Shown here: in pieces, positions 1 to 64,000 of the stretch
Layout: each line of letters starts with the position of its first letter
Position numbering within the stretch: the stretch's first letter is position 1
Source of the DNA: an uncultured Clostridia bacterium
Lineage (GTDB): Bacteria; Bacillota; Clostridia; Christensenellales; Borkfalkiaceae
DNA: 64,000 nucleotides
Assembly (NCBI GenBank): GCA_947630325.1
Contig: CANRHB010000001.1
Location: forward strand, 93,579 to 157,578
Direction: 5' to 3'
Position numbers and translations under genes: made by a program
The notes under the pieces: generated by a model
Database searches by the model: none
Seen by the model: only the letters and a program-made list of their open reading frames with translations
Told to the model about the DNA's origin: nothing

Positions 1-594
1 TACCGAGCCGTATCGGGGGCGGATATCGCGCTTGTGAACGGCGGGGGCATCCGCGCGGATATTCCCGCGGGCGAGATCACCTATGGGGATATTCTGAGCG
101 TGCATCCATACGGAAATTCCTTGTGCGTCGGGAAAGCGACGGGGCAGGAGATCCTCGACGCCTTGGAAATGGCGAGCCGCTTCTGCCTTTCAAGCCCGAG
201 CGACGGCGAAAACGCGGTGGGGGAATGCGGCGGCTTTTTGCAGGTATCGGGGCTCAAATATGTCATCGACACCTCCGTAAACTCCACGGTGGAGACGGAC
301 GAGCAGGGGAATTTCCTCTCCTGCGGGAATAGCCGAAGAGTAAAGGATGTCATGGTGCTTGGGGAGAACGGAACCTATTCTGCGATCGAACCCGATAAGG
401 TATATACGGTGGCATCCCACAACTATCTCATCAAGGAAGGCGGGGACGGGCTGAATATGTTCACGGACAACGAGTTGACGACCGATGAAGGTCTGAAAGA
501 TTATGAGATCCTCATGACCTATCTCATGGATACCCTTCACGGAACGGTGGGGGACGAATACGCCCTTCCTCAAGGACGGATAGAGATCAAATAG
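1..594 (+). CDS. 5'-nucleotidase family protein, C-terminal domain (5' end outside window)
   Basis: Frame open from base 1; GADIALVNGGGIRADIPAGEITYGDILSVHPYGNS resembles the 5'-nucleotidase C-terminal substrate-binding domain; hairpin+T-run follows. Confidence 0.8.
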   Translation, partial: YRAVSGADIALVNGGGIRADIPAGEITYGDILSVHPYGNSLCVGKATGQEILDALEMASRFCLSSPSDGENAVGECGGFLQVSGLKYVIDTSVNSTVETDEQGNFLSCGNSRRVKDVMVLGENGTYSAIEPDKVYTVASHNYLIKEGGDGLNMFTDNELTTDEGLKDYEILMTYLMDTLHGTVGDEYALPQGRIEIK

Positions 595-616
595 AGGCGC
601 GAAAGAAATTTTCCGC

Positions 617-652
617 AAAAAAGGACATGCTTTATCCGGCATGTCTTTTTTA
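617..652 (+). terminator. Rho-independent terminator
   Basis: GACATGC-8nt-GCATGTC stem followed by TTTTTT. Confidence 0.6.
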
Positions 653-709
653 TATATCATATTTTTATTTGTAAGAGAAGTAATATTTGAAATAATTGCC
701 GATGTCCTA

Positions 710-738
710 TTGATTTTTGTCGGAATATGGTTTATAAT
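710..738 (+). promoter_or_regulatory. sigma-A-type promoter candidate
   Basis: TTGATT-17nt-TATAAT upstream of the GGAGG RBS and ATG at 767. Confidence 0.45.
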
Positions 739-766
739 ATATCTATCATTGACGACGGAGGCAAAA

Positions 767-1603
767 ATGAGCAGAGACGGTTTTTGCGATCTACATACCC
801 ATTCTACGGCATCGGACGGGACCGATTCTCCCCTTGAGCTTGTAGAGAATGCTTCTAAGTTGGGAATCCGTATTTTGGCGTTGACAGATCACGACAATGT
901 GAACGGCGTAAGGGAGCTTGCCTCGTTGCAGTCGGACGTGCGTATTATCCCCGGGGTTGAATTGAGCTCACGGACTGCCGTGCAAAAATGCCATATTCTG
1001 GGGCTTGGTATTGACCCGAACCATCCCGCCATGATCGAAGTGTTGGATAAAGCCAAGCTACTTCGGCTCAGAAAATTGGAAGCACGGATCGAAGCGCTTC
1101 AACATTTTACAGATCAAATCCCCGAAGAGGAATATGCGCCACTGCGCCAAATGGACGGCGTGGGCAAACCGCACCTTGCAAATTTACTGTTGAAGTATTC
1201 CGTCATCGCCGACAGACCGACGGCATTCCTTATTTTGGATGAAATTCCGACTCCGCCGTCGAGATTAGACGCCGAAGTTTCCGTCAAAGCGATTTTGGCG
1301 TCGGGCGGCGTCCCGGTTTGGGCGCATCCGATGGGAGAGGAGGGAAGAAGTCTGACCTTTGAACAGATGGAAGCGGTCCTTCCCGAGCTTTTAGAAATTG
1401 GGATCGGGGCGATGGAATGCTGGTATTCCAAATACCCCGTGGAGCTTTGCGAAAAGCTGGAAAAAATTGCCAAGGAGCATCGTCTTTTCGTTTCGGGCGG
1501 AAGCGATTATCATGGAAAAAACAAAACTGTGGCGCTCGGTCAACTTAACGCAGACAGCTTGCCCGTGAACGCGGCGCGGCTTACCGTGTTGGAAGCGCTG
1601 TAA
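767..1603 (+). CDS. PHP-domain phosphoesterase (TrpH/YciV-like)
   Basis: CDLHTHSTASDG...LALTDHDNVNG metal-binding motifs; GGAGG RBS before ATG 767; the longer ORF from 641 is an AT-rich promoter read-through. Confidence 0.85.
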   Translation: MSRDGFCDLHTHSTASDGTDSPLELVENASKLGIRILALTDHDNVNGVRELASLQSDVRIIPGVELSSRTAVQKCHILGLGIDPNHPAMIEVLDKAKLLRLRKLEARIEALQHFTDQIPEEEYAPLRQMDGVGKPHLANLLLKYSVIADRPTAFLILDEIPTPPSRLDAEVSVKAILASGGVPVWAHPMGEEGRSLTFEQMEAVLPELLEIGIGAMECWYSKYPVELCEKLEKIAKEHRLFVSGGSDYHGKNKTVALGQLNADSLPVNAARLTVLEAL

Positions 1604-1618
1604 AAGGGAGGTAAAAAA

Positions 1619-1870
1619 ATGAGAGATGTCATATTGGAAGGGGTCGAGGATAAGATCCGCATCAATCTGGGCGGAGACGTTTCGCTCGTCGCGGAAATTC
1701 AAAGGATCGGGCGTTCGCTCGATTGGCTCGTGTCCGAAGTGGAATTGACCGGCGAAGAGGTGCTGAATTTGATCGACAGCATTCAATTCGGACCCATGAA
1801 GAAGCCGTGCGGGTTGGAAGAGGATCTTATAAAAGACCATCATTACATATTGACCGCGTTTGATGATTGA
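1619..1870 (+). CDS. hypothetical small acidic protein (83 aa)
   Basis: GGGAGG 7 nt upstream of ATG; no recognisable motif; competing antisense ORF 1391-2071 has no RBS. Confidence 0.55.
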   Translation: MRDVILEGVEDKIRINLGGDVSLVAEIQRIGRSLDWLVSEVELTGEEVLNLIDSIQFGPMKKPCGLEEDLIKDHHYILTAFDD

Positions 1871-1964
1871 CCAACAAACTTGAACCGCATTATCTTCGCT
1901 CGATTGCGAAAAATGCTTACGAAGAATTAGGAAAAGCGGATAGAAGAGGGGCATAGAATGAGGT

Positions 1965-2564
1965 ATGGCTCCTCTTTTTTTGGTGCAAAACCTGTTTTCG
2001 CGCGCTTTTTCACGAAAATGGTGGATGATCTTTTTGATTTTGGCGGTTTTGTGTAGTACTATGTGTGGCATAGTATTTGTTAAGACGCCTGCATTTTACG
2101 AATTCCACCTCAAGCAGTGCGACCGTTTTTTGGACCGCGTATGCTATTCGGACAGAAATGTCTTTCTCATCTTCCTCGAACGAACGGCGGGGAGCGCGCT
2201 TCTCCTGATTCTCGTACTTGTAGGAGGACTGCACCCCGCGCTCCTGCCTCTTCCCGTGCTCGTCCTTTTGTATCGCTCCTACACCTTCGGCGGGGTCCTT
2301 GCCGTACTCTTTTCGGTCTATTCCGTCCCCGGGGCGGTGGTCGCCATTGTCCTGTATCTTCCCATCCATCTCCTTCTCGACGCTCTTTTGCTCCTTGCCG
2401 CGGGTGTCTCCTTTTGGCGCGCATTCTGCTTTTCCTTTTGCGCGGGCGATTGGAAGGAACTTTTGTGCGATTTTCTCTTCCTCCTTGCGCTCCTCGTCCT
2501 CGTGTGCCTTGTTGAAATGATCCTTCTTTTCGCCCTCTTTCACCCGCTCGGTAATCTCCTTTGA
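1965..2564 (+). CDS. spoIIM: stage II sporulation protein M-like membrane protein
   Basis: 199 aa, about 5 TM segments, N-terminal TM then soluble stretch then hydrophobic repeats as in SpoIIM/DUF95; start codon uncertain. Confidence 0.55.
   Translation: MAPLFLVQNLFSRAFSRKWWMIFLILAVLCSTMCGIVFVKTPAFYEFHLKQCDRFLDRVCYSDRNVFLIFLERTAGSALLLILVLVGGLHPALLPLPVLVLLYRSYTFGGVLAVLFSVYSVPGAVVAIVLYLPIHLLLDALLLLAAGVSFWRAFCFSFCAGDWKELLCDFLFLLALLVLVCLVEMILLFALFHPLGNLL
2055..2075. repeat. AT-rich palindrome family copy (AGTACTATG-TGTGG-CATAGTAT), inside CDS
   Basis: 7-bp arms TACTATG/CATAGTA with 5-nt loop; flank TTTTGTGTA matches the copy at 54962. Confidence 0.8.
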
Positions 2565-2603
2565 TAGGTTCATAATTTTCGGCAAACCGCGCAAACTTAG
2601 GGT

Positions 2604-3749
2604 ATGAAAAAATTATGTGTAGCGGCGCTTGCGCTCTCTTTTTTGCTTGCGCCGATGACTTTGAAGGAAAAAACTGTGAAGGCGGAGGAGCTCACCGACT
2701 GCAAAGCCGCCTATCTTTGCGACTTCGGGAGCGGCGTTTGCGCCTATTCCGTCAACGAGACGGAGCGTCTGCCCATTGCGAGCATGTGCAAGATCATGAC
2801 CCTGCTTCTCTGCTTCGAGGCGGTGGACGAGGGCAACCTTTCCTATGACGAGGAGATCGCAGTCGGCGATAACGCGTCGGGCATGGGGGGATCGCAGGTG
2901 TTCCTCGGGAGCGGGCTTTCCTACCGCGCGGAGGAACTCATGAAGACGATCGCGGTGTGCTCGGCAAACGATTCCTGCGTGGCGATGGCGGAGCGGCTTG
3001 CGGGGAGCGAGAGCCTCTTTGTGGAGAAGATGAATTCCCGCGCGAAGGAACTCGGCGCAGACAACACGCTGTTTGCCAACTGCACGGGGCTTCCCAAGGA
3101 GCCGCAGTACTCCTGCGCCAAGGACGTTGCCCTCATGCTCCGCACCCTTCTTTCCCATGAGAAATATTTCGAGTTTTCCAAAGTATGGCTGGAGGACTTC
3201 GCCCATCCCGACGGCCGCACGACGACCATCACCAACACCAACAAACTTATCCGCTTCTATGAGGGGTGCGACGGCGGCAAGACGGGCTTTACGTCTCAGG
3301 CGGGGTTCTGCCTTGCGGCGACCGCAAAGAGGGGAGATACCCGCCTTATTTCCGTCGTCATCGGCGCGGAGAGTTCGGACAAGCGGTTCCAAAGCGTGAA
3401 AAATCTCTTCAACTATGCCTTTGCGGCCTATGAAAGCCGCAAGATCGTGGAGGCAGGCAAGCCTCTTGAAACCAAACTCGACGTGCGCGGCGGCAAACAA
3501 AAGCAGATCTCCGTTTGTGCGGAGCGCGACCTTGCCCTCTTCTGCAAGCGGGGGGAGGAAGTCAACGCCACCGCCGAATTATCGCTCGCAAAGGGGTTAA
3601 AGGCGCCTCTTGAGGAGGGCGCGGAAGTCGGAGAGGCGATCTTATACCGCGACGGCGTGGAAGTTGCGCGTTGCCGACTGCTGACCGCGGAGCCCGCCGA
3701 ACGGTTCGGCTATGGCGACGCCTTCAAAAAGGCCGCGGGAGAATGGTGA
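2604..3749 (+). CDS. D-alanyl-D-alanine carboxypeptidase (peptidase S11, PBP5-type)
   Basis: Signal peptide; SxxK (SMCK), SxN (SAND), KTG (KTGFT) motifs. Confidence 0.9.
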   Translation: MKKLCVAALALSFLLAPMTLKEKTVKAEELTDCKAAYLCDFGSGVCAYSVNETERLPIASMCKIMTLLLCFEAVDEGNLSYDEEIAVGDNASGMGGSQVFLGSGLSYRAEELMKTIAVCSANDSCVAMAERLAGSESLFVEKMNSRAKELGADNTLFANCTGLPKEPQYSCAKDVALMLRTLLSHEKYFEFSKVWLEDFAHPDGRTTTITNTNKLIRFYEGCDGGKTGFTSQAGFCLAATAKRGDTRLISVVIGAESSDKRFQSVKNLFNYAFAAYESRKIVEAGKPLETKLDVRGGKQKQISVCAERDLALFCKRGEEVNATAELSLAKGLKAPLEEGAEVGEAILYRDGVEVARCRLLTAEPAERFGYGDAFKKAAGEW

Positions 3750-3836
3750 CCGCCCGCCCGAAAAATGCGAAATTTTCTTGACCGCCGCCCCCTCGCAGTG
3801 CTATAATATTGCCATTCCACCAAAGGACGGCAATTT

Positions 3837-5159
3837 ATGAACACCAGAAAGACGCTCTGCGTCAACGAAAAGGGGCATCTTACGATCGGCGGGTGCGACT
3901 GCGTGGAACTCGCCGCTCAATTCGGCACCCCGCTCTATGTCTTTGACGAGGACTATCTCCGCGGCATGATGCGAACCTACCGCGACACGATCGCAAAGGA
4001 ATACGGCGACGGGCTCGTACTCTATGCAAGCAAGGCATTCTCCTGCGAGGCGATGTATGCGATCGCAAAGCAGGAGGGGATCGGCACGGACGTCGTGTCG
4101 GGCGGGGAGCTCTACACGGCGATGCAGGCGGGTTTCCCCGCCGAAAAGATCTGTATGCACGGCAACAACAAACTGCCGCGGGAGATGGATCATGCGCTCG
4201 ACTGCGGCGTGGGGCTCTTCGCCGTGGACAACCCCGCCGAGGCGGACTATCTCGACTGCGCGGCGGAAAAGAGGGGAAGGGTGCAGGACGTGCTCCTCCG
4301 CATCAACCCCGGGGTGGAGGCGCACACGCACAAGTTCGTGCAGACGGCGACCCCCGACAGCAAGTTCGGCTTCTCGGTGCAAAGCGGCGCCGCCGAGGAG
4401 ATGACAAGGCACATTCTCGGCAAAAAGAACTTACGCCTCAGGGGCTTTCACTGCCATATCGGTTCGCAGATCTTCGAGAAGCAGTCCTTCTGCCTTGCGG
4501 CGGAGAAGTGCCTCTCCTTCATCGCGGACATGAAGCAAAAACTCTCCTTCGAGGCGGACACTCTCAACCTCGGCGGGGGGTTCGGCATCTGGTACACCGA
4601 CGAGGATGAGAAGTTCACCTTCGAGGGGTACGCCGCCTATCTGAGGGCGCTCATCGGCGCGGTAAAAGAGGGGTGCGCAAAGTACGGTTTGAAACAGCCT
4701 CGGCTCATGATCGAGCCCGGCCGTTCCATCGTGGGCGAGGCGGGGATCACCCTCTACACGGTGGGGGCGATCAAGGAGATCCCCGGCATCCGCAAGTATG
4801 TGGCGGTGGACGGGGGAATGTTCGACAACCCGCGCTTCTGCCTCTATGAGAGCAAATATACGGCGGTCCTTGCGAATCGGGCGGACGAACAGCCCACCGA
4901 GCGCGTCTCTGTTGCGGGCAAGTGTTGCGAGAGCGGCGACCTCATCGGCGTGAATATGAACCTGCCCGAAGCAAAGACGGGGGACATCCTCGCCGTGCTT
5001 TCGACGGGCGCATACAACTACTCCATGGCAAGCAACTACAACCGCAACTTTATCCCGCCCGCCGTGCTCGTAAAGGACGGAAAGGCGGAGTACATCATCA
5101 AGCCGCAGTCCTATGAGGACCTCGTGCGGAACGACGTCATTCCCGACAGATTGAAATAA
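3837..5159 (+). CDS. lysA: diaminopimelate decarboxylase
   Basis: 440 aa; GGGFGI and CESGD motifs of the PLP-dependent Orn/DAP/Arg decarboxylase family, full-length LysA-like. Confidence 0.9.
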   Translation: MNTRKTLCVNEKGHLTIGGCDCVELAAQFGTPLYVFDEDYLRGMMRTYRDTIAKEYGDGLVLYASKAFSCEAMYAIAKQEGIGTDVVSGGELYTAMQAGFPAEKICMHGNNKLPREMDHALDCGVGLFAVDNPAEADYLDCAAEKRGRVQDVLLRINPGVEAHTHKFVQTATPDSKFGFSVQSGAAEEMTRHILGKKNLRLRGFHCHIGSQIFEKQSFCLAAEKCLSFIADMKQKLSFEADTLNLGGGFGIWYTDEDEKFTFEGYAAYLRALIGAVKEGCAKYGLKQPRLMIEPGRSIVGEAGITLYTVGAIKEIPGIRKYVAVDGGMFDNPRFCLYESKYTAVLANRADEQPTERVSVAGKCCESGDLIGVNMNLPEAKTGDILAVLSTGAYNYSMASNYNRNFIPPAVLVKDGKAEYIIKPQSYEDLVRNDVIPDRLK

Positions 5160-5304
5160 CATCATACGATCGTCTCTCTTTTCAACATCTTGCGAAGGAG
5201 AGACGATTTTACTATATCTTGACAAAATTTTTTCATTCGACACATCTTCTTGCGGAATTTTTTTACTTCTCTCTGCTCTTTCGGTTGCGTTCGGCGGGAA
5301 ATTT

Positions 5305-5313
5305 TGATATAAT
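5305..5313 (+). promoter_or_regulatory. extended -10 (TGaTATAAT) 8 nt upstream of ATG 5322: leaderless candidate
   Basis: TG at 5305-5306, TATAAT 5308-5313; the 8 nt ttacccgt contain no SD. Confidence 0.45.
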
Positions 5314-5321
5314 TTACCCGT

Positions 5322-6041
5322 ATGAGTTTTGATCCCTATAAATTTATCGAATTGTTCGCAAGTTTCTTTGCCGTGACGGCCGTTCTGACCCTTCACGAAT
5401 TTTCGCACGCCTTCGTCGCCTACAAATGCGGCGATCCCACGGCGAAATGGGCGAAGCGGCTCTCCCTCAATCCGCTCAGGCACTTCGATATCGTCGGGCT
5501 CATCTGCTTTACCCTCGTCGGCTTCGGCTGGGCGAAACCCGTGCCGATCAACCCGAACAACTTCAAAAAATACCGCACGGGGCTGGCTCTTACTGCGAGC
5601 GCGGGCGTCATCACCAACTACCTCTCGGCGTTCGTGTTCTATCCGCTCTGCATGGTCGTTCTCTACTACATGCCCTACGTTGCGGTGCTCTCGGAGTTTT
5701 TGAACGATCTCACCTACTATCTGTTCGCATACAGCCTCTCCTTCTGCGTATTCAACCTTTTGCCCTTCTATCCCTTGGACGGCTTCCGCATCGTGGAGGC
5801 GACGAGCAGACGCCACGGCAAAGTCTATCAATTCCTCAGAAAGTACGGCTATTATATCCTGCTCTTCCTCATCATCGAGAGCTTCATCTGCAACATCTTC
5901 GTCCAATTCGGGCAAGGTTACGGCAACTATACGATGGCGATGTGGATGCAGAATTTGAACATTCTCGGCTGGTTCATGCGGTTCGGCACCGACATTTTAG
6001 GCTGGCCCATCTCCGCACTATGGGGGCTCGTGCCATGGTAA
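5322..6041 (+). CDS. site-2 protease family zinc metalloprotease (peptidase M50)
   Basis: HEFSH (HExxH) in TM segment, polytopic membrane protein, LNPLRHFD motif. Confidence 0.85.
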   Translation: MSFDPYKFIELFASFFAVTAVLTLHEFSHAFVAYKCGDPTAKWAKRLSLNPLRHFDIVGLICFTLVGFGWAKPVPINPNNFKKYRTGLALTASAGVITNYLSAFVFYPLCMVVLYYMPYVAVLSEFLNDLTYYLFAYSLSFCVFNLLPFYPLDGFRIVEATSRRHGKVYQFLRKYGYYILLFLIIESFICNIFVQFGQGYGNYTMAMWMQNLNILGWFMRFGTDILGWPISALWGLVPW

Positions 6042-6832
6042 ACCGCGAAAATTTCGAATCGACGGTGGACTACACCACCGTGCTCGACGGCTTCGAGGGC
6101 CCGCTCGATTTACTTCTTTTCCTCATCAACAAGGAGGAAATCGAGATAAAGGACGTCTTTGTCTCGCAGGTCACCGAGCAGTTCCTCGACTATATGAAGG
6201 GGCTCCCTTACCTCGACGTGGACAAGGTGACCGACTACCTCAACATCGCGGCGACCATTCTCAAGATCAAGGCGCAGGCGCTCGTTCCCAACATCGAAGA
6301 GGACCCCGAACTCGACATGGAGATCGAGGAGGACAAGGCACAACTCATCCGCGCGCTCGAGGAATTCCGCCTCATCAAGGAAGAGACGAAAAAACTCAAG
6401 GAGCTCGAGACGATCGGCTACTTTTTCAAGGAGCCAGACAAGAACGTGGGGGAGACCAAGACGGTGTTCTCGCTTGAAAATCTTACCCTCGACGGGCTTG
6501 TCTCCGCCTTTTCCACCCTCATGTTGAAGCGGGAGGAGGAGCGGGTAGCGACCGAAGAGCGGGAGATCCCGCGGGACGAATTCACCGTGGCGCAGAAGGT
6601 CACCGTCATTCTCGAGACGCTCGAGAGCCGCAAGACAGTGGACTTCGAAGAACTATTCACCCGCGACTTCACCCGAAGCGAGATCGTCACCACCTTTCAA
6701 GCGCTCCTCGAACTCTTGAAATACCAATATCTGCACGTCAGGCAGGACGGCGCATTCGGGCACATCTCCATTTCACTCAATCCCGACAGGGGAGAGGAGG
6801 ACTATCTTGGACAAATTGACGAATATAATTGA
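6035..6832 (+). CDS. scpA: segregation and condensation protein A
   Basis: FEGPLDLLLFLINKEEIEIKDV signature; ATG overlaps upstream stop (ATGGTAA); the 5426 start of the tracked ORF is an out-of-gene extension. Confidence 0.9.
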   Translation: MVNRENFESTVDYTTVLDGFEGPLDLLLFLINKEEIEIKDVFVSQVTEQFLDYMKGLPYLDVDKVTDYLNIAATILKIKAQALVPNIEEDPELDMEIEEDKAQLIRALEEFRLIKEETKKLKELETIGYFFKEPDKNVGETKTVFSLENLTLDGLVSAFSTLMLKREEERVATEEREIPRDEFTVAQKVTVILETLESRKTVDFEELFTRDFTRSEIVTTFQALLELLKYQYLHVRQDGAFGHISISLNPDRGEEDYLGQIDEYN

Positions 6833-7481
6833 GGCGATCCTGTTTGCCTCTGGCAAGAGCGTGGAACTTGCCATCATCGCGGAAAAACTCGAAGTCCCCA
6901 TGCGCGAAGTAAAAAAGGCGCTCTCCGAGCTCGAAGAGCGTTACGGGAGCGAGGGGGGACTTCGGCTCCTTCAATTCAACAACAAGGCGCAACTTGCCTC
7001 CAACCCGGACTATAAGACGAGCGTCGAGGCGGTGCTCAACCCCATCCGCGAAAAGGAGCTTACCCGCACTATATTGGAGTGCGCGGCGATCGTTGCCTAC
7101 AAACAGCCCATTACGCGCACGGAGATCGAGATGCTCCGCGGGCTCAACAGCGACTATGCGGTGCACGCCCTCCTCGAACTCAAACTCATCTATCCCTGCG
7201 GGAGGAAGGACGCCGTGGGACGGCCCATTCTCTATGCGACGACGGACGAATTTTTGAAGCGTTTCAAACTCAATTCCCTTGCGGACCTGCCCGACTACGA
7301 CGCGCTCATGGCGGCGATCACCCGTCCCGAAACGGACAGCTACCTCTATGCCCGCGAGGAATACCACGAAGAGGGAGAAGGGGAAGAGGCGGAAGAGGAG
7401 GTCGCAGTCTCCGACGGCGGTTACGAGATCCCCGACTTTTTGCGCGGGCTCGACGAGAGCGATCTCGTAAAAATCAGTTGA
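6807..7481 (+). CDS. scpB: segregation and condensation protein B
   Basis: IIEAILFASGKSV... ScpB signature; TTG start 6 nt after GGAGAGGAGG. Confidence 0.9.
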   Translation: MDKLTNIIEAILFASGKSVELAIIAEKLEVPMREVKKALSELEERYGSEGGLRLLQFNNKAQLASNPDYKTSVEAVLNPIREKELTRTILECAAIVAYKQPITRTEIEMLRGLNSDYAVHALLELKLIYPCGRKDAVGRPILYATTDEFLKRFKLNSLADLPDYDALMAAITRPETDSYLYAREEYHEEGEGEEAEEEVAVSDGGYEIPDFLRGLDESDLVKIS

Positions 7482-7507
7482 CCGGCAAAAAAAATGCGCC
7501 CGATCGG

Positions 7508-7546
7508 TTGTCAACGCATTCAAACTATGTTATAATTTGTTTGAAT
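7508..7546 (+). promoter_or_regulatory. promoter TTGTCA-17-TATAAT bracketed by 8-bp inverted repeat ATTCAAAC/GTTTGAAT
   Basis: -35 at 7508-7513, -10 at 7531-7536; IR arms 7518-7525 and 7539-7546 flank the -10. Confidence 0.6.
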
Positions 7547-7587
7547 AGATCGGCAAGCGCCGACATAAAATACAAAGGAGAGAAAAA

Positions 7588-7941
7588 ATGAAATACTGTC
7601 AGAATTGCGGCACCCAGCTCGACGACAACGCATACGTCTGCCCGACGTGCGGTATGCGCGCTGAGCCCGTCCATGCGCCCGTGCCCACCAGCACCACCAA
7701 CACGTTTGCCATTGTCGGCTTCATCCTCTCTTTCTTCATGCCTCTTCTCGGCCTGATCTTCTCCATCATCGGGCTCAACAAGGTGAAGGAGTGCAACGGC
7801 GGAAAGGGGCTTGCGGTCGCGGGGATCATCATCAGCGCCGTGGAATGGCTGATCGGGATCATCCTCGTCATTGCGATCGTCGCGGGCGGGATCATGATCG
7901 GTTCGCAGGGTCTCTTCATCGCCACCGTCACCGCTGTTTGA
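7588..7941 (+). CDS. zinc-ribbon domain membrane protein (paralog of 9177-9506)
   Basis: MKYCQNCGTQLDDNAYVCPTCG CxxC...CxxC ribbon then 2-3 TM segments; GGAG RBS. Confidence 0.8.
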   Translation: MKYCQNCGTQLDDNAYVCPTCGMRAEPVHAPVPTSTTNTFAIVGFILSFFMPLLGLIFSIIGLNKVKECNGGKGLAVAGIIISAVEWLIGIILVIAIVAGGIMIGSQGLFIATVTAV

Positions 7942-7964
7942 TTTTTATCTGCAATTTGTAAAAG

Positions 7965-7988
7965 CCTGCCGATGCGGCAGGTTTTTTG
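7965..7988 (+). terminator. Rho-independent terminator
   Basis: CCTGCCG-ATG-CGGCAGG then TTTTTTG. Confidence 0.8.
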
Positions 7989-8021
7989 TGTAGACTTTCA
8001 TTTTCCCCCGTAATTCTATTC

Positions 8022-8700
8022 TGTCATTTCGAGCGGAACGAAGTGGAGTCGAGAAATCTCGCCTTATTATAATGCGGTAGAGATTTCTCGACAAGCTCGA
8101 AATGACATTTGAGAATTTCGCCCACCCCCTTAATCCCCCTCCAATGGAGGGGGTTCCGCTTACATGCCCCCTCCTAAGGAAGGGGTAAGAATCACTGTCC
8201 CTTTCGGTGCCCCGCAGAGGGGTTCCGCTTACATGCCCCCTCCTTAGGAGGGGGGTAGGGGGTGGTGTCCTTTGTTCTAATTACATCACCCTGCCCCGCC
8301 CGCACGTTCTATGTTGTCTAAGCGCGGCACGAGGAGCCTGCGACGAAGTACCAAGCCGCTTCTAATTGTCATTTCGAGTGGAGCGAAGCGTAATCGAGAA
8401 ATCTCGCCTTTTTATAATGCGGTAGAGATTTCTCGACAAGCTCGAAATGACATTTGAAATCTCTTGGCTCCCCCTTGAGGGGGAGCTGTCGAGCGAAGCG
8501 AGACTGAGGGGGTGTTTTGTTTCGACGTGCAGACACCCCTTCCGTCACTCGCAAGCTCGTGACACCCACCCCTCAAGGGGTGGGCAAGCCCTTGCTTTCC
8601 CCCTCCGCAGGAGGGGGTTCTGTTTGCCGCTTGCCTGCCCTTTGAGGGGGAGGGAGTTCTCTCTCTCCCTCCCCCAACTTGTTGGGAGGGGGCACAAAAT
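8022..8700. repeat. mosaic palindromic-module cluster A
   Basis: Two 86-nt composite hairpins (8022-8107, 8367-8452) plus M2, M3, M4, M5 modules shared with six other intergenic clusters. Confidence 0.9.
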
Positions 8701-8713
8701 CACCCTGCCGCCT

Positions 8714-9037
8714 TTACCTTTTCGAGGAAAGAAACTCTGCGTAATTCAAAAGTTCCCGCCGAAGCGGCTGGGTGAGAGCGCCATATACTGCAAGGAGTTT
8801 CTGCTCCTCCTCCGTCAGCCGCCCATCAATGCGCACCACGCCAAAGTCGTCCTCTCTTCCGAGCAAATAATCTGCCGAACAGGAAAAACAGTCGGCAAGG
8901 GCGCAGATAAAACCTGCCGTCGGTTCGCTCAATCCCTTCTCCCAATAGTCCACCGACTTCTGACTGCAACCGATTTTTCCCGCCAACGTGCGCTGGCTCA
9001 TATCATTTTCCATTCGCAAAGTTTTAATGCGGTTCAT
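8714..9037 (-). CDS. XRE-family helix-turn-helix transcriptional regulator
   Basis: MSQRTLAGKIGCSQKSVDYWEKGLSEP HTH_3 signature; AAGGGG RBS. Confidence 0.85.
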   Translation of the reverse strand: MNRIKTLRMENDMSQRTLAGKIGCSQKSVDYWEKGLSEPTAGFICALADCFSCSADYLLGREDDFGVVRIDGRLTEEEQKLLAVYGALTQPLRRELLNYAEFLSSKR

Positions 9038-9094
9038 AAAAGAGCCCCTTAATAACTATTTTTCTCAAATTGTAAAAATATTACTCAAATTTAC

Positions 9095-9123
9095 TTGACA
9101 GAGAAATAAAATAATCATATAAT
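9095..9123 (+). promoter_or_regulatory. consensus sigma-A promoter TTGACA-17-TATAAT
   Basis: Perfect hexamers at 9095-9100 and 9118-9123 with 17-nt spacer, upstream of the gene at 9177. Confidence 0.75.
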
Positions 9124-9132
9124 AGGACTTAG

Positions 9133-9152
9133 TTGAGAAATATTATTCTCAA
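9133..9152. promoter_or_regulatory. candidate operator TTGAGAA-ATATTA-TTCTCAA
   Basis: Perfect 7-bp inverted repeat 10 nt downstream of the -10; further half-sites TTCTCAA 9062-9068 and TACTCAA 9082-9088. Confidence 0.55.
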
Positions 9153-9176
9153 AAGAAAAATTTGCGGAGGCGAAAA

Positions 9177-9506
9177 ATGTTTTGCAAAAATTGCGGAAAA
9201 GAAATCGACAACAACGCGTATGTCTGCCCGAATTGCGGAGTAAAGGTGAAAGATGAACTCGCCGAACGCCGGGAACGGCAGGCGGCGACCGATCTCGAAG
9301 CGGATTCGGGTTCCAAGGCAGGGTGGGGGATCCTCTCCTTCCTTATCCCGATCGTAGGGCTCATTCTGTTTCTGATGTGGAAAACCGAGCGTCCCAAGAC
9401 GGCTTCGGTATGCGGAAAATGCGCGCTTGCCGCCGTGATCGTCGAGGTTATCGCTGTGATCATCTATGTAATTATCGCTGTCGCTGTGATCGGCGCACTT
9501 ACTTAA
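9177..9506 (+). CDS. zinc-ribbon domain membrane protein (paralog of 7588-7941)
   Basis: MFCKNCGKEIDNNAYVCPNCG ribbon, C-terminal TM segments; GGAGG 6 nt upstream of ATG 9177 (tracked TTG 9162 unlikely). Confidence 0.8.
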   Translation: MFCKNCGKEIDNNAYVCPNCGVKVKDELAERRERQAATDLEADSGSKAGWGILSFLIPIVGLILFLMWKTERPKTASVCGKCALAAVIVEVIAVIIYVIIAVAVIGALT

Positions 9507-9545
9507 AAAGAACAGAGAAGAAAACCAACCATTCTAAATAAAAAC

Positions 9546-9590
9546 AAAAAGTTCGCACATACTTTCGGTATGGGCGAACTTTTTGTTTAT
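9546..9590 (+). terminator. terminator-like hairpin overlapping the next ORF start
   Basis: AAAAAGTTCGC-17nt-GCGAACTTTTT then GTTT; the loop contains ATG 9570. Confidence 0.55.
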
Positions 9591-10160
9591 TCCGCATTTC
9601 TCGGGACGTTGTTTTTCTTCTTCCCCGTATTCGTCTATCTCGATTCTTATGTGGACGCGCGGGAAAACAAATGCTGGTTCGCACTCAGCCTGTTTAAGTT
9701 TTTTAAGGTATTCGGCGGCTATCTGCAGATCAAAAAGGAGGGGCTCGTCTTTCATATCACCCAAAAAAAGGCGTTGATCCTTCCCTATAAGCAGATGGCG
9801 CCCATGCGGAAAAAGTTCGAAGTGACAAAGGGGTTCCAGCTCTACCGCTTCCACCAGATCGTGGAAACAGGCGGGGAGGGGGAGCCGTCGGGGGTGTTCA
9901 TCGGGGCGCTTCTCATGACCCTCGGCGGACAGATCTTCTCCGCCATGCACACGCTTCACCCCTTTCTCTCCCTCAAAAACGGGGTCCTTCTTACCGAAAC
10001 GCCCAACTTAAAACTCTCAGTGCAGGCAGTTACCGTGTTCAACGGGCTCATTCTCTCGATTGCGATCGGGAAAAAATTATTGGAGGCATTCTTAAATTGG
10101 ATCAGAAAAAAAAGATCGACAGCATCATGGAAAAAACGGCACAGCAACTCATTAGCCTGA
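9570..10160 (+). CDS. sporulation protein YtfI-like (DUF2953)
   Basis: N-terminal TM, position directly upstream of and overlapping ytfJ as in Bacillus ytfI-ytfJ; start codon uncertain (no RBS, inside hairpin). Confidence 0.5.
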   Translation: MGELFVYSAFLGTLFFFFPVFVYLDSYVDARENKCWFALSLFKFFKVFGGYLQIKKEGLVFHITQKKALILPYKQMAPMRKKFEVTKGFQLYRFHQIVETGGEGEPSGVFIGALLMTLGGQIFSAMHTLHPFLSLKNGVLLTETPNLKLSVQAVTVFNGLILSIAIGKKLLEAFLNWIRKKRSTASWKKRHSNSLA

Positions 10161-10480
10161 TCGACGTGAATACCGTCATCGGCAAACCCCTGTTCTCGGC
10201 AAGCGGCGCGCAGATCATTCCCTTCACCAAGGTGACGATGGGCTACCTCTCCGGGGGCGGCGAATACGGCGAGGTGAAGGCCATCAAGGAGGACGAGTGC
10301 TTCCCCTTTGCGGGCGGCGCGGGCACCGTTATCAACTTAAAGCCGGCGGGATTCCTTGTGGACGACGGCACCCATTGCCGCCTCATCAAAGTCACCGACG
10401 ATCCCTTGGACGGCGTCATCGAAAAGGCGGGGGAACTCCTCGGCAATCTCTCGCGCAAGATCACCGAAAGCGATGAGTAA
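10127..10480 (+). CDS. ytfJ: GerW/YtfJ family sporulation protein
   Basis: VIGKPL...IIPFTKVTMGYLSGGGEYG...FPFAGGAGTVINLKPAGFLV family signature; ATG 10127 preferred over TTG 10097. Confidence 0.85.
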   Translation: MEKTAQQLISLIDVNTVIGKPLFSASGAQIIPFTKVTMGYLSGGGEYGEVKAIKEDECFPFAGGAGTVINLKPAGFLVDDGTHCRLIKVTDDPLDGVIEKAGELLGNLSRKITESDE

Positions 10481-11480
10481 ACGGGTTTTGCGCGTACTCT
10501 TGGCGGGTTTTTTGGCGTTTCTTCTCGCTCTTTGCCTAAGTCCCATGGGAATGAGCGGGGCAAATGCCGCAACGCCGAGCGAAGCGGAGTGCGTGATCGA
10601 AGTCTCTTCCCGCCGCTTTCTGCACGAAAAAAACGCCCGCGACTGCCTGCCCATGGCGAGTACCACCAAGATCATGACCGCAATCCTCATCCTCGACGAC
10701 TGCGACCTCAACGCCGAGATCGTCATTCCCAAGGAGGCCGAAGGGGTAGAGGGGTCGAGCGTCTATTTGAAGGCAGGGGAGGTGTACACGGCGGAGGAGC
10801 TTCTGTACGGTCTGATGTTGCGCTCGGGAAACGACTGCGCCGTGGCGCTTGCGCTCTTCCACAGCGGGAGCGTGGAGGCGTTCGCCCGCAAAATGAACGA
10901 AAAAGCGGCGCTTCTCGGCGCAGAGGACACCTTCTTTGTCAACCCGCACGGACTCCCCGCAAAGGGGCACCACACCACCGCAAAAGACTTAGCGATCATT
11001 GCTTCCTATGCAATGGAGAACCAAACTTTTGAAAAAATCGTGTCTACGAAGTACTATGTCAGACATAATTGGCAAAACAAGAACAAAATGTTGTGGAATT
11101 TCGAGGGGGCTTGCGGGGTAAAGACGGGTTTTACCGTCAATGCGGGGCGTTGCCTCGTGACGAGCGCGGAACGGGACGGCATGAAACTCGTCTCCGTTGT
11201 GCTCAATTCTCCTCAAATGTATGAGCGCACGGCGGAGCTCTTGAACGGCGCGTTCGGGAGCTATCACATGGAGACGCTATTCGACTGCGCGGAGCCCATT
11301 GCGGGACTTTCGGCAAAACGGAGTTTTTGTTATCCGCTTAAAGAGGGCGAACGGGATCGCGTCTCTATGAAAGTGAACAAGTGCGACCCTCTCCCCGAGA
11401 CAAAGGGCGATTTTGCGGGGACGATGCAAATCTTCCTCGAAAACAGCTTGCTTTTTTCCCAAAATTTGTATATCATGTAA
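10473..11480 (+). CDS. D-alanyl-D-alanine carboxypeptidase (peptidase S11)
   Basis: Signal peptide MSKRVLRVLLAGFLAF; STTK, SGND, KTGFT motifs; ATG overlaps ytfJ stop. Confidence 0.9.
   Translation: MSKRVLRVLLAGFLAFLLALCLSPMGMSGANAATPSEAECVIEVSSRRFLHEKNARDCLPMASTTKIMTAILILDDCDLNAEIVIPKEAEGVEGSSVYLKAGEVYTAEELLYGLMLRSGNDCAVALALFHSGSVEAFARKMNEKAALLGAEDTFFVNPHGLPAKGHHTTAKDLAIIASYAMENQTFEKIVSTKYYVRHNWQNKNKMLWNFEGACGVKTGFTVNAGRCLVTSAERDGMKLVSVVLNSPQMYERTAELLNGAFGSYHMETLFDCAEPIAGLSAKRSFCYPLKEGERDRVSMKVNKCDPLPETKGDFAGTMQIFLENSLLFSQNLYIM
11051..11069. repeat. AT-rich palindrome family copy (degenerate right arm), inside CDS
   Basis: GTACTATGTCAGACATAAT matches the 19-mer at 13191/15721 in 17 of 19 positions. 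Confidence 0.7.
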
Positions 11481-11498
11481 GTACCGAGAGGTACAAAC

Positions 11499-12203
11499 AT
11501 GCGGATCAACAAATTTTTGGCGGAACAGGGCGTCGCTTCGCGCAGAGGGGCGGACGAACTCATCGCCGCGGGACGGGTGACTGTCAACGGAAAACCTGCA
11601 AAGGCGGGGGACGATGTTTCGCCCTCCGATGTCGTCGCGCTCGACGGCAACATTCTCTCCCACAAAGTCAAATTTGAATACTATATCTTGAATAAACCCA
11701 AGGGGTACGTCTGCACCGTCAAGGACGACAAGGGCAGAAAGACCGTTCTCGACCTGCTTCCCGCGGGCGCGGGGCGGGTTTTCCCCGTGGGGCGGCTCGA
11801 CTATGCCTCAGAAGGCTTGCTCATTTTAACGAACGACGGCGACCTTGCCTACCGCTTAACTGCGCCGCAGAGCGAGATCCCCAAAACGTACCTCGTGCGG
11901 GTGGAGGGAACGGTGTCGCAGAATGCACTCAACCGCCTGCGCACGGGCGTGGAACTCGAACAAGGGGTGGTGACGGGCAAGTGCAAAGTGACGGTCATCG
12001 AGACGGACAAGACGTACACCAAACTCCGCGTCACCCTTACCGAGGGCAAGAACCGCGAAATAAGGCGCATGTTCGAGGCGGTGGGGAGCCATGTGGACTT
12101 TCTCAAACGTGTGAAGGTAGGGGAACTGACCTTGACGGGCCTCGACCGCGGCGCCTGCCGCAAACTTACCCCCGAAGAGGTCTTTTACCTGCAAAATCTA
12201 TAA
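11499..12203 (+). CDS. rluB: pseudouridine synthase, RsuA/RluB family
   Basis: N-terminal S4 domain (MRINKFLAEQGVASRR) and GRLDYASEGLLILTNDG catalytic motif. Confidence 0.88.
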   Translation: MRINKFLAEQGVASRRGADELIAAGRVTVNGKPAKAGDDVSPSDVVALDGNILSHKVKFEYYILNKPKGYVCTVKDDKGRKTVLDLLPAGAGRVFPVGRLDYASEGLLILTNDGDLAYRLTAPQSEIPKTYLVRVEGTVSQNALNRLRTGVELEQGVVTGKCKVTVIETDKTYTKLRVTLTEGKNREIRRMFEAVGSHVDFLKRVKVGELTLTGLDRGACRKLTPEEVFYLQNL

Positions 12204-12210
12204 ATATAGG

Positions 12211-12250
12211 AAAACGCCGCCGTGGGCACCTTGCCCACGGCGGCGTTAAA
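12211..12250. terminator. bidirectional terminator between rluB and lexA
   Basis: 15-bp stem AACGCCGCCGTGGGC/GCCCACGGCGGCGTT, loop ACCTT, A/T runs on both sides. Confidence 0.75.
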
Positions 12251-12258
12251 ATATTGTT

Positions 12259-12864
12259 TTAATAGCTTCTCAAAAGCCCGACGACTTTGCCCAAAATTTG
12301 GACGCCGCTCGTCTCGTCGAGCACAAAGTCGGCGAGTTTTTCGTTCTCGGGGTGAAGAACGATCTTTCCGTCACGGCGGAAGAACCGCTTCACCGTCGCG
12401 CCCTCGTCCACGCCGTCGTTAAACAGAGCCACCACAATGTCGCCGTTCTCGGCAGCATCCTGCTTCTTGACGACCACCTTATCACCGTCGAAGATGCCGG
12501 CTTCTATCATGCTCTCGCCGCTCACACGGAGGAGAAAGAGATCGTCGCCCTTGAATTCCGCGGCGGGCAGGGTGTACATGTCCTCGAAATTTTCCTGCGC
12601 CAAAATGGGCTGACCAGCGGTGACGGTACCGATGAGGGGAGCCCGCACGGTCGAAACGCTTCGCACGGAGACAGCGCGCTTTTTGTTGTCCGCCTTGTTG
12701 AGAAATCCCTGTTCGCGCAGACGGTTGACATAGCTATACGCCGTCGCCGTCGATTTAATGCCCAAATCGCGGCACATATCCCTGACAGTGGGGGGGAACC
12801 CGTTTTCATCGCAATAGCGGTCGATATAGCGAACCACCTCTTCGAGCTTCTTTTGATCGATCAT
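12259..12864 (-). CDS. lexA: LexA repressor (S24 peptidase)
   Basis: Winged-helix N-terminus, VSGESMIEAGI Ser and VVVKK Lys of the self-cleavage dyad. Confidence 0.92.
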   Translation of the reverse strand: MIDQKKLEEVVRYIDRYCDENGFPPTVRDMCRDLGIKSTATAYSYVNRLREQGFLNKADNKKRAVSVRSVSTVRAPLIGTVTAGQPILAQENFEDMYTLPAAEFKGDDLFLLRVSGESMIEAGIFDGDKVVVKKQDAAENGDIVVALFNDGVDEGATVKRFFRRDGKIVLHPENEKLADFVLDETSGVQILGKVVGLLRSY

Positions 12865-12881
12865 TTTTCACCTCCAAGGAC

Positions 12882-12910
12882 ATTATAACACAAATAAAAA
12901 AATATTGCAA
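12882..12910 (-). promoter_or_regulatory. lexA promoter TTGCAA-17-TATAAT
   Basis: Minus-strand -35 at 12910-12905 and -10 at 12887-12882; GGAGG RBS downstream. Confidence 0.65.
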
Positions 12911-12921
12911 ACAAACGTTCT
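12908..12921. promoter_or_regulatory. SOS (Cheo-type) box AGAACGTTTGTTTG overlapping the lexA -35
   Basis: Matches Firmicute CGAAC-N4-GTTCG in 12 of 14 positions. Confidence 0.6.
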
Positions 12922-12953
12922 ATGTTTTTGAAAAATTTTTATAATTTTTTTTC

Positions 12954-12982
12954 TTGTATTTTGAGGAAGAATGCACTATAAT
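12954..12982 (+). promoter_or_regulatory. promoter TTGTAT-17-TATAAT for the Cys-rich ORF
   Basis: Hexamers at 12954-12959 and 12977-12982; AAAGGGGAAAGGGG RBS region follows. Confidence 0.55.
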
Positions 12983-13002
12983 AAAGGGGAAAGGGGAACG
13001 CT

Positions 13003-13188
13003 ATGGAAACGAAGATGTGCGTCTTGGACGAAACGAAGGAATGCGACGGGTGCTTGGAATGCGAGGTGTGCGACCTCGATCCCAACAAAATTTGCGACAA
13101 CTGCGGCAAGTGCCTCGACATCAAGGAATTCGCCACCATCAAAATCGACAAAATTTATACCGATCCCAATGAATACCACGAGAAATAG
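13003..13188 (+). CDS. small cysteine-rich protein (61 aa, 8 Cys)
   Basis: CDGCLECEVC...CDNCGKC (CxxCxxCxxC-N8-CxxCxxC); purine-rich RBS; divergent from lexA. Confidence 0.65.
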   Translation: METKMCVLDETKECDGCLECEVCDLDPNKICDNCGKCLDIKEFATIKIDKIYTDPNEYHEK

Positions 13189-13190
13189 TG

Positions 13191-13209
13191 TACTATGTCA
13201 GACATAGTA
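13191..13209. repeat. AT-rich palindrome TACTATGTC-A-GACATAGTA (perfect 9+9)
   Basis: Lies exactly between the convergent stops at 13188 and 13211; identical 19-mer at 15721. Confidence 0.9.
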
Positions 13210-13210
13210 A

Positions 13211-14443
13211 CTATATCTTGCGGTATTCCCGAAATTGTTGCGCATAGATCGCGGGAATCAAAGCCTCGATCTCCGTGCCGTCGTCGGTATAGTTTACCTT
13301 CTGTTCATAAATCAGCGGGCGGAGCGGGGCGAATTTTCCCTCCATGGTATAGGGAATAAAGAGGATCGCGCGCACAAAATTTTCTTCCAAACTTTGAAAA
13401 ATGCGTTTTTTGAGGGCGTCGAGGCCTCTTTTTTCTTTGGCGGAAATAAACACGGCGTCGCGCGGGGCGTCGGTATTCTGCGCTTCCTCCAAATCACACT
13501 TGTTCATGACGATGAGATAGGGAGAGGAAAAGTACATACCGCGCAAAGTGTCGAGGGTGGTGGTAAGCTGGGTTTGAAAATCTCCCGCCGCATCGCAGAC
13601 AATGAGCGCTAAATCGCAATGCACAGCGCTCTCGAGCGTCGATTTGAACGCTTCGATGAGGTTGTGCGGCAAATTTTGCAAAAATCCGACGGTATCGACG
13701 AGCAAAAATGGGACCCCGTCGATCTCGAATGCCCGCGCGGTGGGGTCGAGTGTCGCAAACAGCGCGTCCTTTGTAAAGACTTCCGCGCCCGTCAGAGCGT
13801 TCAAAAGGGTGGACTTCCCCGTGTTCGTGTAGCCGACGAGGGCAACGGTGATCACCCGCTCCTTCTTTCTGCGCTCCACTTGGAAGGCGCGGCGGCGCTC
13901 CGTCTCTTTGAGTTTTTCTTCCAACGTATGGATGCGCGCACGGATGTGACGGCGGTCGGTCTCGAGTTGGGTTTCCCCGGGACCGCGCGTGCCGATGCCG
14001 CCTCCGAGACGGGAGAGCGCTTCGCCCTTGCCCTTGAGCCGCGGATAGAGATATTTGAGTTGGGCGAGTTCCACCTGTAACTTTCCCTCGCTGCTCTCGG
14101 CGCGCAGAGCGAAAATGTCGAGGATGAGGGTGGTGCGGTCGATGACCTTCTTCCCGTCGAGCGCCTTGGAAATGTTGAGCGTTTGGGAAGGGGAGAGTTC
14201 TCCGTTGAAGAGCACGGTGAGTTCCAAACCGTCGAGCCGCTCCCGGAGTTCCTCCAATTTTCCTTCGCCGATGTAGGTGGCCGGGTTGACTTCGCGCACG
14301 TTCTGGTAGATGGTGCCCGCGTATTCCGCGCCCGCGCTCTCGATGAGCGCCACCGCCTCGCCGTGCAAAATTTTATAATTTTCTCCCTCGATCGGTTGGA
14401 TAATATACACGATCTCGGGCTTTTTTGCCAGATTATTCGTCAT
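13211..14443 (-). CDS. hflX: GTPase HflX
   Basis: GYTNTGKSTLLNALTG (G1), DTVGF (G3), NKCD (G4), HflX N-terminal domain. Confidence 0.92.
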   Translation of the reverse strand: MTNNLAKKPEIVYIIQPIEGENYKILHGEAVALIESAGAEYAGTIYQNVREVNPATYIGEGKLEELRERLDGLELTVLFNGELSPSQTLNISKALDGKKVIDRTTLILDIFALRAESSEGKLQVELAQLKYLYPRLKGKGEALSRLGGGIGTRGPGETQLETDRRHIRARIHTLEEKLKETERRRAFQVERRKKERVITVALVGYTNTGKSTLLNALTGAEVFTKDALFATLDPTARAFEIDGVPFLLVDTVGFLQNLPHNLIEAFKSTLESAVHCDLALIVCDAAGDFQTQLTTTLDTLRGMYFSSPYLIVMNKCDLEEAQNTDAPRDAVFISAKEKRGLDALKKRIFQSLEENFVRAILFIPYTMEGKFAPLRPLIYEQKVNYTDDGTEIEALIPAIYAQQFREYRKI

Positions 14444-15491
14444 TTTCTTCCTTTTTATGCAATTTTACAGCATTGGCGACCGAGCGGCGGTGGTCCTCTG
14501 TGATCGCCGCATAGTGCTTCCGTGTCGTGTTCACGTCCTTGTGCCCGAGCACGTCCGCCACAATATAGATGTCGCCCGTCTCGCGGTAGAGGCTTGTGCC
14601 ATAGGTGGAGCGCAGTTTGTGCGGCGTGATTTTTTTGAGAGGGGAGACGATTTGTGCGTACTTTTTGACGAGATTTTCGACCGCGCGCACGGTGATCCGA
14701 CGGTATTGCATGGAGAGAAAGAGGGCATGTTCGTCCTTCGGGACCCGCTTATCCTCCTGTTTTTGGGCGATATAGGTGGCAAGCGCGTCGCCGACCTCCT
14801 CCGAAAAGTACAAAATCGCCTTGTTGCCGCCCTTGCGGGTGACCAAAAAAGAGTTGTCGGTGAAGTTGATGCTCTCGTTGTTGAGCCCGACGAGCTCCGA
14901 AATACGGATGCCCGTGCCCAAAAAGAGGGTCAGGATCGCCGTGTCGCGGACTTTCGTCTTTTCATGGTAACCGTCGGCGTGATGGGGGAGGCCGCTCCCG
15001 TCCTCGGCAACGTCCAAGATCGCCGAAACTTCGTCGCGTTCGAGGCGGATGATCTCTTTTTCGTGAAGTTTTGGCGTGGAGACCTTGGAGGTGTTGTTGA
15101 CTTCGATGAGCCCCTTGTTGAAAAAGTATTTGAAGAGGGAACGGACGGTGGACAGCTTGCGCGCCTTGGCACGCTCGTTGCAGGACAGCCGTTTTTCGCC
15201 ATAAGTATAATTGGAGAGATAACTCAAAAAGATTTCCATGTCGGTGTCGGTGACTTGCTCGAGATCTTCGAGGGTAATATCGCACACCGCCTTGCCGCGG
15301 AATTTTTTCTTGGAGAGGAAGTCGAAGAAAATGCGCAAGTCGTAGCAGTAGTTGAGCCGCGTCAAAACGCTCGTGCGGTTCTCGACGCCGCGCAGGAAAT
15401 CTTCGCAGAAGGCGGGCAGTTCCGCAAGAAGTTCGTCAATGCGGTCGAGATTTTTGAGATTTCGTTCCTGATAGTAGTCATCCGTTTTCAT
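14433..15491 (-). CDS. tyrosine recombinase, XerC/XerD family
   Basis: HKLRSTYGTSLY and LGHKDVNTTRKHY catalytic motifs; overlaps hflX start by 11 nt (operon); start 15491 preferred. Confidence 0.8.
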   Translation of the reverse strand: MKTDDYYQERNLKNLDRIDELLAELPAFCEDFLRGVENRTSVLTRLNYCYDLRIFFDFLSKKKFRGKAVCDITLEDLEQVTDTDMEIFLSYLSNYTYGEKRLSCNERAKARKLSTVRSLFKYFFNKGLIEVNNTSKVSTPKLHEKEIIRLERDEVSAILDVAEDGSGLPHHADGYHEKTKVRDTAILTLFLGTGIRISELVGLNNESINFTDNSFLVTRKGGNKAILYFSEEVGDALATYIAQKQEDKRVPKDEHALFLSMQYRRITVRAVENLVKKYAQIVSPLKKITPHKLRSTYGTSLYRETGDIYIVADVLGHKDVNTTRKHYAAITEDHRRSVANAVKLHKKEENDE

Positions 15492-15497
15492 GGCAAC

Positions 15498-15506
15498 ATT
15501 ATAGCA
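15498..15506 (-). promoter_or_regulatory. extended -10 (TGcTATAAT) 6 nt upstream of ATG 15491: leaderless candidate
   Basis: Minus strand reads TGCTATAAT GTTGCC ATG; no SD before either candidate ATG. Confidence 0.4.
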
Positions 15507-15720
15507 CATCGGGGGAGAGATGTCAATTTTACGAATAGTTAAAAGAAAAATTTTGTGTCCCGCCCTATGGGGGGAGAGGAAAAAACCACCCGACCGACAT
15601 CTATAACTATTCGCAAAACCTCAGTTTTACGAATAGATAGGGGTATTTTGACGGGTTTTGACCAGAATATATGCCGTTTTTGCGTCCGACTGCCAACCGA
15701 CGCATTTTTTCGGAGAAAAG

Positions 15721-15757
15721 TACTATGTCAGACATAGTATCTATGCGTGACATAGTA
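15721..15757. repeat. two tandem AT-rich palindromes
   Basis: TACTATGTCAGACATAGTA (15721-15739) then TCTATG-CGTGA-CATAGTA (15740-15757), directly after the GH13 stop. Confidence 0.9.
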
Positions 15758-17578
15758 TTAACACTTACTCAACACGCCGAAGGTGCGCGGCTTTATGAGG
15801 AATTTCCCGCTGTAGCATTCACCGCTAAAAAACTCGCGGAAGGTCCCCGCACAGTTCACGATGTATTCTCTGTCGGAGCGGTTGACGTAAATATATGCCG
15901 TGCGGTCTTCAATCGTGCGCGCGTACACGATGCAGGAAAAATCGGCAAAGATCTCCCGATAGCCGCCCGTGGCGAATACGTCTTTGAGCTCACCGCCGCG
16001 CAGTTCTCCCAAACGGCGGTAAAAATCGTTGAGTTCGAGGTCACAGTGCTTCCAATCATAGCAGGCGCGGCAGAACGGGTCGGCATAGCCTTCCATGCCG
16101 TTTTCGTCGCCATAGTAGATGCAGGGCACGCCGGGCAAGGTGAATTGCAGTACGGCCGCCATCTTCAAAAGTTCGCGGGCGCGCGCTCTGTTTTGGGGCG
16201 AGAGACAGGTCACCGCCATTTCTTCCTTGCTGTTGCAGACGTTGCCGCCCAGCACGGTAAGAATGCGCGCGGTGTCGTGCGTGCCCAAAATGTTCATCAG
16301 GCTGTGGAGCGCCTCGGGCGGATAGTTGTCGATAAGCATAAAGACGGTCGAGCGGAGCGCGTCGGCGCCTCCCGTCGTCAAAAAGGAGATGATCGCATTT
16401 TTGAGGGGGTAATTCATCACACCGTCGAGTTCTTCGCCCTGGAAGTACTCCCGCCGCACGCCATAGGCGATCTTATTGGAGGCGTCCTCCCAAACTTCGC
16501 CCAAAATGAGCGCGTCGGGGTTCTCTTCCTTGACCGCTCTCCTTAGCTTTTTCAAGAAAAAGTCGGGGAGTTCGTCGGCAACGTCCAGCCGCCAACCGCC
16601 GATCCCGCGGCGGAGCCACGTTTTGAGCACGCCGTTTTCGCCGAGAATAAAGTCTTGGTAACTCTCCGACTGCTCGTTGACGGCGGGGAGAGTTCTGATC
16701 CCCCACCAACAGTCGTATTGATCGGGGAAGGGGTGGAAGTGGTACCAATTCGCATAGGGGGAGTCGGGAGATTGATAGGCGCCGACGGTAGGGTACCTGC
16801 CGTAAAGATTGAAATAGCGGCTGTCCGCGCCCGTGTGGTTGAACACGCCGTCCAAAATGAGTTTGATCCCCCTCTCGTCCGCCTCTTTTACGAGTTCTTC
16901 AAAGTCCCCCACCGTGCCGAGCAAACTGTCGATCTTGAGGTAGTCGCCCGTGTCATAGCGGTGGTTGGAAAAGGCTTCGAAGATGGGATTGAGATACAAA
17001 ACGGTGACGCCGAGCCCCTTCAAATAGTCGAGTTTTTCGCGGATGCCGTTGAGGTTTCCACCGAAAAAGTCGTTGTTGAGGACTTGTCCGAAGGCGTTGG
17101 GGAGGAAGTAAGGCTGTTCCCCCCATCGGCGCAACACTTTGTTTTCCTTCATCTCCGAAACTTCCCCGCTCTTTGCAAAGCGGTCGGGAAAGATCTGGTA
17201 CATCACGCCGCCCTTGAACCAATCGGGAGTGTGGTAGTCCTCCTCAAAGACGGTGATCTGCCACTCCCCTGTCGCGCCGATCTCCCCTCTTCTCAGCCTC
17301 CCGCACCCCAAACAGAGTTCGTTCAAGCTGAAATGGTAAAAATACAGCCCCGTCTCGTGAAATTCGAGGGTCAAGGAAAAGCCGTTTTGGGTGCGGCGCA
17401 TGGGAAATTCCTCCTCTTCACCGCCGTCGCGGTGTAAAAGGAGGGCACAAGATTCGGCGGAGAAGTTATCTTCTCCGCCCTTTTCGCAAATGACGCAAAG
17501 CGTTAGTTGTTTCCCGCGGGCGAATGCGCCGATAAGGCTCTTGCACGCTCTGTCCACGGGGTCAAAGTAAATTCTCAT
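15758..17578 (-). CDS. GH13 alpha-glucosidase/neopullulanase-type glycoside hydrolase
   Basis: GH13 regions: YLNPIFEAFSNHRYD, GWRLDVADE, ILGEVWED, LGTHDTAR. Confidence 0.85.
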   Translation of the reverse strand: MRIYFDPVDRACKSLIGAFARGKQLTLCVICEKGGEDNFSAESCALLLHRDGGEEEEFPMRRTQNGFSLTLEFHETGLYFYHFSLNELCLGCGRLRRGEIGATGEWQITVFEEDYHTPDWFKGGVMYQIFPDRFAKSGEVSEMKENKVLRRWGEQPYFLPNAFGQVLNNDFFGGNLNGIREKLDYLKGLGVTVLYLNPIFEAFSNHRYDTGDYLKIDSLLGTVGDFEELVKEADERGIKLILDGVFNHTGADSRYFNLYGRYPTVGAYQSPDSPYANWYHFHPFPDQYDCWWGIRTLPAVNEQSESYQDFILGENGVLKTWLRRGIGGWRLDVADELPDFFLKKLRRAVKEENPDALILGEVWEDASNKIAYGVRREYFQGEELDGVMNYPLKNAIISFLTTGGADALRSTVFMLIDNYPPEALHSLMNILGTHDTARILTVLGGNVCNSKEEMAVTCLSPQNRARARELLKMAAVLQFTLPGVPCIYYGDENGMEGYADPFCRACYDWKHCDLELNDFYRRLGELRGGELKDVFATGGYREIFADFSCIVYARTIEDRTAYIYVNRSDREYIVNCAGTFREFFSGECYSGKFLIKPRTFGVLSKC

Positions 17579-17579
17579 T

Positions 17580-20006
17580 TTACTTCTTGAGCGACTTCAA
17601 ATTCCAGATGTTGTTTGCATAGTCCCGAATGCTTCTGTCTGCCGAGAAGTACCCCGCCGCGGCGATGTTGTTGAGGGACTTTTTGTTCCACTCCATCTTG
17701 TTGTTACGGTAGAGCGCGGACATTGCGTCCTGCGTCTTGGTGTACGATTCGTAATCGGCAAGGCACATATAAGGGTCCGCCACGGGAGAACGGCGCAGGA
17801 GATAGTTTGCGATCTCGGCAAAGGAACAGCCGTTGAACCCGACGATGAGCGATTCGATGACGCGGCGCATCCCGAGGTCCTGGTTGTAATAGGAACTCGA
17901 GTTGTAGCCTCTCCGCCAAATTTCGTCCACTTCCTCCGATTTCAGGCCGAAAATGAAGATGTTTTCATCGCCGACCCGCTCTGCCATTTCCACGTTCGCG
18001 CCGTCGAGCGTTCCGATCGTAAGCGCGCCGTTGATCATGAACTTCATGTTGCCCGTGCCGCTTGCCTCCTTCCCCGCAAGAGAGATCTGCTCGGAGATCT
18101 CCGAGGCGGGCATGAGTTTTTCGCTCATGGTGACGTTGTAATTCTCGAGGTAGACGACGTTGAGTTTTTTGTTGACGGCGGGGTTCTTGCGGATGTCCTC
18201 GGAGAGGAAGCAGATGAGTTTCATGATCTGCTTCGCCATGTCATAGCCCGCCGCCGCCTTCGCGCCGAAGATGTACGTCTTGGGCACAAAGTCCATGTTG
18301 GGGTTTTCGCGCAGGGCGTTGTACTCCGCGATGATGTGCAGAGCGTTGAGAAGCTGCCGCTTGTACTCGTGCATCCGCTTTGCCTGCACGTCGAAGATGG
18401 TGTCGGGGTCGAGGTCGAAGCCCTGATACTTCTTGGCGTACTCCGCAAGCTGAACCTTTTTGATGCGCTTGATCTCGTCGAGACGCTTGAGAACGCTCTC
18501 GTCGTTTTCAAATTTCTTGAATTCGATGAGCTTCGCGGCGTCTTTCGCATAGCCCTCGCCGATGCAGTCGTTGAGGAGAGCGCAGAGTTCGGGGTTGGAT
18601 TGGTTGAGCCAACGCCTGTGCGCGATGCCGTTGGTGACATTGCCGAATTTCTCGGGCGAATAGTCGTAGAAGTCGCGGAAAATGCTCTCTTTGATGATGC
18701 GGCTGTGCAATTCGGACACGCCGTTCACGCTGTGGGAGCCGACGATGCACAGATTGGCCATCCGCACGACGTTGTGCGAGAGCACGGACATGCGGGAAAT
18801 TTTGTTCCAATCGCCGGGGAACCGCTTCCAGAGGTCCTCGCAGAAGCGGCGGTTGATCTCCTTGAGAATGACATAAATTCTCGGGAGCCTGCGCGCGATG
18901 AGGTCCTCCGCCCACGTCTCGAGCGCTTCCGCCATGACGGTGTGGTTGGTGTAGGCGCAGGTCGCCGTGGTGATGTTCCACGCGGTGTCCCAATCAAAGT
19001 AGTTGTCGTCCACCAGAATGCGCATGAGCTCGGGAATGGCCAGCGCGGGGTGGGTGTCGTTGATGTGGATAGCCGCCATCTCGGGCAGAAGGGTCAAAGA
19101 GCCGTATCTGCGCTTGTGGTCGGAGACGATACACTGCAAAGAGGCGGAGACGAGGAAGTACTGCTGTTTCAAGCGGAGAGACTTGCCCTCGTTGTGGTTG
19201 TCGGAGGGATAGAGCACCTTGGAGATGAGCTCCGCTTCGCTGTCGTCCCGCATGACCGCTTCGTAATTGCCCTGCGAGAAGAGCAGCATGTCGAAGTTCT
19301 GCACCGCGCGGGAACGCCAGAGGCGAAGGACGCTGACCGCCTCCGAATTGTAGCCCGAAACCATCATGTCATAGGCGACCGCCTCGATCTCTTTTGCGTT
19401 TCGGTAGATGGTCTCCATGCCGTGGTCCGTCCACTTCTCCTCGATCTCGCCGTCGAAGCGGACGATGAACTGCTTGTCGCTCCGTTGGGTAAGCCAGCAT
19501 TCGCCGCCGGGGAGCCATACGTCGGGGAGTTCGATCTGCCAGCCGTCCACGATCTTCTGCTTGAAAAGCCCGTATTGGTAGCAGATGGAAAAGCCCATGG
19601 CGGGATAGTCCTGTGTGGCGAGGCCGTCGAGGAAGCAGGCGGCCAGCCGTCCGAGTCCCCCATTGCCGAGCCCGGCGTCGGGTTCCTCTTCATAGAGTTC
19701 TTCCAAAGTGACATGATAGGGTTTGAGCGCTTCCTCCACGGCGCGCTTGATCCCGAGATTATAGATGCTGTTTTTGAGGGAACGCCCCATCAAAAATTCC
19801 ATGCAGAGGTAGTAGACGCGCTTTGCCTTTGCGCCCTTCGTCTTGATATGGAATTTCTGCCGCTTTTCGAGCATGATGTCTCTCACGCTCATGACGACGG
19901 CTTTATAGAGCTGTTCGCGGCTTGCTTCGGAGGGAATGACCCCGAAATAACGGGAGAGCTTTCCGCTGATCAACTGTTGTGCTTCCTGACCTGTTAATTT
20001 ATTCAT
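17580..20006 (-). CDS. glgP: glycogen/maltodextrin phosphorylase
   Basis: 808 aa; EASGTGNMKFMINGA PLP-lysine motif. Confidence 0.93.
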   Translation of the reverse strand: MNKLTGQEAQQLISGKLSRYFGVIPSEASREQLYKAVVMSVRDIMLEKRQKFHIKTKGAKAKRVYYLCMEFLMGRSLKNSIYNLGIKRAVEEALKPYHVTLEELYEEEPDAGLGNGGLGRLAACFLDGLATQDYPAMGFSICYQYGLFKQKIVDGWQIELPDVWLPGGECWLTQRSDKQFIVRFDGEIEEKWTDHGMETIYRNAKEIEAVAYDMMVSGYNSEAVSVLRLWRSRAVQNFDMLLFSQGNYEAVMRDDSEAELISKVLYPSDNHNEGKSLRLKQQYFLVSASLQCIVSDHKRRYGSLTLLPEMAAIHINDTHPALAIPELMRILVDDNYFDWDTAWNITTATCAYTNHTVMAEALETWAEDLIARRLPRIYVILKEINRRFCEDLWKRFPGDWNKISRMSVLSHNVVRMANLCIVGSHSVNGVSELHSRIIKESIFRDFYDYSPEKFGNVTNGIAHRRWLNQSNPELCALLNDCIGEGYAKDAAKLIEFKKFENDESVLKRLDEIKRIKKVQLAEYAKKYQGFDLDPDTIFDVQAKRMHEYKRQLLNALHIIAEYNALRENPNMDFVPKTYIFGAKAAAGYDMAKQIMKLICFLSEDIRKNPAVNKKLNVVYLENYNVTMSEKLMPASEISEQISLAGKEASGTGNMKFMINGALTIGTLDGANVEMAERVGDENIFIFGLKSEEVDEIWRRGYNSSSYYNQDLGMRRVIESLIVGFNGCSFAEIANYLLRRSPVADPYMCLADYESYTKTQDAMSALYRNNKMEWNKKSLNNIAAAGYFSADRSIRDYANNIWNLKSLKK

Positions 20007-20030
20007 GATTTTTGTTACTCCGATTGGGGA

Positions 20031-21557
20031 TTATTTGAGAACACTTTCATACAACTCTTCATAGGACTGCGCCGATCTGCCCCAGCTGAAATCGGTCGTC
20101 ATCGCCTTTTTGACGAGGGACGCCCACTCTTCCTTGTTTTTATAGACGGCAAGCGCCTCGTTGATGACATAGAGCATATCATAGGCGTTGTAGTCGTGGA
20201 AGGTAAACCCGTTGCCGCCCGCGCCGTAAGGAGAGATGCTGTCGCGCAGTCCCCCCGTCTCTCTGACGATGGCGACGGTGCCGTAACGGGAGGCGATCAT
20301 CTGCGAAAGTCCGCAGGGTTCGCTCTTGCTCGGCATGAGGAAGAGGTCCGCGCCAGAGTAGATCTTGCGCGAAAGGTCCGAATTGAAGGAGATGACCGAG
20401 ACGACTTTGCCGGGATACCTTCTTGCGAGGTCGGCAAAGTAATTTTCATACGCCGAATCTCCCGTGCCGAGCAGGATGAACTGCATATCCTGTCTGAGCG
20501 CCTGTTCGATGACTTCCTGCACCAAGTCGAGCCCCTTGTGGGAGACGAGGCGGGAGATCATCGCCATGATGGGCGTGTCGGGTTTTACGGGCAAGTTGAG
20601 CATACGCTGGAGCTCCTCTTTGCACACCGCCTTGGGCGCGATGTCCTCTGCGGAGTAGTTCGCAAAGAGCGCCTTGTCCGTTGCGGGGTCGTAATAATCG
20701 GGGTCGATGCCGTTGAGAATGCCGCAGAGTTTGAATTCGTTGCGGCGCACGATAGCGTCCAGCCCGTGCCCATAGTAAGGGTCCTTGATCTCCCACGCAT
20801 AGGTGGGAGAGACGGTGGAGAACTTCTCGCAGCACTCGATCGCCCCCTTCATGAGGTTGATGCAGCGGTCGTACTCCACGAGATATTGGTAGTGATAGGA
20901 GATCCCGAAGAGATCCTCGAGAATATCGAGGGAATATTTGCCCTGATATTCGATGTTGTGGATGGTGAACACGGCGCGGATGAACTGATACTCGGGACGG
21001 AAGCAATAGATCGTCTTTAAGTAGAGCGCCGCAAGCGCCGCCTGCCAATCGTGGCAATGGAGGACGTCGGGATAGAACCCGATAAAGCCGAGGATCTCCA
21101 TCACACTGCGGCAGAAGAAGGCGAACCGCTCCCCGTCGTCATAGTAGCCATAGCATCCGGGACGCTTGAAGTAGTACTCGTTGTCCACAAAGTAGAAGGT
21201 GACGTTGTCCTTCACATACTCGAAAATGCCGCAATATTGGTTGCGCCAGCTGAGGGGCACGAAGATGTTCCCGATAAAGCGGAACTCCTTGCGGTACTCC
21301 TTTCTGATGTCCTGGTAAAGCGGAATAATGACGCGCACATCATAGCGCTCGTTTCTCGCAAGCGCCTTCGAGAGCGAACCCACCACCTCGGCAAGTCCGC
21401 CCGTTGCAATGAAGGGAGCGGCTTCCGAGGCGACAAAGAGGATCTTCCGCTTTGCCTCCACCGTGATCTCGGCAGGAACGGGTTCGGGTTGTACCGCGAC
21501 CGCGGGAACCTCCACTACCTCCACTGCCTTTTTCGTTGTCTTTTTCGTCGTTGCCAT
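20031..21557 (-). CDS. glgA: glycogen synthase (GT5) with ~40-aa N-terminal extension
   Basis: KILFVASEAAPFIATGGLAEVVGSL; ATG 21557 follows GGGGGGAAAG RBS. Confidence 0.9.
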   Translation of the reverse strand: MATTKKTTKKAVEVVEVPAVAVQPEPVPAEITVEAKRKILFVASEAAPFIATGGLAEVVGSLSKALARNERYDVRVIIPLYQDIRKEYRKEFRFIGNIFVPLSWRNQYCGIFEYVKDNVTFYFVDNEYYFKRPGCYGYYDDGERFAFFCRSVMEILGFIGFYPDVLHCHDWQAALAALYLKTIYCFRPEYQFIRAVFTIHNIEYQGKYSLDILEDLFGISYHYQYLVEYDRCINLMKGAIECCEKFSTVSPTYAWEIKDPYYGHGLDAIVRRNEFKLCGILNGIDPDYYDPATDKALFANYSAEDIAPKAVCKEELQRMLNLPVKPDTPIMAMISRLVSHKGLDLVQEVIEQALRQDMQFILLGTGDSAYENYFADLARRYPGKVVSVISFNSDLSRKIYSGADLFLMPSKSEPCGLSQMIASRYGTVAIVRETGGLRDSISPYGAGGNGFTFHDYNAYDMLYVINEALAVYKNKEEWASLVKKAMTTDFSWGRSAQSYEELYESVLK

Positions 21558-21617
21558 GATCTTTCCCCCCATTTTGTTTTATTTTATGTTTTGGTCCGCC
21601 GAAACGGAACAACAAGT

Positions 21618-22733
21618 TCAGAGCATTCTCCCCTTTCCGACGAAGTAAGGAAGTTCCTCACAGCCCGCAAGGTGGCGGCGGTCGCGGATGACCACATTCT
21701 TATCGGTGATGACGCAGGCAAGCGACGCGCCGTCCTCGATGACGGTGTCCTGCATGATGACCGAATCTTTGACGACGCTCCCCTTCCCGACCTTCACGCC
21801 GCGGAAGAGAATGGAGTTTTCCACCGTGCCCTCGATGATACAGCCGTCGGAGATGAGCGAATTCTTCACCACCGCGCCGTCGTAATATTTGGAGGGCGCC
21901 GAGTCGCGCACTTTCGTATAAATGTCGCGCGCGCCGAACAGTTCGTCCCGCACCTCTTTATGAAGTTGCTCCATGCTGTGTTTGTAGTACTTTTGAAGGG
22001 AGGAGATCCCCGCATAGTAGCCTGTGAACTTGTAGCCGAAGATACGGAGGCTGTCCACGTTCTTGGTAAGGATGTCCCTTCCGAAGCTCGAAAATCCCCT
22101 CTGCACGGCGTTCTGGATGGTGTCGATGAGGTATTCCCTCCTCATCACCATGACGTTGACATAGAGGTTGAACTTCCCCTTTCCGTTGACGTCGGGGTTG
22201 ATCTTGAGCCCCTTGATCCGTCCGCTCCCGTCCGGTTCGAGGGTGATATAGTAGGAGGACTCCACGCTCTCCTCCTCGTGGTAGACCATGGTGATGTCCG
22301 CCTGGTTGCGCTCGTGGAAGCGCACGATGTCGGCGATGTCCATGCGGGCGACGCCGTCGCAGTCGGAGATGACGACATAGTCCTCCTTCCTGTGGTTGAG
22401 GAAGCCCGTGATGCTCATGAGCGCCTCGAGGCGGGTCGTATAGGGCTTATCCGTCTCGTTGGAGTAAGGGGGAAGCAAAATGATGCCGCCGTCCTTCCGC
22501 GCAAGGTCCCAATCTTTGCCGCTTCCGAGGTGATCGATGAGGGACTGATAGTTGTTCTTGGTGACGATGCCCACCGTCGTGATACCCGAGTTCACCATGT
22601 TGGAGAGCGCAAAGTCGATGAGACGGTATCTTCCCACAAAGGGAATGGACGCCATCGTCCTGTGCTTGGAGAGTTCGGGAATATTTTCGTCGTGAATGTT
22701 GGAAAAGATAACGCCTACCGTGGAATGTGCCAT
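21618..22733 (-). CDS. glgD: glucose-1-phosphate adenylyltransferase regulatory subunit GlgD
   Basis: MAHSTVGVIFSNIHDENIPELS...RYRLIDFALSNMVNSG, lacks the GGxGxRL of GlgC; ATG 22733 (tracked 22916 start overlaps glgC). Confidence 0.85.
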   Translation of the reverse strand: MAHSTVGVIFSNIHDENIPELSKHRTMASIPFVGRYRLIDFALSNMVNSGITTVGIVTKNNYQSLIDHLGSGKDWDLARKDGGIILLPPYSNETDKPYTTRLEALMSITGFLNHRKEDYVVISDCDGVARMDIADIVRFHERNQADITMVYHEEESVESSYYITLEPDGSGRIKGLKINPDVNGKGKFNLYVNVMVMRREYLIDTIQNAVQRGFSSFGRDILTKNVDSLRIFGYKFTGYYAGISSLQKYYKHSMEQLHKEVRDELFGARDIYTKVRDSAPSKYYDGAVVKNSLISDGCIIEGTVENSILFRGVKVGKGSVVKDSVIMQDTVIEDGASLACVITDKNVVIRDRRHLAGCEELPYFVGKGRML

Positions 22734-22737
22734 CTCT

Positions 22738-23934
22738 TTATTCCCCCTTGTAATCCTTGTCGAGGATCGTGCCTGCCCCGACCTTCGTGCCCGCGGCGAT
22801 CGTGATGTTCCTGCCGAGCACCGAAATGCCCGCCGCCGTGCTCTTGTCCTCGCCGATGGCCGCCCCCTCCTCCACCACGACGTTCTCGTCGATGATGGAA
22901 TAGGTGACCCTTGCATTCTTCTTGATGACCGTCCCCGCCATGATGACGCTGTCCTTTACGACCGCGCCCTCCTCGACGACGACGTTGCTCGAGAGAATGG
23001 AGTGCTCCACCGTCCCCTCTATTTCACAGCCGAGGGCGATCATGGAGTTCTCCACCTTGCCCGTTGTCCCCACGTATTCGGGCGGCGCAAGCGGGTTGCG
23101 GGAATGGATCTTCCAATCGGAGTCCCCCACATCGAACGCGGGCTCTTCTCCGAGAAGGTCCATATTCGATTCCCAGAGTGAGGAGATCGTGCCGACGTCC
23201 TTCCAATACCCCTTGAAGCGGTAGGAGAACATCTTCTCGCCCGCATGGAGCATCTTGGGGAGCACGTTCTTGCCGAAGTCCTTCTCGCTGTCGGGATCTC
23301 GGTCGTCCTCCTCGAGATATTTATACAGCTTCTCTGCGGTGAAGATATAGATGCCCATGGAGGCAAGGTTGCTCTTGGGCGCCTTGGGTTTTTCCTCGAA
23401 CTCATAGATGGAGCCGTCGGGGTTGGTGTTGAGAATGCCGAAGCGGGAAGCCTCCTTTATCGGCACTTCGATGGCGGCGATCGTGCAGTCCGCTCCCGTG
23501 CGGATATGCGCCCGCAACATCTCGGCATAGTTCATCTTGTAGATGTGGTCGCCCGAGAGAATGAGCACATAGTCGGGGTTGTACTTCTTCATGAAGCTGC
23601 TGTTCTGGTAGATGGCGTTCGCCGTGCCCTCGTACCAGGAAGATTTCTTCTTCGCCTGATAGGGCGAGAGAATGTGCACGCCGCCGAAACTGCGGTCGAG
23701 GTCCCACGGCTGGCCGTTTCCGATATACTCGTTGAGCTCGAGCGGTTCATACTGCGTCAGAACGCCGACGGTGTCTATGCCCGAGTTGATGCAGTTGCTT
23801 AAGGGGAAGTCGATGATACGGTACTTCGCGCCAAAGGCAACTGCGGGTTTTGCGATGTTGTTGGTGAGTGCGTACAGACGAGAGCCTTGTCCGCCCGCAA
23901 GCAACATTGCAACGCATTCCTTTTTTCTTTGCAT
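22738..23934 (-). CDS. glgC: glucose-1-phosphate adenylyltransferase
   Basis: [29 protein letters not shown]-terminal left-handed beta-helix repeats. Confidence 0.93.
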
Positions 23935-23967
23935 GATCTTATATCTCCCGTTATGTATTCACGAAAT

Positions 23968-25875
23968 TCAATTTTCTTCCACCTTTTCAAGGTAAAGGCA
24001 GGTAAAGCGGGGCAACGGCAGGCGGAGGGAATATTGTTTCCCGTGGCTTGGCTTTTTGACGGCGGTGAAGATCCTCTTCTTGCCGAGCCGCCCCGTGCCG
24101 CCGAACTTTTCGTCGTCCGTGTTGAGAAGCACGCGGTACTTCCCCTTTTTGTTGACGCCGAGCAGGTAGTCGTCCGCGTCCGCTCCCGAGAAGCTGACGA
24201 CGGCGATCACTTCCCTCCCCTTTCTGTCCCTGCGGATGAAGGAGACGACGTTGCGGTCTGCGTCGTCGACCGCGAGCCACTCAAAGCCGTCCCAGCTGTC
24301 CTCCACTTCGAAGAAGGGCGGCGTATTTTTGTAGAATTCATTGAGTTCCTTCACGAATGCCGCAAGTTTGGCGTGCATTTCATAGTTGTCGCGCAGGAAG
24401 AATTCCAGCCCCTCGCGGTAGTCCCACTCCTTGAACTGCCCGAATTCATACCCCATGAAGTTGAGTTTCTTCCCGGGGTGCGCCATCTGATAGGCAAGGA
24501 AGGAACGCACGCCCGCGAACTTCTCCTCATAGCTTCCGGGCATCTTGTTGATGAGCGAACACTTGCCGTACACCACCTCGTCGTGCGAGATAGGGAGCAC
24601 ATAATTCTCCGAAAAGGCGTACATCATGGAGAAGGTGAGTTTGTTGTGGTTGTTCATGCGGAAATAGGGATTGAGGGTGAGATAGGAGAGCATATCGTTC
24701 ATCCAGCCCATGTTCCACTTATAGTTGAAGCCGAGCCCTCCCACCGAAGCGGGTTTTGTCACGAGCCCCCACGCCGTGGACTCCTCCGCGATCATGAGCG
24801 CGTGCGGGAAGCGCAAGAATACCGTCTCGTTGAGCCTTCTCAAAAAGGCGATCGCCTCGAGGTTCTTGTTTTCGCCATAGATGTTCGGCACCCACTCCCC
24901 GGGGCGCTTGTCATAGTCGAGGTAGAGCATGGAGGCCACCGCGTCCACGCGGATCCCGTCGATGTGGAATTTGTCGAAGAAGAGGCACGCGCTCGAGATG
25001 AGGAAGGAGACGACCTCGTTCCTGCCATAGTCAAAACGGCGGGTCCCCCAGCTCTTGTGCTCCATTCTGTCCCATTGACTGCTCTCATAGAGGGGCTGTC
25101 CGTCGAATTCATACAGCCCGTGCGCGTCCTTGGGGAAGTGCGCGGGCACCCAATCGAGAATGACGCCGATGCCCGCCTTGTGGAACTCGTCTACAAGGTG
25201 CATGAAGTCCTTGGGGGTGCCGAGGCGGGAGGTGACCGCAAAATAGCCCGTCACCTGGTATCCCCAGCTTCCGTCATAGGGATATTCCGTCACGGGCATA
25301 AATTCAACGTGCGTGTAGCCCATCTCCTTGACATAGGAGACGAGTTCGCGCGAAAGGTCGAGATAGGAATAGTAATTTCCGTCGGGATATTTTTTCCACG
25401 AGAGCAGATTGACCTCGTAAATATTTATGGGAGAGGAAAAACGGTCGCTCTTGAAGAGTTCTTTGCGGTAGGCGCCGTCCCCCCACTTGTAGCCCTCGAG
25501 ATCGTAAATTTTGCTTGCATTTGCGGGCGGGGTCTCGGTATGGAAGCCGATGGGGTCGGTTTTCATGAGTTTTCTGCCGTCGTGCGCGGTAATACAATAT
25601 TTATATGCGTCGTACTCGTGCACCCCGGGGACATAGAGTTCGAAACTCTCCCCGTCCACCATGCGCTCCATCACGTTCGCGTTCTCATCCCAGCCGTTGA
25701 AGTCCCCTACGACCGAAACGCTGCTTGCATGGGGCGCCCAAACGCGGAAAAAGTACCCTTTCTGCCCGTCTTTGAGGAGCGGATGCGCGCCGAAAAGCTC
25801 ATAGATCCTGTCGTTTTTCCCGTGATGAAAGAGATAGAGCGGGAAATCCGTCTCTCTCTGCATTTTTTCCGCCAT
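23968..25875 (-). CDS. glgB: 1,4-alpha-glucan branching enzyme
   Basis: CBM48+GH13 architecture; HVEFMPVTEYPYDGSWGYQ, DGIRVDAVASM, MIAEESTAW; ATG 25875 after GGGGGG RBS. Confidence 0.92.
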   Translation of the reverse strand: MAEKMQRETDFPLYLFHHGKNDRIYELFGAHPLLKDGQKGYFFRVWAPHASSVSVVGDFNGWDENANVMERMVDGESFELYVPGVHEYDAYKYCITAHDGRKLMKTDPIGFHTETPPANASKIYDLEGYKWGDGAYRKELFKSDRFSSPINIYEVNLLSWKKYPDGNYYSYLDLSRELVSYVKEMGYTHVEFMPVTEYPYDGSWGYQVTGYFAVTSRLGTPKDFMHLVDEFHKAGIGVILDWVPAHFPKDAHGLYEFDGQPLYESSQWDRMEHKSWGTRRFDYGRNEVVSFLISSACLFFDKFHIDGIRVDAVASMLYLDYDKRPGEWVPNIYGENKNLEAIAFLRRLNETVFLRFPHALMIAEESTAWGLVTKPASVGGLGFNYKWNMGWMNDMLSYLTLNPYFRMNNHNKLTFSMMYAFSENYVLPISHDEVVYGKCSLINKMPGSYEEKFAGVRSFLAYQMAHPGKKLNFMGYEFGQFKEWDYREGLEFFLRDNYEMHAKLAAFVKELNEFYKNTPPFFEVEDSWDGFEWLAVDDADRNVVSFIRRDRKGREVIAVVSFSGADADDYLLGVNKKGKYRVLLNTDDEKFGGTGRLGKKRIFTAVKKPSHGKQYSLRLPLPRFTCLYLEKVEEN

Positions 25876-26055
25876 GACGCATGGCCCCCCTTTCGTTTTT
25901 CGGTTTTTCTGCTCTTTTATTATACTATATATTTTGGCAGGTTTCAATACCCATTTCAAACTTTTTTTGCCCTTTTGGAAAAATTTTTCGGTTTTTTCGC
26001 TAAGGAGCGCGCCCTTCTTGCGGGAGATCGACTTTTGAAAAGTTGCGCTTTCCTC

Positions 26056-26084
26056 TTGCATTTTCTCATCTTTCGCGCTATAAT
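26056..26084 (+). promoter_or_regulatory. promoter TTGCAT-17-TATAAT
   Basis: Hexamers at 26056-26061 and 26079-26084; AAAGGGGG RBS and ATG 26103 follow. Confidence 0.6.
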
Positions 26085-26102
26085 GGAACAAAGGGGGAAA
26101 TT

Positions 26103-27146
26103 ATGGCTGAAAGCAATTATCTTGGCAACCTTACCGTGCTTACGAACATTCTCCGCGACCCGCTCATCGCGGCGTTTGCGGCCTACCGCAACGAAAAGAC
26201 TGCGGCGCGCAAGACGGCGTTTATGCATGAACTCTTTGCGGGAAAGGCGGAAACCAACTTCTCCGCCTATGTTGCGGAAGTCGTGATACGGGACGACAAC
26301 GCATTTTCGCGCGCCTGCGCCGCGGGGGACGACCTCTCCCCCTATCTCAAAAGCGCCTACATCTCCGACCTTACCGAGATCGGCAAAGCGCTCGACTTCG
26401 AGACGGACGATTTCGAAATGGGAAAACCGCCCGTCACCATCAAGAGTTGGGACGACAAGGCCGCCAATCTCCTCTATGGGTTTTACCAGAGTTCGGGTTA
26501 CGGCATGTTCATCAACAGGCATGAATTCCGCTATGACGGTAAGCGCGGGCTTGTCCCCGTGTCCCCCTGCCCCTATACTCTTGCCGACCTTAAGGGCTAT
26601 GAACGGGAAAAGGCGGAAATTTACGACGATCTCGAAAACTTTGTAAAGGGGCTCCCCTGTTCGCGCATATTGCTGTGCGGGGAGAGCGGCACGGGCAGAT
26701 CGTCGAGCGTGCGCGCAACGGCAAACGCCTTCGCCTCGCAGAAACTCCGCCTTGTGGAACTTGCCCGCGAGGACCTGCGTGAACTTCCCGCGCTCGTGGA
26801 TATGCTCTCCCGCCTTCCCCTGCGTTTTCTCGTCTTGGTGGAATCGCTGGGGCCCGACGACCGCATTCCCACCTGCGGCGCCGAAAACGTGCTCCTTGCG
26901 GCGACCTCGGACGTCCCGCTCGACGGGTTCGGCGTCACCGTCTCCTTCCGTTCGCTCGGCGAGGAGGAGTATCTTGCGATCGTGCGCGAACTGAGCAAGG
27001 ACTTAAAACTCAAACTTCCCGCGGAGGAACTTGAGGAACTCGGCCGCAGATGGTCCGAAAAGCACGGATTCACCCCGCGGAGCGCCCGCCTGCTCGTCGG
27101 CTACCTCTATGCCTGCAAAGAAAAAGGCAAAGAGCATAAAATGTAA
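26103..27146 (+). CDS. DUF815-type P-loop ATPase
   Basis: LLCGESGTGRSSSVRA Walker A preceded by LADLKGYEREK...NFVKGLP region typical of DUF815. Confidence 0.7.
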   Translation: MAESNYLGNLTVLTNILRDPLIAAFAAYRNEKTAARKTAFMHELFAGKAETNFSAYVAEVVIRDDNAFSRACAAGDDLSPYLKSAYISDLTEIGKALDFETDDFEMGKPPVTIKSWDDKAANLLYGFYQSSGYGMFINRHEFRYDGKRGLVPVSPCPYTLADLKGYEREKAEIYDDLENFVKGLPCSRILLCGESGTGRSSSVRATANAFASQKLRLVELAREDLRELPALVDMLSRLPLRFLVLVESLGPDDRIPTCGAENVLLAATSDVPLDGFGVTVSFRSLGEEEYLAIVRELSKDLKLKLPAEELEELGRRWSEKHGFTPRSARLLVGYLYACKEKGKEHKM

Positions 27147-27165
27147 GATCATGCGTTTTTCTCGC

Positions 27166-27643
27166 TCCCTTGCCCACTCCTTGAGGGGTGGGTGGCACGC
27201 GCTCTGCGCGTGACGGAAGGGGTGTTTGCGTCATAAGGAACGACACCCCCTCAGTCTCGGCTGGCGCCTTGACAGCTCCCCCTCAAGGGGCAGCCAAGCG
27301 GGAAAGCACCTTTAACGGAACCCCCTCCGTGGGAGGGGTTCCGTTTTCTTACCCCCTCCGTGGGAGGGGGGTAGGGGGGTGGGGCGTGTTCTTTTTTGTC
27401 ATTTCCCCCCGCGCCGCGACATTCCGAGCCACTGTTCTTAATCTGTCATTTCGCCCCGCGCATTCTTTTATTGTCATTTCGCCCCGCGCGCAGTTCTGAT
27501 TCTCTAAGGGCGGCACGAGGAGCTTGCGACGAAGTACCAAGCCGCTTCAAATTGTCATTTCGAGTGGAGCGAAGCGGAATCGAGAAATCTCGCCTTATTT
27601 ATTATAATGCGGTAGAGATGTCTCCACTTCGGTCGATATGACA
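27166..27643. repeat. mosaic palindromic-module cluster B
   Basis: M3, M4 (reverse), two M2 hairpins, three TGTCATTTC(G/C)CCCCGC arms, M5, one composite hairpin (27553-27643). Confidence 0.9.
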
Positions 27644-27670
27644 TTTTGAAAGTGCGAACGTTTATAACCC

Positions 27671-27708
27671 AAAAAACATTGCCGCCGCCTCTAAGAAGAG
27701 GCGGCGGC
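27671..27708 (-). terminator. murC terminator
   Basis: 12-bp stem GCCGCCGCCTCT/AGAGGCGGCGGC overlapping the stop, then TTTTTT on the minus strand. Confidence 0.75.
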
Positions 27709-29019
27709 TGTGTCTATAATGCTCTTTGCGATGTCATAGATGTCCCCCGCGCCGAGCACGAGCACCAAATCGTCCCGCTCGGTAAATTGCGTCAGCCGCT
27801 TTTTTAGTTGCATAGGCGACTGCACGTACACCGCCTCGGGCAATCGGGAGACGAGGGTATACGCGCTCCCCTCCGCCAAAAAGGGCTCCCTTGCGGCGTA
27901 AGTCTTGTAGATGATGGGGTTCTCCGCCGCCCGCAGAACTTCGATAAATTCGGGCAGAAAGTCCCGCGTCCGCGTATAGGTATGCGGTTGAAAGACGACG
28001 CGCACGGTGCCGTGGCACATTCTCCGTGCCGTGTCCATCACTGCGGCGATCTCCCGCGGGTGGTGGGCGTAATCGCACACGACGGGCACGCCGCAAAACG
28101 TCCCCACCTCTTCGAACCGCCTCCCCACGCCGTAAAAGTTTTCGAGCCCCCTCTTGATCTCTCCCGCCGAAAGCCCCGACAGCCGCGCCGCCGCAAACGC
28201 CGCAAGCGCGTCCTTCACCATGACCTTCCCGACGACGTTCAACTTGATCCGCACCAAGGGGATCCCCTTCTCGGCGACGGTAAAGGAATACTTCTCGCCC
28301 GTGCACCTCAGGTCCTCCGCGCGGATGTCCCCGCCGCCCAGCCCGAAACTCAGCGCATGGGGAATGTGCCGCGCGCGCAGGTCGTCGTCGCACACCACGA
28401 CCTTCTCCGAATTTTCCGCAAAGGCGAGATAGGCCTCAAACAACTCCTCCTCGCTCTTGTAGCAGTCGGTGTGGTCGAGGTCGGTATTGAGGATCACCCC
28501 GATCTCGCTCTTGAGGGAGAGAAAACTCCGCCCGAACTCGCACGCTTCGGTGACGAAGTATTCCCCGCCCGCCGAAAAGTAGTTGGAAAGTTCGGCGTCC
28601 TCCCCGCCGATGTGGCAGGTAAAGGGCTTTCCCGCGGCGCGGAAGATGTGCGCAAGCATGGAGGAGGTGGATGTTTTGCCGTGACACCCCGCCACCGAAA
28701 TGACGTGCGGGAACCCCTTTGCGACCTCGCCGAGGAGTTTTGCGCGCGGAATGAGGCGTTTTCCCGCCGCCCGCGCCGAGGACAGCTGCGGATGTTCCTC
28801 CGCGATCGCCCCCGTGAATACGACGTTTTCTTCGTCGATCTCCTCGTCCTCTCCGATATAGACGGGGATCCCCTCCTCTTTCAATGCGAGGGTGTATATG
28901 CTCTCCCGTCCGTCGCTTCCGCGCACCTTGCATCCCCTGTCGCGCAACAGCCGTGCAAGCGCGCTCATGCTCACCCCGCCGATCCCGATGAAGTAAAAGC
29001 CCTGTCCCTCAAAAAGCAT
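27691..29019 (-). CDS. murC: UDP-N-acetylmuramate--L-alanine ligase
   Basis: FIGIGGVSMSALA N-terminal motif, GCHGKTSTSSM P-loop. Confidence 0.92.
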   Translation of the reverse strand: MLFEGQGFYFIGIGGVSMSALARLLRDRGCKVRGSDGRESIYTLALKEEGIPVYIGEDEEIDEENVVFTGAIAEEHPQLSSARAAGKRLIPRAKLLGEVAKGFPHVISVAGCHGKTSTSSMLAHIFRAAGKPFTCHIGGEDAELSNYFSAGGEYFVTEACEFGRSFLSLKSEIGVILNTDLDHTDCYKSEEELFEAYLAFAENSEKVVVCDDDLRARHIPHALSFGLGGGDIRAEDLRCTGEKYSFTVAEKGIPLVRIKLNVVGKVMVKDALAAFAAARLSGLSAGEIKRGLENFYGVGRRFEEVGTFCGVPVVCDYAHHPREIAAVMDTARRMCHGTVRVVFQPHTYTRTRDFLPEFIEVLRAAENPIIYKTYAAREPFLAEGSAYTLVSRLPEAVYVQSPMQLKKRLTQFTERDDLVLVLGAGDIYDIAKSIIDTAAASS

Positions 29020-29053
29020 ACTTTATCCTATGCTCTTTTTCGCAAAAAGGGTG

Positions 29054-29088
29054 AAAAAAAACGCGCCTTGTGCGGTGCGTCTTTTTTT
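29054..29088 (-). terminator. csp terminator (bidirectional geometry)
   Basis: ACGCGCC-6nt-GGTGCGT stem flanked by A8 and T7 runs. Confidence 0.7.
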
Positions 29089-29104
29089 GGATTTGGTTGC
29101 CTCC

Positions 29105-29317
29105 TTAAGAAAGGGGGACGACGTTAACAGCTCTCAGCTTTCCGCTGTCCTTGGGATCGGGCTCTGTCTCGAAGGAGACCTTCTGCCCTTCCTTCAACGT
29201 GCGGAAGCCCTCTGTCTGAATTGCGGAAAAGTGTACAAACACATCTTCGCCGCCCTCATCGGGAGAGATAAAGCCGTAACCCTTACCGTCATTGAACCAT
29301 TTCACAGTTCCGTTCAC
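29105..29317 (-). CDS. cold-shock protein (CspA family)
   Basis: [15 protein letters not shown] (RNP1) and VFVHFSAI (RNP2); GTG start 8 nt after GGAGG. Confidence 0.9.
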
Positions 29318-29411
29318 AAATATTACCTCCTGTGGCGCCGTTGTGAAAGTAACCGCCCCGGAAAACACAAGAGGCTTTTCCGAAAGTAATCAGTTTTTCA
29401 GTGCCTTTACT

Positions 29412-29440
29412 ATTATATCAACGGCGGCCCCGATTGTCAA
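29412..29440 (-). promoter_or_regulatory. csp promoter TTGACA-17-TATAAT with TG extension; ~90-nt 5'UTR
   Basis: Minus strand TTGACA 29440-29435, TGaTATAAT ending at 29412. Confidence 0.7.
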
Positions 29441-29461
29441 TAGCAAAAAAGGAAAAATTTG

Positions 29462-31273
29462 TTATTTCTGCAAATATTTTTCTATCATTTTTGATTGATT
29501 GCGTGAAAACTCGTCAAGTTCTTCGGGCTTTAAGCGTCGATAGGCAAGCAGGGCGAGGTAATAGATCTGCATGGCCGCCGCCTCCTTTTCCTCCCCCTCC
29601 GCGCCCTTGAGCGCCTGCACCGCGGGAGAGGCGGTATTCACCACGAGCGTGACTCCCTCTTCCTCCTCGCCCATGCGATAGAAGGAATTCATCTCGGACA
29701 TTCTGCGCGCGAACTCGGCAACGTTGACGATGGCGGCTACATTCGTATCCTTGAGTTTTTCGGTCTTGACCGTCGCGTTCTTGCCCTCGAGCACGGAGGT
29801 GAAGAACTCCTCGATCTCCTTGTCCTCGCCGCTGTCCTCTTTGAGCGCCCCCGCAACGTCTGCGTCGATGCGCATAAAGCGGACCTTTGTGGGGTTCTTA
29901 TATTCGAGATAGCTGATAAAGTGCGGGTCGATGAAGGTGTCGCAGAGAATGGCGTCGAGCCCCGCGTCCTTGAACATCTTCACATATTGCGCCTGCGCCT
30001 TCTCGTCCGAGACGTAATACACCGCCTGCGGCTCCTTGCCGCTCTTGCTGTCCTCCTCGCTGACCTCGTCGCCGTAAAAACTCTCCACGGGGCGGTACTC
30101 TCCCGCAAGGTTCTTATAGATGATGATGTCCTTCACACGGTCATAGAACTTGTCGTCCTTGATACAGCCGAACTTGACGAAGTTGGCAAGGTCCTCCCAG
30201 CAGTTCTCGTACTTCTCCCTGTCGTTTTTGTAGAGTTCGGTGAGCTTATCCGCCACCTTCTTGGTGATGTGCGCGGCGATCTTCTGCACCTGCTTGTCGT
30301 TTTGCAGGAAGGAGCGGGAGACGTTGAGCGGGATGTCGGGGCAGTCCAGAACGCCGTTCAAGAGCATCAAAAATTCGGGAATGACCTCCTTGATGTTGTC
30401 GGCGATGTACACTTGGTTGCAGTACAGTTTCACCTGCCCGCGCTCGAGTTCCACCTGCTTCTTTACCTTGGGGAAGTAGAGAATGCCCTTCAAATTGAAG
30501 GGATAGTCCATGTTGAGGTGGATCCAGAAGAGCGGGTCGCGGTAGTCGTGGAAGGTATCGCGGTAGAAGGCCTTGTATTCCTCCTCCGTGCAGTCCTTGG
30601 GCTGTTTCAGATAGAGGGGCTCCGTCGTGTTGACAGGCTTGTCCTCGTCCGTCCCCTTCGGGTTGAGATAAATTTCATAGGGCATGAAGGAGCAATATTT
30701 GTTGAGGAGACTGCGCACCTCGAACTCCTTCAAAAACTCCTTCTCTTCGGGGGCGAGGTGCATCACGATCTTGGTGCCTCTCCCCTCTTTTTCGCACTCT
30801 TCGATGGTGTAGGTGCTTTCGCCGTCCGACTGCCAATGGACCGCCGCCGCGCCCTCCATATAAGATTTGGTGAAGATCTCGATGTTCTCCGAAACCATGT
30901 AGGCAGAATAGAACCCGAGCCCGAAGTGCCCGATAATGCCGTCTCCGCCCGCTTTTTCGTACTTTTCGACGAAGTCCGCCGCCCCAGAGAAGGCGATCTG
31001 GGTGATGTACTTTTCCACTTCGTCGGCCGTCATGCCGATGCCGTTGTCCTCCACGGTGAGGGTGCCCGCCTTTTCGTCCGTCGTGACGGTGATCTTATAC
31101 TTCTCGTCCTCCGCCGCCTCGCCCAGAGTGACGAGTTTTTTGTACTTTGTGATCGCGTCCGAAGCGTTGGAGACGATCTCGCGCAAAAAGATGTCCTTGT
31201 CCGAATAGAGCCACTTCTTGATGATGGGCATCATGTTCTCGCTGGAAATTTGAATGTTACCTGTCTTTGCCAT
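29462..31273 (-). CDS. htpG: molecular chaperone HtpG (Hsp90)
   Basis: REIVSNASDA, GHFGLGFYS motifs; 603 aa. Confidence 0.93.
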   Translation of the reverse strand: MAKTGNIQISSENMMPIIKKWLYSDKDIFLREIVSNASDAITKYKKLVTLGEAAEDEKYKITVTTDEKAGTLTVEDNGIGMTADEVEKYITQIAFSGAADFVEKYEKAGGDGIIGHFGLGFYSAYMVSENIEIFTKSYMEGAAAVHWQSDGESTYTIEECEKEGRGTKIVMHLAPEEKEFLKEFEVRSLLNKYCSFMPYEIYLNPKGTDEDKPVNTTEPLYLKQPKDCTEEEYKAFYRDTFHDYRDPLFWIHLNMDYPFNLKGILYFPKVKKQVELERGQVKLYCNQVYIADNIKEVIPEFLMLLNGVLDCPDIPLNVSRSFLQNDKQVQKIAAHITKKVADKLTELYKNDREKYENCWEDLANFVKFGCIKDDKFYDRVKDIIIYKNLAGEYRPVESFYGDEVSEEDSKSGKEPQAVYYVSDEKAQAQYVKMFKDAGLDAILCDTFIDPHFISYLEYKNPTKVRFMRIDADVAGALKEDSGEDKEIEEFFTSVLEGKNATVKTEKLKDTNVAAIVNVAEFARRMSEMNSFYRMGEEEEGVTLVVNTASPAVQALKGAEGEEKEAAAMQIYYLALLAYRRLKPEELDEFSRNQSKMIEKYLQK

Positions 31274-31382
31274 AAAATATCTCCCGATTTGTTGGTTTCC
31301 TTATTTATATACACAAAAAAACCCGCCGCAAAACGGGTCCTTTGCACTTTTTTCAAAAAATTCGGCTCTTTCTTTTGTCTAC

Positions 31383-31416
31383 CGAAAAAGCCCGACCGAA
31401 AACACGGGCGGGCTTG
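31383..31416 (-). terminator. terminator after ispH-S1
   Basis: AAGCCCG...CGGGCTT stem then TTTTT on the minus strand; a second hairpin+T7 lies at about 31318-31345. Confidence 0.7.
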
Positions 31417-31430
31417 CTTTTCAAGATGAT

Positions 31431-33539
31431 TTACTTGTTTTCGTCGTCGGAACCGATGAGTTCGGAGATGGAAGCGCCGAAACTCTCGCTCTCGTTCCAT
31501 TCTCTGTACTCGTCCTCTTCCTCCTCTCCTGCGGGCGCGCCGCGGCGGGAAGCCTTTCTCGTTCTCGGACGATCCTCGTCGTGATGTTCACGCTCCTTGC
31601 GCTCGGAGCGGGGTTCCGCCTCGGGACGGGGCTGGAGGGCCTTGATGGAGAGGGTGATCTTCCGCTCTGCGGGGTTGAACGCCAAGATCTTCGCGTCCAC
31701 TTCCTCGCCGATGGAGAGAGCCGTGGTGGGATTCTCGAGCCACTCGTGGGTGATCTGGGAGACGTGCACCAAGCCGTCTACTCCCTTTTCGAGTTCGACA
31801 AACGCGCCGAAGGGAACAATGCGCACGACCTTGCCGTGAACGACGTCGCCCTCCGCGTACTTCTCCGCCGCAAGATCCCAGGGCTGGGGCTGGAGCTGTT
31901 TATAGCCGATGGAGACCTTCTTGTTCTCGCGGTCGACTTTCAAAACTTTGAATTCGTACTTCTTCCCGATCTCGAGCACATCGGTCACGTTCTTCACGCT
32001 CGACCAGCTCAAATCGGAAATGTGGGCGAGGCAGTCGAACCCGTTCACGGAGACGAAGGCGCCGAAGGAGGTCACTCTCTCGACCTTGCCTTCCACCACA
32101 TCCCCTTCCTGGATGGATTCGAAGAACGCCGCTTCCTTCTCGGCCTTTGCAGCCTCGCGCGCCGCTCTCTCTTCCTCGATGATGACGCGCTGGGAAGCGA
32201 TGATCTCCTTTCTGCGTTCCTTTCTGATCTCGATGAGGCGCAGACGGAGCTTTTTGCCCGTGTATTTTTCGAGGTCCTTCACGTACCCCGAGCGGATCTC
32301 CTTGGCGGGAACAAAGACAGGATAGGTGCCGAGTTCTGCGGTAAGGCCGCCCTTGTTGAAACCGGTGCAGATCACGGAGAATTCTTTGCCGTCCTCGATC
32401 TCTTTGAGTTGTTCCTCCTCCTTCTTGATCTTTTGCAACATCTTCTGGGAGAGTTTTACCTTGGGGGTGACTTCCACCACCATCAACTCGATCTCCGTGC
32501 CGACCTTTTCGGCATACGCCTCGCGGCTGTACTCCTCGGTGGCGAGTTCCTCTTTCGCAAGCAAAATTTCGAGTTTGCCTGCGGCGGAGACATAAACTCC
32601 CTCGTCCGTGGCGGACACGATCTTCGCAGTGATGATCTGCCCCTTCTTGTACCGCTCTGCCTTGTCGATCCCCTCAACGACGTCCATCATTGTCGTTGCC
32701 TGAACTTCCGCGTTGTTTTCTTCCATCTTGAAAAGAACCTCCTGAGTCAGCCGATCGGGAGTGCTCGCTCCCGCGATGATACCGACCCTTTCATAAAATA
32801 AAAATTTTTCATATTCGAAATCGTCGGCACGCTCCAAGCGGACTACCTGTTTGCAGTACGCCGACGCGATTTCGTAAAGTTTGCCCGTGTTGCTGCTGTT
32901 GAGCCCGCCAAGCACGATCACGGCGTCACATTGCCGCGCAATTTCTTCCGCTTCTTTCTGCCGCCATATAGTAGTATAACAAATTGTCTTGAAAATCTCA
33001 ACTGTTTTTTGACATACTTTTTGAAGATTTTCCGCAATTTTCAAAAATCTTTGCTCCGAAAAGGTCGTTTGGGACACAAAAACGATATTTTTGTCGCAAA
33101 AGGGAGAAAGATCTTCCCCGCCTTCCACCACAAACGCCTCGCCACGGCGCCAGCCGAGAAGCCCCTGCACTTCGGGATGTTCCCGCTGTCCGGCGATGAC
33201 GACCGTCTTTCCCGCCTCGCCCGCCGCCGCCACGATGCGCTGGGTGCGCTTGACAAAATCGCAGGTGCAGTCGATGACGTCGATCCCCTTCTTTTCGCAC
33301 TCCTCATAGAACGCCCACCCCACGCCGTGGGAGCGCACGATGACTTTGCTCCCCGCGGGAACTTCGTCAAGGGAAAACACGGTGGGGATCCCCCGCTCCT
33401 CCACTTTTTTCACGACCTCGCGGTTGTGGATGAGTTCGCCGTAAAGGTAGGTATTCTCGGCGGGAACGGAGAGCGCGGTATCCACGGCGCGCCGCACGCC
33501 CGAACAAAAACCGCCGTGGCGGGAGAGGATGACTTTCAT
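31431..33539 (-). CDS. ispH: 4-hydroxy-3-methylbut-2-enyl diphosphate reductase fused to ribosomal protein S1 domains
   Basis: N-terminal IspH (HGGFCSGVRRAV), then four S1 repeats (GxVxxVxxFGAFV); fusion known in Clostridia. Confidence 0.9.
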   Translation of the reverse strand: MKVILSRHGGFCSGVRRAVDTALSVPAENTYLYGELIHNREVVKKVEERGIPTVFSLDEVPAGSKVIVRSHGVGWAFYEECEKKGIDVIDCTCDFVKRTQRIVAAAGEAGKTVVIAGQREHPEVQGLLGWRRGEAFVVEGGEDLSPFCDKNIVFVSQTTFSEQRFLKIAENLQKVCQKTVEIFKTICYTTIWRQKEAEEIARQCDAVIVLGGLNSSNTGKLYEIASAYCKQVVRLERADDFEYEKFLFYERVGIIAGASTPDRLTQEVLFKMEENNAEVQATTMMDVVEGIDKAERYKKGQIITAKIVSATDEGVYVSAAGKLEILLAKEELATEEYSREAYAEKVGTEIELMVVEVTPKVKLSQKMLQKIKKEEEQLKEIEDGKEFSVICTGFNKGGLTAELGTYPVFVPAKEIRSGYVKDLEKYTGKKLRLRLIEIRKERRKEIIASQRVIIEEERAAREAAKAEKEAAFFESIQEGDVVEGKVERVTSFGAFVSVNGFDCLAHISDLSWSSVKNVTDVLEIGKKYEFKVLKVDRENKKVSIGYKQLQPQPWDLAAEKYAEGDVVHGKVVRIVPFGAFVELEKGVDGLVHVSQITHEWLENPTTALSIGEEVDAKILAFNPAERKITLSIKALQPRPEAEPRSERKEREHHDEDRPRTRKASRRGAPAGEEEEDEYREWNESESFGASISELIGSDDENK

Positions 33540-34291
33540 TTGCTTGCTTTATGTTTTTTCCGCTTCTTGGCGGCGAGCATTTCGCGGTGCTCCGCCCTGA
33601 GTTCATAGAGCCTGTTCTTGAGTTTTTCGTCCGCCTCGTCGAACTCCTCCTGCGTAAGTTTCCTGTCGTAATATTCGGTCAGCTCGATGGGTTCGCCGAA
33701 CACCACGTGGGTGACGTGCCAAACCCGCGGTTTGTTGCAGACGACGAAGGGAATGATGGGCGATTTCGTCTTGATGGCGAGGAACGCCGCCCCGCCGTGG
33801 AAGGGCAGAAAGGTCTCTCCGTCCCCCTCTTTGTTGCGCGTTCCCTCGGGGAACATGCTGATCTTCTCCCCGTTTTTGAGCACTTTGATGCAGTCCATCA
33901 CGGCGCGGACGTCCTTTCCGTCCCGCATTGCGGGGATCCCTCCCAGGATGCGCGCCCAATACCCGAGGATCGGCACGTGCATCAGCGATTCCTTCATGAG
34001 GAAATGCACCCCCTCCCACGTCGTGCGGGCGGGATAGAACACGTCCCAGATGCAATAGTGGTTGCCCATGTAGATGCACGGGCCGAGCCCCACCTTTTTG
34101 TGCCCATAAAGTTTATAAGGATAGACGAGAAAATGGATGGGGACAAAAAGGACGCGGAGAAGGTTCATGAGGTGCATGATATGCTGTCCCTTTTTGTTGG
34201 CTGGGAAGAGCAATCTGCGCTTTTTTTCGGCTTTTTTCGCCTTCTTCTCCTTTTTCGCCTTCTTTTCTTCCGCGGCGCCGTTCTCTTCCAT
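33536..34291 (-). CDS. plsC: 1-acyl-sn-glycerol-3-phosphate acyltransferase
   Basis: NHYCIWD (HX4D) and FPEGTR motifs; Lys-rich N-terminus. Confidence 0.85.
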   Translation of the reverse strand: MEENGAAEEKKAKKEKKAKKAEKKRRLLFPANKKGQHIMHLMNLLRVLFVPIHFLVYPYKLYGHKKVGLGPCIYMGNHYCIWDVFYPARTTWEGVHFLMKESLMHVPILGYWARILGGIPAMRDGKDVRAVMDCIKVLKNGEKISMFPEGTRNKEGDGETFLPFHGGAAFLAIKTKSPIIPFVVCNKPRVWHVTHVVFGEPIELTEYYDRKLTQEEFDEADEKLKNRLYELRAEHREMLAAKKRKKHKASK

Positions 34292-34294
34292 GTC

Positions 34295-35302
34295 TCAGAT
34301 ATTCTCCTGAATGATTTTTTTCACCTCGGCGAGCACCTGTTCGATGGTCATCTCCGAGGTGTCGATCTCCACCGCGTCGTCCGCCTTTTTGAGGGGCGCG
34401 AGAGCGCGGGTGGAGTCCTGTTCGTCGCGGCGGATGATCTCGGTGAGAAGCTGGTCGAAATCCACCTGGTACCCCTTGGCGGTAAGCTCGTCAAAGCGGC
34501 GGCGCGCCCGCACACGGGGGGAAGCGGTGAGGTAGAACTTAAAGTCCGCCTCGGGCAGAACGAAGGTGCCGATGTCCCGTCCGTCGAGCACGCAGGACAT
34601 CCGCCCCGCGATCTCCCGCTGTTTTTCGGTCATGTGCATACGCACGCTGGGGTGTTTAGAGACGGAGGACGACGCCATCGAAACGGGGGGCTTTCTGATC
34701 TCTTCGGAGACGTCCACACCGTCGAGCAACGTCTTTTGCGCGCCGTTTTCGAACACGACGTCGAGTTTCACGTCCTTCATGAGGTCGACGATCGCCGCCT
34801 CGTCCTCGACGTCCACCCCCGCCTCGAGCGCTTTGAGGGCGCAGGCGCGGTACATGGCGCCCGTGTCGAGGTAGAGAATGTTGTAGTCGTGGGCAAGCAT
34901 CTTGGCGATGGTCGATTTTCCGCTTCCCGCGGGCCCGTCGATCGCAATGTTGATCTTGCCCGAGAGGTCATTCCGCAAGATTTTCGCCCCGCGCAGATAC
35001 ACGTGTTTGGGGTCGGAGTTCTTTCCGACAAAGAGCATGACGCGGATACAGAGAGGCAACCCCCCGTCGATATCCGGCTCCTGCGCCGAGAAGAGAGAAC
35101 AGCTCTCGAACCCCGCCTCCCTCGCCGCCTTTGCGGGATAATAAGAATGAATATCGGAGGTAGAGGAAAAGACGAGGCTGACGATCTCGTCCCTCTTTAA
35201 GTCGTTGCGGCTCTCGATCTGCTCGAGCAGTTCCTTCACCGCCTTTCTGATCTCCTCGGGCGTATCCGAGGGAATGGTCGTCGCTCCGCGAATAACAGTC
35301 AT
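34295..35302 (-). CDS. cmk: AroH-type chorismate mutase fused to cytidylate kinase
   Basis: MTVIRGATT...CIRVM (AroH class) then IAIDGPAGSGKST (Cmk P-loop); ATG 35302 after GGAG RBS. Confidence 0.85.
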   Translation of the reverse strand: MTVIRGATTIPSDTPEEIRKAVKELLEQIESRNDLKRDEIVSLVFSSTSDIHSYYPAKAAREAGFESCSLFSAQEPDIDGGLPLCIRVMLFVGKNSDPKHVYLRGAKILRNDLSGKINIAIDGPAGSGKSTIAKMLAHDYNILYLDTGAMYRACALKALEAGVDVEDEAAIVDLMKDVKLDVVFENGAQKTLLDGVDVSEEIRKPPVSMASSSVSKHPSVRMHMTEKQREIAGRMSCVLDGRDIGTFVLPEADFKFYLTASPRVRARRRFDELTAKGYQVDFDQLLTEIIRRDEQDSTRALAPLKKADDAVEIDTSEMTIEQVLAEVKKIIQENI

Positions 35303-35375
35303 AAGATGATCTCCTTGGTGTCTCCCGTTTATTATAGTTCGATATATCGGAAAAGTCAACAACTTTCCGCCTTTT

Positions 35376-36599
35376 TCAGTCCATTGGAATGCCCATTCCC
35401 GCTGCATAGCCCGTCGCAAAGGCGATATGGAGGTTGAACCCGCCCGTAAAGGCGTCCAAATCGAGCGCCTCGCCGCAAAAAGCGAGCCCATGCACGAGTT
35501 TGCTCTGCATCGTCTTGGGGTCGATCTCCCCGAGCGAGACCCCGCCCGACGTGATCACCGCCTCGTCAAAACCGCGCAGTTTCGCGGGGTGAAGCGGAAA
35601 GGCTTTGAGCGCGGACAGAAGCCCCCGCCGCTCCTCCGCAGTGACGGCGTTCGCCTGCTTTTCGGGGGAAATTTTCGCCGTCCGAAGGACGAGAAGCCCC
35701 AAATTTTGCGGCAGAAGCCCGCGGATGACGTTCTTCATCTGCTCGTTTTTGCGCTCCGAAAAGTCCCGCAAGAGGCGAGTATCAAGCTGTTTTTCGTCGA
35801 GCGCAGGCTTGAAATCGAGGAATAGATCGAGTTCCCCAAGAGGCAGGCGGTTGATGAGCGCGGAGAGGCTCAAAACGAGCGGCCCGCTTACGCCGTAATG
35901 GGTGAAGAGCAGTTCCCCCATTTGGGAGAAGAGCGTCTTTTGCCCGCGTCGGCATTGCAGCACGCAGTTTTTGACCGAGATCCCCTGCGCCGAAGAGAGG
36001 TCCTCTTTTGTCTCGATCCCCACAAGGGAGGGAACGCAGGGCACGAGCGTGTGGCCCGCCTCCTTTGCAAAGCGCGGTCCGTCGCCCGTGGAGCCCGTGG
36101 AGGGATAGCTGAGCCCTCCCGTCGCAACGATGCAAAAATCGCAAAAAATCTCCTCATTTGCAAGTATTATGCCACGCATAGTACTATGCAAAAGGTCGAT
36201 TTTCAAAACTTCGCTGTTAAATTTGAAGGTAACTCCCGCCTCTCGGCACATTTTTTCGAGGGTTTTCGTCACATCGCTTGCATGGTCGGAGACGGGAAAG
36301 ACGCGGTTTCCCCTCTCCGTTTTGAGGGCCAGCCCGTTCTCTTCGAGAAGTTCCATCAAGGCGCGGGGCGGAAATCGGTACACTGCGCCGCGCAAAAACT
36401 TCTCCCCGCGCACGACGTTTTGCAAAAATTCGTCGGGCGGGCAGTCGTTGGTGAGGTTGCACCTCCCCTTTCCCGTGATATAAATTTTTTTGCCGAGTTT
36501 TTCGTTCTTCTCGACGAGGACGACTTCGTGTCCGCTCTTTGCGGCGGCATATGCCGCAAGGAGCCCGCTTGCGCCGCCGCCCACTACCGCGACTTTCAT
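35376..36599 (-). CDS. HI0933-family FAD-dependent oxidoreductase
   Basis: VAVVGGGASGLLAA dinucleotide fold, ATGGLSYPSTGSTGDG motif. Confidence 0.85.
   Translation of the reverse strand: MKVAVVGGGASGLLAAYAAAKSGHEVVLVEKNEKLGKKIYITGKGRCNLTNDCPPDEFLQNVVRGEKFLRGAVYRFPPRALMELLEENGLALKTERGNRVFPVSDHASDVTKTLEKMCREAGVTFKFNSEVLKIDLLHSTMRGIILANEEIFCDFCIVATGGLSYPSTGSTGDGPRFAKEAGHTLVPCVPSLVGIETKEDLSSAQGISVKNCVLQCRRGQKTLFSQMGELLFTHYGVSGPLVLSLSALINRLPLGELDLFLDFKPALDEKQLDTRLLRDFSERKNEQMKNVIRGLLPQNLGLLVLRTAKISPEKQANAVTAEERRGLLSALKAFPLHPAKLRGFDEAVITSGGVSLGEIDPKTMQSKLVHGLAFCGEALDLDAFTGGFNLHIAFATGYAAGMGIPMD
36165..36188. repeat. AT-rich palindrome family copy, inside CDS
   Basis: TATTATG-CCACG-CATAGTA followed by CTATG (the latter forms the CATAGTACTATG 12-bp palindrome). 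Confidence 0.75.
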
Positions 36600-36687
36600 C
36601 TCTTCTCCTTAGCAAAACGAGGGCGCCCGCCCCCGTGTGTTGTTTTAATGTGTGTGTTCTACTTTGTTGTAGCGCACTTTTACAATA

Positions 36688-36788
36688 TGTCATTTCGACC
36701 AAGCGAAGCGCGTGGAGAAATCTCGCCTTGCTATAATGCGGTAGAGCTTTCTCCTTCGCCCTTCCCCACTCCTCAAGGGGTGGGCAAG
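36688..36788. repeat. mosaic palindromic-module cluster C
   Basis: One M1 half-element with the GCTATAATGCGGTAGAG loop sequence plus an M3 hairpin CCCACTCCTCAAGGGGTGGG. Confidence 0.85.
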
Positions 36789-36805
36789 AGGTCAATTTAT
36801 GCAAA

Positions 36806-38224
36806 CTACACGGGGTACACTCCCGTCTTTGCCAAATCTTGGTCCACGCCCTCGCGTGCGGCCTTTCTCCATTTGAAGAAATTCTCCGCAACTTCGGGGA
36901 AGGAGGCATAGGAGAGAACATCCTCCTCCTGCGTGTAGTAGCCCTTTGCGATGACTTCGGCTTTGAGTTTTTCATACTCGGGCTCGAGGTCGTCCGCGGG
37001 ACGGTGGGTAATGCGCTTCTCCCCTTTCAACACCTTTTCGGCGACTTCCTCGTTGATGGGCATGGGAAGTTGCCCGTACTTGCCCGCAAACAGGTCGCGG
37101 GTCTCCTTGGTCACCATTTTATACCGTTCGCCCATGACGACGTTCATCACCGCCTGCGTGCCCACGATCTGCGAACTCGGGGTCACGAGGGGCGGATAGC
37201 CGCAGTCCCTTCTTACATTGGGGACTTCGGCAAGCACTTCGCCGAGTTTTTCCTCCTTGCCCGCCTTTTTGAGCTGGTTCATGAGGTTGGAGAGCATTCC
37301 GCCCGGCACCTGGTAGATGAGGGTATTTACGTCCACCTGCCGCACCTTGGGGTTGAGCGAACCCTCCTTTTCGAGTTCCTGCGCCACCTTTTTGAAGTGG
37401 TTCGCAATGGGAATGAGTTTATTTAGGTCGATCCCCGTGTCGTACTCCGTCCCCTTGAGGGTGGCGACTAAGGGCTCGGTCGCGGGCTGGGAAGTGCCGT
37501 TCCCGAGGGGCGAGAGCGCGGTATCCACGATGTCCACCCCCGCCTTGATCGCCATGAGGTTGACCATATCCCCCGTGCCCGTCGTGTTGTGGGTGTGGAG
37601 GTGCAGTTTCGTCTCGGGGCGAAGCGCCTTTTTGAGCGCCGTCACGAGTTCATAAGCGTCGAAGGGCAGAAGCAAGTTCGCCATGTCCTTGATGCAGATG
37701 TTGTCCGCACCCATGCTCTCATAGGTCTTGGCGAGGTTGACGAAATAATCGAGGTTATACACGGGGCCGGAGGTGTAGGAAATGGCCGCCTCCGCGATCC
37801 CGCCGTACCCCTCGCCGTATTTTTTCATCGCCTTCATCGAGGCCTCGATGTTGCGGGGGTCGTTCAAAGCGTCGAACACGCGGATGACCCGCACGCCGTT
37901 TTCAAAGGACTTTTCCACCACCTTTTCGACGAGGTCGTCCGCATAGTTGCGGTAGCCGAGCAGGTTCTGCCCGCGGAGTAGCATTTGAATGGGCGTCTTT
38001 TTGAGATATTTGCGGAGGGTCCTCAGCCTCTCCCACGGATCCTCGTGCAAAAAGCGCATACAGGAGTCGAACGTTGCGCCACCCCAGCCCTCGAGGGAAT
38101 AGTAGCCCACCTCATCGAGCTGTTCGAGAACGGGGATCATCTGCTCCGTCCGCATACGCGTCGCGGCGTGCGATTGGTGCGCGTCGCGCAGAATGGTATC
38201 CATGATCATTACTTTTTTAGACAT
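36806..38224 (-). CDS. oxaloacetate decarboxylase alpha / transcarboxylase 5S-type carboxyltransferase (no biotinyl domain)
   Basis: IMDTILRDAHQS TIM-barrel HMGL-like N-terminus; 472 aa, ends before any AMKM motif. Confidence 0.85.
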   Translation of the reverse strand: MSKKVMIMDTILRDAHQSHAATRMRTEQMIPVLEQLDEVGYYSLEGWGGATFDSCMRFLHEDPWERLRTLRKYLKKTPIQMLLRGQNLLGYRNYADDLVEKVVEKSFENGVRVIRVFDALNDPRNIEASMKAMKKYGEGYGGIAEAAISYTSGPVYNLDYFVNLAKTYESMGADNICIKDMANLLLPFDAYELVTALKKALRPETKLHLHTHNTTGTGDMVNLMAIKAGVDIVDTALSPLGNGTSQPATEPLVATLKGTEYDTGIDLNKLIPIANHFKKVAQELEKEGSLNPKVRQVDVNTLIYQVPGGMLSNLMNQLKKAGKEEKLGEVLAEVPNVRRDCGYPPLVTPSSQIVGTQAVMNVVMGERYKMVTKETRDLFAGKYGQLPMPINEEVAEKVLKGEKRITHRPADDLEPEYEKLKAEVIAKGYYTQEEDVLSYASFPEVAENFFKWRKAAREGVDQDLAKTGVYPV

Positions 38225-38239
38225 ATATTTTCTCCCGAT

Positions 38240-39679
38240 TTACCAAGGTATGGACAGTAGAATGCCCGCCGCCAGCGCAGAGCCGATGACCCCCGCCACG
38301 TTGGGACCCATCGCGTGCATGAGCAAGTGGTTCTGCGGATCGTACTCCCTGCCCACGTCCTCCGAAATGCGTGCCGCCATGGGCACTGCCGAGACGCCAG
38401 CCGAGCCGATGAGCGGATTGATCTTCCCCTTCGTGAGTTTGCACATGAGTTTCGCCGTGAGGAGCCCGCCGATCGTGCCGCAATAGAAGGCGACAACGCC
38501 GATGAGAATAATGCTCAGCGTATCCGTCGTAAGGAACACATCCCCCTTCGCCTTACAGCCGACGGCAATGCCGAGGAAGATGGTGACCGTGTTCATGAGC
38601 CCGTTCTGCGCCTGCGAGGAGAGCCGCTCGACGACGCCCGATTCGCGGAACAAATTGCCGAGCATGAGCATCCCGAGGAGGGGCACCGCGTCGGGCAGGA
38701 GAAGTCCCACGACCAAGGTGACCGCCACGGGGAAGATGATCTTCTCCACTTTGGAGACCTGGCGGAGGGGTTTCATGCGGATCATGCGCTCTTTTTTGGT
38801 GGTAAGGAGCCGCATGATGGGCTTTTGGATGAAGGGAATGAGCGCCATATAGGAATAGGCCGCAATGGCGATCATGGGCAGAAGGTCGGGGGCGAGTGTC
38901 TTTGCAACGTAAATTGCCGTGGGGCCGTCCGCACCGCCGATGATGGCGATCGCCGCCGCCGCCGCGCCGCCGAAGCCGAGGAGCATGGCTCCAAACAGAG
39001 CGATGAAGATCCCGAGTTGTGCGCCCGCGCCGATGAACATGCTCTTGGGGTTGGCGATGAGCGGACCGAAGTCGGTCATCGCGCCGATGCCGAGGAAGAT
39101 GAGCGGCGGATAAATGACCTTATCCACGCCATAGTAGAGATACCAAAGGAGCCCGCGATTAACAACGTCATCATACGCACTACTCATTATCAGCGCACTG
39201 TCCGTAAAGACTGTCACGCCTTCCGATACTGTACCGGATACATATCCCTGTAATGAATATAGCGCAAATTGTCCTGTTGACATTTGCGATACAACATTGT
39301 TCTGCAATGAAACAAAATCCGCAAAATAATTTACGGTATCACCGACCAAATAACCCGAACGAATATAAATCGTTTCCCCTAAGTCATTGGCATAAACGCC
39401 GGCATATTCCATTTTGTCTGAAATGCCGAGAGAAAGATTCAACTCCGGGGAATGCTCTCCCCAGAGCACCTTTTCCGCACCGGGAAGGTTAATGAGGAAC
39501 ATGCCGAAGGCAATGGGCAAGAGCAACATGGGCTCCGCCTTGAATTTGATCGCCACAAAGACCAACACGCAAGCGATGACGAGCATGACATAGTTCTGCC
39601 ACGTACCCTGAGAGAGCCCCATGGACTGCCATAGATCGGAAAAGATCTTTCCGATGTCGAGTGCAAGTAAATTCTGCAT
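38240..39679 (-). CDS. Na+-translocating decarboxylase beta subunit (OadB/MmdB/GcdB family)
   Basis: GADGPTAIY, SAGVSAVPMAAR, LLMHAMGPNVAGVIGSA motifs; long AT-richer loop region at about 39180-39440. Confidence 0.9.
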   Translation of the reverse strand: MQNLLALDIGKIFSDLWQSMGLSQGTWQNYVMLVIACVLVFVAIKFKAEPMLLLPIAFGMFLINLPGAEKVLWGEHSPELNLSLGISDKMEYAGVYANDLGETIYIRSGYLVGDTVNYFADFVSLQNNVVSQMSTGQFALYSLQGYVSGTVSEGVTVFTDSALIMSSAYDDVVNRGLLWYLYYGVDKVIYPPLIFLGIGAMTDFGPLIANPKSMFIGAGAQLGIFIALFGAMLLGFGGAAAAAIAIIGGADGPTAIYVAKTLAPDLLPMIAIAAYSYMALIPFIQKPIMRLLTTKKERMIRMKPLRQVSKVEKIIFPVAVTLVVGLLLPDAVPLLGMLMLGNLFRESGVVERLSSQAQNGLMNTVTIFLGIAVGCKAKGDVFLTTDTLSIILIGVVAFYCGTIGGLLTAKLMCKLTKGKINPLIGSAGVSAVPMAARISEDVGREYDPQNHLLMHAMGPNVAGVIGSALAAGILLSIPW

Positions 39680-39691
39680 GAATCTTCTCCG

Positions 39692-40054
39692 TTAGGCGAT
39701 GACGGCGAGAACTGCGTCCGATTCGACGTTCGCGCCCTTCTGCACGTTGTAAGTGATGACGCCGTCGCAGGGAGCGGTGATGTCGTTGTCCATCTTCATT
39801 GCCTCAAGCACGAGGATGGGCTGATCCTTTTTGACCGCCGCCCCGTTTGCAAAGAGCAAATTTTTGATGAGCCCGGGGAAGGGCGAAACGACCTTGGTGC
39901 CGCTGAGATTGGCCTTAGGGGCCGCCACGGGAGCGGGAGCCGCCGCCTGCTGGGCTACAACGGGAGCCGACGGAGCCGCACTTGCGCCCGCGCCGACCTC
40001 CTCCACGCCCACTTCATACTTTTTTCCGTCTACAGTTATAATAAAATTCCGCAT
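39692..40054 (-). CDS. biotin carboxyl carrier subunit
   Basis: Ala/Pro linker then LVLEAMKMDNDI biotinylation motif. Confidence 0.88.
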   Translation of the reverse strand: MRNFIITVDGKKYEVGVEEVGAGASAAPSAPVVAQQAAAPAPVAAPKANLSGTKVVSPFPGLIKNLLFANGAAVKKDQPILVLEAMKMDNDITAPCDGVITYNVQKGANVESDAVLAVIA

Positions 40055-40114
40055 AATAACTCCTCGTGATAAATTTTCACGTTCATTTTATCATTTCTAC
40101 ATTTTTTCCCAAAT

Positions 40115-40388
40115 TGTCATTTCGAGTTTGTCGCCCCGCCCGCACGTTCCAAATCTTTCTAAATTGTCATTTCGAGCTTGTCGAGAAATCTCTACCTTAG
40201 TTCTCAAAATGTCATTCCGAGCGCAGTCGAGGAATCTCTACCGCATTATAATAATGTGAGATTTCTCCACGCGCCGCAAAGCGGCTTGGTCGAAATGACA
40301 ATTAGAACAGCGTTCTTTAATGGCATGTCGCCCCGCCCGCACGTTCCAAATTGTCATGTCGAGCGCAGTCGAGACATCTCTACCGCAT
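40115..40388. repeat. mosaic palindromic-module cluster D (inside the decarboxylase operon)
   Basis: Six M1 arms (TGTCATTTCGAG, TGTCATTCCGAG, TGTCATGTCGAG, reverse TCGAAATGACA) with the ATTATAATAATG loop. Confidence 0.9.
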
Positions 40389-40400
40389 TTTTCTTCTGCT

Positions 40401-40718
40401 TTACAACCTTTTTATTCGTCTTACCACAAAGTCGCACTTTTGGGGGGCGGCGTCGTAATAGGCCGCAAGCGCCGCCGCGATCACCGCCACCGTCTCGGGC
40501 GAAATTCCCTCCTCCACTTGGGGCAAAACCGCGGTCACCGCCGACTCTCTCGCCTCTTCCTTGCGCTTTCTGCCGTTCAACTTCTTCATCAAAAAGCCGA
40601 GAGCCGTGAAGATCGCAATGAGAAGCGCGATGCCGACAAAGACGAACAAAAACCCGAACACCGCGTAAAAGGCGCCCTCGCCGAGATCGACTTGAAAAAA
40701 TCCGTCGAGCAAATTCAT
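40401..40718 (-). CDS. OadG-family decarboxylase small membrane subunit
   Basis: 105 aa, single N-terminal TM (FGFLFVFVGIALLIAIF), position between carboxyltransferase and carrier genes. Confidence 0.7.
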   Translation of the reverse strand: MNLLDGFFQVDLGEGAFYAVFGFLFVFVGIALLIAIFTALGFLMKKLNGRKRKEEARESAVTAVLPQVEEGISPETVAVIAAALAAYYDAAPQKCDFVVRRIKRL

Positions 40719-40722
40719 CTTC

Positions 40723-42063
40723 TCACCTCAAAAGCATCTGCAGGGAGGCGATGAGATACTGCTTGATAAAGCGGGGCTCGATGACATTGTCGAGGTACCC
40801 TCCCTTCGCCGCGTTCACGGGGTCGGCATGTTCGCGCGCATACTTTTCGAGGAGCGCCTCCTTCCCCTCCGTGCTGTTCCCGTAAAAGATCTCCGCTCCC
40901 TTTTCGTCCTCGAAGAGAGCGATCTCCGCATTGGCAAGGGCGAACGTAAAGTCAAAGCCCGCCGACTTCGCCGCAAACAGCGAATAGCCGAGCCCCACCG
41001 CTCTGCCCGTGACGACCGAAATTTTCGCCGTGTCGATGGCGTCCAAAATGTTGAGATACTCGGCGATCTCCTTGAGGATCGCGCTGTTGTTGACCGAAAG
41101 GGTCTCTTCGACGCCGAGGCAGTCCACAAACAGCACGAGCGGGAGCCCGTAACAGCAGGCAAGTTCGGCAAAAGCGCGGAGTTTTTTCAAGTGAACTTCG
41201 GTAAGTTTCACCCCGTTTAGCACCGCCGCCGCCACCGCAATGCCGCCGACGCGCCCCAACACCGTTTTGATCTCGGGAGCGCAGTTCGCGCCGAGTTCTA
41301 ACCCGTCCTCGATGAGAGAAAGGACCTCTTCTGCCCCCGCCTTCTCTTCAAACGCAGGCGCGGGCGCGTTGAGTTCGGCGTCGATCACCTCTTCGCCGAA
41401 GAGTTCGGTGAGGAACTTGATGTGCGCCGCGACCTCTTCAAGATCTTTGACCTTGACTGCGGGAAGCACGGCGTTCTTCAAGGCATCATATCCGCCGACT
41501 TCCTCTTTTTTGAGTTCCTTCCCCTCCTTAGCCGAGAGCACGAGGGGGCTGGATACCGCAAGCGCACCCTCTTTGAGGAAGAATACAACGTCGGCAACCG
41601 CCGCGATCGCCGCCGCCGCGCCATAGACGTTTCCGCCCACAACGGCGTATTGGGGGACGGTGCCTTTGAGCTGGGTCGCTTTCAAAAGAAGACGGGAAAT
41701 GCCCTCGAGCACGTTCACGCCCTCGCCGATCTTCGCCCCTTGGCAGTTGAGAAGCCAGATGACGGGCGTCTCGTTCTTTTCGGCGGCGTCGAGCGTCTTT
41801 GCGATCTTCTCGCACTGCCCTTTGGTAAGCCCGCCGAAGTCCTGCGCAAAATTTTGCGCCACAAGATAAAAGGGGTAACCGCCCACCGTGCAAAAGCCCG
41901 TGACGACCCCTTCGCCCGCGGAGGAACTGCCCTCCGAAAAACTGAATGCGGAGAGTTCGACAAAGCTGTCCTCGTCGGCGATTTGGGCGATCTGCTTCCG
42001 CGTCGCCTCGCCCGCCTTTAAGAGTTCCTCTTTCCTCTCCCGCAACCGTTGAATTCGTTCCAT
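40723..42063 (-). CDS. acyl-CoA carboxyltransferase (12S / MmdA / PccB-like)
   Basis: Two-lobed carboxyl-transferase domain; VTGFCTVGGYPFYLVAQNFAQDFGG...LLNCQGAKIGEG; ATG 42063. Confidence 0.8.
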   Translation of the reverse strand: MERIQRLRERKEELLKAGEATRKQIAQIADEDSFVELSAFSFSEGSSSAGEGVVTGFCTVGGYPFYLVAQNFAQDFGGLTKGQCEKIAKTLDAAEKNETPVIWLLNCQGAKIGEGVNVLEGISRLLLKATQLKGTVPQYAVVGGNVYGAAAAIAAVADVVFFLKEGALAVSSPLVLSAKEGKELKKEEVGGYDALKNAVLPAVKVKDLEEVAAHIKFLTELFGEEVIDAELNAPAPAFEEKAGAEEVLSLIEDGLELGANCAPEIKTVLGRVGGIAVAAAVLNGVKLTEVHLKKLRAFAELACCYGLPLVLFVDCLGVEETLSVNNSAILKEIAEYLNILDAIDTAKISVVTGRAVGLGYSLFAAKSAGFDFTFALANAEIALFEDEKGAEIFYGNSTEGKEALLEKYAREHADPVNAAKGGYLDNVIEPRFIKQYLIASLQMLLR

Positions 42064-42241
42064 GAAAACCTCTTTATTGATGAAAAACTCCAATTTCTAC
42101 CAAATACCATTTTACTATATCCGCCGCCCGCTGTCAAGTGTTTGGCGCATTCTTTCGGGTCGGAAAATCGCCGTCCCTTCTCATGCCGCCGCCCGTGCGC
42201 ACAGCATGAGGAAGCGAGAAAAAAACTCCCTTGGGGGGAGT

Positions 42242-43234
42242 TCACTTCTTTTCTTCGTTTTGCTTTACTCCCTTTTTGACGATCGCCCCGTCCGGGCCGA
42301 CCACCTCGAGGGTGAAATCCCCCTTCTCCTTCTTCTCCTCGATCCGTGTCTCGCGGTGGAATTTCTTTTCGAACCACCCCAAAATGGCGTCCGATTTCTT
42401 GTAGAGGACGACAAAGAGGAGGACGACGAGCACGCCGATCGCCACCCACGTAAGGATCCCCCACCAGGTATTGAACGGAATGAGAGAGATGGAATAACTC
42501 GTGGTGAAGATGGCAAGCACGCGGGACAAGAGGATCACGCCGAGAAAGAGCCAGATGGACATGCTCGAGAGCCCAGCAATGAAACAGAGCACGTCGTCGG
42601 GAAAGACGGGCAAAAGGAACATTGCGGAAAGAAGCAGTTTGTCCTTGCCCTTGATCTTTTTCAACCACTTTTCCAAGGTGTCTCGTCCGATCATCCACGC
42701 GACCACCCGTATGCCCGCATATCTTCCCACGAGGAAGGCGACGAGAGAGCCGAGCACGATGCCGAGCAAACTCAGCAAACTTCCCACTAAGGGTCCGAAG
42801 AGCGCCGCGCCCGCGACCACCGTCACCGTGCTCGGAATGGGCAGAATGACGACCTGCAAAAACTGCAACAGCACAAAGAGAACCCCCATCCACACGCCCG
42901 TGCGTTTGAGGTATTCTTCGAGGAGGTCCTCGTCCCCCGCGATCTCCATAAATCCCGTGCGGAGGAGGATGTAGAGCACCACGCCCGCAAACACGAGCAT
43001 GACATAGCCTATGATGCACGCCTTATAGAGGAACTCTTTCCTTCTTATATAAGAAACGATGTCGAGGGTAAGCAGGGCGGCGTTGAGGAGCGTTCCGCCG
43101 ATGAGGATGAGAAGATATGCCCAGCGCGGAAAGCCCTCGGGAAGATACCCAAGGCAGAGCAGAAAAAAAACCTGCGTGGCCGCCGCCGCAAGCGCAATGC
43201 AGATGATGTGTAAAATGACCGTACTGCGTTTCAT
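42242..43234 (-). CDS. TVP38/TMEM64 (DedA-related) family membrane protein
   Basis: VVILPIPSTVTVVAGAALFGPLVGSLLSLLG core motif, extra N-terminal TMs; hairpin+T7 overlaps the stop. Confidence 0.8.
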   Translation of the reverse strand: MKRSTVILHIICIALAAAATQVFFLLCLGYLPEGFPRWAYLLILIGGTLLNAALLTLDIVSYIRRKEFLYKACIIGYVMLVFAGVVLYILLRTGFMEIAGDEDLLEEYLKRTGVWMGVLFVLLQFLQVVILPIPSTVTVVAGAALFGPLVGSLLSLLGIVLGSLVAFLVGRYAGIRVVAWMIGRDTLEKWLKKIKGKDKLLLSAMFLLPVFPDDVLCFIAGLSSMSIWLFLGVILLSRVLAIFTTSYSISLIPFNTWWGILTWVAIGVLVVLLFVVLYKKSDAILGWFEKKFHRETRIEEKKEKGDFTLEVVGPDGAIVKKGVKQNEEKK

Positions 43235-43331
43235 ATCTCTCGCCCGCTCCCCTGCTCTTAAAGGTCCTCCGCTTATAAGACGGTCGGGAGCAAAAATTTA
43301 CTCACAATCAGTATATGCGCAAAGAAAAAAG

Positions 43332-43784
43332 TTATTTATCTGAAAACGCTTTGATCGCCGCCCGCGCGAGTTCGTCACAGCGGTTGTTGAGCTCGTTGTC
43401 GGCGTGCCCCTTCACCTTGTGAAAGACAACTTCGTGAACGCGGGTCAAAGAGAGCAGTTTTTTCCAGAGATCGTCGTTGAGAACGGGTTTTTTGTCCGCT
43501 TTTTTCCAGCCGCTCTTCTCCCAGGCGTACACCCAGCCTTCGAGAAAGCCGTTCACGGTGTAGGCAGAATCGCTGTAAACGTCCACATGGCAGGGATATT
43601 TGAGCCGTTCGAGCCCCTCGATGACGGCCATAAGTTCCATGCGGTTGTTGGTGGTCTCCTCCTCGCCGCCGCTGAGTTCCCGCCTGTGTTCGCCGAACAG
43701 GAGCACCGCGCCCCAGCCTCCCGCCCCGGGGTTGCCCGAGCACGCGCCGTCCGTATAGAGAGTGACTTGTTTGAGTTCCGCCAT
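43332..43784 (-). CDS. rnhA: ribonuclease HI
   Basis: LYTDGACSGNPGAGGWG and HKVKGHADNELNNRCDELA motifs. Confidence 0.92.
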   Translation of the reverse strand: MAELKQVTLYTDGACSGNPGAGGWGAVLLFGEHRRELSGGEEETTNNRMELMAVIEGLERLKYPCHVDVYSDSAYTVNGFLEGWVYAWEKSGWKKADKKPVLNDDLWKKLLSLTRVHEVVFHKVKGHADNELNNRCDELARAAIKAFSDK

Positions 43785-43885
43785 ATCCGATCCTCATTGT
43801 AATGTCACTTCTATTTTAACAGATTTTTTATATTTTGCAAGAGTTTTTCGTTAAGATGTATCTCCACCTACCTTTGGAAGAACGA

Positions 43886-44690
43886 AACCCCCTCCATTGG
43901 AGGGGGACTAAGGGGGTGGGCATACTCGCCTCCCCTCGCAACGCTTAGCCCCCTTGGCGCCCCTTATAGGTGGAGTTAAGAAAAGCAGTTGCGAAACCCC
44001 CTCCATTGAGGTGGAGTGCCCAAACAGAACCCCCTCCATTGGAGGGGGACTAAGGGGGTGGGCATTCGTCGCCTCCCCTCGCAACGCTTAGCCCCCTTGG
44101 CACCCCTTATAGGGGAGCTGTCGAGCGGAGCGAGACTGAGGGGTTCTCCGAGGGCCTAAGGGTTTGTGTACTCGTCGCCTCCCCTCCCCGCTCCGCGAGG
44201 GACAGCAAGGGTGAGACCTGCCCCCTTTTAAGGGGGCGGGTGGCGCGAAGCGCCAGGTGGGGGTTACAATGTTCTCTTGCCCACCCCTTGAGGGGTGGGT
44301 GGCACGCGCTCTGCGCGTGACGGAAGGGGTGTCTGCAATTTGAAAAGAACACCCCCCTCAGTCATTCGCAAGCTCGTGGAGACATCTCTACCTTAGTTCT
44401 AAAATTGTCATGTCGAGCGAAGTCGAGACATCTCTACCGCACGCCGTTCTTAAAATGTCATGTCGAGCGAAGTCGAGACATCTCTACCGCACGCCGTTCT
44501 TAAATTGTCATGTCGACCGAAGTGGAGACATCTCTACCGCATTATAATAAGGCGAGATTTCTCCACGCGCCGCATAGCGGCTTGGTACTTCGTCGCAGGC
44601 TCCTCGTGCCGCGCTTAGAGAATCAGAACGGCGCGCGGGGCGAAATGACAAAACATAAAGCGGGGCGAAATGACTTATTGGAAACACGCC
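43886..44690. repeat. mosaic palindromic-module cluster E (largest)
   Basis: ~88-bp direct repeat 43886-43972 / 44029-44116, M2, M3, M4 modules, three tandem ~50-bp M1 units (44402-44555), reverse M5. Confidence 0.9.
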
Positions 44691-44695
44691 CACCC

Positions 44696-44797
44696 CCCTA
44701 TCCTTTCCGCACTTTTCCCCCTACTCTCCTATTTCCATACAACGTCTTTTTGCGGGAGCCCTCTTTCCTTTCGATTCCCCTCTGACCCATACACAAA
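44696..44797. repeat. ~101-bp pyrimidine-rich repeat, copy X1
   Basis: About 93% identical by eye to 44911-45011. Confidence 0.85.
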
Positions 44798-44867
44798 GCC
44801 CCCGACCTGCGCAAGGGCTCCCAAAATATTGCAAGATTTTTTTTGGAAAATGCGGTTTGCGGCGACG

Positions 44868-44886
44868 TGGCAGGGGAGACGCGACT
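44868..44886 (-). other. 19-bp copy of the tRNA-Trp 3' end (att-like fragment)
   Basis: TGGCAGGGGAGACGCGACT identical to 45043-45061 (T-loop end, acceptor 3' strand, CCA). Confidence 0.85.
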
Positions 44887-44910
44887 TTATCCCACAAAAA
44901 GACGCTTTCG

Positions 44911-45011
44911 CCCTATCCTTTCCGCACTTCTCCCCTACTCTCCTATTCCCATGCAACGTCTTTTTGCGGGAGCCCTCTTCTCTTTCGATTCCCCTCTGAC
45001 CCATACGCAAA
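44911..45011. repeat. ~101-bp pyrimidine-rich repeat, copy X2
   Basis: Directly downstream of the tRNA-Trp terminator; matches X1. Confidence 0.85.
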
Positions 45012-45041
45012 ACGCCCAACCTGTTTTACAGGTTGGGCGTT
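45008..45041 (-). terminator. tRNA-Trp terminator
   Basis: 12-bp stem ACGCCCAACCTG/CAGGTTGGGCGT, loop TTTTA, T4 on the minus strand. Confidence 0.8.
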
Positions 45042-45042
45042 T

Positions 45043-45117
45043 TGGCAGGGGAGACGCGACTCGAACACGCAACAGACGGTTTTGGAGACCGTTGCTCTAC
45101 CATTGAACTACTCCCCT
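45043..45117 (-). tRNA. trnW: tRNA-Trp (anticodon CCA), CCA-encoded
   Basis: Manual cloverleaf: acceptor AGGGGAG/CTCCCCT, anticodon stem ACGGT/ACCGT, loop CTCCAAA, T-loop TTCGAGT, 75 nt. Confidence 0.9.
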
Positions 45118-45129
45118 ATCGACAAGTAC

Positions 45130-45158
45130 ATTATATAACAATCTTCCCTTTCCGTCAA
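45130..45158 (-). promoter_or_regulatory. tRNA-Trp promoter TTGACG-17-TATAAT
   Basis: Minus-strand hexamers 45158-45153 and 45135-45130, about 12 nt before the tRNA 5' end. Confidence 0.65.
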
Positions 45159-45187
45159 GATATTTTCGGCGGCAAAATCAAACTTTT

Positions 45188-45439
45188 TTATTCGGATTTG
45201 GCCTCTACAAACCATCTTTGCCGTTCGGGTTCGAAATAGAGCCACCGTTCCTTGCCCAAAATAACGCAGGTGAAGCGCACGGGAAGAAGTGCGCTCACCC
45301 GCGCGGGAGCGTGTTCCACCGCTTTGACTTTATCGATCGTAAGCGTTCTCCCATCCTCCCAGACGAGGGAGAGAGGTTTTACTCCCCCCTCCCTCGAAAA
45401 TTTTGCCATGACTTCCACACACACTTTCCGAAGTTGCAT
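45188..45439 (-). CDS. hypothetical 83-aa protein downstream of the tail-fibre-like gene
   Basis: Open frame with weak RBS; no motif recognised; position is that of a tail-fibre assembly/chaperone gene (inference only). Confidence 0.5.
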   Translation of the reverse strand: MQLRKVCVEVMAKFSREGGVKPLSLVWEDGRTLTIDKVKAVEHAPARVSALLPVRFTCVILGKERWLYFEPERQRWFVEAKSE

Positions 45440-45468
45440 CCAACTTAGCTTCGGCAGTTAAGCGAAAA

Positions 45469-47400
45469 TCATGCGCCCAGCTCCTTCCATGCGCTCCACG
45501 AGCCCGACGAATAGACGCGCACGCACACCGAACGGTCCGTTTTGCCCGAGACGGCAAGCTGTGCGCGGTAAGAGTTGTCCGACGAGGACGCCGAGAACAC
45601 GAACCAAACGCAGCTGGACCCGGAAACGTTGTCCACCGAGACGGGGAAGTGGGTGCAGACGTGGGAGGAAGAACCCACCACGCAGAACATGCCGTTCTGC
45701 ATCTCGTTGAAATCGGTGGGCGGGTCGAAATTGAGCGGGAACTGCCTGTCGTCGGTCAGCCCGCCGAGCCCGAGGGTCTGCTTGTCCAGAGTGACGTCGC
45801 CCGTCTTGCCGTTGACGCTCGTGACCCCCGTCGTGAGCGACGTTGCGATGACGACATTGTTCGAACCGTCCCTCGTCACGGAGATGTTCGCCCCCGCTTT
45901 CACGGCGTCCGCACCGAGTTTTGCCCCCGTGACCGCACCGTCGGCGATCTTTTCCTCCGTAACGGCGTCCTTTGCCAGCTTTTTGTTGCCCACGGCAGAC
46001 CCCGAAATATGGTCGCTGAGGATGCTGCCGAAGCGGATCTCCCCGCTCCCCACGCACTGTGCGTCCAAATCGCCGCGCGCGACGGTGTCCTTTGTGGCAA
46101 GCGCGCCGAGCCCGAGGGTGGAGGCAGAAATCGTCACCTCTCCCGTCTGTCCGTTGACGGAAGTCACGCCGCCCGAGCCTCCCTCGGGTTTGTCTTTCAA
46201 ATCGTTGTAACTTCCGCTCGTGGCGACCTTGGCAAGCCCCATGAGGTCGGCCGTCAGAATGACGTTCCCCGTCTGCCCGTTGACGGACAGCACGCCCGAC
46301 TCGGGCGCGTCCACAAGGTCGAGGAAGCTCCCCGAGACCGCCACGTCGGCAAGTCCGAGCGAATCTTTGTCGATCCAAACCTTTCCCGTCTGGCCGTTGA
46401 CCGAATAGACGCCCGTATCGGGGGCGCCGATGAGGTCGCGGTAATTTCCGCTGTAAGCGATGTCCGCAAGCCCGAGGAAGTCCTGGTCGACGATGACGTC
46501 CCCCCTCTCGCCGTTCACGGAGAACACGACGTCCTTTGCGGAAACGGCAAGATCGCCGCCTGCGTCGCGCGCAACGGAAATGTGCTCGCCCGCTTTCACT
46601 GCGCCGTCCGCAAGTTTCTTGCCCGTGACCGCGCCGTCCGCGATGCTCTGCGTTCCAACGCACCCCGCGCCGAGGTCGCCCTGCGCCACCGTGTCCTTTT
46701 TGGCGAGTTTCCCGAGCGTGACGGTGACGTCCTGCGTGCCGTCATAACTCTGGTCCCCGATCTTGAGGGTGTGCCCGAGGGAGCCGCCCGATGCCGAAAG
46801 TTTGAGTTCTTCGAGCTTTTCGCCGTCGAAATAATGAGGAACATAGACGCCGTCCTGCAAGCGGAAGAAGATGCCGCCGGGCGCGAGTTCTTCGGAGGGC
46901 TGCCCAGCTTGATCCTTGCTGACCTCGATGATCTTCATCCCCTCGGTGACGAGCCCCTTCTTGTTGACCCTGACAGCCGAGTAGATCCCCTCCGCGACCT
47001 TATCCGCAAAGATCTCCCAATCCTTTTCATTGAGGAAGGAGAGCACCTGCTCGTGAAGGGAAGCGGAGGGCTTGGGCCGGGGGAATCCGCCCGCGCCCGC
47101 TTCACAGCGCAGACGCACAAAGGAAGAGGCGATCCGCTCTGTGCCGAGCCTGCTGTACACGCCGATGAGCACGCTGTCCGCGTCCAAAGATGTGATCTGC
47201 GGCATTTCGCACTCCGTGCCTGTAAACAGCTTCTCCGCGGCGCCGCCCGCCCACATCACCACGGCAACGCGGGAGGGATAATTGTTCCACTCTTCGTCGA
47301 AGGCGAACTTCAGGCGGTACACGCTGTTAAAAGAAACGACCTCCGAAAAGGTCGTTTCCGCGATCTTGTTTTTGACCGAAATTGCAATTTCTTGGTTCAA
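45469..47400 (-). CDS. phage tail-fibre-like protein with knob-like C-terminus
   Basis: Five SVNG(Q/K/E)(T/R)G(x)V repeats, SGSYNDLKDKP-type tail-fibre repeats, C-terminal W-rich knob; TTG 47400 sits 9 nt after GGAGG. Confidence 0.75.
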   Translation of the reverse strand: MNQEIAISVKNKIAETTFSEVVSFNSVYRLKFAFDEEWNNYPSRVAVVMWAGGAAEKLFTGTECEMPQITSLDADSVLIGVYSRLGTERIASSFVRLRCEAGAGGFPRPKPSASLHEQVLSFLNEKDWEIFADKVAEGIYSAVRVNKKGLVTEGMKIIEVSKDQAGQPSEELAPGGIFFRLQDGVYVPHYFDGEKLEELKLSASGGSLGHTLKIGDQSYDGTQDVTVTLGKLAKKDTVAQGDLGAGCVGTQSIADGAVTGKKLADGAVKAGEHISVARDAGGDLAVSAKDVVFSVNGERGDVIVDQDFLGLADIAYSGNYRDLIGAPDTGVYSVNGQTGKVWIDKDSLGLADVAVSGSFLDLVDAPESGVLSVNGQTGNVILTADLMGLAKVATSGSYNDLKDKPEGGSGGVTSVNGQTGEVTISASTLGLGALATKDTVARGDLDAQCVGSGEIRFGSILSDHISGSAVGNKKLAKDAVTEEKIADGAVTGAKLGADAVKAGANISVTRDGSNNVVIATSLTTGVTSVNGKTGDVTLDKQTLGLGGLTDDRQFPLNFDPPTDFNEMQNGMFCVVGSSSHVCTHFPVSVDNVSGSSCVWFVFSASSSDNSYRAQLAVSGKTDRSVCVRVYSSGSWSAWKELGA

Positions 47401-47433
47401 TGAAAAAATCCTCCATATGGAATTTGTACTTCC

Positions 47434-47439
47434 ATTATA
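47434..47439 (-). promoter_or_regulatory. candidate -10 (TATAAT) for the tail-fibre-like gene
   Basis: Minus strand TTGTATAATGG between the purB terminator and the RBS; -35 poor. Confidence 0.35.
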
Positions 47440-47474
47440 CAATACAAATTGCCACTTTGGGGGGGATAGGTGCC

Positions 47475-47503
47475 AAAAAACCGCGGAATTTCCGCGGTTT
47501 TTT
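47475..47503 (-). terminator. purB terminator
   Basis: CCGCGGA-ATT-TCCGCGG flanked by A6 and T6; lies inside the tracked ORF extension 47401-47520. Confidence 0.8.
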
Positions 47504-47508
47504 ACAAT

Positions 47509-47529
47509 TATGTCTGACATAGTACTATG
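47509..47529. repeat. AT-rich palindrome family copy
   Basis: TATGTC-T-GACATA plus CATAGTACTATG (perfect 12-bp palindrome), 24 nt after the purB stop. Confidence 0.8.
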
Positions 47530-47552
47530 CTAACGTCGTTTTTTCAAAAGTT

Positions 47553-48989
47553 TTACACGTTTACAATGCCCTTTTCACCGAGGAGCGCCTGATTTTCGTT
47601 CAAAATCGGGTCGATTTCATTTTCGATGAATTCGGCTGTCTGCGCGGGCGCGCGCCCCACGAATTTCTTGACGTCGAGAATTTCGCCGAGTTTTCCGTGC
47701 ACTGCCGCAAACAGTTCGTCCCCTTCGATGCGGGAAAGAAGGTCGTTCTCCATCCCCTCTTCCTTCACCCGCCGTCCCGCTTCCTGCGAGAGCCTGCGGA
47801 TACGCTCGTGCAACTCCTGCCTGTTCCCCCCTGCCTTGACGCACTCCATAATGATATTTTCGGTCGCCATAAAGGGAAGTTCCTGCGCTATGTGCTTTTC
47901 GATCGTCTTTTCATACACGACAAGATTTTCAGCCACGTTCAAATAGAGATTGAGAACGGCGTCCGCAGTGAGAAATGCCTGCGCGTTGACGATGCGGCGG
48001 TTCGCCGAGTCGTCGAGGGTGCGCTCGAACCACTGCGTGGAGGCGGTGATCGCGCTGTTCATGGGAAGGGAGATGAGATAGCGGCACAAACTCCCCATTC
48101 TCTCGCACCGCATGGGGTTGCGCTTATACGCCATCGCCGAAGAGCCGATCTGCGACTTTTCGAAGGGTTCTTCCACCTCCTTCATGTTCTGCAAAAGGCG
48201 GATGTCGTTGGAGAATTTATAGGCGCTCTGTGCGATCTGCGAGAGCACGCAGAGCACGTTATAGTCGAATTTGCGGGGGTAAGTCTGCCCCGTCACGCCG
48301 TACACCCTCTCGAAACCGAGTTTTTCGGCCACCCGTTTCTCGAGCTTTTTCACCTTCTCGCCGTCGCCGTCGAAGAGGTCCAAAAAACTCGCCTGCGTGC
48401 CCGTCGTCCCCTTCACCCCGCGCAATTTGAAGCGGGAGAGAAGATTTTCGAGGTTCTCATAATCGAGCATGAGGTCCTGCATCCAAAGGGTTGCGCGCTT
48501 GCCGACCGTCGTCAGCTGGGCGGGTTGCAGATGGGTGAAGCCGAGCGTGGGCGTATCTTTGTAGCGCAGAGCGAACGTCTTGAGTTTGTCGAGCACGTTC
48601 ACGAGTTTTCGTTTGAGAATGAATAGCCCGTCGTGCAAGATGATGAGCTCCGAATTGCAATCCACGAAACAACTCGTTGCGCCGAGGTGGATGATCCCCG
48701 CGGCCTTGGGGGCGGCGTCGCCGTATGCCTTCACGTGCGCCATCACATCGTGCCGCACCTGCCGCTCATACTCGTCCGCGCGCGCATAGTCGATGTCCGT
48801 CTCATGCGCCTTGAGTTCCTCGATCTGCTCATGCGTAATGGGAAGTCCCAACTCCGCCTCGCTCTCGGCAAGGGCGATCCACAGCTTTCTCCAGAGGCGG
48901 AAACGTTTCTCGTCCCCGAAATTCTCCTGCATTTCGCGGCTTGCATAGCGGGTATTCAACGGGTTTTCATAGATCGTCTTGTCCGGCAT
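47553..48989 (-). CDS. purB: adenylosuccinate lyase
   Basis: 478 aa; fumarate-lyase family signature GSSAMAYKRNP. Confidence 0.93.
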   Translation of the reverse strand: MPDKTIYENPLNTRYASREMQENFGDEKRFRLWRKLWIALAESEAELGLPITHEQIEELKAHETDIDYARADEYERQVRHDVMAHVKAYGDAAPKAAGIIHLGATSCFVDCNSELIILHDGLFILKRKLVNVLDKLKTFALRYKDTPTLGFTHLQPAQLTTVGKRATLWMQDLMLDYENLENLLSRFKLRGVKGTTGTQASFLDLFDGDGEKVKKLEKRVAEKLGFERVYGVTGQTYPRKFDYNVLCVLSQIAQSAYKFSNDIRLLQNMKEVEEPFEKSQIGSSAMAYKRNPMRCERMGSLCRYLISLPMNSAITASTQWFERTLDDSANRRIVNAQAFLTADAVLNLYLNVAENLVVYEKTIEKHIAQELPFMATENIIMECVKAGGNRQELHERIRRLSQEAGRRVKEEGMENDLLSRIEGDELFAAVHGKLGEILDVKKFVGRAPAQTAEFIENEIDPILNENQALLGEKGIVNV

Positions 48990-48999
48990 TTTCGCTCCT

Positions 49000-49518
49000 T
49001 TACACCTTTTCGGGCTCGGGATAGTCCACCCCGAAGGTCTCCGCGGTGACTTTTTTCATCTTTTGCTCCTTTATGGGGCGGTCATTATAGTCGGTGCGGG
49101 TGGAAGCGATCTCGTCCACGACCCACATCCCCTCTGTCACTTTGCCGAACGCCGCATACTGCCCGTCGAGATAGGAGGCGTCTGCGTGCATGACAAAGAA
49201 CTGCGACCCCGCGCTATTCGGTGCGGACGTGCGCGCCATGGAGAGGACGCCCCGCTCGTGCTTTAAGGGGTTGGAAAAGCCGTTCGCACGGAATTCTCCC
49301 TTAATGCAGTAGCCTGGACCGCCCGTCCCCGTGCCCTTGGGGTCTCCCCCTTGGATCATGAACCCCGCGATCACGCGGTGAAAGATGACGCCGTCATAAA
49401 ATCCCTTCTTCACAAGGGAGAGGAAATTATTCACGGTGTTGGGTGCGATCTCGGGAAAAAGTTCGGCTTTGAACGTTTTTCCGTTCTCCATTTCGAACGT
49501 TACAATGGGATTTGCCAT
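49000..49518 (-). CDS. ppiB: peptidyl-prolyl cis-trans isomerase, cyclophilin type
   Basis: FHRVIAGFMIQGGDP and GSQFFV motifs. Confidence 0.92.
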   Translation of the reverse strand: MANPIVTFEMENGKTFKAELFPEIAPNTVNNFLSLVKKGFYDGVIFHRVIAGFMIQGGDPKGTGTGGPGYCIKGEFRANGFSNPLKHERGVLSMARTSAPNSAGSQFFVMHADASYLDGQYAAFGKVTEGMWVVDEIASTRTDYNDRPIKEQKMKKVTAETFGVDYPEPEKV

Positions 49519-49528
49519 ATTTTACAAT

Positions 49529-49972
49529 TTACTCCTCGTATTTTTCTACTTTGGTGCCCGCTTCGCGGAAGAGTTCCATCGAGAACTCGTCGGGATAGCC
49601 CTCTTTGTAGACGACCCGTTCGATCCCCGCGTTGATGATCATCTTTGCGCAGATGACGCAGGGCTGGTGGGTGCAATAGAGGGTAGAACCGTCGATGTTC
49701 ACGCCGTACTTCGCCGCCTGTATGATGGCGTTCTGTTCGGCGTGGGCGGCATAGCAGAGCTCTGCGTGGGTGCCGCTCGGAATGTTTTGCTCGATACGGA
49801 GGCACTTCCCCCGCTCAATGCAGGATTTGATGCCCGTCGGCGCGCCGTTATAGCCCGTCGCCATCACCCGTCTGCCCTTCACGATGACCGCCCCCACTTT
49901 GCGGCGGAGGCAGCTTGCCCAAGTTCCCACCTGTTCGGTAAGCTCCATAAACCGTTGATCCCACTTTTCCAT
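49529..49972 (-). CDS. dCMP deaminase (ComEB-like)
   Basis: HAEQNAI and PCVICAKMI zinc-binding motifs. Confidence 0.9.
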   Translation of the reverse strand: MEKWDQRFMELTEQVGTWASCLRRKVGAVIVKGRRVMATGYNGAPTGIKSCIERGKCLRIEQNIPSGTHAELCYAAHAEQNAIIQAAKYGVNIDGSTLYCTHQPCVICAKMIINAGIERVVYKEGYPDEFSMELFREAGTKVEKYEE

Positions 49973-50042
49973 AACCTTCCTCCTTTTTCGATTATATCAT
50001 AGATATCCGAAAATGGCAAGAGTTTTTCTCCACCTCAAACGA

Positions 50043-50071
50043 TTGACGGCGTTCTCCTTTTTTCATATAAT
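50043..50071 (+). promoter_or_regulatory. promoter TTGACG-17-TATAAT ending 6 nt before ATG 50078: leaderless candidate
   Basis: Hexamers at 50043-50048 and 50066-50071; only AAAGGT separates the -10 from the ATG. Confidence 0.5.
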
Positions 50072-50077
50072 AAAGGT

Positions 50078-51175
50078 ATGAAAGCGGTTTCGCAAAAAAA
50101 GAAAGGGATCCTCCTCTGTACCATGGGGATCGTCTGCAACCTATGCCTGTCCGCGGCAAAGATCGCCGTGGGGCTCTTTTTCGGCTTTGTGTCGATGATG
50201 GCGGACGGTTTCAACAACTTGAGCGATTGCGGGAGCGGCGCGGTCGCCCTCGTCTCCCTCTTCATCGCCGAAAAGCCCGCCGACCGCGAACACCCCTTCG
50301 GGCACCGCCGCGCGGAGTACATCGCCGCGCTGATCACGGGTTGCTTCGTGATCGCCGTTGCGGTAGAACTCTTGCGGGAATCGATCGAAAATATCCTTCT
50401 CACCTCCGAACCGGCGGGGGCTTTCTATGTCTATCTCGTGCTCGGGATCTCCGTCGTCGTCAAACTCGGCATGTTCGTCCTCTACCGTTTATATGCGAAG
50501 AAATACGATTCGCCCTCCCTCAAGGCGGCGGCAACGGACAGCCTCTGCGACTGTATTGCCACCTTTGCGGTCGCCGTCGGAGCCGCGCTTGTCCCCTACC
50601 TCCCCTCGGCGGACGGCTGGGCGGGCATCGCCGTCTCCCTGTTCATTCTTTGGCAGGGAGTGAAACTTTTGAAGGAGGCAAGCTCCAAACTGCTCGGGCA
50701 GGCGGATCCCGACCTTGCGGAGCGCATCAAGGCGATCTTCCTTGCAACCGACGGCATTCTCGGCGTTCACGATCTGCAAGTTTACAGTTACGGAAAGGAC
50801 GCCGTATTCGCAACCATCCACGCCGAAATGGACGCGGGACTTTCGATGCTTGCGGCGCACACCGTGATCGACGGGCTCGAAATGCAGGTCAAAAAGGAGA
50901 CGGGCGTGCGCCTTACCGTGCACCTCGACCCCGTGGACCTGACCAATTTGGAGGAATCGCGCCTTCGGATCAAGGTGACGGAGGCGGCGCGTGCGCTTGC
51001 GGACGGCGCGGAACTGCACGATTTCCGCCTCATCCCCGACACGAACAGGGTGGAATTCGACGTGGGCGTTCCATACAACTGCCGCCGCACGGACGAGGAA
51101 CTCAGCGAAGCGCTTACAAAAATCGTGGGCGCTTTCGGCGACTTCGAGCCCGTCATCCGCATCGAACGCGAATAA
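50078..51175 (+). CDS. cation diffusion facilitator family transporter
   Basis: Six TM, SMMADGFNNLSD and C-terminal cation-efflux dimerisation domain. Confidence 0.88.
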   Translation: MKAVSQKKKGILLCTMGIVCNLCLSAAKIAVGLFFGFVSMMADGFNNLSDCGSGAVALVSLFIAEKPADREHPFGHRRAEYIAALITGCFVIAVAVELLRESIENILLTSEPAGAFYVYLVLGISVVVKLGMFVLYRLYAKKYDSPSLKAAATDSLCDCIATFAVAVGAALVPYLPSADGWAGIAVSLFILWQGVKLLKEASSKLLGQADPDLAERIKAIFLATDGILGVHDLQVYSYGKDAVFATIHAEMDAGLSMLAAHTVIDGLEMQVKKETGVRLTVHLDPVDLTNLEESRLRIKVTEAARALADGAELHDFRLIPDTNRVEFDVGVPYNCRRTDEELSEALTKIVGAFGDFEPVIRIERE

Positions 51176-51264
51176 CAATCTTTTCTTCTTCCCGCTTATA
51201 TGAGAAAAGCGGCGAAATGAAAAGAGAATTTACAAAAATTTCCAAAAAAAATTTTATTTTCCGT

Positions 51265-51292
51265 TTGACGGTGCGCCTGTGCTGTTTATAAT
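51265..51292 (+). promoter_or_regulatory. groES promoter TTGACG-16-TATAAT
   Basis: Hexamers at 51265-51270 and 51287-51292; no CIRCE inverted repeat between it and the RBS. Confidence 0.6.
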
Positions 51293-51341
51293 AGATAGGA
51301 ATCAAAGCGGCTGAGCCGCAAACATAAATCGGAGGTAACTC

Positions 51342-51626
51342 ATGAATATCAAACCCTTATTCGACAAAGTCGTCGTGGAGGCGCTCACCGTCGAAGAAAA
51401 GACGAAGAGCGGCTTTATTCTCCCCTCTTCGGCACAGGAAAAGCCCCAGACATGCGTGGTTGTAGCGGTCGGCCCCGGCGGGATCGTGGACGGCAAGGAG
51501 ACCGTGATGCAGGTGAAAGTCGGCGACAAGGTGCTCTGCTCCAAGTACGCGGGGAGCGACTTTAAGGTAGACGGCAAGGAATTCACCATCATCAAACAGA
51601 GCGACATTTTGGCGATCGTGGAATAA
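51342..51626 (+). CDS. groES: co-chaperonin GroES
   Basis: MNIKPLFDKVVV...GFILPSSAQEKPQ...VGDKVLCSKYAG. Confidence 0.95.
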   Translation: MNIKPLFDKVVVEALTVEEKTKSGFILPSSAQEKPQTCVVVAVGPGGIVDGKETVMQVKVGDKVLCSKYAGSDFKVDGKEFTIIKQSDILAIVE

Positions 51627-51640
51627 AAGAATTCCGCACT

Positions 51641-51940
51641 CTCCCCTTGGCGCCCCTGTAGGGGAGCTGTCGCGCCCCGCGCGACTGAGGGGTTCTCGTA
51701 AAACCCTTTCCCCCGCTTCGCGGGTACTTTCCCTAAAAGGGACAGCAAGGGGCAAGCAAAACCCCCTCCTCGGGAGGAGGATCAAGGGGGTGGGCAAACA
51801 CTTGGCGTGAACACGCCACTCCGAACCACCCGCACTTGGCGCCCCTGTAGGGGAGCTGTCGCGCCCCGCGCGACTGAGGGGTTCTCATAAAACCCTTTCC
51901 CCCGCTTCGTGGGTACTTTCCCCAAAAGGGACAGCAAGCC
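51641..51940. repeat. mosaic palindromic-module cluster F (inside the groES-groEL spacer)
   Basis: Two ~100-bp M4-type units (51647-51746, 51835-51935) separated by M2 hairpin CCCCCTCCTCGGGAGGAGG. Confidence 0.9.
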
Positions 51941-51977
51941 CCTCTCATCAACATCAAAAAATATCAATCAGGAGTAA

Positions 51978-53609
<1,632 letters not shown>

Positions 53610-53651
53610 TTCACGAAATTCTTTTCTGAGAAAAAACAAGATTATAATGAT

Positions 53652-53680
53652 AAAAGGGCTGAAAAGCCCTTTTATTTTTT
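53652..53680 (+). terminator. groEL terminator
   Basis: AAAAGGGCT-GAAA-AGCCCTTTT then ATTTTTT. Confidence 0.8.
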
Positions 53681-53693
53681 AGAACGCAAAAAA

Positions 53694-53796
53694 CTTGGCG
53701 CCCCTTGCAGGGGAGCTGTCACGAGCTTGCGAGTGACTGAGGGGTTTTCGGAGAACCACCCGCTTCGCGGGTACTTTCCCTTATCGGGACAGCAAG
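53694..53796. repeat. mosaic palindromic-module cluster G (single M4-type unit)
   Basis: CTTGGCGCCCCTTGCAGGGGAGCTGTC...GACTGAGGGG...CCCGCTTCGCGGG...GGGACAGCAAG, same layout as the cluster F units. Confidence 0.9.
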
Positions 53797-53817
53797 AGGA
53801 CGCTATGCAGATCTTCG

Positions 53818-54846
53818 TCAGAACAAGAACGAAAAGTCTTTTTCTCCCGTAATTTGGTAGATGACCGTATTTTTATCGCCCTCGATGAGGAATTTGTCTG
53901 CGGACAGAATGAGAAGGTCTCCGCCCGCACTCTTCAAAATATAGCGGGGCGCGTTTTCGAGCAAACCGTCGTAAACCCGGAATTCGAATTCGCCCAATCC
54001 TTGATACTCGCCGATCTTCTCGCTCTCCTCCGCATAGGTGAAGATCTCATAGGGATCGTCGTCGGTATAAGTGATGAACGCGTGGCAATTCACTTCGGGG
54101 GCAGTCAATTCAAAAAGTTCGCCGTCGAAGCGATAATATTGCCCGCCGATCAAAACGGTACCGTTGGAAATCGTGACCGAATAGGTCTCTTCCGCCGTCA
54201 TAAAATCGTATCGCACATATCCGCCACCCTCTATTTGCCCCTCGCTTTGCGAAATGGAATGGAGGGGCGACGAGAAAAGACGATAGGCGTTTGCAAGATC
54301 GGTTTGGTCCGTCGAGTAGGAAATATTTTTCAAATTTTGGTAAGGCGCAACTCCGATGAAGGCCTGCTCATAGCGGACCTTGGCAATATCCCCCTCTTTG
54401 AGTTCCTCCATCCACGGATAGAGATTACTCAATACCGTCTGTTGAGGCAAGTTAAGATCGGGAACGGCGGCATCGAACTTCAGCAAATCGACAATGAGGC
54501 GATCGTAAGTCGGAAGGGAGGGATCGGAGGCGACATCCGTCTCAAACCTCACGATAAACGCGAAGCCGTCCGCAACGTCGAACTGAAAGAGGATCACACC
54601 CGAACCGATGTCCCTCTGCGGCTTGCCGAGTTTTTCGATGACTTCGTTTAGTCTCATCCCGACGGTAATTTCTTGGCATTGTTCGCGGGTCGGAAGAGCT
54701 TCTTTGTTCACCTCAAACCAGGTGTAGGGGTCGTTTTTGTCGATCCCCTCTGCCGTAAGATCGGCATTCGCGTTACACCCCGCAAAGGACAAAATGAGCG
54801 AACCGCCGAGCAAGAGCGAAAGCATTACGGTAATAACCTTTTTCAC
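53818..54846 (-). CDS. hypothetical lipoprotein
   Basis: Signal peptide with lipobox LSFAGC; no other motif recognised. Confidence 0.7.
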   Translation of the reverse strand: MKKVITVMLSLLLGGSLILSFAGCNANADLTAEGIDKNDPYTWFEVNKEALPTREQCQEITVGMRLNEVIEKLGKPQRDIGSGVILFQFDVADGFAFIVRFETDVASDPSLPTYDRLIVDLLKFDAAVPDLNLPQQTVLSNLYPWMEELKEGDIAKVRYEQAFIGVAPYQNLKNISYSTDQTDLANAYRLFSSPLHSISQSEGQIEGGGYVRYDFMTAEETYSVTISNGTVLIGGQYYRFDGELFELTAPEVNCHAFITYTDDDPYEIFTYAEESEKIGEYQGLGEFEFRVYDGLLENAPRYILKSAGGDLLILSADKFLIEGDKNTVIYQITGEKDFSFLF

Positions 54847-54961
54847 GAGCGTTCTCCCTTACGAAAAATTTATCCTATTTCATTATACCACAAAAACGGC
54901 TCTCCCGCAAGAACTTTGCAATAATCATTTGAGATTTTCCAAGCGTCAATGGCCTTATAGA

Positions 54962-54994
54962 TTTTGTGTACTATGTCACGCATAGTACACAAAA
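54962..54994. repeat. AT-rich palindrome, longest copy (perfect 14+14)
   Basis: TTTTGTGTACTATG-TCACG-CATAGTACACAAAA, 13 nt after the MATE stop. Confidence 0.9.
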
Positions 54995-55006
54995 TAGCGG
55001 ATCATA

Positions 55007-56425
55007 TCACGCAACTTCCGACGTCTCTTCTTCCGCCTTTACGGAAAGAGCATTCGCAGAAAGACGGCGCCACAGCCATATCATCACGGGTGCCGTAAGG
55101 AGCAGTGCGACTGCATCGGCAAGCGGAGCCGCCCACGCCACTCCCATTACTCCAAGCCCAAGCGGAAGAAGAAAAGCAAATACGATCAAAAGAATGTCCC
55201 TCAAGAAGGAGAGCGGAGCCGAAAGTTTGGCAAGCCCCATGGACTGCAAAAAGATGGCGCATACCTTTTGCAAACATCCGAACGTAATGAACATGAGATA
55301 AATCCTCAAACAGGGAATGGCGAATTCCCGATATAGAGCGGTGAATTCCCCCTCCCCTGCCGTTCCGCCGAACATGGCGATGAACATTTGCGGAACAGCT
55401 TCGAAAAAGAGCGTGAACAAAAGGCACAATCCGCCCGTCCAAAGCAGGACGAGCATAAGCAACCTTTTTACGCGCTCATACTTTTTCGCACCGTAATTAT
55501 ACCCCACGATCGGTTGCGCGCCCATGGCGATCCCGAACGCAACATTGAGCACGATTTGAAAAAGTTTCATGATGACGACAAAAGCCGCAAGCGCGACGTC
55601 TCCTCCATACTGTGCGTTCCATGCGTAACCGTACTTGACAAACAGCACGTTGTTGACAACAGTCGTCGCTACGATACAAAGTTGGGTGAATAAACTCGAC
55701 AGCCCGAGACGGCAAATATTTCCGAGCACTTTGAAGTCGGGTACAAAACTTCCAAGGGACAGTTTGAACGTCTTGCTCCGCCAAAGATAAGCCACACAGA
55801 TCACGAACGAGACGAACTGCCCCGAAATAGTCGCCCACGCCGCTCCCGCGATCCCAAGATGCAGACAGTAGATCGCAATCGGGTCCCCGATGATATTGAG
55901 CACTGCGCCCACGATCATCGCAATCATTGCATACCTCGGCGCTCCGTCCGCGCGGATGATCGCGGCAAGACAGTTTTGCACAAGCGCAAGCGGGATCATG
56001 GCGTAAATGATCATCCCGTACTCATGTGCGAGCGGGAGGTTTGCTTCCGTTCCGCCGAGGAGCGACAAAAGTTCGTCTCCCCAAAGATAGGCGATAAGGA
56101 TGAGAAGCGCGCCCGTTACAAACGAACCGAGCATCGCATTTCCCACACTCTTGTGGATCTTTTTCGTCTCGTTCTTGCCGAGTGCAATGGAGAGAAACGC
56201 CGCCGCGCCGTCGCCGAAAAACAGGGAGAGCCCCCATCCGACAACGGTTATCGGGAATATGACCCCTGTTGCCGCATTGGCAAGCGGCCCCACTCCGTGC
56301 CCCACAAAGATTTGATCTACAATATTGTAGAGGCAGGAAATGATGAGGGAAAGAATGCAGGGAACGGCAAACTTCAAGAGCAGTTTTCCGACGCGTTCCT
56401 CGCCGAGATAGGTGCTTTCATTCAT
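55007..56425 (-). CDS. MATE family efflux transporter
   Basis: 12 TM; KLLLKFAVPCILSLIISCLYNIVDQIFVG N-terminal MatE signature; ATG 56425 after GGAAGGAG RBS. Confidence 0.9.
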   Translation of the reverse strand: MNESTYLGEERVGKLLLKFAVPCILSLIISCLYNIVDQIFVGHGVGPLANAATGVIFPITVVGWGLSLFFGDGAAAFLSIALGKNETKKIHKSVGNAMLGSFVTGALLILIAYLWGDELLSLLGGTEANLPLAHEYGMIIYAMIPLALVQNCLAAIIRADGAPRYAMIAMIVGAVLNIIGDPIAIYCLHLGIAGAAWATISGQFVSFVICVAYLWRSKTFKLSLGSFVPDFKVLGNICRLGLSSLFTQLCIVATTVVNNVLFVKYGYAWNAQYGGDVALAAFVVIMKLFQIVLNVAFGIAMGAQPIVGYNYGAKKYERVKRLLMLVLLWTGGLCLLFTLFFEAVPQMFIAMFGGTAGEGEFTALYREFAIPCLRIYLMFITFGCLQKVCAIFLQSMGLAKLSAPLSFLRDILLIVFAFLLPLGLGVMGVAWAAPLADAVALLLTAPVMIWLWRRLSANALSVKAEEETSEVA

Positions 56426-56443
56426 AAAATTCTCCTTCCGACA

Positions 56444-56474
56444 CAAAAAAAGGGCACATGGAAAGTATGTGCCG
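56444..56474 (-). terminator. terminator-like hairpin in the MATE 5' leader (attenuator candidate)
   Basis: Minus strand GGCACAT-7nt-ATGTGCC then C+T7, ending about 10 nt before the RBS. Confidence 0.55.
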
Positions 56475-56572
56475 AAAGAACTTTGACACACCCGCCCCAG
56501 CTGTACCGTAATCAGATTTACGCGCTTTCAAGCGCAACGTGTGTCGTTTCTATGAATTTGAAATACTTAATG

Positions 56573-56601
56573 ATTGTATCAAAAATCTACCGAAAAGTCA
56601 A
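56573..56601 (-). promoter_or_regulatory. MATE promoter TTGACT-17-TACAAT with TG extension
   Basis: Minus-strand hexamers 56601-56596 and 56578-56573; predicts a ~140-nt leader. Confidence 0.6.
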
Positions 56602-56693
56602 TCTTTTCCCCGTTTGAAAAACACGACATTTTTTGTCCTCTTTTTTCATACCGCCCCGCGCAAAAATTTCGCGCGGGGCGGTAAAACGATTTT

Positions 56694-57266
56694 TTACTTC
56701 TTCATGAGCGGGGCGCCGCTTTGCCATGCCTGCCCCACCTTTTCGCCGATGGCATAATAGCCGCTCTGCATCTGGTCGAACACGAACGCATTGAGCTTTT
56801 TGGGGTCAACTTTGCCCTTTTCGTTGAGCGCCTTCTCGTCCGCCAAAACATTTACGATCTCGCCGATGACGCGGAAGCCCGACTTCTCCTCCCCCATCTG
56901 CACGACCTTGCATTCCAAGGTCAGCGGGAACTCCTCGATGACGGGCGCGTCCACAAACGCGCTCTTTATCGCGGTAAGCCCCGTCCGCTCGAACTTATCC
57001 TCCATCTTATTGCCCGTGGCGATGCCGAAGAAGTCCGCCTCGGCGATGTGCGGAACGTCCGCAACAGAGAGGGTGAAGGCTCCCCTCTTCTTCAAGTTCT
57101 CGGTCGTCTTGTGGTCCTCGCTGATGTTGAGCGCCACCATGTTCTCGGAGCAAATCCCGCCCCAGGCCATGTTCATCACGTCCACCTTCTCCCCGTCGCC
57201 GTAAGTTGCAATGAGCAGTACGGGCATGGGGAACACATACGGTTTCACACCTAAATTCTTTAACAT
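56694..57266 (-). CDS. flavin reductase-like (flavoredoxin) protein
   Basis: PMPVLLIATYGDGEKVDVMNMAWGG FMN-binding split-barrel signature; ATG 57266 after GGAGG. Confidence 0.8.
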   Translation of the reverse strand: MLKNLGVKPYVFPMPVLLIATYGDGEKVDVMNMAWGGICSENMVALNISEDHKTTENLKKRGAFTLSVADVPHIAEADFFGIATGNKMEDKFERTGLTAIKSAFVDAPVIEEFPLTLECKVVQMGEEKSGFRVIGEIVNVLADEKALNEKGKVDPKKLNAFVFDQMQSGYYAIGEKVGQAWQSGAPLMKK

Positions 57267-57390
57267 TTTTTTCCTCCAAATTCTTTTTCGGTATTGTACC
57301 ACTCCTACAAGAAAATGTCAAGCGTCTCCCCGAAAAAGACGATTCGCCCCCGCGCTCAAAATGCACGGGGGCGATGAATTTCAACGATCG

Positions 57391-58797
57391 TTACTTGTTC
57401 TTTTTGCCGATGAGCCGCCGCACAAAGTCGGGAAGCTGTTGGTCGTGGGAGACGCGTTCCACGGGCTCCTCGGGCTGAGGGGCGGGCTGTTGCGGTTGCT
57501 GGGGCGCAGGCTGTTGATAACCAGGCTGTGCGCCGTAATTCTGCTCATAGCCGTAAGGGGGCTGGGGAGCCGCAGGCTGCTGGGGCGCAGGTTGCTGATA
57601 GCCGTAAGGGTTATACGTTCCGCGGGGCGGGACGGCGGGCTGTGCAGGCTGGGTAGGCTGCTGGGGAGCCGCGGGGCGCACGGGTTGGGGTGCGGGAGCC
57701 GCAGGCTGGGCGGGTCTCTGTGCAGGTTGTCCTGCCTGAGGACGCTGATAGGTCTGCGTGCGGGTGTCGGGATGATTGCCCGCCGCGGGGAAGCCCGTTG
57801 CGATGACGGTGACCTCCACCTCGTCGCTGATATTCTCGTCGATGCACGCGCCGAAGATGATATTCGCGGAGTAGTCCACCACGCTGTGGATGAGCGAAGC
57901 CGCAAGTTTCACCTCGTCGAAGGTAAGGTCGTTGCCGCCGACGACGTTCAAAATGACGCCCGTCGCGCCCTCGATGGTCGTTTCGAGAAGCGGGCAGTTG
58001 ACCGCAAGGCGCACCGCCTCCACGATCCTGTTCTCTCCTTTCGCAACGCCCACGCCCATGTGCGCGAGACCCTTGTCCTTCAAGATCGTCTTGACGTCCG
58101 CAAAGTCGAGGTTGATGAGGGCGGGCGTGACGATGAGGTCGGCAATGCCGCGGATGCCCTGCTTCAACACTTCGTCGGCAACGCGGAGCGCCTCGCTCAT
58201 GGGAGCGTTCTTGGGCACAACGTCGCTGATCTTTTCGTTGGGAATGATGATGAGGGTATCGACGTACTTTTTGAGGTTGTCGAGCCCCTTCATCGTGTTG
58301 TCCATTCTGCGCTTTCCCTCAAAGGAGAAGGGCTCTGTGACAACGGCGACGGTAAGGATCTTCATATCCTTCGCCATCTTTGCGATGACGGGAGCCGCGC
58401 CCGTACCCGTTCCTCCGCCCATACCTGCGGTGATGAACAGAAGGTCGGTCTTTTCGATGGCACGGACGAGGTCGTCCTTATTTTCCTCGGCGGCGGCTCT
58501 GCCGATCTCGGGATCCGCGCCTGCGCCGAGGCCCTTGGTGAGGTGCGCGCCGATCTGGATCTTTCTCTCCGCCTTACTGCAAGCGAGGATCTGCGCGTCG
58601 GTGTTGACGGCAATATACTCCGCGCTCGTGATGCCGGCGTCGATCATGCGGTTGACGGCATTGTTGCCCGCGCCGCCCACGCCGATGACTTTAATGCGCG
58701 CTCTGCCCGTGTATTCGGGCTCGAGGGGCGCGGCAGGGGCGTAACTTTCTTGGGGCTGATTATCTTTTCCCACGAAAGGGATATTGTCGTTGTACAT
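57391..58797 (-). CDS. ftsZ: cell division protein FtsZ with long P/Q-rich linker
   Basis: GVGGAGNNAVNRM, GGGTGTGAAPVIA; C-terminal LPDFVRRL peptide. Confidence 0.95.
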   Translation of the reverse strand: MYNDNIPFVGKDNQPQESYAPAAPLEPEYTGRARIKVIGVGGAGNNAVNRMIDAGITSAEYIAVNTDAQILACSKAERKIQIGAHLTKGLGAGADPEIGRAAAEENKDDLVRAIEKTDLLFITAGMGGGTGTGAAPVIAKMAKDMKILTVAVVTEPFSFEGKRRMDNTMKGLDNLKKYVDTLIIIPNEKISDVVPKNAPMSEALRVADEVLKQGIRGIADLIVTPALINLDFADVKTILKDKGLAHMGVGVAKGENRIVEAVRLAVNCPLLETTIEGATGVILNVVGGNDLTFDEVKLAASLIHSVVDYSANIIFGACIDENISDEVEVTVIATGFPAAGNHPDTRTQTYQRPQAGQPAQRPAQPAAPAPQPVRPAAPQQPTQPAQPAVPPRGTYNPYGYQQPAPQQPAAPQPPYGYEQNYGAQPGYQQPAPQQPQQPAPQPEEPVERVSHDQQLPDFVRRLIGKKNK

Positions 58798-58800
58798 TGT

Positions 58801-59952
58801 TTAACCTCCGAATATGTTTAGAAATCTGAATAATTTTCCGTTCTTACTGTTGTCTTTATAGGCCATGTCCGTAAGCGCGATGCGCGAACTCATGGACGGC
58901 TTGTTGTAATAGGGCAGATCGGGCGCAAGCTGTTCGCAAACACAGCCGAGCCTGCGCGAAAGATGTTCGAGCGCGCCGCGGATGCCGTCGAGCCCCTCGC
59001 CCGTCACATAGAGCGGTTTGCTGTCGAGCTCCTTTCCCGAGCACTCTTCGAGGAAACCGCTAACCTTCTCGCAGAGATCGTCCAACCCCGCTTTGACCTC
59101 TTCCACAAAATCGTCTGCGGGGATGTCGTAAGTTTGTCCGCGGAAGTTGAATTCCCTGCTCTTCGCCTCCCGTTTCAAGTAGAGGTTGGAGCGGGTGAGC
59201 AGTTGCACCGCGCCTTCATAGGGAAGCCCGAATTTCTGCATGAGACGGACGGCGATCTGTCCCTGCCCCACCCAATAGGTCTTTTGGGCGAGAATGCCGC
59301 CGCCGAGAAGGAGGCACACCGTGGACGAGAGATACCCCACGTCGAGGAAGAGCGCATATTCGTCCCGCGTTTCGTCGGGGATGAGATAGCACGCCGTCGC
59401 AAGCTGGGTAGGCAGAAATTTGAGTTCGAGTTTCATGTCCGAAAAGATCTTTTCGAACGTGGAAGCAAAATATTCGGAGCAGTAGAAATAGGAGAGCACC
59501 CCCGAAAGCCCCGTGGAATAGAGCCCCGTGGGGTCGGCAACGCGGCGGTTGTCCGCCGTCGTGTAGATCATGCTCGCCACGCGGATATTGCGGTAGCCCT
59601 CCATTTCCCGTCTGCCGCTGTCGAAGAGGGTCTCCTTTTCGCGCGCGCCGATCTTGAGGCGTTTGGGGAAGCCCACGACCTGCTCTTTGGGAACGACGAG
59701 GGTAAATTCCCCGGGAACGCCGATATAGAGCGTGCGGAATCTTTGCCCGCAGATCTGTTCCACCGCGTCGAGCGCACCCGTCACGGCGGCGGCAAGTTCT
59801 TCGGTGTCATAAAACTCGCCGTCCTGATAGCCGCCGTAAGATTCGGTTTTGCTGGCCTTAAAGACAAAAGTGTTGTTCACTCCCCTTTCGCCTACAAAAA
59901 CCGCGATCTCCGAAGAACGGATGTCGAGGACAGCCACGCTCTTGTTCGCCAT
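58801..59952 (-). CDS. ftsA: FtsA-like cell division protein (divergent)
   Basis: Actin-fold N-terminus VAVLDIRSSEIAVFVGE, C-terminal amphipathic GKLFRFLNIFGG, position directly upstream of ftsZ. Confidence 0.75.
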   Translation of the reverse strand: MANKSVAVLDIRSSEIAVFVGERGVNNTFVFKASKTESYGGYQDGEFYDTEELAAAVTGALDAVEQICGQRFRTLYIGVPGEFTLVVPKEQVVGFPKRLKIGAREKETLFDSGRREMEGYRNIRVASMIYTTADNRRVADPTGLYSTGLSGVLSYFYCSEYFASTFEKIFSDMKLELKFLPTQLATACYLIPDETRDEYALFLDVGYLSSTVCLLLGGGILAQKTYWVGQGQIAVRLMQKFGLPYEGAVQLLTRSNLYLKREAKSREFNFRGQTYDIPADDFVEEVKAGLDDLCEKVSGFLEECSGKELDSKPLYVTGEGLDGIRGALEHLSRRLGCVCEQLAPDLPYYNKPSMSSRIALTDMAYKDNSKNGKLFRFLNIFGG

Positions 59953-59981
59953 TCTTCCTTCCCCTTGTATATTCTTACATT

Positions 59982-60010
59982 ATTATATCAAAATGCCTTA
60001 TGCGTGTCAA
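59982..60010 (-). promoter_or_regulatory. ftsA-ftsZ promoter TTGACA-17-TATAAT with TG extension
   Basis: Minus-strand hexamers 60010-60005 and 59987-59982. Confidence 0.7.
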
Positions 60011-60086
60011 GGGAATATTCCCATTTTTTTGGCGCATGTTTGCACATTTTGCGCTTCTTGAACGTTCCTACCCCCATATAGGGCGC

Positions 60087-60119
60087 GAAAAAACCGCCGA
60101 AGATCTCGCCTCGGCGGTA
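60087..60119 (-). terminator. terminator after the methyltransferase-STAS gene
   Basis: ACCGCCGA-10nt-TCGGCGGT then TTTTTT on the minus strand. Confidence 0.75.
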
Positions 60120-60190
60120 AAACTGCGTCCTTATAAGAGCGTTTTGAAAAATCGGGGACCGATGATTTCCGGTCGGCGAAAAGGTAAGAT

Positions 60191-61396
60191 TTACGAGATC
60201 ATATCGGCAAAGCCCGTCTGTTCGAAGATCGCCGCGACCGTCTCGTTCTGTCCCTTAACGGAGAGATTGCCCTCCCCGACCTCCTTGATCATCAAAAGCA
60301 GAACGCGCAGTCCCGCGGAGGAGATATAGTCGAGCGCGGAAGCGTCAACGACGATCTTGGAAGGCTTCTCCCCGGCCGCCTTTTTGTAGACTTCCAGAAG
60401 TTCGGGCGCGGTGATCGAGTCGAGCCTGCCGCGCAACTTGATGTCCATTTTGCCGCCGTGCGTTTTCACCTTCACGCCGAAGGCGTCGCTGTCGTAATTT
60501 TCCTCCGTCTCCTTGTAGTTCTCGTCGGGGGTCATCACCCAGATGTGCACCTTCTCGAGCGACTTGATGAAATCGGCTTTCACTTGGTCGGAGTAGCCGT
60601 CGAGGCTGTGTACTCCCGTCGCGTATTCGGACATGGGCACGAGTTCCCACTTCAAGCCGACCGAGCGCAGGAAGTCCGTCACCGTTTTCATGGTGTTTTC
60701 GTAATCGAACGCAAGCACGGTCATGTTCTGCACTTCGATGTTCGTGTCCGACTGCTTTTCGTATGCCTTCATCGTCTTTTGAAGGTTTTCATACGCCGCC
60801 GTGCCGTGAACGGCCACCAACGCCGCCATAAAGAGCGGGTTCGCGTCGGGGTCGGTGGTGACCCACTGTCCGCCGAACTCCTTGAGCAGGCGGCGGATAT
60901 TCGTGCAGAGTTCGGTCAGTTCCGAATTGTTGAAATATGTAAGCAGTCCGTCGGATAAAACGGTGATTTCCCCTTTTACCGAATTGAGCGCCGCCCGAAG
61001 GGCATGATAATTCGTCGCGTCTGCGGCATGAAATTCCTTGTCCTTGATCCCGCGCTCGGCGAAAAGTTCGCCGAAAACAGGCCCGAGCTCGTCGGTGACG
61101 ATGGGCAGGTCGCAACCGACGTAATTCATCTCCTTGCACGGCTCATTGAGCGCGCGCGGAGTATATCCGCATCCAATGTCAACGACGGCGCTGTTTTTGT
61201 ATTTCCCTACAATGTTTTTGTATTTCCCTACAATGTTGTTGATTGTACGGAAACGGGTCTCCGTCATGAGCGTCAGTTCGGGGCTCAAAGCCACCTGCTG
61301 ATCTTTCGCTCCGAGAAACTCGTCGGCGTTTATGCCGAACTTTTTCGCTAAAATCGGCGCGTCCTCGTCTCCCGCGATACACAAATGCAGCAACAT
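60191..61396 (-). CDS. class I SAM-dependent methyltransferase fused to a STAS (SpoIIAA-like) domain
   Basis: VVDIGCGYTPRAL motif I; C-terminal ...DASALDYISSAGLRVLLLM... STAS with a Ser at the SpoIIAA phospho-site position; ATG 61396 has no SD (see poly-G finding). Confidence 0.75.
   Translation of the reverse strand: MLLHLCIAGDEDAPILAKKFGINADEFLGAKDQQVALSPELTLMTETRFRTINNIVGKYKNIVGKYKNSAVVDIGCGYTPRALNEPCKEMNYVGCDLPIVTDELGPVFGELFAERGIKDKEFHAADATNYHALRAALNSVKGEITVLSDGLLTYFNNSELTELCTNIRRLLKEFGGQWVTTDPDANPLFMAALVAVHGTAAYENLQKTMKAYEKQSDTNIEVQNMTVLAFDYENTMKTVTDFLRSVGLKWELVPMSEYATGVHSLDGYSDQVKADFIKSLEKVHIWVMTPDENYKETEENYDSDAFGVKVKTHGGKMDIKLRGRLDSITAPELLEVYKKAAGEKPSKIVVDASALDYISSAGLRVLLLMIKEVGEGNLSVKGQNETVAAIFEQTGFADMIS
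61193..61234. repeat. perfect 21-bp tandem duplication inside the CDS
   Basis: GTTTTTGTATTTCCCTACAAT x2; encodes the duplicated IVGKYKN heptapeptide. Confidence 0.95.
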
Positions 61397-61451
61397 TGAT
61401 TTTGCCGTATTAAAAATCGGATTTGTTTGTTCTCTTAAGTCTTGTTTTGTA

Positions 61452-61461
61452 CCCCCCCCCC
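61452..61461 (-). repeat. homopolymer G10 (ATG + G9) after a strong RBS
   Basis: Minus strand AAAGGAGGTCCCACGTCATGGGGGGGGGT; plus strand shows 10 consecutive C. Confidence 0.95.
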
Positions 61462-61495
61462 ATGACGTGGGACCTCCTTTTTATTTGATAATTTT

Positions 61496-61524
61496 AATAT
61501 AACAAGGAAGGGAAATTCTGTCAA
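61496..61524 (-). promoter_or_regulatory. promoter TTGACA-17-TATATT for the methyltransferase-STAS unit
   Basis: Minus-strand hexamers 61524-61519 and 61501-61496. Confidence 0.6.
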
Positions 61525-61554
61525 GGAAATGAGAAGGGTTTTCCGAAAAAAAAT

Positions 61555-61604
61555 AAAAAACCCAAAACCAAATGCCAAAAAGCGGTTCGTTTTGGGTTTT
61601 TTTG
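61555..61604 (-). terminator. terminator after divIB (bidirectional geometry)
   Basis: AACCCAAAAC-20nt-GTTTTGGGTT flanked by A and T runs. Confidence 0.7.
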
Positions 61605-61655
61605 TTAAGACGCTTATTTTTCTGCCCCGATCTGCCGAAAAAACGGCGTTTTTGC

Positions 61656-62462
61656 TCAATTCTCAAAGGGAGGCTTGTCGCGGTGGTCGCTTACGGTAAA
61701 GCCGCCGTTCACCGAATCGACCACGTCGAAAAAGCCGTACAGCCGCTCGGCGTCGGGCAGTTCGCGGTACTTGAGGAGGACGGCCATCGCCTTGTCCTTG
61801 GTAAGGTGGGCGGGCGCATACACATCCACATACAGCCCCTCCCGGAAGAGGAGACGGAAGATATAATCTCCCTCGATGGCGTTCCCCGTGGGCACAAGGC
61901 GGAGAGAGGCGAGGTTTGCGCGGATGTCGTTGAGTTCGGAGGCAAACACGTTGCAGAACATGAGCGCCTCTTCGAAATATTTGCCCGTGACAGCCGTGCC
62001 CGCTTCCCCTTTCGTCAGCGCGAACCCCTCGAGAAGCACGTTCCCCCCCTTGCGGCGGTTGACGTTGTCCGTCTTTTCATAGAGGTAGAGCCCCGCTTCG
62101 TCGAGCACCGCATACCTGCCGTCCTCAAATTCATAGGTGTAGGTCTCCTTGCGCTCGGTGACGGAGAGGGTAAGGGTGCGCGGAAAGTCCTTTTGGAGCG
62201 CGTCCAAACGGAAGGCGGGATATTTTTCGACGATCCCCTGCACGTCCTCGAGGTCGAGGAAGGTGGTGCTGGAGCCGACGAACTCCTCTTCAAGTTCCGC
62301 TTGCAGGGCGTAGCTGTCCGCAAGCCCCTCTTCGGAGAGGGTGGAAAAGTTCACTTTTACGTCCGTCACGGTGAACACGGCGTTGAGCGCCGCGGCGATC
62401 ACCGCAACGAGCAGAACAAGTCCGATCGCCGTCGTCAAAAGTATCTTTCCTCGTTTTTGCAT
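61656..62462 (-). CDS. divIB: cell division protein DivIB/FtsQ
   Basis: Single N-terminal TM then POTRA-like region; position between murA and ftsA. Confidence 0.8.
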   Translation of the reverse strand: MQKRGKILLTTAIGLVLLVAVIAAALNAVFTVTDVKVNFSTLSEEGLADSYALQAELEEEFVGSSTTFLDLEDVQGIVEKYPAFRLDALQKDFPRTLTLSVTERKETYTYEFEDGRYAVLDEAGLYLYEKTDNVNRRKGGNVLLEGFALTKGEAGTAVTGKYFEEALMFCNVFASELNDIRANLASLRLVPTGNAIEGDYIFRLLFREGLYVDVYAPAHLTKDKAMAVLLKYRELPDAERLYGFFDVVDSVNGGFTVSDHRDKPPFEN

Positions 62463-62510
62463 ATGTACTCCTTTTGGAAGGGGCTCTTTTTGCCCTCAGC
62501 CGCCCGAAAG

Positions 62511-63767
62511 CTACATTCTGATGCGCTTGATCTTTGCGCCGAGCCCCGTCAATTTTTCCTGTAACGCCGCATAGCCGCGGTCGATGTGCGAGAGGTCGAG
62601 CACTTCGCTCCCGCCCTCCGCGCCGAGGGCCGCCAAAACGAGAGCCGCGCCCCCGCGCAGATCCCCCGCGGTCAGGGACGCCCCGTGGAGCCGCCTTACT
62701 CCCCGCACAAAGGCGAGCCTCCCCTTCACTTCGATGTCCGCCCCCATCTTCTTGAGCTCGGGCACATATTTATAGCGGGTCTCGAAGAGGTTCTCCTCGA
62801 TGACCGCTCCCCCCTCCGCGCCGCTGTTGAGGGCGGTGGCCTGCGCCTGCAGGTCGGTGGGAAAGCCGGGGAAGGGCATCGTCTCGATACGGCGGTTGCA
62901 TTTGAGCCTGCCGTTGCTCTCTATCCTTATTTTATCATTTTTCGCATGGATTTTGCAACCGTTTTCACGCAATTTATGTAAAAGCAAACGAATATTCTCG
63001 GGCGCGACCCCCGTCACCTCGATCTCCCCGCCGCAGATGGCGCACGCCATGAGGTAGGTGCCCGCCTCGATACGGTCTTTTATGGGGCGGAAGGTGACCC
63101 CGCCGAGGGACTTTACCCCCTCGATCTCGACGGTATCCGTGCCCGCGCCCCGCACCTTTGCCCCCATCGCGTTGAGGAAATTTTGCAGATCGACGATCTC
63201 GGGCTCCTTCGCGGCCCCCTGCACCACCGTTCTTCCTTCCGCCTTGACGGCGGCAAGCAGAATGTTCTCCGTCGCGCCGACGCTGGGAAAGTCGAGGGCG
63301 ATCTCCGCGCCGCGCAAACTATCGCACTTGCAGAAGATGAACCCCTCCCGCTCCTCGATCTTCACCCCGAGCCGTTTGAGCGCGGAAAGGTGCAGGTCGA
63401 TGGGACGGAGCCCGATGTCGCACCCGCCGGGATAGGCGATGACGGCGCGGCCGAAGCGGGTAAGGAGAGACCCGAGCATGAACACCGACGAGCGGAGTTC
63501 CTTGGTCAGCGCGGAGGAGAGTTCGTGGGAGCAGGCGTTGGAGCTGTCTATCACAACGTCGTCGCCGCGGAACTCCGCCCTTGCTCCGAGTTCGCGCAAA
63601 ATTTGCATCATGCAGAGGGCGTCCGTGATGGGCGGCACCTCCTCGATCGTCACTTGTTTCTCGGTTAAAACAGACGCGGCGAGGAGGGGCAGCACGGAAT
63701 TTTTCGCCGACTGCGCCTTTACCGTGCCGCTGAGGGTCCTCCCCCCGTCTATTAAAAATTTATCCAT
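62511..63767 (-). CDS. murA: UDP-N-acetylglucosamine 1-carboxyvinyltransferase
   Basis: 418 aa; MDKFLIDGGRTLSGTVKAQSAKNSVLPLLAA; active-site loop GGCDIGLRPID. Confidence 0.95.
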   Translation of the reverse strand: MDKFLIDGGRTLSGTVKAQSAKNSVLPLLAASVLTEKQVTIEEVPPITDALCMMQILRELGARAEFRGDDVVIDSSNACSHELSSALTKELRSSVFMLGSLLTRFGRAVIAYPGGCDIGLRPIDLHLSALKRLGVKIEEREGFIFCKCDSLRGAEIALDFPSVGATENILLAAVKAEGRTVVQGAAKEPEIVDLQNFLNAMGAKVRGAGTDTVEIEGVKSLGGVTFRPIKDRIEAGTYLMACAICGGEIEVTGVAPENIRLLLHKLRENGCKIHAKNDKIRIESNGRLKCNRRIETMPFPGFPTDLQAQATALNSGAEGGAVIEENLFETRYKYVPELKKMGADIEVKGRLAFVRGVRRLHGASLTAGDLRGGAALVLAALGAEGGSEVLDLSHIDRGYAALQEKLTGLGAKIKRIRM

Positions 63768-63834
63768 AAATACTCCTTGCGCAACGGAGTATCACCCCAT
63801 AAAAGCCCTTAAACGGGCTTTTGCGCATTTTTTC

Positions 63835-64000
63835 TCATTGCATCTTATGAATTTTCCCCCTTGCGTTGTGTCTTGAAATGCCGTACAGCACCCCCATCGC
63901 CGCCATGGTGACGACGAGCGAGGTGTTTCCCGCGCTTACGAGCGGGAGCGGGAGCCCCGTGGGCGGGATACAGCCGCTTACGACGAGGGCGTTGAGCGCC
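63835..64000 (-). CDS. FtsW/RodA/SpoVE (SEDS) family protein, C-terminal fragment (5' end outside window)
   Basis: PTGLPLPLVSAGNTS motif in the frame ending at stop 63835-63837. Confidence 0.75.
   Translation of the reverse strand, partial: ALNALVVSGCIPPTGLPLPLVSAGNTSLVVTMAAMGVLYGISRHNARGKIHKMQ

Follow-up and report, generated by a model that had tools for sequence, protein, structure and literature searches.

We analysed a 64-kb stretch of chromosomal DNA from an uncultured Clostridia bacterium (hereafter the window), in which seven intergenic tracts are assembled from short palindromic repeats that encode nothing. The tracts are probably BIME-like clusters of selfish, non-autonomous REP/REPIN-like elements that are mobilised in trans. 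Their five recurrent modules, M1 to M5, reduce to two unrelated families: family A, comprising M1 and M5, and family B, comprising M4, M3 and M2. BIME-like tracts are as a kind already known, and the one truly unusual aspect of those described here is the conservation of the M4 double hairpin across phyla.

Results

The window has a G+C content of ~55% and is ordinary chromosomal DNA. Pfam searches with ~40 of its ORFs returned housekeeping functions only (ScpA/B, LexA, HflX, a Xer-like tyrosine recombinase, a glycogen operon, HtpG, IspH-S1, Cmk, an oxaloacetate-decarboxylase-type gene cluster, RNase H, GroES/GroEL, MatE and FtsZ). An earlier reading of the window, made from the sequence only, had reported that it lacks a transposase or RAYT gene, and none was found among these ORFs. 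An independent ENA metagenome contig (L001) matches the window with 99.95% identity over 12 kb, across tracts 6 and 7; because it matches and all differences lie outside the repeats (none within them), the tracts are not assembly artefacts.

Self-BLAST of the window recovered all seven tracts of the sequence-only reading: tract 1 at 8022-8588 (with hairpins running on to ~8700), tract 2 at 27169-27656, tract 3 at 36688-36790, tract 4 at 40129-40389, tract 5 at 43886-44809, tract 6 at 51643-51938 and tract 7 at 53693-53796. They sum to ~2.74 kb, i.e. 4.3% of the window, in agreement with the ~4% given before, and the five modules were found at the places assigned to them, in counts far above shuffled expectation. 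Three ORFs dismissed as spurious products of the repeats are indeed spurious: ORF 8447-9052 lies opposite a real HTH gene on the minus strand (8714-9037), ORF 51302-51797 is antisense to groES, and ORF 44107-44352 lies entirely inside repeats.

The unit of family A, M1, reads in order TGTC, a 5-bp stem starting with AT, an interior of 12-30 nt with a GCGAAG-type mini-hairpin, the return stem and CTC, so that the half-unit can be written as TGTC-AT-xy-C-GAG...GAG-y'x'-AT-CTC; window copies have TTTC/GAAA, TGTC/GACA or TTCC/GGAA as their variable stem. The abundance claimed for M1, at least 20 arms, held: the motif TGTCATKTCG, with at most one mismatch allowed, gave 24 matches compared to 8.0 +/- 2.6 in shuffles, and 21 of the 24 lie inside the tracts. 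An unbiased test came from a metagenome scan whose pattern left both variable positions free (four possible K x M combinations): the stem showed G-C in 66 cases, T-A in 67 and a mismatch in one. A generalised count found the stem GTC-AT-xy-C ... G-y'x'-AT-C to be complementary in 196 of 201 copies, with five stem types.

M1 units occur as singles, as tandem arrays with a 50-nt period (three tandem copies span 44406-44534) and as inverted doublets with outward tags, which in the window lie at 8022-8107, 8367-8452, 27553-27643 and 40210-40300. The doublet at 8022-8107 carries its heads outward (TGTCATTTCGAG...), its inner arms GAGAAATCTC / GAGATTTCTC being separated by the spacer TTATTATAATGCGGTA, and folds as DNA with -25.4 kcal/mol (z = -7.1). 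M5 was recovered in the three copies reported, with none expected, and always stands next to M1. It is part of an M1 composite of ~200 nt, which consists of a head-only M1, M5 and an M1 doublet. The composite at 27444-27643 shows 92-93% identity to its counterpart in another Clostridia MAG (L127; 92% over 158 nt), which stands at a non-orthologous site and marks a recent shared family. The sequence TATAAT in the M1 spacer was also considered as part of a promoter and rejected, as one copy has the arrangement TTGTCG-17-TATAAT and points away from any gene, and the remaining copies have no -35 element.

An arm of family B consists of a C-run/G-run hairpin, a variable GTC...GAC hairpin and a G-run. 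In M4 this takes the form GCTCCCC-loop-GGGGAGC, T, GTC-stem-loop-stem-GAC, TGAGGGG, i.e. a double hairpin. M3 has the layout of M4 in other letters (CCCACCCC-loop-GGGGTGGG, TGG, CAC-stem...GTG, then ACGGAAGGGG), and M2 is a simple hairpin of one C-run and one G-run, in some copies followed by a weak, T-rich tail. All six M4 copies counted before were confirmed, with none expected: four are exact, with an 11-nt insert, and those at 53695 (+) and 27244 (-) have longer inserts; each of the six matches a covariance model of M4 with E <= 1.6e-8. The estimate of about ten M2 copies was likewise sound, with seven perfect copies of CCCCTCC-N3-GGAGGGG and three to four degenerate ones read from the sequence. 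For M3, four hairpins were found as described, but the 32-nt extension said to follow it in three places is exact at 27194 and 44301 only, and the third site, 8530-8564 on the minus strand, contains a different inner hairpin.

M3 and M4 belong together as arms of a single inverted doublet of ~105-130 nt. M3 always stands opposite an M4 arm, the pair forming a long hairpin of ~130 nt (8463-8590 and 27169-27300). In the doublet at 8463-8590, the inverted arms are 79% complementary over ~28 nt, the DNA fold reaches -37.9 kcal/mol (z = -4.7) and the covariance model matches with E = 7e-12 and 1e-3. Tracts 6 and 7 carry 105-nt units of the same M4/M3 design, with a more diverged second arm; for the unit at 51646-51749, an RNA fold of -57.2 kcal/mol (z = -3.5) was obtained.

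Are the doublets of both families classical MITEs, i.e. internally deleted DDE-type IS with terminal inverted repeats that are moved by a related full-length IS? The inverted ends of the M1 doublets (13-26 nt, starting TG...CA), the ~28-nt complementary arms of M4/M3 and doublet sizes of 86-130 nt, which are within the MITE range, would all suit such an origin. We nevertheless regard it as very doubtful, as M1 doublets show no direct target-site duplications (inspected by eye in the window and in ~40 metagenomic copies), lone half-units and head-to-tail arrays occur, the stems within single arms covary, which is unexpected for mere transposase-binding sequences, and no IS bearing these ends was found in 1.98 Mb of loci. 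In keeping with the earlier reading, no mapping of the modules to a catalogued IS or MITE with target-site duplications was found.

The covariance model of M4, built from 12 copies, gave 270 matches in 945 kb. In the resulting alignment, 98.8% of cells pair, a figure to be read with the caveat that the alignment was fitted to the model; changes on both sides were seen in 8 of 13 pairs, and 0 of 500 shuffles were as good. An independent count for the inner hairpin, covering 58 distinct sequences, found Watson-Crick pairs in 47-54 of the 58 at each position. Both M4 helices covary strongly. Most loops of the inner hairpins are GNA triloops with a closing C-G pair (as in GCGAAGC), a type known to form exceptionally stable DNA mini-hairpins, and G-T and A-C mismatches are similarly frequent, so that there is no strand asymmetry.

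Strong covariation of this kind also speaks for a different explanation, namely that the modules, M4 and M3 especially, are selected structured RNAs that stabilise mRNAs in cis or provide sites for their processing, or that resemble whalefall-1 as small non-coding RNAs, their repetition being due to reuse of a functional cassette. The 21-nt M4 flanks kept across phyla, the location of elements in transcribed spacers such as that between groES and groEL, and a two-hairpin layout like that of whalefall-1 point in the same direction. We consider this explanation unlikely, since G-U pairs are not favoured over A-C mismatches, GNA triloops are typical of stable DNA rather than RNA hairpins, both orientations relative to flanking genes occur with no consistent gene association, and no Rfam family was reached at threshold.

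The modules are combined differently in each tract. Tract 1 opens with the M1 doublet at 8022-8107, followed by three M2 hairpins (8135-8153, 8167-8185 and 8236-8254) within a direct repeat of ~69 nt (GGGGTTCCGCTTACATGCCCCCTCC), an M5 block (8317-8360, +) that adjoins the next M1 doublet (8367-8452), the M4/M3 doublet at 8463-8590 with its M4 arm at 8464-8514 (+) and its M3 arm at 8534-8587 (-), and M2-type C-run/G-run hairpins over 8599-8692 (8599-8617 and 8646-8675, partner 8685-8692). In tract 2, the inverted M3/M4 doublet at 27169-27300 (M3 arm 27173-27225, +; M4 arm 27244-27297, -) precedes two M2 hairpins at 27322-27338 and 27353-27369, which together with a GGGGGTGGGG tail occupy 27321-27386. 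Three head-only M1 variants (TGTCATTTCGCCCCGC...GTTC; 27397-27500, +), an M5 block (27503-27546, +) and the M1 doublet at 27553-27643, which ends the composite described above, complete this tract. Tract 3 is limited to a degenerate M1 unit (36688-36750, +) and the M3-type hairpin CCCACTCCTCAAGGGGTGGG (36765-36784). Tract 4 is an M1 array (40115-40388, +) between co-directional genes of the decarboxylase gene cluster, with heads at 40115, 40165, 40321 and 40352 and with the doublet at 40210-40300, which bears a truncated M5 remnant.

Tract 5 starts with a duplicated segment (43886-44066) containing M2 hairpins at 43888-43906 and 44030-44048 and a GGGGGTGGGCA tail. It continues with an M4 double-hairpin arm (44097-44146, +; covariance-model E = 2.5e-10), a divergent double-hairpin arm related to M4 (44217-44266, +; E = 6e-4), an M3 arm with the exact 32-nt extension (44280-44332, +), the three tandem M1 single units with an inner doublet arm behind them (44406-44563, +), a reversed M5 block (44577-44619, -) and two head-only M1 variants (44627-44675, -). 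A 134-nt direct repeat (44690-44809 / 44911-45044) beside tRNA-Trp is outside the module family. In the groES-groEL spacer, tract 6 comprises two 105-nt doublet units at 51646-51749 (+; M4 arm 51647-51695, diverged inverted arm 51701-51745) and 51835-51938 (+; 97% identity to the first), with a degenerate M2 hairpin and GGGGGTGGGCA tail between them (51762-51797). A further 105-nt doublet unit forms tract 7 (53693-53796, +), located 3' of the groEL terminator.

With respect to gene arrangement, we could show that the tracts are enriched between convergent genes and avoid the promoter regions of divergent ones: three of four convergent, none of three divergent and four of ~45 co-directional intergenic regions are occupied (Fisher p = 0.006). 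Two co-directional sites appear to be intra-operonic, namely the groESL spacer and the site of tract 4 in the decarboxylase gene cluster. Both orientations relative to genes were found in the window map and in an analysis of viral loci; the latter gave no strong orientation bias with crude ORF calls, which placed more than half of the copies inside probably spurious ORFs.

The location of tracts at gene ends, together with the terminator-like character of M2 on both strands (8-bp GC stem, T-rich tail), raises the question whether the hairpins are primarily duplicated transcription terminators or attenuators. Canonical T-tract terminators already adjoin tracts 1, 2 and 7, and the modules are therefore not primary terminators; some M2 copies qualify weakly as intrinsic terminators, and M1, M3, M4 and M5, which have no T-tracts, do not. 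The spacer of groES and groEL, two genes that need to be expressed together, holds two 105-nt units and an M2-like hairpin, and terminator-like sites are no more numerous than expected from shuffles. Taken together, a primary role in termination has hardly any probability.

The same spacer allowed comparison of repeat content among close relatives. It is 18 nt long in one relative and 88-628 nt in six genomes including the window. By length, the spacers measure 18 nt (L130; 95% GroEL identity to the window), 88 nt (L132; 94%), 275 nt (L258; 97%), 316 nt (L257; 98%), 356 nt (window), 596 nt (L129; 97%) and 628 nt (L256; 99%, with other module content). Repeat content changes with each genome, and some relatives contain CGTC-tagged units, or M2- and M3/M4-like units. 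The sister genome L256 is colinear with the window at ~91% nucleotide identity up to the tract borders, and the alignment breaks exactly at the groES stop codon to restart 57 nt before groEL. At tract 7, L256 has a unit at the orthologous site in which the outer hairpins are kept and both inner hairpins are swapped, yet still palindromic, an exchange that fits gene conversion between copies or structure-preserving selection. These comparisons show that the repeats insert, get replaced and differ in content among close relatives, even within the groESL operon. Retention of the tract-7 hairpins despite replaced sequence would also be expected of selected RNAs; the complete turnover of content between genomes ~91% identical stands against such RNAs, and so does the 18-nt spacer of L130, which is empty and indicates that the repeats are dispensable.

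The modules extend beyond the window (confinement to it would have refuted the earlier reading) and were also found in a second Clostridia MAG, on viral contigs, in metagenomic DNA and on named plasmids. At least 120 IMG/VR stretches matched the M4 core with 21 fixed flanking bases, which was also found in nine GenBank phage records from human faeces and in named plasmids of Deinococcus (3), Rhizobium (2) and Vescimonas fastidiosa. Read directly, the plasmid sequences have the same architecture as window M4, and the model gave scores of 51 bits (Deinococcus copy), 41 bits (Vescimonas) and 34 bits (Rhizobium). The Deinococcus plasmids contain M4 once per record and not as a high-copy repeat, which counts against the REP-like reading. 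The M4/M3 doublet is also present in an unrelated gut contig (L042). The M1 half-unit was found in more than 120 metagenome stretches, many from soil, and in five viral stretches. M5 has a narrow range, being found in one MAG among genome contigs and in no viral contig, and plasmid records gave no match to the M1 doublet or the M1-M5 composite. REPs are normally lineage-specific; the M4 and M1 cores are not, and extend across phyla and environments.

Discussion

The BIME/REP-like character proposed for the tracts is supported by the modules being non-coding palindromes which, alone, in doublets or in arrays, lie in either orientation within intergenic regions that are not divergent. Like the REPs, BIMEs and REPINs of enterobacteria and pseudomonads, the window repeats are short extragenic palindromes in mosaic clusters that are tolerated in operons, and the doublets fold into one long hairpin, as REPINs do, with no target duplication in either case. 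The separation from enterobacterial REPs at the sequence level was also correctly seen before: there is no shared sequence, and the GTAG tag is absent. Unlike the situation with RAYT-mobilised REPs, neither a GTAG-hairpin repeat nor a RAYT is present in the 64 kb examined, although GTAG-hairpin repeats do occur in other gut Clostridia tracts, namely L128 and L042. M4/M3 arms are moreover double hairpins flanked by G-runs, whereas REP arms are single hairpins. Among other modular repeats, the BOX elements of Streptococcus pneumoniae are intergenic and built from few kinds of sub-module, whose order changes; their modules differ from those of the window in being AT-richer and lineage-specific, and are not G-run double hairpins. 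A few sub-modules in varying order also form the mosaic intergenic SNRs of Deinococcus radiodurans (PMC1978522), which resemble the window tracts in modular assembly, as far as the description goes. We also rejected attC sites, ribozymes and tRNA or rRNA fragments, as well as CRISPRs, since unique spacers are lacking, and ToxI-like arrays, since there is no toxin gene.

The known repeats closest to M1 are the CGTC/TGTC-tagged REPs, a superfamily described by Di Nocera, De Gregorio and Rocco in 2013 that includes Neisseria dRS3 and was reported from five phyla, Firmicutes not among them (PMC3733652). These REPs form heterodimers and, in Neisseria, mosaic clusters, have no dedicated transposase, and lie mainly between convergent or co-directional genes (PMC3733652). 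M1 shares the unpaired tag (21 tract heads start with TGTCAT, and the equivalents in L256 with CGTCAT), the A-T pairs that open the stem at superfamily positions 1 and 2 (in 196 of 201 copies), the inverted dimers of often unlike partners in non-divergent placement, the lack of a linked transposase, and mosaic intergenic clusters with other families as in Neisseria. It departs from the superfamily in its stem of 5 bp instead of 8-9 bp and in an interior of 12-30 nt with a mini-hairpin instead of a loop of 4-5 nt (PMC3733652). M1 has a short unpaired 3' tail, which reads CTC where the superfamily consensus is CCA (PMC3733652); the inner hairpin of M3 reads CGT-[CACGCGC AGA GCGCGTG]-CCA on the opposite strand.

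For M4, the nearest named candidate is whalefall-1 (RF01762), which is laid out like an M4 arm, with a CUCYCC...GGRGAG hairpin, a variable second hairpin joined to it by a short linker, and a G-rich tail. Its model scored 15.6 bits on an M4 copy of a viral contig (L013), compared to a gathering threshold of 37, and gave no match at E <= 5 on the window M4 copies. The authors who described whalefall-1 (Weinberg et al. 2010) rated it as certainly an RNA; in their description it is free-standing and non-coding, found in a whale-fall metagenome only, and not a dispersed repeat (PMC2864571). No Rfam family was found at gathering thresholds in the window and 13 loci, or in E-value scans of four tracts, and the other leads were weak matches to BjrC68 and BjrC80. 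The claim that the repeats are not a named element thus holds for M4, which stays below the whalefall-1 threshold, and does not hold for M1, which fits most features of the tagged superfamily. Searches of the literature on REP elements in gut Clostridia returned nothing relevant, and searches with sequence strings gave eukaryotic noise only.

How, then, could repeats that encode nothing spread? Across 1.98 Mb of loci, a tblastn search for Y1 transposases with IS200, IS608 and RAYT queries identified a single Y1 gene (in L153), which has different hairpins of its own on its flanks, and with these queries no mobilising enzyme linked to the repeats was found in the same loci. A single, unrelated Y1 gene matches the published lack of a dedicated transposase for CGTC-tagged REPs (PMC3733652). 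We suggest that the elements would spread as single-stranded DNA hairpins, without target duplication, by a trans-acting enzyme encoded elsewhere, for which an HUH/Y1 transposase of the RAYT/TIRYT-like kind is the leading, albeit unproven, candidate. New copies would land preferentially in or beside existing hairpins and become homogenised by gene conversion, and both processes together would give rise to the mosaics. Once inserted, the elements would be co-transcribed, and the stable hairpins of their RNA may, as a side effect, shield mRNA 3' ends or, in the case of M2, weakly terminate transcription. Structure, polymorphism, the lack of target duplications, the occurrence of both orientations, the lack of G-T/A-C asymmetry and the GNA triloops all favour such hairpin-dependent spread at the DNA level over a strand-specific RNA function.

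The distribution of M4 permits a more far-reaching reading. It is conceivable, albeit unlikely, that the M4 double hairpin is one element that has kept its sequence and structure across phyla, shared by gut Clostridia and their phages, Deinococcus and Rhizobium, and that it is recognised by a trans-acting machinery. Alternatively, its strong covariation and the 21-nt flanks kept across phyla could reflect a selected function of the RNA or DNA, and the double hairpin could be a widespread structured single-stranded DNA/RNA signal with a host function.

With the tracts read as BIME-like clusters of REP-like elements, our results show that gut Clostridia represented by MAGs only carry dense, fast-evolving clusters of this kind, which enlarge intergenic regions, create spurious annotated ORFs and probably break assemblies. 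The range of 18-628 nt for the groES-groEL spacer among close relatives makes the repeats sensitive strain and species markers and shows which repeat load is tolerated by an essential operon. In M4, a 21-nt flank is kept across at least three phyla around a freely covarying inner stem, which is unusual for REPs and bears on the propagation of tagged REPs without a dedicated transposase. If M4 is indeed a single element recognised in trans, the machinery that recognises it would explain how RAYT-less tagged REPs of the CGTC class are made and spread.

Results and discussion

Mosaic tracts similar to those of the window were observed elsewhere in gut Clostridia, at 2940-3500 of the Vescimonas fastidiosa locus L128 and at 2750-3050 and 4770-4990 of L042, an unrelated gut contig. 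In these tracts an M4/M3 doublet is joined by a GTAG-tagged REP (GTAGGGGCGGAC...GTCCGCCC) and by a unit of the form TGTCATTGCGA...GGCAATC, and runs of the heptamer GCCGAAT are additionally present in L042. No GTAG-tagged REP of this type was found in the window. An IS200-like Y1 transposase gene is encoded on the soil-metagenome contig L153 (2269-2808, minus strand) and carries its own inverted hairpins, CCCAGCGTT(T/A)AAACGCTGGG, on its flanks (element 2199-2808), a layout that resembles a REPtron. An M1 unit is located at a distance of 1.3 kb from this element, to which it is not related.

In the window, tract 1 (8022-8700) lies between a gene for a small zinc-ribbon membrane protein (7588-7941) and an HTH regulator gene (8714-9037, minus strand), on the other side of which a paralogue of the zinc-ribbon protein is encoded (9162-9506). 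For one of the two paralogues, Pfam gave a weak match to DUF4190 below the cut-off.

We also observed a 20-nt palindrome, GTACTATGTCAGACATAGTAC, in four copies (11050-11071, 13190-13214, 15720-15744 and 47505-47526), three of which are located upstream of minus-strand genes, namely the lexA region, a Xer-like tyrosine recombinase gene (14433-15509) and the ORF 45469-47520. A near variant occurs downstream of groEL in the relative L129 (at about 11890). The palindrome may be an operator for some regulator. The cumulative GC skew rises until about 21 kb of the window (1-64000) and falls thereafter, and at around 12 kb the genes change their orientation from the plus to the minus strand. The Xer-like recombinase gene is close to this switch (12-21 kb), as are ScpA/B genes. 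The replication terminus may lie inside the window.

Beside the intact tRNA-Trp gene (45043-45117, minus strand), the region 44690-45117 harbours a direct repeat of 120-134 nt, the copies of which (44690-44809 and 44911-45044) flank on both sides a 19-nt copy of the tRNA-Trp 3' end, TGGCAGGGGAGACGCGACT (44868-44886). The arrangement resembles the product of a small duplication, or else a scar left by integration or excision, and is not related to the module family.

In the relative L257, type I restriction-modification genes (Methylase_S, N6_Mtase; 5732-8891) are located directly downstream of groEL, and the gene that adjoins groEL in the window follows them at 8942, indicating that the surroundings of groESL vary in genes as well as in repeats. 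Additional intergenic repeat families were observed in sister genomes: at L129 11850-12570, where three tandem units of ~190 nt follow groEL, at L130 6470-7100, and in the groES-groEL spacers of L257 and L258, two loci in which CGTCACCCTGAGCCTGTCGAAGGGTGACG palindromes are present. Repeat richness appears to be a trait of the whole clade.

Follow-up and report, generated by a model that had tools for sequence, protein, structure and literature searches.

A polar 28-bp DNA element with the layout of a replication fork trap around a dif-like site in Borkfalkiaceae

Introduction

A family of 28-bp asymmetric DNA elements occupies the region of the replication terminus in genomes of one genus of Borkfalkiaceae, and its members point at a dif-like site from both sides of the chromosome. 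The family is conserved, asymmetric, confined to the terminus, indifferent to the genes in which or beside which it lies, and convergent on dif, which is the layout of a replication fork trap. We propose, with a probability of roughly 45%, that the element is a Ter-like polar terminus site for a sequence-specific DNA-binding protein and would form a barrier of the fork-trap type. Somewhat more tentatively, the elements could be the cis part of a third, independently evolved fork trap, or of a CTCF-like polar barrier to SMC complexes and translocases around dif. The binder would then belong to an undescribed protein family of Christensenellales-type gut Clostridia, and selection on site placement would have rewritten eight-residue stretches of the essential enzymes Dxs, MiaA, GlmS and PBP1.

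The known fork traps are only two, Tus-Ter and RTP-Ter, which have narrow taxonomic ranges and are thought to be convergent (PMC10331603). The family described here bears on the question of how most bacteria, including all Clostridia, organise termination. As a sequence-defined, positionally conserved and polar family it offers a concrete handle on this question, and the 28-mer can be used as bait for the binder. Additionally, the copies located inside genes show, in a clean natural case, how selection on a DNA site can override the sequence of a protein.

The analysis started from a window of 64,000 nucleotides (the whole stretch of DNA examined), which corresponds to positions 93579-157578 of contig C1 in the source assembly (1.97 Mb, 40 contigs, 54.6% GC; hereafter G000).

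The Element and Its Copies in the Window

The palindrome TACTATG-N3-7-CATAGTA occurs exactly four times in the window, at 2057-2075, 13191-13209, 15721-15739 and 54969-54987, and not once in 100 shuffles of the window. Allowing up to two mismatches adds copies at 11052-11070, 15739-15757, 36165-36183 and 47506-47524 and brings the total to eight. With up to three mismatches there are nine matches against 0.45 expected, one of which (61229, three mismatches) is probably due to chance. By the two counts, the chance expectation for copies in the window is thus 0 to 0.45. In the whole of G000, approximately 38 copies were found at about 29 loci, and the reversed sequence, used as a control, gave no match at a PWM score of 20 or more.

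Oriented alignment of the sites revealed that the 19-mer is the core of a 28-nt element, TTKRCATAG-TACTATG-YSWGA-CATAATA. Among the aligned sites, variation is found in the central 5 nt and the half-sites are near invariant. The dyad is systematically unequal: in 28 of the 42 strong sites, position 3 of the 19-mer is C and its counterpart, position 17, is A, a combination that cannot pair. On the right, the half-site continues inward as TGACATAATA, and the left half bears an additional inverted half-site, CATAG. In most copies the downstream half reads CATAAT and not CATAGT, with TG one base upstream in about half of them, and the downstream end, TGACATAAT, resembles an extended -10 box. The RNA fold of the consensus element is weak (-2 to -4 kcal/mol, z about -0.5), and good folding is limited to the rare perfect palindromes of the family. 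This combination of unequal dyad halves and poor RNA folding fits recognition by a protein and not a hairpin. Cores are also found in tandem arrays of 2 to 4, for example at C2 62436-62530 and C7 71761-71847.

The features of the window to which the text refers are as follows.

2048..2075, plus strand: polar site (TTTGTGTAG + TACTATGTGTGGCATAGTA) in a membrane-protein ORF (1965-2564), encoding VLCSTMCGIV
11043..11070, plus strand: polar site in a DD-carboxypeptidase gene (Peptidase_S11 domain), encoding STKYYVRHNW
13182..13209, plus strand: innermost left site, with the perfect 9+1+9 palindrome TACTATGTCAGACATAGTA and without the usual extension
14433..15509, minus strand: XerS-like tyrosine recombinase gene (NF003462 XerS, 202 bits, below the cut-off of 267 bits)
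15607..15636, no strand: candidate dif, CTATTCGCAAAA-CCTCAG-TTTTACGAATAG, a 12+6+12 inverted repeat
15721-15739 and 15739-15757, no strand: inverted double site with one base shared
36165..36192, minus strand: polar site in an HI0933-like flavoprotein gene, encoding HSTMRGII
47506..47533, minus strand: polar site (TTAGCATAGTACTATGTCAGACATAATT on the minus strand) between the purB stop codon and the purB terminator
54962..54994, no strand: non-polar variant, the perfect 14+5+14 palindrome TTTTGTGTACTATG-TCACG-CATAGTACACAAAA

The leftmost site (2048..2075) lies left of dif and points right, toward it. It is also present in G011, and its 19-mer in G001 and G012 as well; G003 and G014 have neither the site nor an indel at this place. 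Similarly, the carboxypeptidase site (11043..11070) is present in G000 and G011, and G003 and G014 have YYEPRN/GW at equal length. The copy at 13191 is located between convergent genes, 2 nt past the stop codon of a 61-aa ORF and 1 nt from that of hflX. The double site (15721..15757) lies about 85 bp from the dif-like site, between the stop codon of an alpha-amylase-family gene, which 15739-15757 abuts, and the terminator of that gene, and it is kept upstream of xerS in four species. On the other side of dif, the site at 36165..36192 points left, toward it; the Pfam match of its host, the HI0933-like flavoprotein, covers residues 2-402. The copy at 47506 lies 28 nt past the purB stop codon, and that at 54969 lies 19 nt past the stop codon of a MATE transporter gene.

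The initial annotation of this DNA had proposed a non-random palindrome family of a composition unlike that of the host DNA, and both points are borne out, the former by the four exact copies and the eight with up to two mismatches against 0 to 0.45 expected. Sequence comparison also agrees with it on the identity of the 19-mers at 13191 and 15721, on a second copy in tandem with the latter (15739-15757, which shares one base with the first) and on the perfect 14+5+14 palindrome at 54962-54994. All the copies that it listed are real, but the coordinates of four of them were 1 to 3 nt off. Three copies were correctly placed within coding sequences without a break in the frame (2057, 11052 and 36165). 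Regarding their hosts, Pfam and NCBIfam confirmed the DD-carboxypeptidase and the flavoprotein, but not the assignment of ORF 1965-2564 to spoIIM, because this ORF has no match in either database. Two of the checks suggested there gave clear outcomes, namely the genome-wide pattern search (about 38 copies, with none in the reversed sequence at a PWM score of 20 or more) and the comparison of in-gene copies with orthologous coding sequences (substitutions in place, no indels). To this earlier picture, the present work adds the asymmetric 28-bp element, the terminus and dif-like site within the window, and the flip of orientation at dif.

The Terminus and the dif-Like Site

The cumulative GC-skew maximum and the switch of gene strand from plus to minus coincide at about 107-110 kb of contig C1, which is 13-16 kb in the window. 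This interval contains the XerS-like gene, the conserved start of which is probably at 15491, and the dif-like 12+6+12 repeat is located directly upstream of this gene in four species. The distance between the double site and dif varies between species. Throughout the genus, the surrounding genes keep the syntenic order scpA, scpB, ytfJ, dacB, rluB, lexA, Cys-rich ORF, hflX, xerS and amylase-family gene, with scpA and scpB at a distance of 8 to 10 kb from dif.

A third copy of the dif arm (15527-15538) abuts the -35 box of the xerS promoter, a perfect TTGACA-17-TATAAT, and the conserved xerS ATG (15491) follows only about 6 nt past the -10 box. This arrangement of sequence signals suggests that the xerS mRNA may be autoregulated and possibly leaderless.

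In the same region, lexA is divergent from the gene of a conserved 61-aa protein with eight cysteines (METKMCVLDETKECDGCLECEVCDLDPNKICDNCGKC...; window 12259-13188), and four species have the pair in synteny at the terminus. The 61-aa Cys-rich ORF, which matches no family, may be under SOS control.

Orientation of the Sites

In 12 of 12 genomes of the genus, the element points to xerS/dif from both sides, with sites in plus orientation on the left and in minus orientation on the right; in the window, the orientation flips at the dif-like site 15607-15636. Overall, about 84 sites are consistent with this rule, against 3 to 5 exceptions that are weak or adjacent to dif. Specifically, a PWM scan of four contigs (C1 of G000, G003 and G011, and C4 of G014) yielded 45 consistent sites, the exceptions being two copies beside dif, one weak copy and one near-symmetric copy. 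In eight further genomes, which were analysed by an asymmetric pattern search and an xerS search followed by the 6-kb flanks, 39 of 40 sites point at xerS. The element thus reads 5' to 3' along fork movement on both arms of the chromosome.

Since 80 to 90% of the genes are co-directional with replication, most sites cannot separate the strand of the gene from the direction of dif. Where the two are in conflict, 11 sites follow dif and none follows the gene; the decisive loci are few, about six of them being independent, and they include a site within a head-on PBP1 gene. Some copies depart from the rule or are indifferent to it. A strong copy that overlaps the tsaD start (C13 1896-1914) and a four-copy array past hsp20 that lacks the extension (C2 62436-62530) appear to face against the local direction of replication, and two near-symmetric sites are ambiguous in direction.

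At tsaD, the reverse-oriented copy C13:1896-1914 itself provides the ATG and the first seven codons (MSDIVLC), and the gene starts 3 nt past the prfB stop codon. Two degenerate copies at C1:233346-233407 of G000 are located just upstream of the canonical promoter of a plus-strand gene in a mostly minus-strand arm; they point at dif and not along the gene, and the same is seen in G011.

Confinement to the Terminus Region and Distribution among Genomes

All of the approximately 29 loci of G000 are found on five of its 40 contigs (C1, C2, C7, C13 and C14), which make up 36% of the genome, and 27 of the roughly 38 copies are on C1, the terminus contig. No site is found on the remaining 35 contigs (1.25 Mb), among which is C3, the dnaA contig. 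On C1, sites occur from 11 to 300 kb, i.e., from -97 to +192 kb relative to dif, and the last 88 kb are empty. In G003 (1.4 Mb), nine of the ten pattern matches are on contig C1 (309 kb), where all 11 to 12 PWM sites lie between -91 and +108 kb from dif and the other 100 kb are empty. In these two measurable genomes, the sites are thus restricted to about 100 to 200 kb on each side of the terminus. Because every assembly is a fragmented MAG, the extents of the domain refer to single contigs; the species are mutually rearranged.

Site numbers in the genus range from 10 to 40 per genome, and the density is 20 to 40 sites per 0.3 to 0.5 Mb, or about one per 10 to 15 kb. The nadD-rsfS junction has a site in G000 and G014 and none in G003, where the junction is 185 kb from dif. 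The thrS gene is on opposite arms in G000 and G003, with the site kept in both, and loci resembling those of C13 and C7 share one contig with typA in G014.

Of 24 species of the genus that were sampled, 23 have exact matches. The 16 further families of the order that were compared have 0 or 1, which is the level of the reversed-pattern control. Public contigs with the extended motif belong to "uncultured Clostridia" from rabbit and chicken gut, to Candidatus Gallimonas species and to Borkfalkiaceae. A full-text search of the literature for the motif returned a single match, an unrelated paper on oat.

Sites within and between Genes

Between 32 and 45% of the sites are located within coding sequences, where they are read in at least three frames. 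In one of these, the site encodes HSTMSDI(I/V), which is found in SpoIIIAE, Dxs and MiaA, and the HI0933-like protein has the variant HSTMRGII; a single octapeptide is thus imposed on three unrelated proteins and a variant of it on a fourth. A second frame, IVLCQTEY, is used in PBP1 and GlmS, and a third, KYYVRHN, in DacB. In orthologue alignments no in-CDS site is associated with an indel, and species without the site have other residues at equal length. The dxs gene is an example of conservation at the DNA level: TTA CAT AGT ACT .. TCx GAC ATA (with TCA or TCT) is kept in four species, and the synonymous positions within the site stay conserved while the flanking third codon positions vary.

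In G000, the copies that encode HSTMSDI(I/V) or HSTMRGII are located at 66.6, 72.6, 129.7 (window 36165) and 179.0 kb of C1, and in each the native residues are replaced with the length unchanged.

The remaining sites have diverse settings. Some lie between a stop codon and a terminator (C1 11361, window 47506, window 15721-57 and C14 30472), and several are found 17 to 22 nt upstream of start codons, as at an ABC-transporter ATPase gene, tyrA, rsfS and thrS. The neighbouring genes are unrelated housekeeping genes, among them thrS, tyrA, rsfS, glpK, hsp20, the dGTPase-dnaG pair, rplI and purB. Copies are gained and lost between species, and orthologous copies persist across species in flanking DNA that is only about 70 to 75% identical.

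Another intergenic copy is that of thrS, which is located between a T-box terminator and the ribosome-binding site, past a full promoter. About 20 of 26 species keep a 26-nt element there in the same orientation, with flanks that differ in both length and sequence. In several species its CATAAT abuts or overlaps the Shine-Dalgarno sequence of thrS; a transcript begun at this CATAAT would lack the Shine-Dalgarno sequence, which excludes a working promoter at this place. An operator for ThrRS that mimics the tRNA anticodon arm was considered for thrS and rejected, as the loop does not match and about 30 unrelated loci carry the element.

The thrS leader itself (G000 C1:14906-15086) is a T-box riboswitch (51.8 bits, E 1.8e-10). 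Its score is far below the Rfam gathering score of 93, and so a default scan misses it. At the gathering thresholds, Rfam returned only one tRNA in the window and nothing in 11 other loci.

Comparison with Known Terminus Systems

Among the known systems, RTP-Ter of Bacillus subtilis is the closest, the likeness being one of layout and geometry. Both systems belong to Firmicute hosts and have sites of about 30 bp made of overlapping imperfect inverted repeats, with a strong and a weak part that are putative in the present element. In both, two opposed groups of sites flank the terminus (12 of 12 genomes here), copies number tens or fewer, and placement is regardless of gene function. In RTP-Ter, a fork that reaches the weak A half-site first passes, and one that reaches the strong B half-site first is blocked (PMC10331603). 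In the present element, a dyad core that is strong in sequence is accompanied by a partial extension on the origin-proximal side, and origin-derived forks likewise meet the putatively weak part first. Unlike in B. subtilis, an RTP homologue is absent from the genome searched, and no gene for a terminator protein was seen to carry a site in its promoter. The sites also outnumber those of RTP-Ter 2 to 4 times, and many are located in coding sequences. The traps of Escherichia coli and B. subtilis have about ten sites each, and the family described here is denser.

Tus-Ter shares with the family polar asymmetric sites of 20 to 30 bp that are arranged around dif in two opposed clusters, and in E. 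coli, too, some Ter sites are located within genes. However, Tus is absent here, and the core of the present element is a dyad, whereas a monomer binds the E. coli Ter, which is not a palindrome. The MatP-matS and XerD-XDS systems resemble the family in having palindromic sites restricted to the terminus, in about 20 to 30 copies and often within genes. In contrast to them, MatP is absent here, matS lacks polarity where the present sites are strictly polar, and ACTAT is all that the motif has in common with the dif-like arms CTATTCGTAAAA and TTTTGCGAATAG, while XDS sites resemble the XerD arm of dif. KOPS and SRS also switch polarity at dif and are read along replication, but they are 8-mers with hundreds to thousands of copies chromosome-wide, whereas the present family is 28 bp long, has tens of copies (about 38) and is absent from 35 of 40 contigs. 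REP/BIME sequences also differ from it, given the unstable fold, the pairing that is not kept and the many copies inside coding sequences.

The search for the binding protein covered the known terminator and organiser proteins as well as the neighbours of the sites. In a six-frame search of the whole genome, RTP (PF02334) gave no match at E up to 1, with a positive B. subtilis control. Tus (PF05472) likewise gave none at E up to 1, with a positive E. coli control, and the only match to MatP (PF06303) had 12.4 bits and E 0.35, below the cut-off. With all three absent, the binder would be a new protein. No DNA-binding gene adjoining the sites was found among their neighbours, and XerS is an unlikely binder, given dif arms unlike the motif and a distance between the double site and dif that changes from species to species.

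Further candidates from the window were also rejected as binders. One of them, the Xre-type HTH gene at 8714-9037, belongs to a set of many paralogues and lacks synteny in both G003 and G014. LexA (12259-12864) and the 61-aa Cys-rich ORF are syntenic at the terminus, and nothing ties either of them to the motif.

Possible Functions of the Element

A polar fork barrier resembling RTP-Ter of B. subtilis is, in our opinion, the most likely function, where fork arrest is deduced by analogy. An origin-derived fork would meet the weak partial extension first and pass, and a fork that has travelled past dif would meet the strong palindromic core first and be held.

A live alternative, although an unlikely one, is that the same putative binder marks the Ter region as an organiser of the terminus domain or as a polar roadblock or marker for another DNA-tracking machine. 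The sites would then unload or stall SMC-ScpAB, or guide or stop a translocase of the FtsK/SpoIIIE type, and not replisomes. Confinement and convergence on dif fit this function as well as they fit a fork trap, the density of one site per about 10 to 15 kb is nearer to matS than to Ter, and scpA and scpB are located 8 to 10 kb from dif. Moreover, terminus-specific unloading of SMC exists, through MatP/matS and XerD/XDS (PMC11894783). Each particular model for such an organiser nevertheless differs from the family: MatP is absent and matS is non-polar, in contrast to a strictly oriented 28-bp site; the dif-like arms (CTATTCGTAAAA) are unrelated to the motif, unlike in XDS; and KOPS and SRS are chromosome-wide 8-mers, whereas the present sites occupy one region. 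Compared with a fork trap or a barrier to SMC or translocases, two other functions are much less likely. The initial annotation had offered a form of each, a GntR-like operator and a REP-like 3' mRNA hairpin, together with a role as a recombination target, which is at odds with the quite different arms of the dif-like site beside xerS. Its more general suggestion of a protein recognition site is the best molecular reading, given that the half-sites are conserved, the spacer is variable and the hairpin pairing is not kept.

The first of these two functions, an operator of a global transcription factor, is improbable. A dimeric repressor would bind the palindrome, and TTKRCA with TGACATAAT might additionally form a weak promoter of the extended -10 type. 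The palindromic core with its variable spacer, the CATAAT half with TG upstream, the copies located 17 to 22 nt before start codons and the tandem arrays of 2 to 4 copies are what such a system might show. The promoter was dropped because the -35-like and -10-like boxes are 15 nt apart (sigma-70 expects 16 to 18, and a sigma-70 scan calls none of the copies), because the thrS copy lies downstream of promoter, T-box and terminator and abuts the Shine-Dalgarno sequence in several species, because several copies directly precede a terminator or lie between convergent stop codons, and because the family is confined to the terminus. Regarding a regulon, including the GntR-type operator named in the initial annotation, the neighbours are unrelated housekeeping genes with no common function, at least one third of the sites are within coding sequences and far from the next gene, and only one chromosomal region is involved; a regulon would be neither confined to the terminus nor flipped at dif, and the discordant sites follow dif. 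Promoters for the sporulation factors sigma E, F, G and K were also rejected, as the spacing does not fit their consensus sequences. Even less probable is a selfish repeat of the REP or MITE kind, or else a hairpin in the RNA at the ends of genes, which would have spread locally and acquired its orientation bias through transcription. The element is indeed short and palindromic, many copies are found just past stop codons, tandem and inverted clusters exist, and copies are gained and lost between species. However, the 3' mRNA hairpin that had been suggested conflicts with the weak fold of the consensus (-2 to -4 kcal/mol, z about -0.5) and with the C/A at symmetric positions in 28 of 42 sites. 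The in-CDS copies are substitutions in place with neither indels nor target duplications, and with 32 to 45% of the sites within coding sequences the family is not extragenic. Additionally, orthologous copies are kept at about 70 to 75% flank identity, and confinement to the terminus holds in several species despite rearrangement, as with the thrS site on opposite arms.

Copies with an Additional Flank

Three copies of the core carry an extra flank, CTATATCTTG (CAAGATATAG on the other strand), at a distance of 1 to 2 nt, and are located as follows.

Window 13210-13219: extra flank CTATATCTTG
G000 C2:62500-62511: extra flank CTATATCTTG
G000 C13:8014-8023: extra flank CTATATCTTG

These copies may form a sub-family, or the flank may be a second site.

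What the first reader, a model, noticed from the sequence alone, without database searches (positions are those of the whole stretch)
45188..47439. Orphan phage-tail-fibre-like gene (plus small downstream ORF) in a housekeeping context
The 643-aa product has five (S/T)VNG(Q/K/E)(T/R)G(x)V repeats alternating with LGLA(x)VA(x)SGS(Y/F)(x)DL(x)(x)(x)P motifs, typical of phage tail fibres. It ends in a Trp-rich ...SSGSWSAWKELGA module resembling a pyocin/tail-fibre knob. An 83-aa ORF follows it, in the position of a fibre-assembly chaperone. No capsid, terminase, tape-measure, baseplate, lysis or integrase genes occur within 15 kb on either side. The pair sits between the purB terminator and the tRNA-Trp promoter, with its own RBS (GGAGG-9-TTG) and a possible -10. 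Its base composition looks like the host's. It may be a domesticated fibre (adhesin, bacteriocin receptor-binding module or spore-surface protein) or the last remnant of a prophage at tRNA-Trp.
Basis: partly seen in the sequence, partly recalled or inferred. Interest (0 to 1): 0.6.

Follow-up and report, generated by a model that had tools for sequence, protein, structure and literature searches.

The report
Domesticated phage tail-fibre gene beside purB
A gene derived from a phage tail fibre has sat just downstream of the housekeeping gene purB throughout a clade of uncultured rabbit and chicken gut Clostridia; its anchoring end is conserved and its binding tip diverges fast, so the bacteria seem to use it, but the structure it attaches to was not found.

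Summary
Window 45469-47400 (-) encodes a 643-aa protein with five SVNGxxGxV repeat motifs and a Trp-containing C-terminal knob. An 83-aa ORF follows, and both flanks are housekeeping genes for at least 15 kb.

The protein is phage-derived:
- Its N-terminal domain belongs to a large family found at the start of phage fibre proteins. In one phage genome this family sits directly after the tape-measure and tail-tip genes.
- Its repeats match the stalk of the monocin side fibre FtbO.
- Its tip resembles pyocin and phage fibre knobs.

It is not a recent prophage scrap. In all 26 related loci examined, including 17 from species-representative genomes, the order PPIase-purB-fibre is invariant. N-domain divergence tracks purB divergence (rho 0.91). 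The knob diverges far faster, to 34-72% identity. In one lineage the shaft and tip have been replaced outright behind the same N-domain. dN/dS is below 1 throughout.

The 83-aa ORF evolves like a housekeeping gene and does not track the tip. It is absent from the Gallimonas-type loci. Its distant relatives lie beside LexA-like and Y-family polymerase genes, so a fibre-chaperone role is unsupported.

The parts
45469..47400 (-). Fibre-like gene, 643 aa, TTG start (stop codon included)
   Evidence: It has 156 homologues at E<=1e-3.
47026..47400 (-). N-terminal anchor domain (aa 1-125), a beta-sandwich
   Evidence: Modelled at pLDDT about 70-86. It is 58-93% identical among orthologues, with dN/dS 0.09-0.24. 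The exhaustive profile search found 2573 relatives, mostly carrying it at the N-terminus of proteins of varied length; several of the ten sampled have collagen or tail-fibre PHROG matches. A homologue in phage MT835537 lies right after the tape-measure and tail-tip genes.
46726..47025 (-). Second N-terminal subdomain (aa 126-225), absent from some orthologues (L005/P0019, P0060)
   Evidence: Alignment A1. pLDDT is about 73 for residues 155-200. Residues 131-194 recur as internal repeats in giant proteins (P0181, P0242).
45736..46725 (-). Shaft (aa 226-555): about 39-aa SVNGxTGxV...LGLAxVAxSGSYxDLxDxP units plus two AVTGxKL...ISVxRD modules
   Evidence: Copy number is 4-13 across the family. 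The profile matches the stalk of monocin side-fibre protein FtbO, PDB 9j1l, at E 4.5e-7. PHROG tail fibre and minor tail hits reach 2e-11.
45472..45735 (-). C-terminal knob (aa 556-643), the fast-evolving tip
   Evidence: pLDDT is 85-92. Identity to orthologues is only 24-72%, with dN/dS 0.23-0.74. Foldseek gives probability 0.97-0.99 to the R1/R2 pyocin fibres 6cl5/6cl6 and 0.99 to the Pa193 fibre, but E is only about 0.05. NCBI names homologue P0051 'pyocin knob domain-containing protein'.
47410..47414 (-). Ribosome-binding site GGAGG, 9 nt before the TTG start
   Evidence: Conserved in orthologous loci.
47434..47439 (-). Candidate -10 box TATAAT, with no recognisable -35
   Evidence: TAnAAT invariant in 12 loci. 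The simple sigma-70 scan did not call it, because a -35 is lacking.
47475..47505 (-). purB terminator hairpin (CCGCGG-AAATT-CCGCGG followed by a T-run)
   Evidence: The hairpin is kept, with compensating differences, in 12 loci.
47506..47529 (.). Conserved palindromic motif CATAGTACTATGTCAGACATAAT between the purB stop and the terminator; one copy of a dispersed genome motif
   Evidence: Nearly invariant in 12 orthologous loci. There are 15 strand-matches at about 8 sites in the window, against 0.13 expected.
45188..45439 (-). 83-aa ORF: a conserved small all-beta protein, probably co-transcribed with the fibre but not demonstrably linked to it in function
   Evidence: AF2 pLDDT is 91 with six strands, and there is no PDB fold match. 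dN/dS is 0.03-0.07. For distant homologue contexts.
45043..45117 (-). tRNA-Trp (CCA) with its own promoter at 45158-45130

Best explanation
The gene is a phage receptor-binding fibre of the siphovirus side-fibre type. An ancestor of this clade of uncultured gut Clostridia (rabbit 'Lapin' MAGs, chicken Candidatus Gallimonas, 'BRZ' MAGs) captured it, and it has been inherited vertically ever since, directly downstream of purB.

The architecture is modular:
- A conserved N-terminal anchor (aa 1-125, plus an optional subdomain to about aa 225).
- A shaft of FtbO-like stalk repeats whose number varies between species.
- A C-terminal pyocin-knob-like tip that diverges very fast, or is exchanged together with the shaft.

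Inferred mechanism: the protein trimerises and docks through its N-domain onto a conserved partner encoded by the host itself. That partner is most likely a phage-derived particle or tail-like structure (tailocin-like or GTA-like) encoded elsewhere in the genome. The variable tip would then bind surface receptors on other cells. With no signal peptide and no wall anchor, the protein would reach the outside by lysis or within an assembled particle.

The 83-aa ORF is a separately conserved small beta-protein and not a tip-specific chaperone.

Shown here: phage ancestry, fixation beside purB, purifying selection, the conserved-anchor/variable-tip pattern, and modular replacement. Inferred only: trimeric state, the partner particle and the target.
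For: Phage ancestry:
- The N-domain profile finds 2573 proteins at E<=1e-3, nearly all carrying the domain at their N-terminus. Of ten sampled, two have collagen repeats and several match tail-fibre PHROGs; three hit phrog_19695 and two phrog_25979.
- In phage MT835537 the homologue lies directly after tape-measure and two tail-protein genes, in the usual Dit/Tal position, and before a tail spike and endolysin. hhalign probability is 93%.
- The repeats match the monocin FtbO stalk at E 4.5e-7.
- BFVD gives 32 fold matches at E<=1e-3 to virome fibre and BppU-domain proteins. The top PDB fold hits are phage baseplate chains and R-pyocin fibres.

Fixation:
- PPIase-purB-fibre order holds in 26 of 26 related loci, including 17 from GTDB species-representative genomes.

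Selection and modularity:
- dN/dS is below 1 in every domain. Against the closest orthologue, identity is purB 95%, N-domain 93% and knob 68%. Against more distant ones the knob is 34-36% identical, with dN/dS about 0.65.
- N-domain identity tracks purB identity (Spearman 0.91). Knob identity does not (0.38, not significant).
- L034 carries the same N-domain at the same site, but a wholly different shaft, tip and downstream ORF.
- Repeat number ranges from 4 to 13.

Age:
- There is a sharp E-value gap between the orthologue family (<=1e-45) and all other relatives (>=5e-17), which argues for an old capture.
Against: - No partner structure was seen. Nothing phage-like lies within 15 kb, and whole-genome search was shut, so the particle is an inference.
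- Pfam and NCBIfam find no family in the protein.
- The PDB fold hits are individually non-significant (E >= 0.01).
- The full-length model is poor outside the terminal domains (mean pLDDT 56), so the trimeric fibre geometry is unproven.
- No expression data exist; no RNA runs were listed.
- A fibre fixed away from any tail cluster could equally work on its own.
Confidence: 0.55

Rival explanations
1. A free-standing surface fibre. The trimer is laid onto the bacterium's own surface, for example as a spore-coat or exosporium nap in the manner of BclA, or as a wall-bound adhesin. The N-domain would be the anchor and the variable knob a host- or glycan-binding or immune-evasive tip. No phage-like particle would be involved.
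For: - It has the same three-part logic as BclA-type nap proteins: a conserved N-terminal targeting domain, a repeat shaft of variable length (4-13 units) and a trimeric-looking knob (recalled knowledge of BclA).
- It has no signal peptide. That fits assembly in a mother cell, or release by lysis.
- It is a core, syntenic gene with its own promoter-like -10.
- No tail genes lie nearby.
Against: - The N-domain's relatives are phage proteins, and the one located in a phage genome sits in a tail-tip module. This suggests docking to a baseplate-like partner.
- No SLH, CWB2, LPXTG or other wall-anchoring module was found.
- No sporulation promoter or sporulation genes were recognised near it, and ftsZ is not followed by spoIIGA-sigE in these loci. 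The sporulation capacity of the clade is unknown.
Confidence: 0.22
2. A host-encoded decoy or add-on for infecting phages. The conserved N-domain would compete for, or occupy, the fibre-docking sites on the baseplates of phages that use the same anchor type. Progeny would then be either mis-assembled (a defence) or retargeted.
For: - The same N-domain family is very common in gut phage fibres.
- The gene is constitutively placed in the chromosome with a conserved anchor.
- Tip turnover would be expected in an arms race.
Against: - No contemporary phage protein has an N-domain close to the host one. There is an E-value gap from 1e-45 to 5e-17, and no relative was found in IMG/VR by the family's own patterns.
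- There is no PADLOC match.
- A decoy would not need a long shaft and a diversifying receptor-binding tip.
Confidence: 0.08
3. A functionless leftover of an ancient prophage (at tRNA-Trp or elsewhere) that simply has not yet decayed.
For: - It is phage-derived and isolated from any other phage gene.
- A 19-bp duplicate of the tRNA-Trp 3' end lies nearby.
Against: - The ORF is intact, and dN/dS is below 1 in every compared lineage, although synonymous divergence is saturated (dS >= 1) between the more distant ones.
- N-domain dN/dS is 0.09-0.24.
- The gene is present beside purB where no tRNA-Trp exists.
- It lies 5' of the tRNA, outside any element that a 3'-end att duplicate could bound.
Confidence: 0.04

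Closest known systems
Side-fibre proteins of siphoviruses and F-type tailocins (e.g. Listeria monocin FtbN/FtbO/FtbP, PDB 9j1l, PMC11830787; BppU-type baseplate proteins)
   Same: - The shaft repeats are sequence-homologous to the FtbO stalk domains (E 4.5e-7).
- The N-domain family sits after tape-measure and tail-tip genes in a phage.
- BppU-domain and baseplate chains are among the fold hits.
- The anchor-shaft-tip layout is the same.
   Different: - The gene is not in a tail gene cluster. It stands alone between purB and a tRNA or rnhA.
- The repeat units lack the paired histidines that bind iron in FtbO (sequence against the description).
- The Pfam BppU_N model gives no hit.
R-type pyocin fibres (P. 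aeruginosa PA0620 / PALES_06171, PDB 6cl6 / 6cl5) and other 'pyocin knob' fibre tips
   Same: - The C-terminal globular knob shows fold similarity at probability 0.97-0.99.
- NCBI names one family member a pyocin knob domain protein.
- The tip is the most variable part, as in pyocin specificity types.
   Different: - The E-values are weak (about 0.05), and neither sequence profile was significant (Pfam E >= 0.026; PDB E 0.5).
- There is a single knob, not a tandem pair.
- No adjacent cognate chaperone co-varies with the tip.
- No sheath, tube or baseplate genes are adjacent.
Accessory fibre and spike genes of gene transfer agents, encoded away from the main cluster (Rhodobacter capsulatus RcGTA tail fibre and head-spike loci; from memory, not checked here)
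   Same: It is a phage-derived attachment protein kept as a vertically inherited chromosomal gene in a conserved non-phage neighbourhood across a clade.
   Different: - No GTA-like head-tail cluster is known or was seen for these Clostridia.
- Different phylum.
- No sequence relation was tested.
BclA-type exosporium nap proteins of Bacillus and Clostridioides (from memory)
   Same: - A conserved N-terminal targeting part, a repeat shaft of variable length and a C-terminal knob.
- No signal peptide.
   Different: - The shaft is not collagen-like, and Pfam Collagen gives no hit on this protein.
- The N-domain is of phage tail origin.
- Sporulation of the clade is unknown.

Membership tests
Phage tail fibre / receptor-binding protein (siphovirus side-fibre type) | N-terminal domain homologous to the virion-attachment domain of phage fibre proteins | tested here: met
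   - Profile search: 2573 relatives, with the domain mostly N-terminal in proteins of varied length; several of ten sampled carry collagen or tail-fibre PHROG matches.
- hhalign probability is 93% to the protein encoded after the tape-measure and tail-tip genes in phage MT835537.
Phage tail fibre / receptor-binding protein (siphovirus side-fibre type) | Shaft built from repeats homologous to a solved fibre stalk | tested here: met
   - The A1 profile matches FtbO (9j1l) at E 4.5e-7.
- PHROG tail fibre and minor tail hits lie between 2e-11 and 5e-6 over residues 354-503.
Phage tail fibre / receptor-binding protein (siphovirus side-fibre type) | Encoded within a tail morphogenesis module | tested here: not met
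   Flanks of at least 15 kb are housekeeping genes in the window and in all related loci.
Phage tail fibre / receptor-binding protein (siphovirus side-fibre type) | Homotrimeric fibre physically attached to a virion or tail | not testable with these tools
   Only a monomer model was made, and its shaft pLDDT is below 50. No multimer prediction or particle data are available.
Pyocin-knob domain (fibre tip) | C-terminal knob with the fold of the R-pyocin fibre knobs | tested here: inconclusive
   - Foldseek probability is 0.97-0.99 to 6cl5/6cl6, but E is 0.046-0.058 and the aligned region was not reported.
- The profile against PDB gives only E 0.5, to the phage P68 fibre.
- NCBI's name for P0051 is the only other support.
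Tailocin (R- or F-type) locus | Fibre gene adjacent to tube, sheath, baseplate and lysis genes, without head genes | tested here: not met
   None of these lie within 15 kb on either side in the window or its relatives. A cluster elsewhere in the genome could not be searched for.
Tail-fibre assembly chaperone (for the 83-aa ORF) | Homology to a known chaperone family (Tfa, gp38, gp57-type and similar) | tested here: not met
   No Pfam, PHROG, NCBIfam or PADLOC hit. There is no PDB fold match for a confident model (pLDDT 91).
Tail-fibre assembly chaperone (for the 83-aa ORF) | Co-occurs and co-varies with the fibre tip it serves | tested here: not met
   - It is 82-95% identical where the knob is 34-72% identical, with dN/dS 0.03-0.07.
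- It is absent from the Gallimonas-type loci, which have the same knob type.
- Its distant homologues lie beside LexA-like and Y-family polymerase genes.
Prophage remnant integrated at tRNA-Trp | Element lies 3' of the tRNA between att repeats, with an integrase or other phage genes | tested here: not met
   - The gene pair lies 5' of the tRNA.
- The only duplicate of the tRNA 3' end (44861-44897) is on the opposite side, 175 bp away.
- No integrase is adjacent.
- The fibre is present beside purB in genomes without the tRNA.
Secreted or wall-anchored adhesin | Sec signal peptide and/or a wall-anchoring module (LPXTG, SLH, CWB2) | tested here: not met
   The N-terminus MNQEIAISVKNKIAETTF has no hydrophobic segment. 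No Pfam or NCBIfam anchoring domain was found.

The most novel reading that the evidence does not exclude
The fibre is the targeting module of a chromosomally dispersed phage-derived particle (GTA-like or tailocin-like). The structural genes of that particle would lie elsewhere and be core to this family-level clade of gut Clostridia. The purB-linked locus would then act as a swappable specificity cassette: a fixed anchor, with shaft, tip and accessory gene exchanged between lineages, as L034 shows.

This would be a dispersed, vertically inherited phage-like system in Clostridia with a dedicated retargeting locus.
Probability: 0.2. Interest if true: 0.8.

Novelty: new variant of a known kind. 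Interest (0 to 1): 0.5.

Why it matters
Domesticated phage parts such as tailocins, contractile injection systems and GTAs shape competition and gene flow in microbiomes. They are normally recognised as gene clusters.

Here a single fibre gene has been kept in a housekeeping locus across a whole uncultured gut clade. It shows the evolutionary signature of a working receptor-binding protein: a conserved anchor, with a hypervariable or exchanged tip.

Two outcomes are possible. If its partner is found, it would reveal a dispersed phage-derived system in gut Clostridia, together with a natural retargeting cassette. If it has no partner, it would be an example of a tail fibre re-used as a stand-alone bacterial surface or binding protein.

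The work also gives a name and a context to a very large, unannotated N-terminal domain family of gut-phage fibres.

Tried and rejected
- Pfam, NCBIfam and PADLOC scans of both proteins found nothing. A Pfam scan of all 21 aligned small-ORF homologues (E up to 10) gave only one chance hit.
- tblastn of the fibre against 50,697 phage records gave only repeat-region hits, with at most 53% coverage and no full-length relative.
- A scan of IMG/VR with the N-domain patterns found no relative.
- Rfam on the whole window found only tRNA-Trp.
- For expression data, no RNA runs hold the gene.
- Laying metagenome contigs from four rabbit or gut runs on 44000-50000 gave fragmentary low-depth contigs from mixed relatives. 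They hinted at alleles with different repeat content, but the data were not clean enough to use.
- The Foldseek PDB search of the small ORF gave only nanobody-like chance hits (E >= 0.5).
- I tested whether the conserved palindrome upstream of the fibre is a LexA box. The organism's own lexA promoter carries a classical GAAC-N4-GTTT box, unlike the palindrome, so SOS control through that site is not supported.
- I considered a sigma-54 reading of the conserved TGGCAC after the terminator and rejected it, because no TTGC follows at the required spacing.
- I rejected the 683-aa ATG start because that ORF would include the purB terminator.
- The 129-aa ORF after the L034 fibre is unrelated to the 83-aa ORF (hhalign probability 2.8%).
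Full report
**1. What is there**

On the minus strand, purB (47553-48989) ends and is followed by:
- a conserved palindromic motif (47506-47529);
- a strong hairpin terminator (about 47475-47505);
- a TATAAT (47439-47434);
- GGAGG (47414-47410);
- nine bases later, a TTG (47400).

This TTG opens a 643-codon frame that ends at 45469. The longer 683-codon ATG frame would contain the purB terminator, so I rejected it. Gene callers chose the same 643-aa product on two independent metagenome contigs.

An 83-codon ORF (45439-45188) follows 29 nt later. After it comes tRNA-Trp (45117-45043) with its own TTGACG-17-TATAAT promoter.

The protein has five [ST]VNG[QKE][TR]G.V motifs, where 10,000 shuffles never produced one. 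Three of the repeat units carry a complete LGLA..VA.SGS(Y/F).DL...P half. A second duplicated module lies at residues 256 and 488. The protein ends ...SSGSWSAWKELGA.

Pfam scans of ten ORFs on each side show only housekeeping genes for at least 15 kb. A further stretch (about 10-21 kb of the window) holds glycogen phosphorylase, amylase, a Xer-type recombinase, HflX, LexA and a pseudouridine synthase.

GC content of the gene is 0.617. This is the top of the window's range (mean 0.553) but equals ftsZ.

**2. The protein is phage-derived, domain by domain**

Curated libraries do not recognise it: Pfam and NCBIfam give nothing. PHROGs gives only repeat-region hits to tail fibre and minor tail families. 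The evidence for each part is as follows.

(a) N-terminal domain.
- An exhaustive profile search with residues 1-225 found 2573 proteins at E<=1e-3. Thirty cluster representatives score at E<=1e-45 and form the orthologue family. After a sharp gap, the remainder start at 5e-17.
- The remainder range from about 130 to 2840 residues and mostly carry the domain at their extreme N-terminus. Of ten sampled, two have collagen repeats, several have tail-fibre PHROG matches elsewhere in the protein, and three hit phrog_19695 and two phrog_25979 (both of unknown function) on or over the N-domain.
- One such relative lies in the human-gut phage record MT835537. There the gene order is major head ... tape measure - small ORF - two tail proteins in the usual Dit/Tal position - N-domain protein - small ORF - tail spike - ... 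- endolysin. Profile comparison with the window's family gives 93% probability.
- The domain is therefore the baseplate-proximal end of siphovirus-type fibres.

(b) Shaft. A profile of the family matches the stalk domains of FtbO at E 4.5e-7. FtbO is a trimeric side-fibre rod of the Listeria F-type tailocin monocin (PMC11830787).

(c) Tip.
- In the AlphaFold model only the N-domain (pLDDT about 70-86), residues 155-200 (about 73) and the knob at 560-640 (85-92) are confident.
- Foldseek against the PDB gave no significant E-value. Its best hits were phage baseplate chains (phi812, NF5, 80alpha), R1/R2 pyocin fibres (probability 0.97-0.99) and a Pseudomonas phage fibre.
- Against predicted viral structures there were 32 hits at E<=1e-3. 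These were gut-virome fibre proteins, BppU-domain proteins and collagen-like tail proteins.
- NCBI names one family member a 'pyocin knob domain-containing protein'.
- A knob-only profile gave only a non-significant match to the phage P68 fibre.
- I treat the knob assignment as likely but not proven.

**3. It is a fixed chromosomal gene, not a recent remnant**

Homologues are numerous (156 at E<=1e-3), but they all come from uncultured Clostridia of rabbit, chicken and other gut samples.

I fetched the surrounding DNA for homologues across the identity range (83% to 35% full-length identity; some align over only about 60% of the query) and for the 17 GTDB species-representative contigs that carry the N-domain. 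In 26 of 26 related loci the order is PPIase - purB - fibre.

Downstream the lineages differ:
- The 'Lapin' group has the 83-aa ORF, then tRNA-Trp, rnhA and a VTT-domain gene.
- The Gallimonas/BRZ group has neither the small ORF nor the tRNA and continues with Fe-hydrogenase genes.
- One lineage has a DUF2310 gene inserted between purB and the fibre (L008).

The fibre's link to purB therefore predates these splits, and its link to tRNA-Trp is secondary.

It is real (44861-44897 against 45036-45072), but it lies on the tRNA's 3' side, away from the fibre, and encloses only about 160 bp.

**4. Evolutionary signature**

Nei-Gojobori estimates against six orthologous loci give these values:

| Comparison | purB identity | N-domain (1-125) identity | Shaft identity | Knob identity |
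|---|---|---|---|---|
| L003 (closest) | 95% (dN/dS 0.06) | 93% (0.09) | 81% (0.22) | 68% (0.23) |
| L004 and L005 | 88% and 83% | 86% and 68% | not listed | 36% and 34% (about 0.65-0.68) |

- In the L003 comparison the knob dS is 0.93, against 0.36 for the flanks. This suggests allele exchange as well as fast change.
- No domain exceeds dN/dS of 1, and all copies on complete contigs are intact.
- Across 18 loci, N-domain identity tracks purB identity (Spearman 0.91, p 2e-7). Knob identity does not (0.38, p 0.22, 12 loci).
- Repeat number ranges from 4 to 13.
- In L034 the same N-domain (58% identical) sits at the same site and is followed by an unrelated His/Ala/Thr-rich shaft, a different C-terminal domain and a different 129-aa downstream ORF.

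A conserved anchor, a shaft of variable length and a hypervariable or swapped tip is the pattern known from phage and tailocin receptor-binding proteins.

**5. The 83-aa ORF**

- It forms a tight family of its own: 24 hits, mostly 63-90% identical.
- It folds confidently (pLDDT 91) into six long beta-strands, with no match in the PDB.
- It matches nothing in Pfam, PHROGs, NCBIfam or PADLOC.
- It evolves like the housekeeping neighbours (95, 86 and 82% identity; dN/dS 0.03-0.07), whatever the state of the knob.
- It is missing from the loci of the Gallimonas group.
- Its two most distant homologues lie elsewhere. One is directly after an 80-aa LexA-DNA-binding-domain protein. The other is directly after a Y-family (IMS) polymerase gene and before an M78-peptidase-like gene.

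This points away from a fibre-specific chaperone and weakly towards a DNA-damage-related role. Its function remains unknown. It is probably co-transcribed with the fibre, since only 29 nt and no terminator separate them.

**6. How it most likely works**

Shown: the gene is a phage-derived fibre that has been retained under selection as a core gene of this clade, with a fixed anchor and a changing tip.

Inferred: it trimerises and docks by its N-domain onto a partner that is itself conserved in the clade, and it uses the tip to bind surfaces of other cells. With no signal peptide or wall anchor, it must reach the outside within an assembled particle, by lysis, or by deposition on a spore.

The strongly constrained N-domain is the main argument for a conserved docking partner. 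Because its relatives dock to siphovirus tail tips, a phage-derived particle encoded elsewhere is my first choice (confidence about 0.55 for the whole statement). I hold phage ancestry and domestication at about 0.85 and the particle partner at about 0.4.

Rival explanations are:
- a stand-alone BclA-like surface or spore fibre (0.22);
- a decoy or add-on for infecting phages (0.08; the lack of any close phage N-domain argues against it);
- a functionless remnant (0.04).

Other notes from this scan record chromosomally fixed phage-tail-derived systems in other uncultured gut Clostridia. They show that candidate partner types exist in this general group. I could not link them to this clade.

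**7. What could not be done**

The key test, a fibre-less tail cluster elsewhere, is therefore outstanding.
- No RNA data exist.
- The metagenome contig overlay was too fragmentary to use.

**8. Verdict**

This is a new variant of a known kind, a phage receptor-binding fibre fixed alone in a housekeeping locus. Interest is moderate, and would be high if the partner proves to be a dispersed particle system.

Noticed in passing
window 47506-47529; also about 2057, 11052, 13191, 15721, 15739, 36165 and 54969: A dispersed 19-bp palindrome, TACTATGTCWGACATAGTA, gives 15 strand-matches at about 8 sites, against 0.13 expected. At least four sites have a TTGAAA/TTGATT box exactly 17 nt before the TACTAT, which looks like a promoter plus operator. 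Several copies lie just after the stop codon of a minus-strand gene. The copy after purB is almost invariant in 12 orthologous loci. It is not the LexA box, because the lexA promoter has GAAC-N4-GTTT.
   Followed up: partly
window 43785-45042: A 1.26-kb gene-free tract between rnhA and tRNA-Trp is full of repeats: three 50-bp tandem units (44396-44545), 87-bp and 92-bp direct repeats (43884-44113; 44718-45023), and a duplicate of the tRNA-Trp 3' end (44861-44897). Metagenome contigs show very high summed depth here, so the repeat families are probably multi-copy.
   Followed up: partly
L034:10001-12754: One lineage has the same N-domain at the same purB-adjacent site, but a completely different shaft (HAxxADTATNA-type repeats with coiled-coil segments), a different C-terminal domain and a 129-aa coiled-coil-like downstream ORF. 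This is a natural cassette swap.
   Followed up: partly
L026:1512-2036; L029:6734-8836; L031:1206-3435: Distant homologues of the 83-aa ORF sit directly after an 80-aa LexA-DNA-binding-domain-only protein, or directly after a Y-family (IMS) DNA polymerase and before an M78-peptidase-like gene. This suggests a small accessory protein of DNA-damage modules.
   Followed up: partly
L014 and L016 (both from MAG Lapin-026 bin67): One MAG holds two different PPIase-purB-fibre contigs (N-domain 75% and 94% identical to the window). This is most simply two strains or species binned together, not paralogues.
   Followed up: no
window 46726-47025 (aa 126-225): The second N-terminal subdomain is deleted in some orthologues (L005, P0060). 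Residues 131-194 recur 7-10 times in giant proteins (P0181, 1696 aa; P0242, 2840 aa). The GIYSAVRVNKKGLVTEG stretch recalls, from memory only, the classic phage tail-fibre repeat.
   Followed up: no
window 12259-12864 (-) and 12900-12925: The organism has a canonical LexA (LexA_DNA_bind plus Peptidase_S24) with a GAACGTTTGTTT box in its own promoter, so an SOS system exists.
   Followed up: partly

Follow-up and report, generated by a model that had tools for sequence, protein, structure and literature searches.

Phase variation by simple-sequence repeats is known mostly from a small number of pathogens, namely Campylobacter, Neisseria, Haemophilus, Helicobacter, Bordetella and mycobacteria. 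The switches known from gut commensals are for the most part DNA inversions, and the papers matched by our literature search on phase variation in the gut microbiome concern invertons. In Campylobacter, 95% of the intragenic tracts are G on the coding strand, the commonest lengths are 9G and 10G, and PhasomeIt uses G/C runs of at least 7 as a working cut-off (PMC6321876). Homopolymers at the 5′ ends of genes have been proposed as general devices for reversible inactivation, with the poly(A) tract of Listeria inlA as an example (PMC2831843). Homopolymer switches are also reported for intracellular regulators and enzymes (PMC1891110, 10.1101/717272, 10.1101/2025.09.12.675794).

We analyzed a gene on the minus strand of a 64-kb stretch of a rabbit-gut Clostridia genome; this whole stretch is called the window below. 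The gene encodes a methyltransferase-like (MTase-like) domain fused to a STAS domain. Like the poly-G/C contingency loci of Campylobacter jejuni, Neisseria and Helicobacter, it carries an intragenic G8–10 tract on the coding strand near the 5′ end. In addition, a length change of one base shifts the frame and truncates the product, and the lengths vary in otherwise identical genomes. In contrast to these loci, the host is an uncultured Gram-positive member of the rabbit-gut Clostridia, and the gene encodes a cytoplasmic regulatory/enzymatic protein instead of a surface structure or a restriction-modification enzyme. Furthermore, one tract was found in 64 kb and none in 586 kb of relatives, which gives no evidence of a phasome.

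With inlA of Listeria monocytogenes (Orsi et al. 2010, PMC2831843), the locus shares a Firmicute host, a homopolymer at the extreme 5′ end and a very short out-of-frame peptide. In both cases, frameshifted and in-frame alleles coexist in nature, and the inlA case was read as reversible inactivation (PMC2831843). However, the inlA tract is poly(A), it affects a virulence factor of the cell surface, and experiments have determined how often it switches (PMC2831843). The locus also resembles the phasevarions (Mod / type I–III) in having a simple-sequence repeat in the 5′ part of a methyltransferase-annotated gene. It differs from them in its predicted leucine-carboxyl-methyltransferase (LCM) fold, which is that of PPM1, LCMT-1, TYW4 and ML2640c, and in having no adjoining restriction partner; an epigenetic regulon is not expected. 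The poly-C tract of Bordetella bvgS, M. tuberculosis glpK and the poly-G tract of Klebsiella rmpA are reported to be alike in that a frameshift toggles an intracellular regulator or enzyme, whereas the protein family of our locus, MTase-like plus STAS, is a different one. The mechanism itself is textbook knowledge; the novelty lies in the host lineage, the de novo gain of the tract and the intracellular MTase-like/anti-anti-sigma target.

The gene start on the minus strand

The features of the locus are as follows.

61555–61602, minus strand: intrinsic terminator of the upstream 268-aa gene, with a U-run to about 61545
61496–61524, minus strand: sigma-70-type promoter; TTGACA, 17 nt, TATATT, with a TG-extended −10; 11 of 12 consensus matches
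61473–61480, minus strand: Shine-Dalgarno (SD) sequence AAAGGAGG, 9 nt 5′ of the ATG, read from the sequence
61461–61463, minus strand: start codon ATG of the MTase-like/STAS gene, placed by the homolog starts and the 423-aa product P0121 on contig L089
61452–61460, minus strand: poly-G tract on the coding strand, G9 here; Gly2–Gly4 when in frame
61410–61463, minus strand: 17-codon dead-end frame MGGGYKTRLKRTNKSDF-stop, the translation of the G9 allele
61397–61450, minus strand: stranded coding segment TKQDLREQTNPIFNTAKS in the frame of the main ORF, with the family's conserved N-terminal motif
60191–61396, minus strand: remaining ORF, 401 aa as called; LCM-like domain at about 61285–60503, STAS domain at 60472–60197
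61192–61241, minus strand: 21-bp tandem duplication, in frame (NIVGKYK twice); TRF period 21, 2.4 copies, 96% matches
60087–60118, minus strand: intrinsic terminator 3′ of the tract gene; 10-bp stem with 7 GC pairs and a T-run, found by scanner and fold

The promoter consists of TTGACA at 61524–61519, a 17-nt gap and TGnTATATT at 61501–61496 on the minus strand, and it is identical across all five assemblies that span the tract. The 9-nt spacer between AAAGGAGG and ATG 61463 reads TCCCACGTC. The relatives L005, L009, L013 and L020 have the same AAAGGAGG ahead of the start, with a spacing of 7–9 nt. On the minus strand, G9 is followed by T and then by ACAAAACAAGAC (T ACA AAA CAA GAC...). Tract length is counted here as the number of G residues after the ATG; the C10 run on the plus strand (61452–61461) includes the G of the ATG.

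Translation from ATG 61463 in the G9 form ends after 17 codons, and the stop lies 13 nt ahead of ATG 61396, at which the long ORF begins. ATG 61396 has no SD, and the sequence upstream of it is AATACGGCAAAATCAATG. In the computed translations, the G8 version gives MGGGTKQDLREQTNPIFNTAKSMLLHLC... with 423 aa and the G11 version gives 424 aa, while the G10 version gives MGGGVQNKT-stop, i.e. 9 codons. The layout described in the initial annotation (SD, ATG 61463, G9 and the 17-codon peptide) was reproduced when sequence and translation were re-derived. Its statements that the long ORF starts at an ATG without SD, and that one G less or two more would join the frames, agree with the upstream sequence and with the translations of 423 and 424 aa.

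The homologs were then used to compare the two start codons. A search with the repaired protein gave more than 300 homologs, ranging from Clostridia to Methanobrevibacter. The full-length ones have 411–420 aa and cover 98–99% of the query. The sole exact match in this search was P0001, the 401-aa call from this genome. In the family alignment A1 (34 sequences, down to 30% identity, one Methanobrevibacter protein among them), all full-length members encode the 22-residue segment 5′ of 61396, with the motif TNPxFNTAK. Each of N14, P15, N18 and A20 is found in at least 90% of the 34 members. The closest homologs begin with M-x-E-KQDLREQTNPIFNTAKSMLL, and the homolog starts lie 2–3 codons ahead of the conserved KQDLREQTNP segment. 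The DNA sequence AAACAAGACTTAAGAGAACAAACAAATCC within the stranded segment is common to L009 and L013. In place of Met23, which corresponds to ATG 61396, most relatives in A1 have Val, Thr or Ala. When the main frame of the G9 allele was scanned from the TAA just 5′ of AAAGGAGG to 61396, no ATG, GTG or TTG was found.

Since the homologs conserve the 22-residue segment upstream of 61396, ATG 61463 is established as the true start, and the gene as frameshifted in the window sequence. This accords with the earlier proposal that the well-placed ATG is the real one, as the G8 form gives back 22 residues with the family's N-terminal motif. ATG 61396 was rejected as the authentic start, given its lack of SD, the unconserved Met23 and the conserved motif upstream of it. 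By the same comparison, the 401-aa model is evidently an annotation artefact with a wrong 5′ end. The locus would be better annotated as a frameshifted or phase-variable 423-aa gene from 61463, replacing the deposited 401-aa model.

Tract length in assemblies and relatives

By exact-protein look-ups, all contigs of the ENA/Logan/NCBI collection that encode the 401-aa product were recovered. The allele lengths are the consensus of metaSPAdes/Logan contigs with about 3.4–3.8x Illumina coverage, apparently from one project; a literature search for the rabbit MAG data set found nothing specific. The alleles are as follows.

Window: G9, OFF; reference
L003 (ERZ27249088): G9, OFF; identical to the window over 4571 nt
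L001 (ERZ27249309): G10, OFF; identical to the window over 4947 nt apart from one additional G
L002 (ERZ27249097): G10, OFF; identical to the window over 4678 nt apart from one additional G
L089 (ERZ27249317): G8, ON; identical to the window over about 3.3 kb apart from one G less
L004 (Logan, ERR10663745): tract unspanned; the contig starts 6 nt beyond the tract

Thus, the five spanning assemblies, which come from different samples, have tracts of 8, 9, 9, 10 and 10, with no other differences over 3.3–4.9 kb. In about 17 kb of pairwise comparison, no site varies other than the tract, which has three states, one of them in frame. The control runs, namely a C7 at 62043–62049, about 600 bp away, an intergenic A8 at 61546–61553 and an intergenic T7, do not vary in any assembly. 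The exact 423-aa G8 product is present in the collection as P0121, encoded on L089; in this way, the in-frame version that the initial annotation had foreseen was found in another assembly. These results document a tract-length polymorphism, including an in-frame allele, at the assembly level.

Other look-ups gave no further alleles. Two 29-nt probes, one from the upstream flank and one from the conserved downstream segment, matched no JGI metagenome contig. The look-up via the upstream neighbour protein returned the known contigs and two Logan contigs that end before the intergenic region. No exact match to the G5, G11 or G14 products was present in the collection.

Apart from the tract, L089 shows 23 mismatches to the window, all in contig nt 56–323 (about window 63000–63270, in the murA-like gene at 62511–63767). 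This cluster occupies 270 nt at the contig end, and 20 of the 23 mismatches are synonymous; the remaining 3.3 kb are identical. Recombination with a diverged strain could have produced this cluster, or the contig end could be chimeric.

Apart from the C10 run on the plus strand, no G or C run in the window exceeds 7. Extrapolation from the window's own run-length decay gives an expectation of about 0.09 G/C runs of at least 10 per 64 kb. Across 80 loci of related genomes, 586 kb in total, the G/C runs go up to 8 and none reaches 9. A Markov-chain simulation gave P = 0.16–0.40 for a run of at least 10. Such simulations overpredict long runs, because the tract itself raises their estimate and because they take no account of the fact that the genome avoids long runs; therefore, the simulation was set aside, and the empirical decay and the related-genome control were used. 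The tract is not a chance product of composition.

In thirteen related species, no homopolymer was found at the gene start. These are rabbit-gut MAGs labelled Monoglobus, Clostridia, Oscillospiraceae and Ruminiclostridium, with a few from other hosts. The start of L009 reads AAAGGAGG-N8-ATG GAA GAA AAA CAA GAC, that of L013 reads GTG GGT GAA AAA CAA GAC, and that of P0002 (83% identical) reads ATG AGT GAA AAA CAA. A comparison of the tract in related genomes had been named earlier as a check: the tract is absent from the 13 species. It is therefore derived, a recent gain specific to this lineage, and it arose de novo where a frameshift would be most effective and least wasteful.

The gene is disrupted independently, by unrelated lesions, in at least five related genomes (rabbit-gut MAGs), as listed below.

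L020 1671–2267 and L035 4001–4214: internal deletions of the MTase-like/STAS gene
L095 1468–2556: first 54 residues of the MTase-like/STAS protein lost
L096/L097 921–2352: insertion of about 200 nt and a frameshift in the MTase-like/STAS gene
L098 1319–2556: frameshift beside a G5 run in the MTase-like/STAS gene

In this group, the MTase-like/STAS family looks dispensable or often inactivated. MAG assembly errors could account for some of these lesions.

A probable translational switch and its alternatives

We consider it probable that the G tract is a hypermutable translational on/off switch and that the window carries it in the OFF state. Slipped-strand mispairing at replication would add or remove single G residues at codons 2–4. 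With G8 (or G11), ribosomes loaded at the strong SD and ATG 61463 would make the full 423-aa (424-aa) protein. With G9 or G10, translation from ATG 61463 would halt after 17 or 9 codons, and the conserved N-terminal segment would not be made. In the OFF state, reinitiation at the SD-less ATG 61396 could give at most a trace of the truncated 401-aa product, which would lack the conserved motif. As at contingency loci, the G/C run is of slippage length (8–10, where efficient slippage takes at least 7–8), it lies within the reading frame, and its length varies between samples with identical flanks, ON and OFF alleles both being present in the consensus at about 3.5x. Except for the tract, no damage is seen in the promoter, the SD, the ORF or the terminators. 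The variation in tract length is presumably biological rather than technical. The switching would be expected to be reversible at high frequency, and it may be useful to the organism. If this reading is true, natural ON and OFF poly-G alleles exist in uncultured rabbit-gut Clostridia and can be detected straight from metagenome assemblies, and a widespread MTase-like/STAS family is marked as conditionally costly.

Some findings count against a switch. Only one of the five alleles is ON, as neutral drift would give, and no second tract-bearing gene occurs in the 64 kb, so that there is no sign of a genome-wide contingency-locus strategy. The tract might instead be a real mutational hot spot that is not maintained; slippage would then have knocked out a dispensable gene, and G8 would be the form that is not yet broken. 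The independently broken copies of the relatives (L020, L035, L095, L096/L097 and L098), the OFF state of four of the five alleles, the additional 21-bp duplication within the gene, and a genomic context that varies among relatives, as expected for an accessory gene, all agree with such decay. However, outside the tract, all assemblies agree exactly in the 1.27-kb gene and in its promoter, SD and terminators, and all of these elements are intact. Moreover, two OFF lengths and an ON length on one background indicate repeated recent changes, not one old lesion, and the long G run arose de novo at the position at which a switch is most effective. On balance, we judge neutral decay to be unlikely, though it deserves serious consideration. 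A purely technical origin, in which the true tract is G8 everywhere and G9 and G10 result from mis-sizing by Illumina sequencing, library PCR or low-coverage assembly, seems very unlikely to us. Illumina and library PCR are able to mis-size homopolymers (PMC8808543), the contig coverage is 3.4–3.8x, and one contig (L004) breaks at the tract. Nevertheless, this would require errors of two kinds at a single site in at least three of the five independent consensus sequences, with no indel at all in about 17 kb of flanking sequence or in the C7, A8 and T7 runs. It is especially in tracts of more than 14 bp that Illumina data show spurious homopolymer indels (PMC8808543). For the window itself, the coverage is probably higher than for the short contigs, since its source contig is up to 388 kb long. 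The initial annotation had left a phase-variable switch and a homopolymer error side by side. The lengths of 8, 9, 9, 10 and 10 together with the stable shorter runs favour the switch, and an error is unlikely at the level of a consensus of about 3.5x.

We also considered whether full-length protein is made from G9 or G10 by recoding, that is, by ribosomal frameshifting or by slippage of RNA polymerase on the G run. On consecutive GGG codons, tRNA-Gly is able to re-pair in any frame, and the strong promoter and SD have been kept, both of which would suit recoding. Against it, slippage during transcription is known chiefly from A/T runs. The start region yielded no stimulatory RNA structure, the folds of G8, G9 and G10 having z = +0.6 to +1.0 versus shuffles, and no relative has a tract or a frameshift at the start. 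Since an in-frame allele exists, recoding is also unneeded, and we regard it as most improbable. A tract-length-dependent mRNA structure at the start was rejected as well, as these folds are no better than those of the shuffles.

The encoded protein and its gene surroundings

A STAS domain of the type found in anti-sigma-factor antagonists makes up the C-terminal 95 residues. It was detected by Pfam PF01740 (E = 4.7e-13, 49.3 bits vs a cut-off of 22.6) and by NCBIfam TIGR00377 (57.0 bits vs a cut-off of 53.45). The PDB matches of the domain are SpoIIAA and RsbV chains, with E = 1e-9 to 1e-11. The invariant Ser382 is aligned with the phospho-acceptor Ser58 of B. subtilis SpoIIAA (1auz alignment; SpoIIAA numbering by our own count). 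Thus, a score above the curated cut-off and a conserved serine identify an anti-sigma-factor antagonist. In these two respects the domain is like SpoIIAA and RsbV; unlike them, it is fused to a 320-residue methyltransferase-like N-terminal domain.

The N-terminal 320 residues give a marginal methyltransferase signal by sequence (Methyltransf_25, E = 0.03). The window protein has no match to Pfam LCM (PF04072) at E <= 0.01, and six of the 34 family members do have one, with a best E of 1.2e-05. In the Foldseek search with the AlphaFold model (pLDDT 84.9), PPM1/LCMT-1 came first (E 5e-10, probability 1.00, TM about 0.5–0.6 per target), followed by TYW4 and then by the mycobacterial LCM-like proteins ML2640c and Rv0731c. 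The residues invariant in A1 are D95/C98/G99/R103, D118-L-P and D148/T150, which we take to be the sites of motif I, the end of strand β2 and the post-β4 motif of LCM enzymes. The model therefore predicts a leucine-carboxyl-methyltransferase-like class I fold for the N-terminal domain, which makes it a putative enzyme.

The window protein matched none of the DNA-methyltransferase families in Pfam or NCBIfam. A DNA methyltransferase, and with it a phasevarion, was rejected on the basis of these family searches and the LCM-type fold. The analogy to phase-variable DNA methyltransferases drawn in the initial annotation thus did not survive, the predicted fold being of the PPM1/LCMT-1/ML2640c type and fused to a SpoIIAA-type STAS domain. 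Since the fold is not that of a DNA methyltransferase, a methylome comparison of tract variants would be uninformative. A role as a defence-system component was also dismissed, as PADLOC returned no defence-system match for the gene. Our full-text literature search for the MTase-like/STAS fusion found no paper on this family (more than 300 members), which appears to be uncharacterised.

The poly-G tract might stochastically switch an anti-anti-sigma regulator fused to a protein or small-molecule methyltransferase and so create heritable, reversible subpopulations in a sigma-controlled programme. We think this quite doubtful. If it is true, the subpopulations would differ in a programme such as stress response, sporulation or division, and simple-sequence-repeat phase variation would extend from the surface antigens of pathogens to intracellular signalling in commensal Firmicutes. 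Neither an anti-sigma kinase nor a sigma factor adjoins the tract gene in the window, and no restriction partner adjoins it there. One relative, L098 (GCA_947630525.1), has an ECF-type sigma-70 gene (Sigma70_r2/r4) at 1–290. This gene is encoded on the other strand, some 1.2 kb upstream of the MTase-like/STAS gene, and it possibly hints at a sigma-factor pathway served by the STAS domain.

The 21-bp duplication lies in the loop before strand β1 and motif I, and residues 85–87 have low pLDDT. It is an insertion relative to all 33 aligned homologs and is present in all five assemblies. No exact match to duplication-free versions of the protein was found in the collection. It is a second slippage-prone repeat within the same gene as the poly-G tract.

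The tract gene is located in the cell-division cluster, between the 268-aa gene at the FtsQ/DivIB position (61656–62462) and the gene at the ftsA position (58801–59952), which is followed by ftsZ (57391–58797). Its neighbours are a 268-aa membrane protein, the FtsA-position gene, FtsZ and MurA. The 268-aa and the 383-aa neighbour proteins have no Pfam match. The fold of the upstream terminator has −21.7 kcal/mol with z = −3.5, and none of 200 shuffles is as stable; the consensus scanner missed it because of its long loop. This terminator isolates the tract gene from transcription of the 268-aa gene. With its own promoter and flanking terminators, the MTase-like/STAS gene is therefore a monocistronic, self-contained unit.

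In the relatives, the gene lies amid unrelated neighbours, e.g. beside a resolvase in L005. Since the neighbours differ between relatives, it is an accessory gene. The gene body has 52–57% GC, as do the surroundings, and only the 5′ end and the intergenic region are AT-rich. A foreign composition was excluded, as the GC of the gene body is like that of the surroundings.

Antisense to the 3′ end of the gene, a 109-aa ORF (60000–60329, plus strand) overlaps the terminator region and has no Pfam match. It is called as a gene in public assemblies and is probably a spurious call. The C-terminal part of FtsZ (468 aa) at 57391–57800 contains a long Pro/Gln/Ala-rich low-complexity linker (…QPAQPAAPAPQPVRPAAPQQPTQPAQPAVPP…). 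The region of this linker forms a local GC peak of 0.65–0.68 and carries several long spurious ORFs on both strands.
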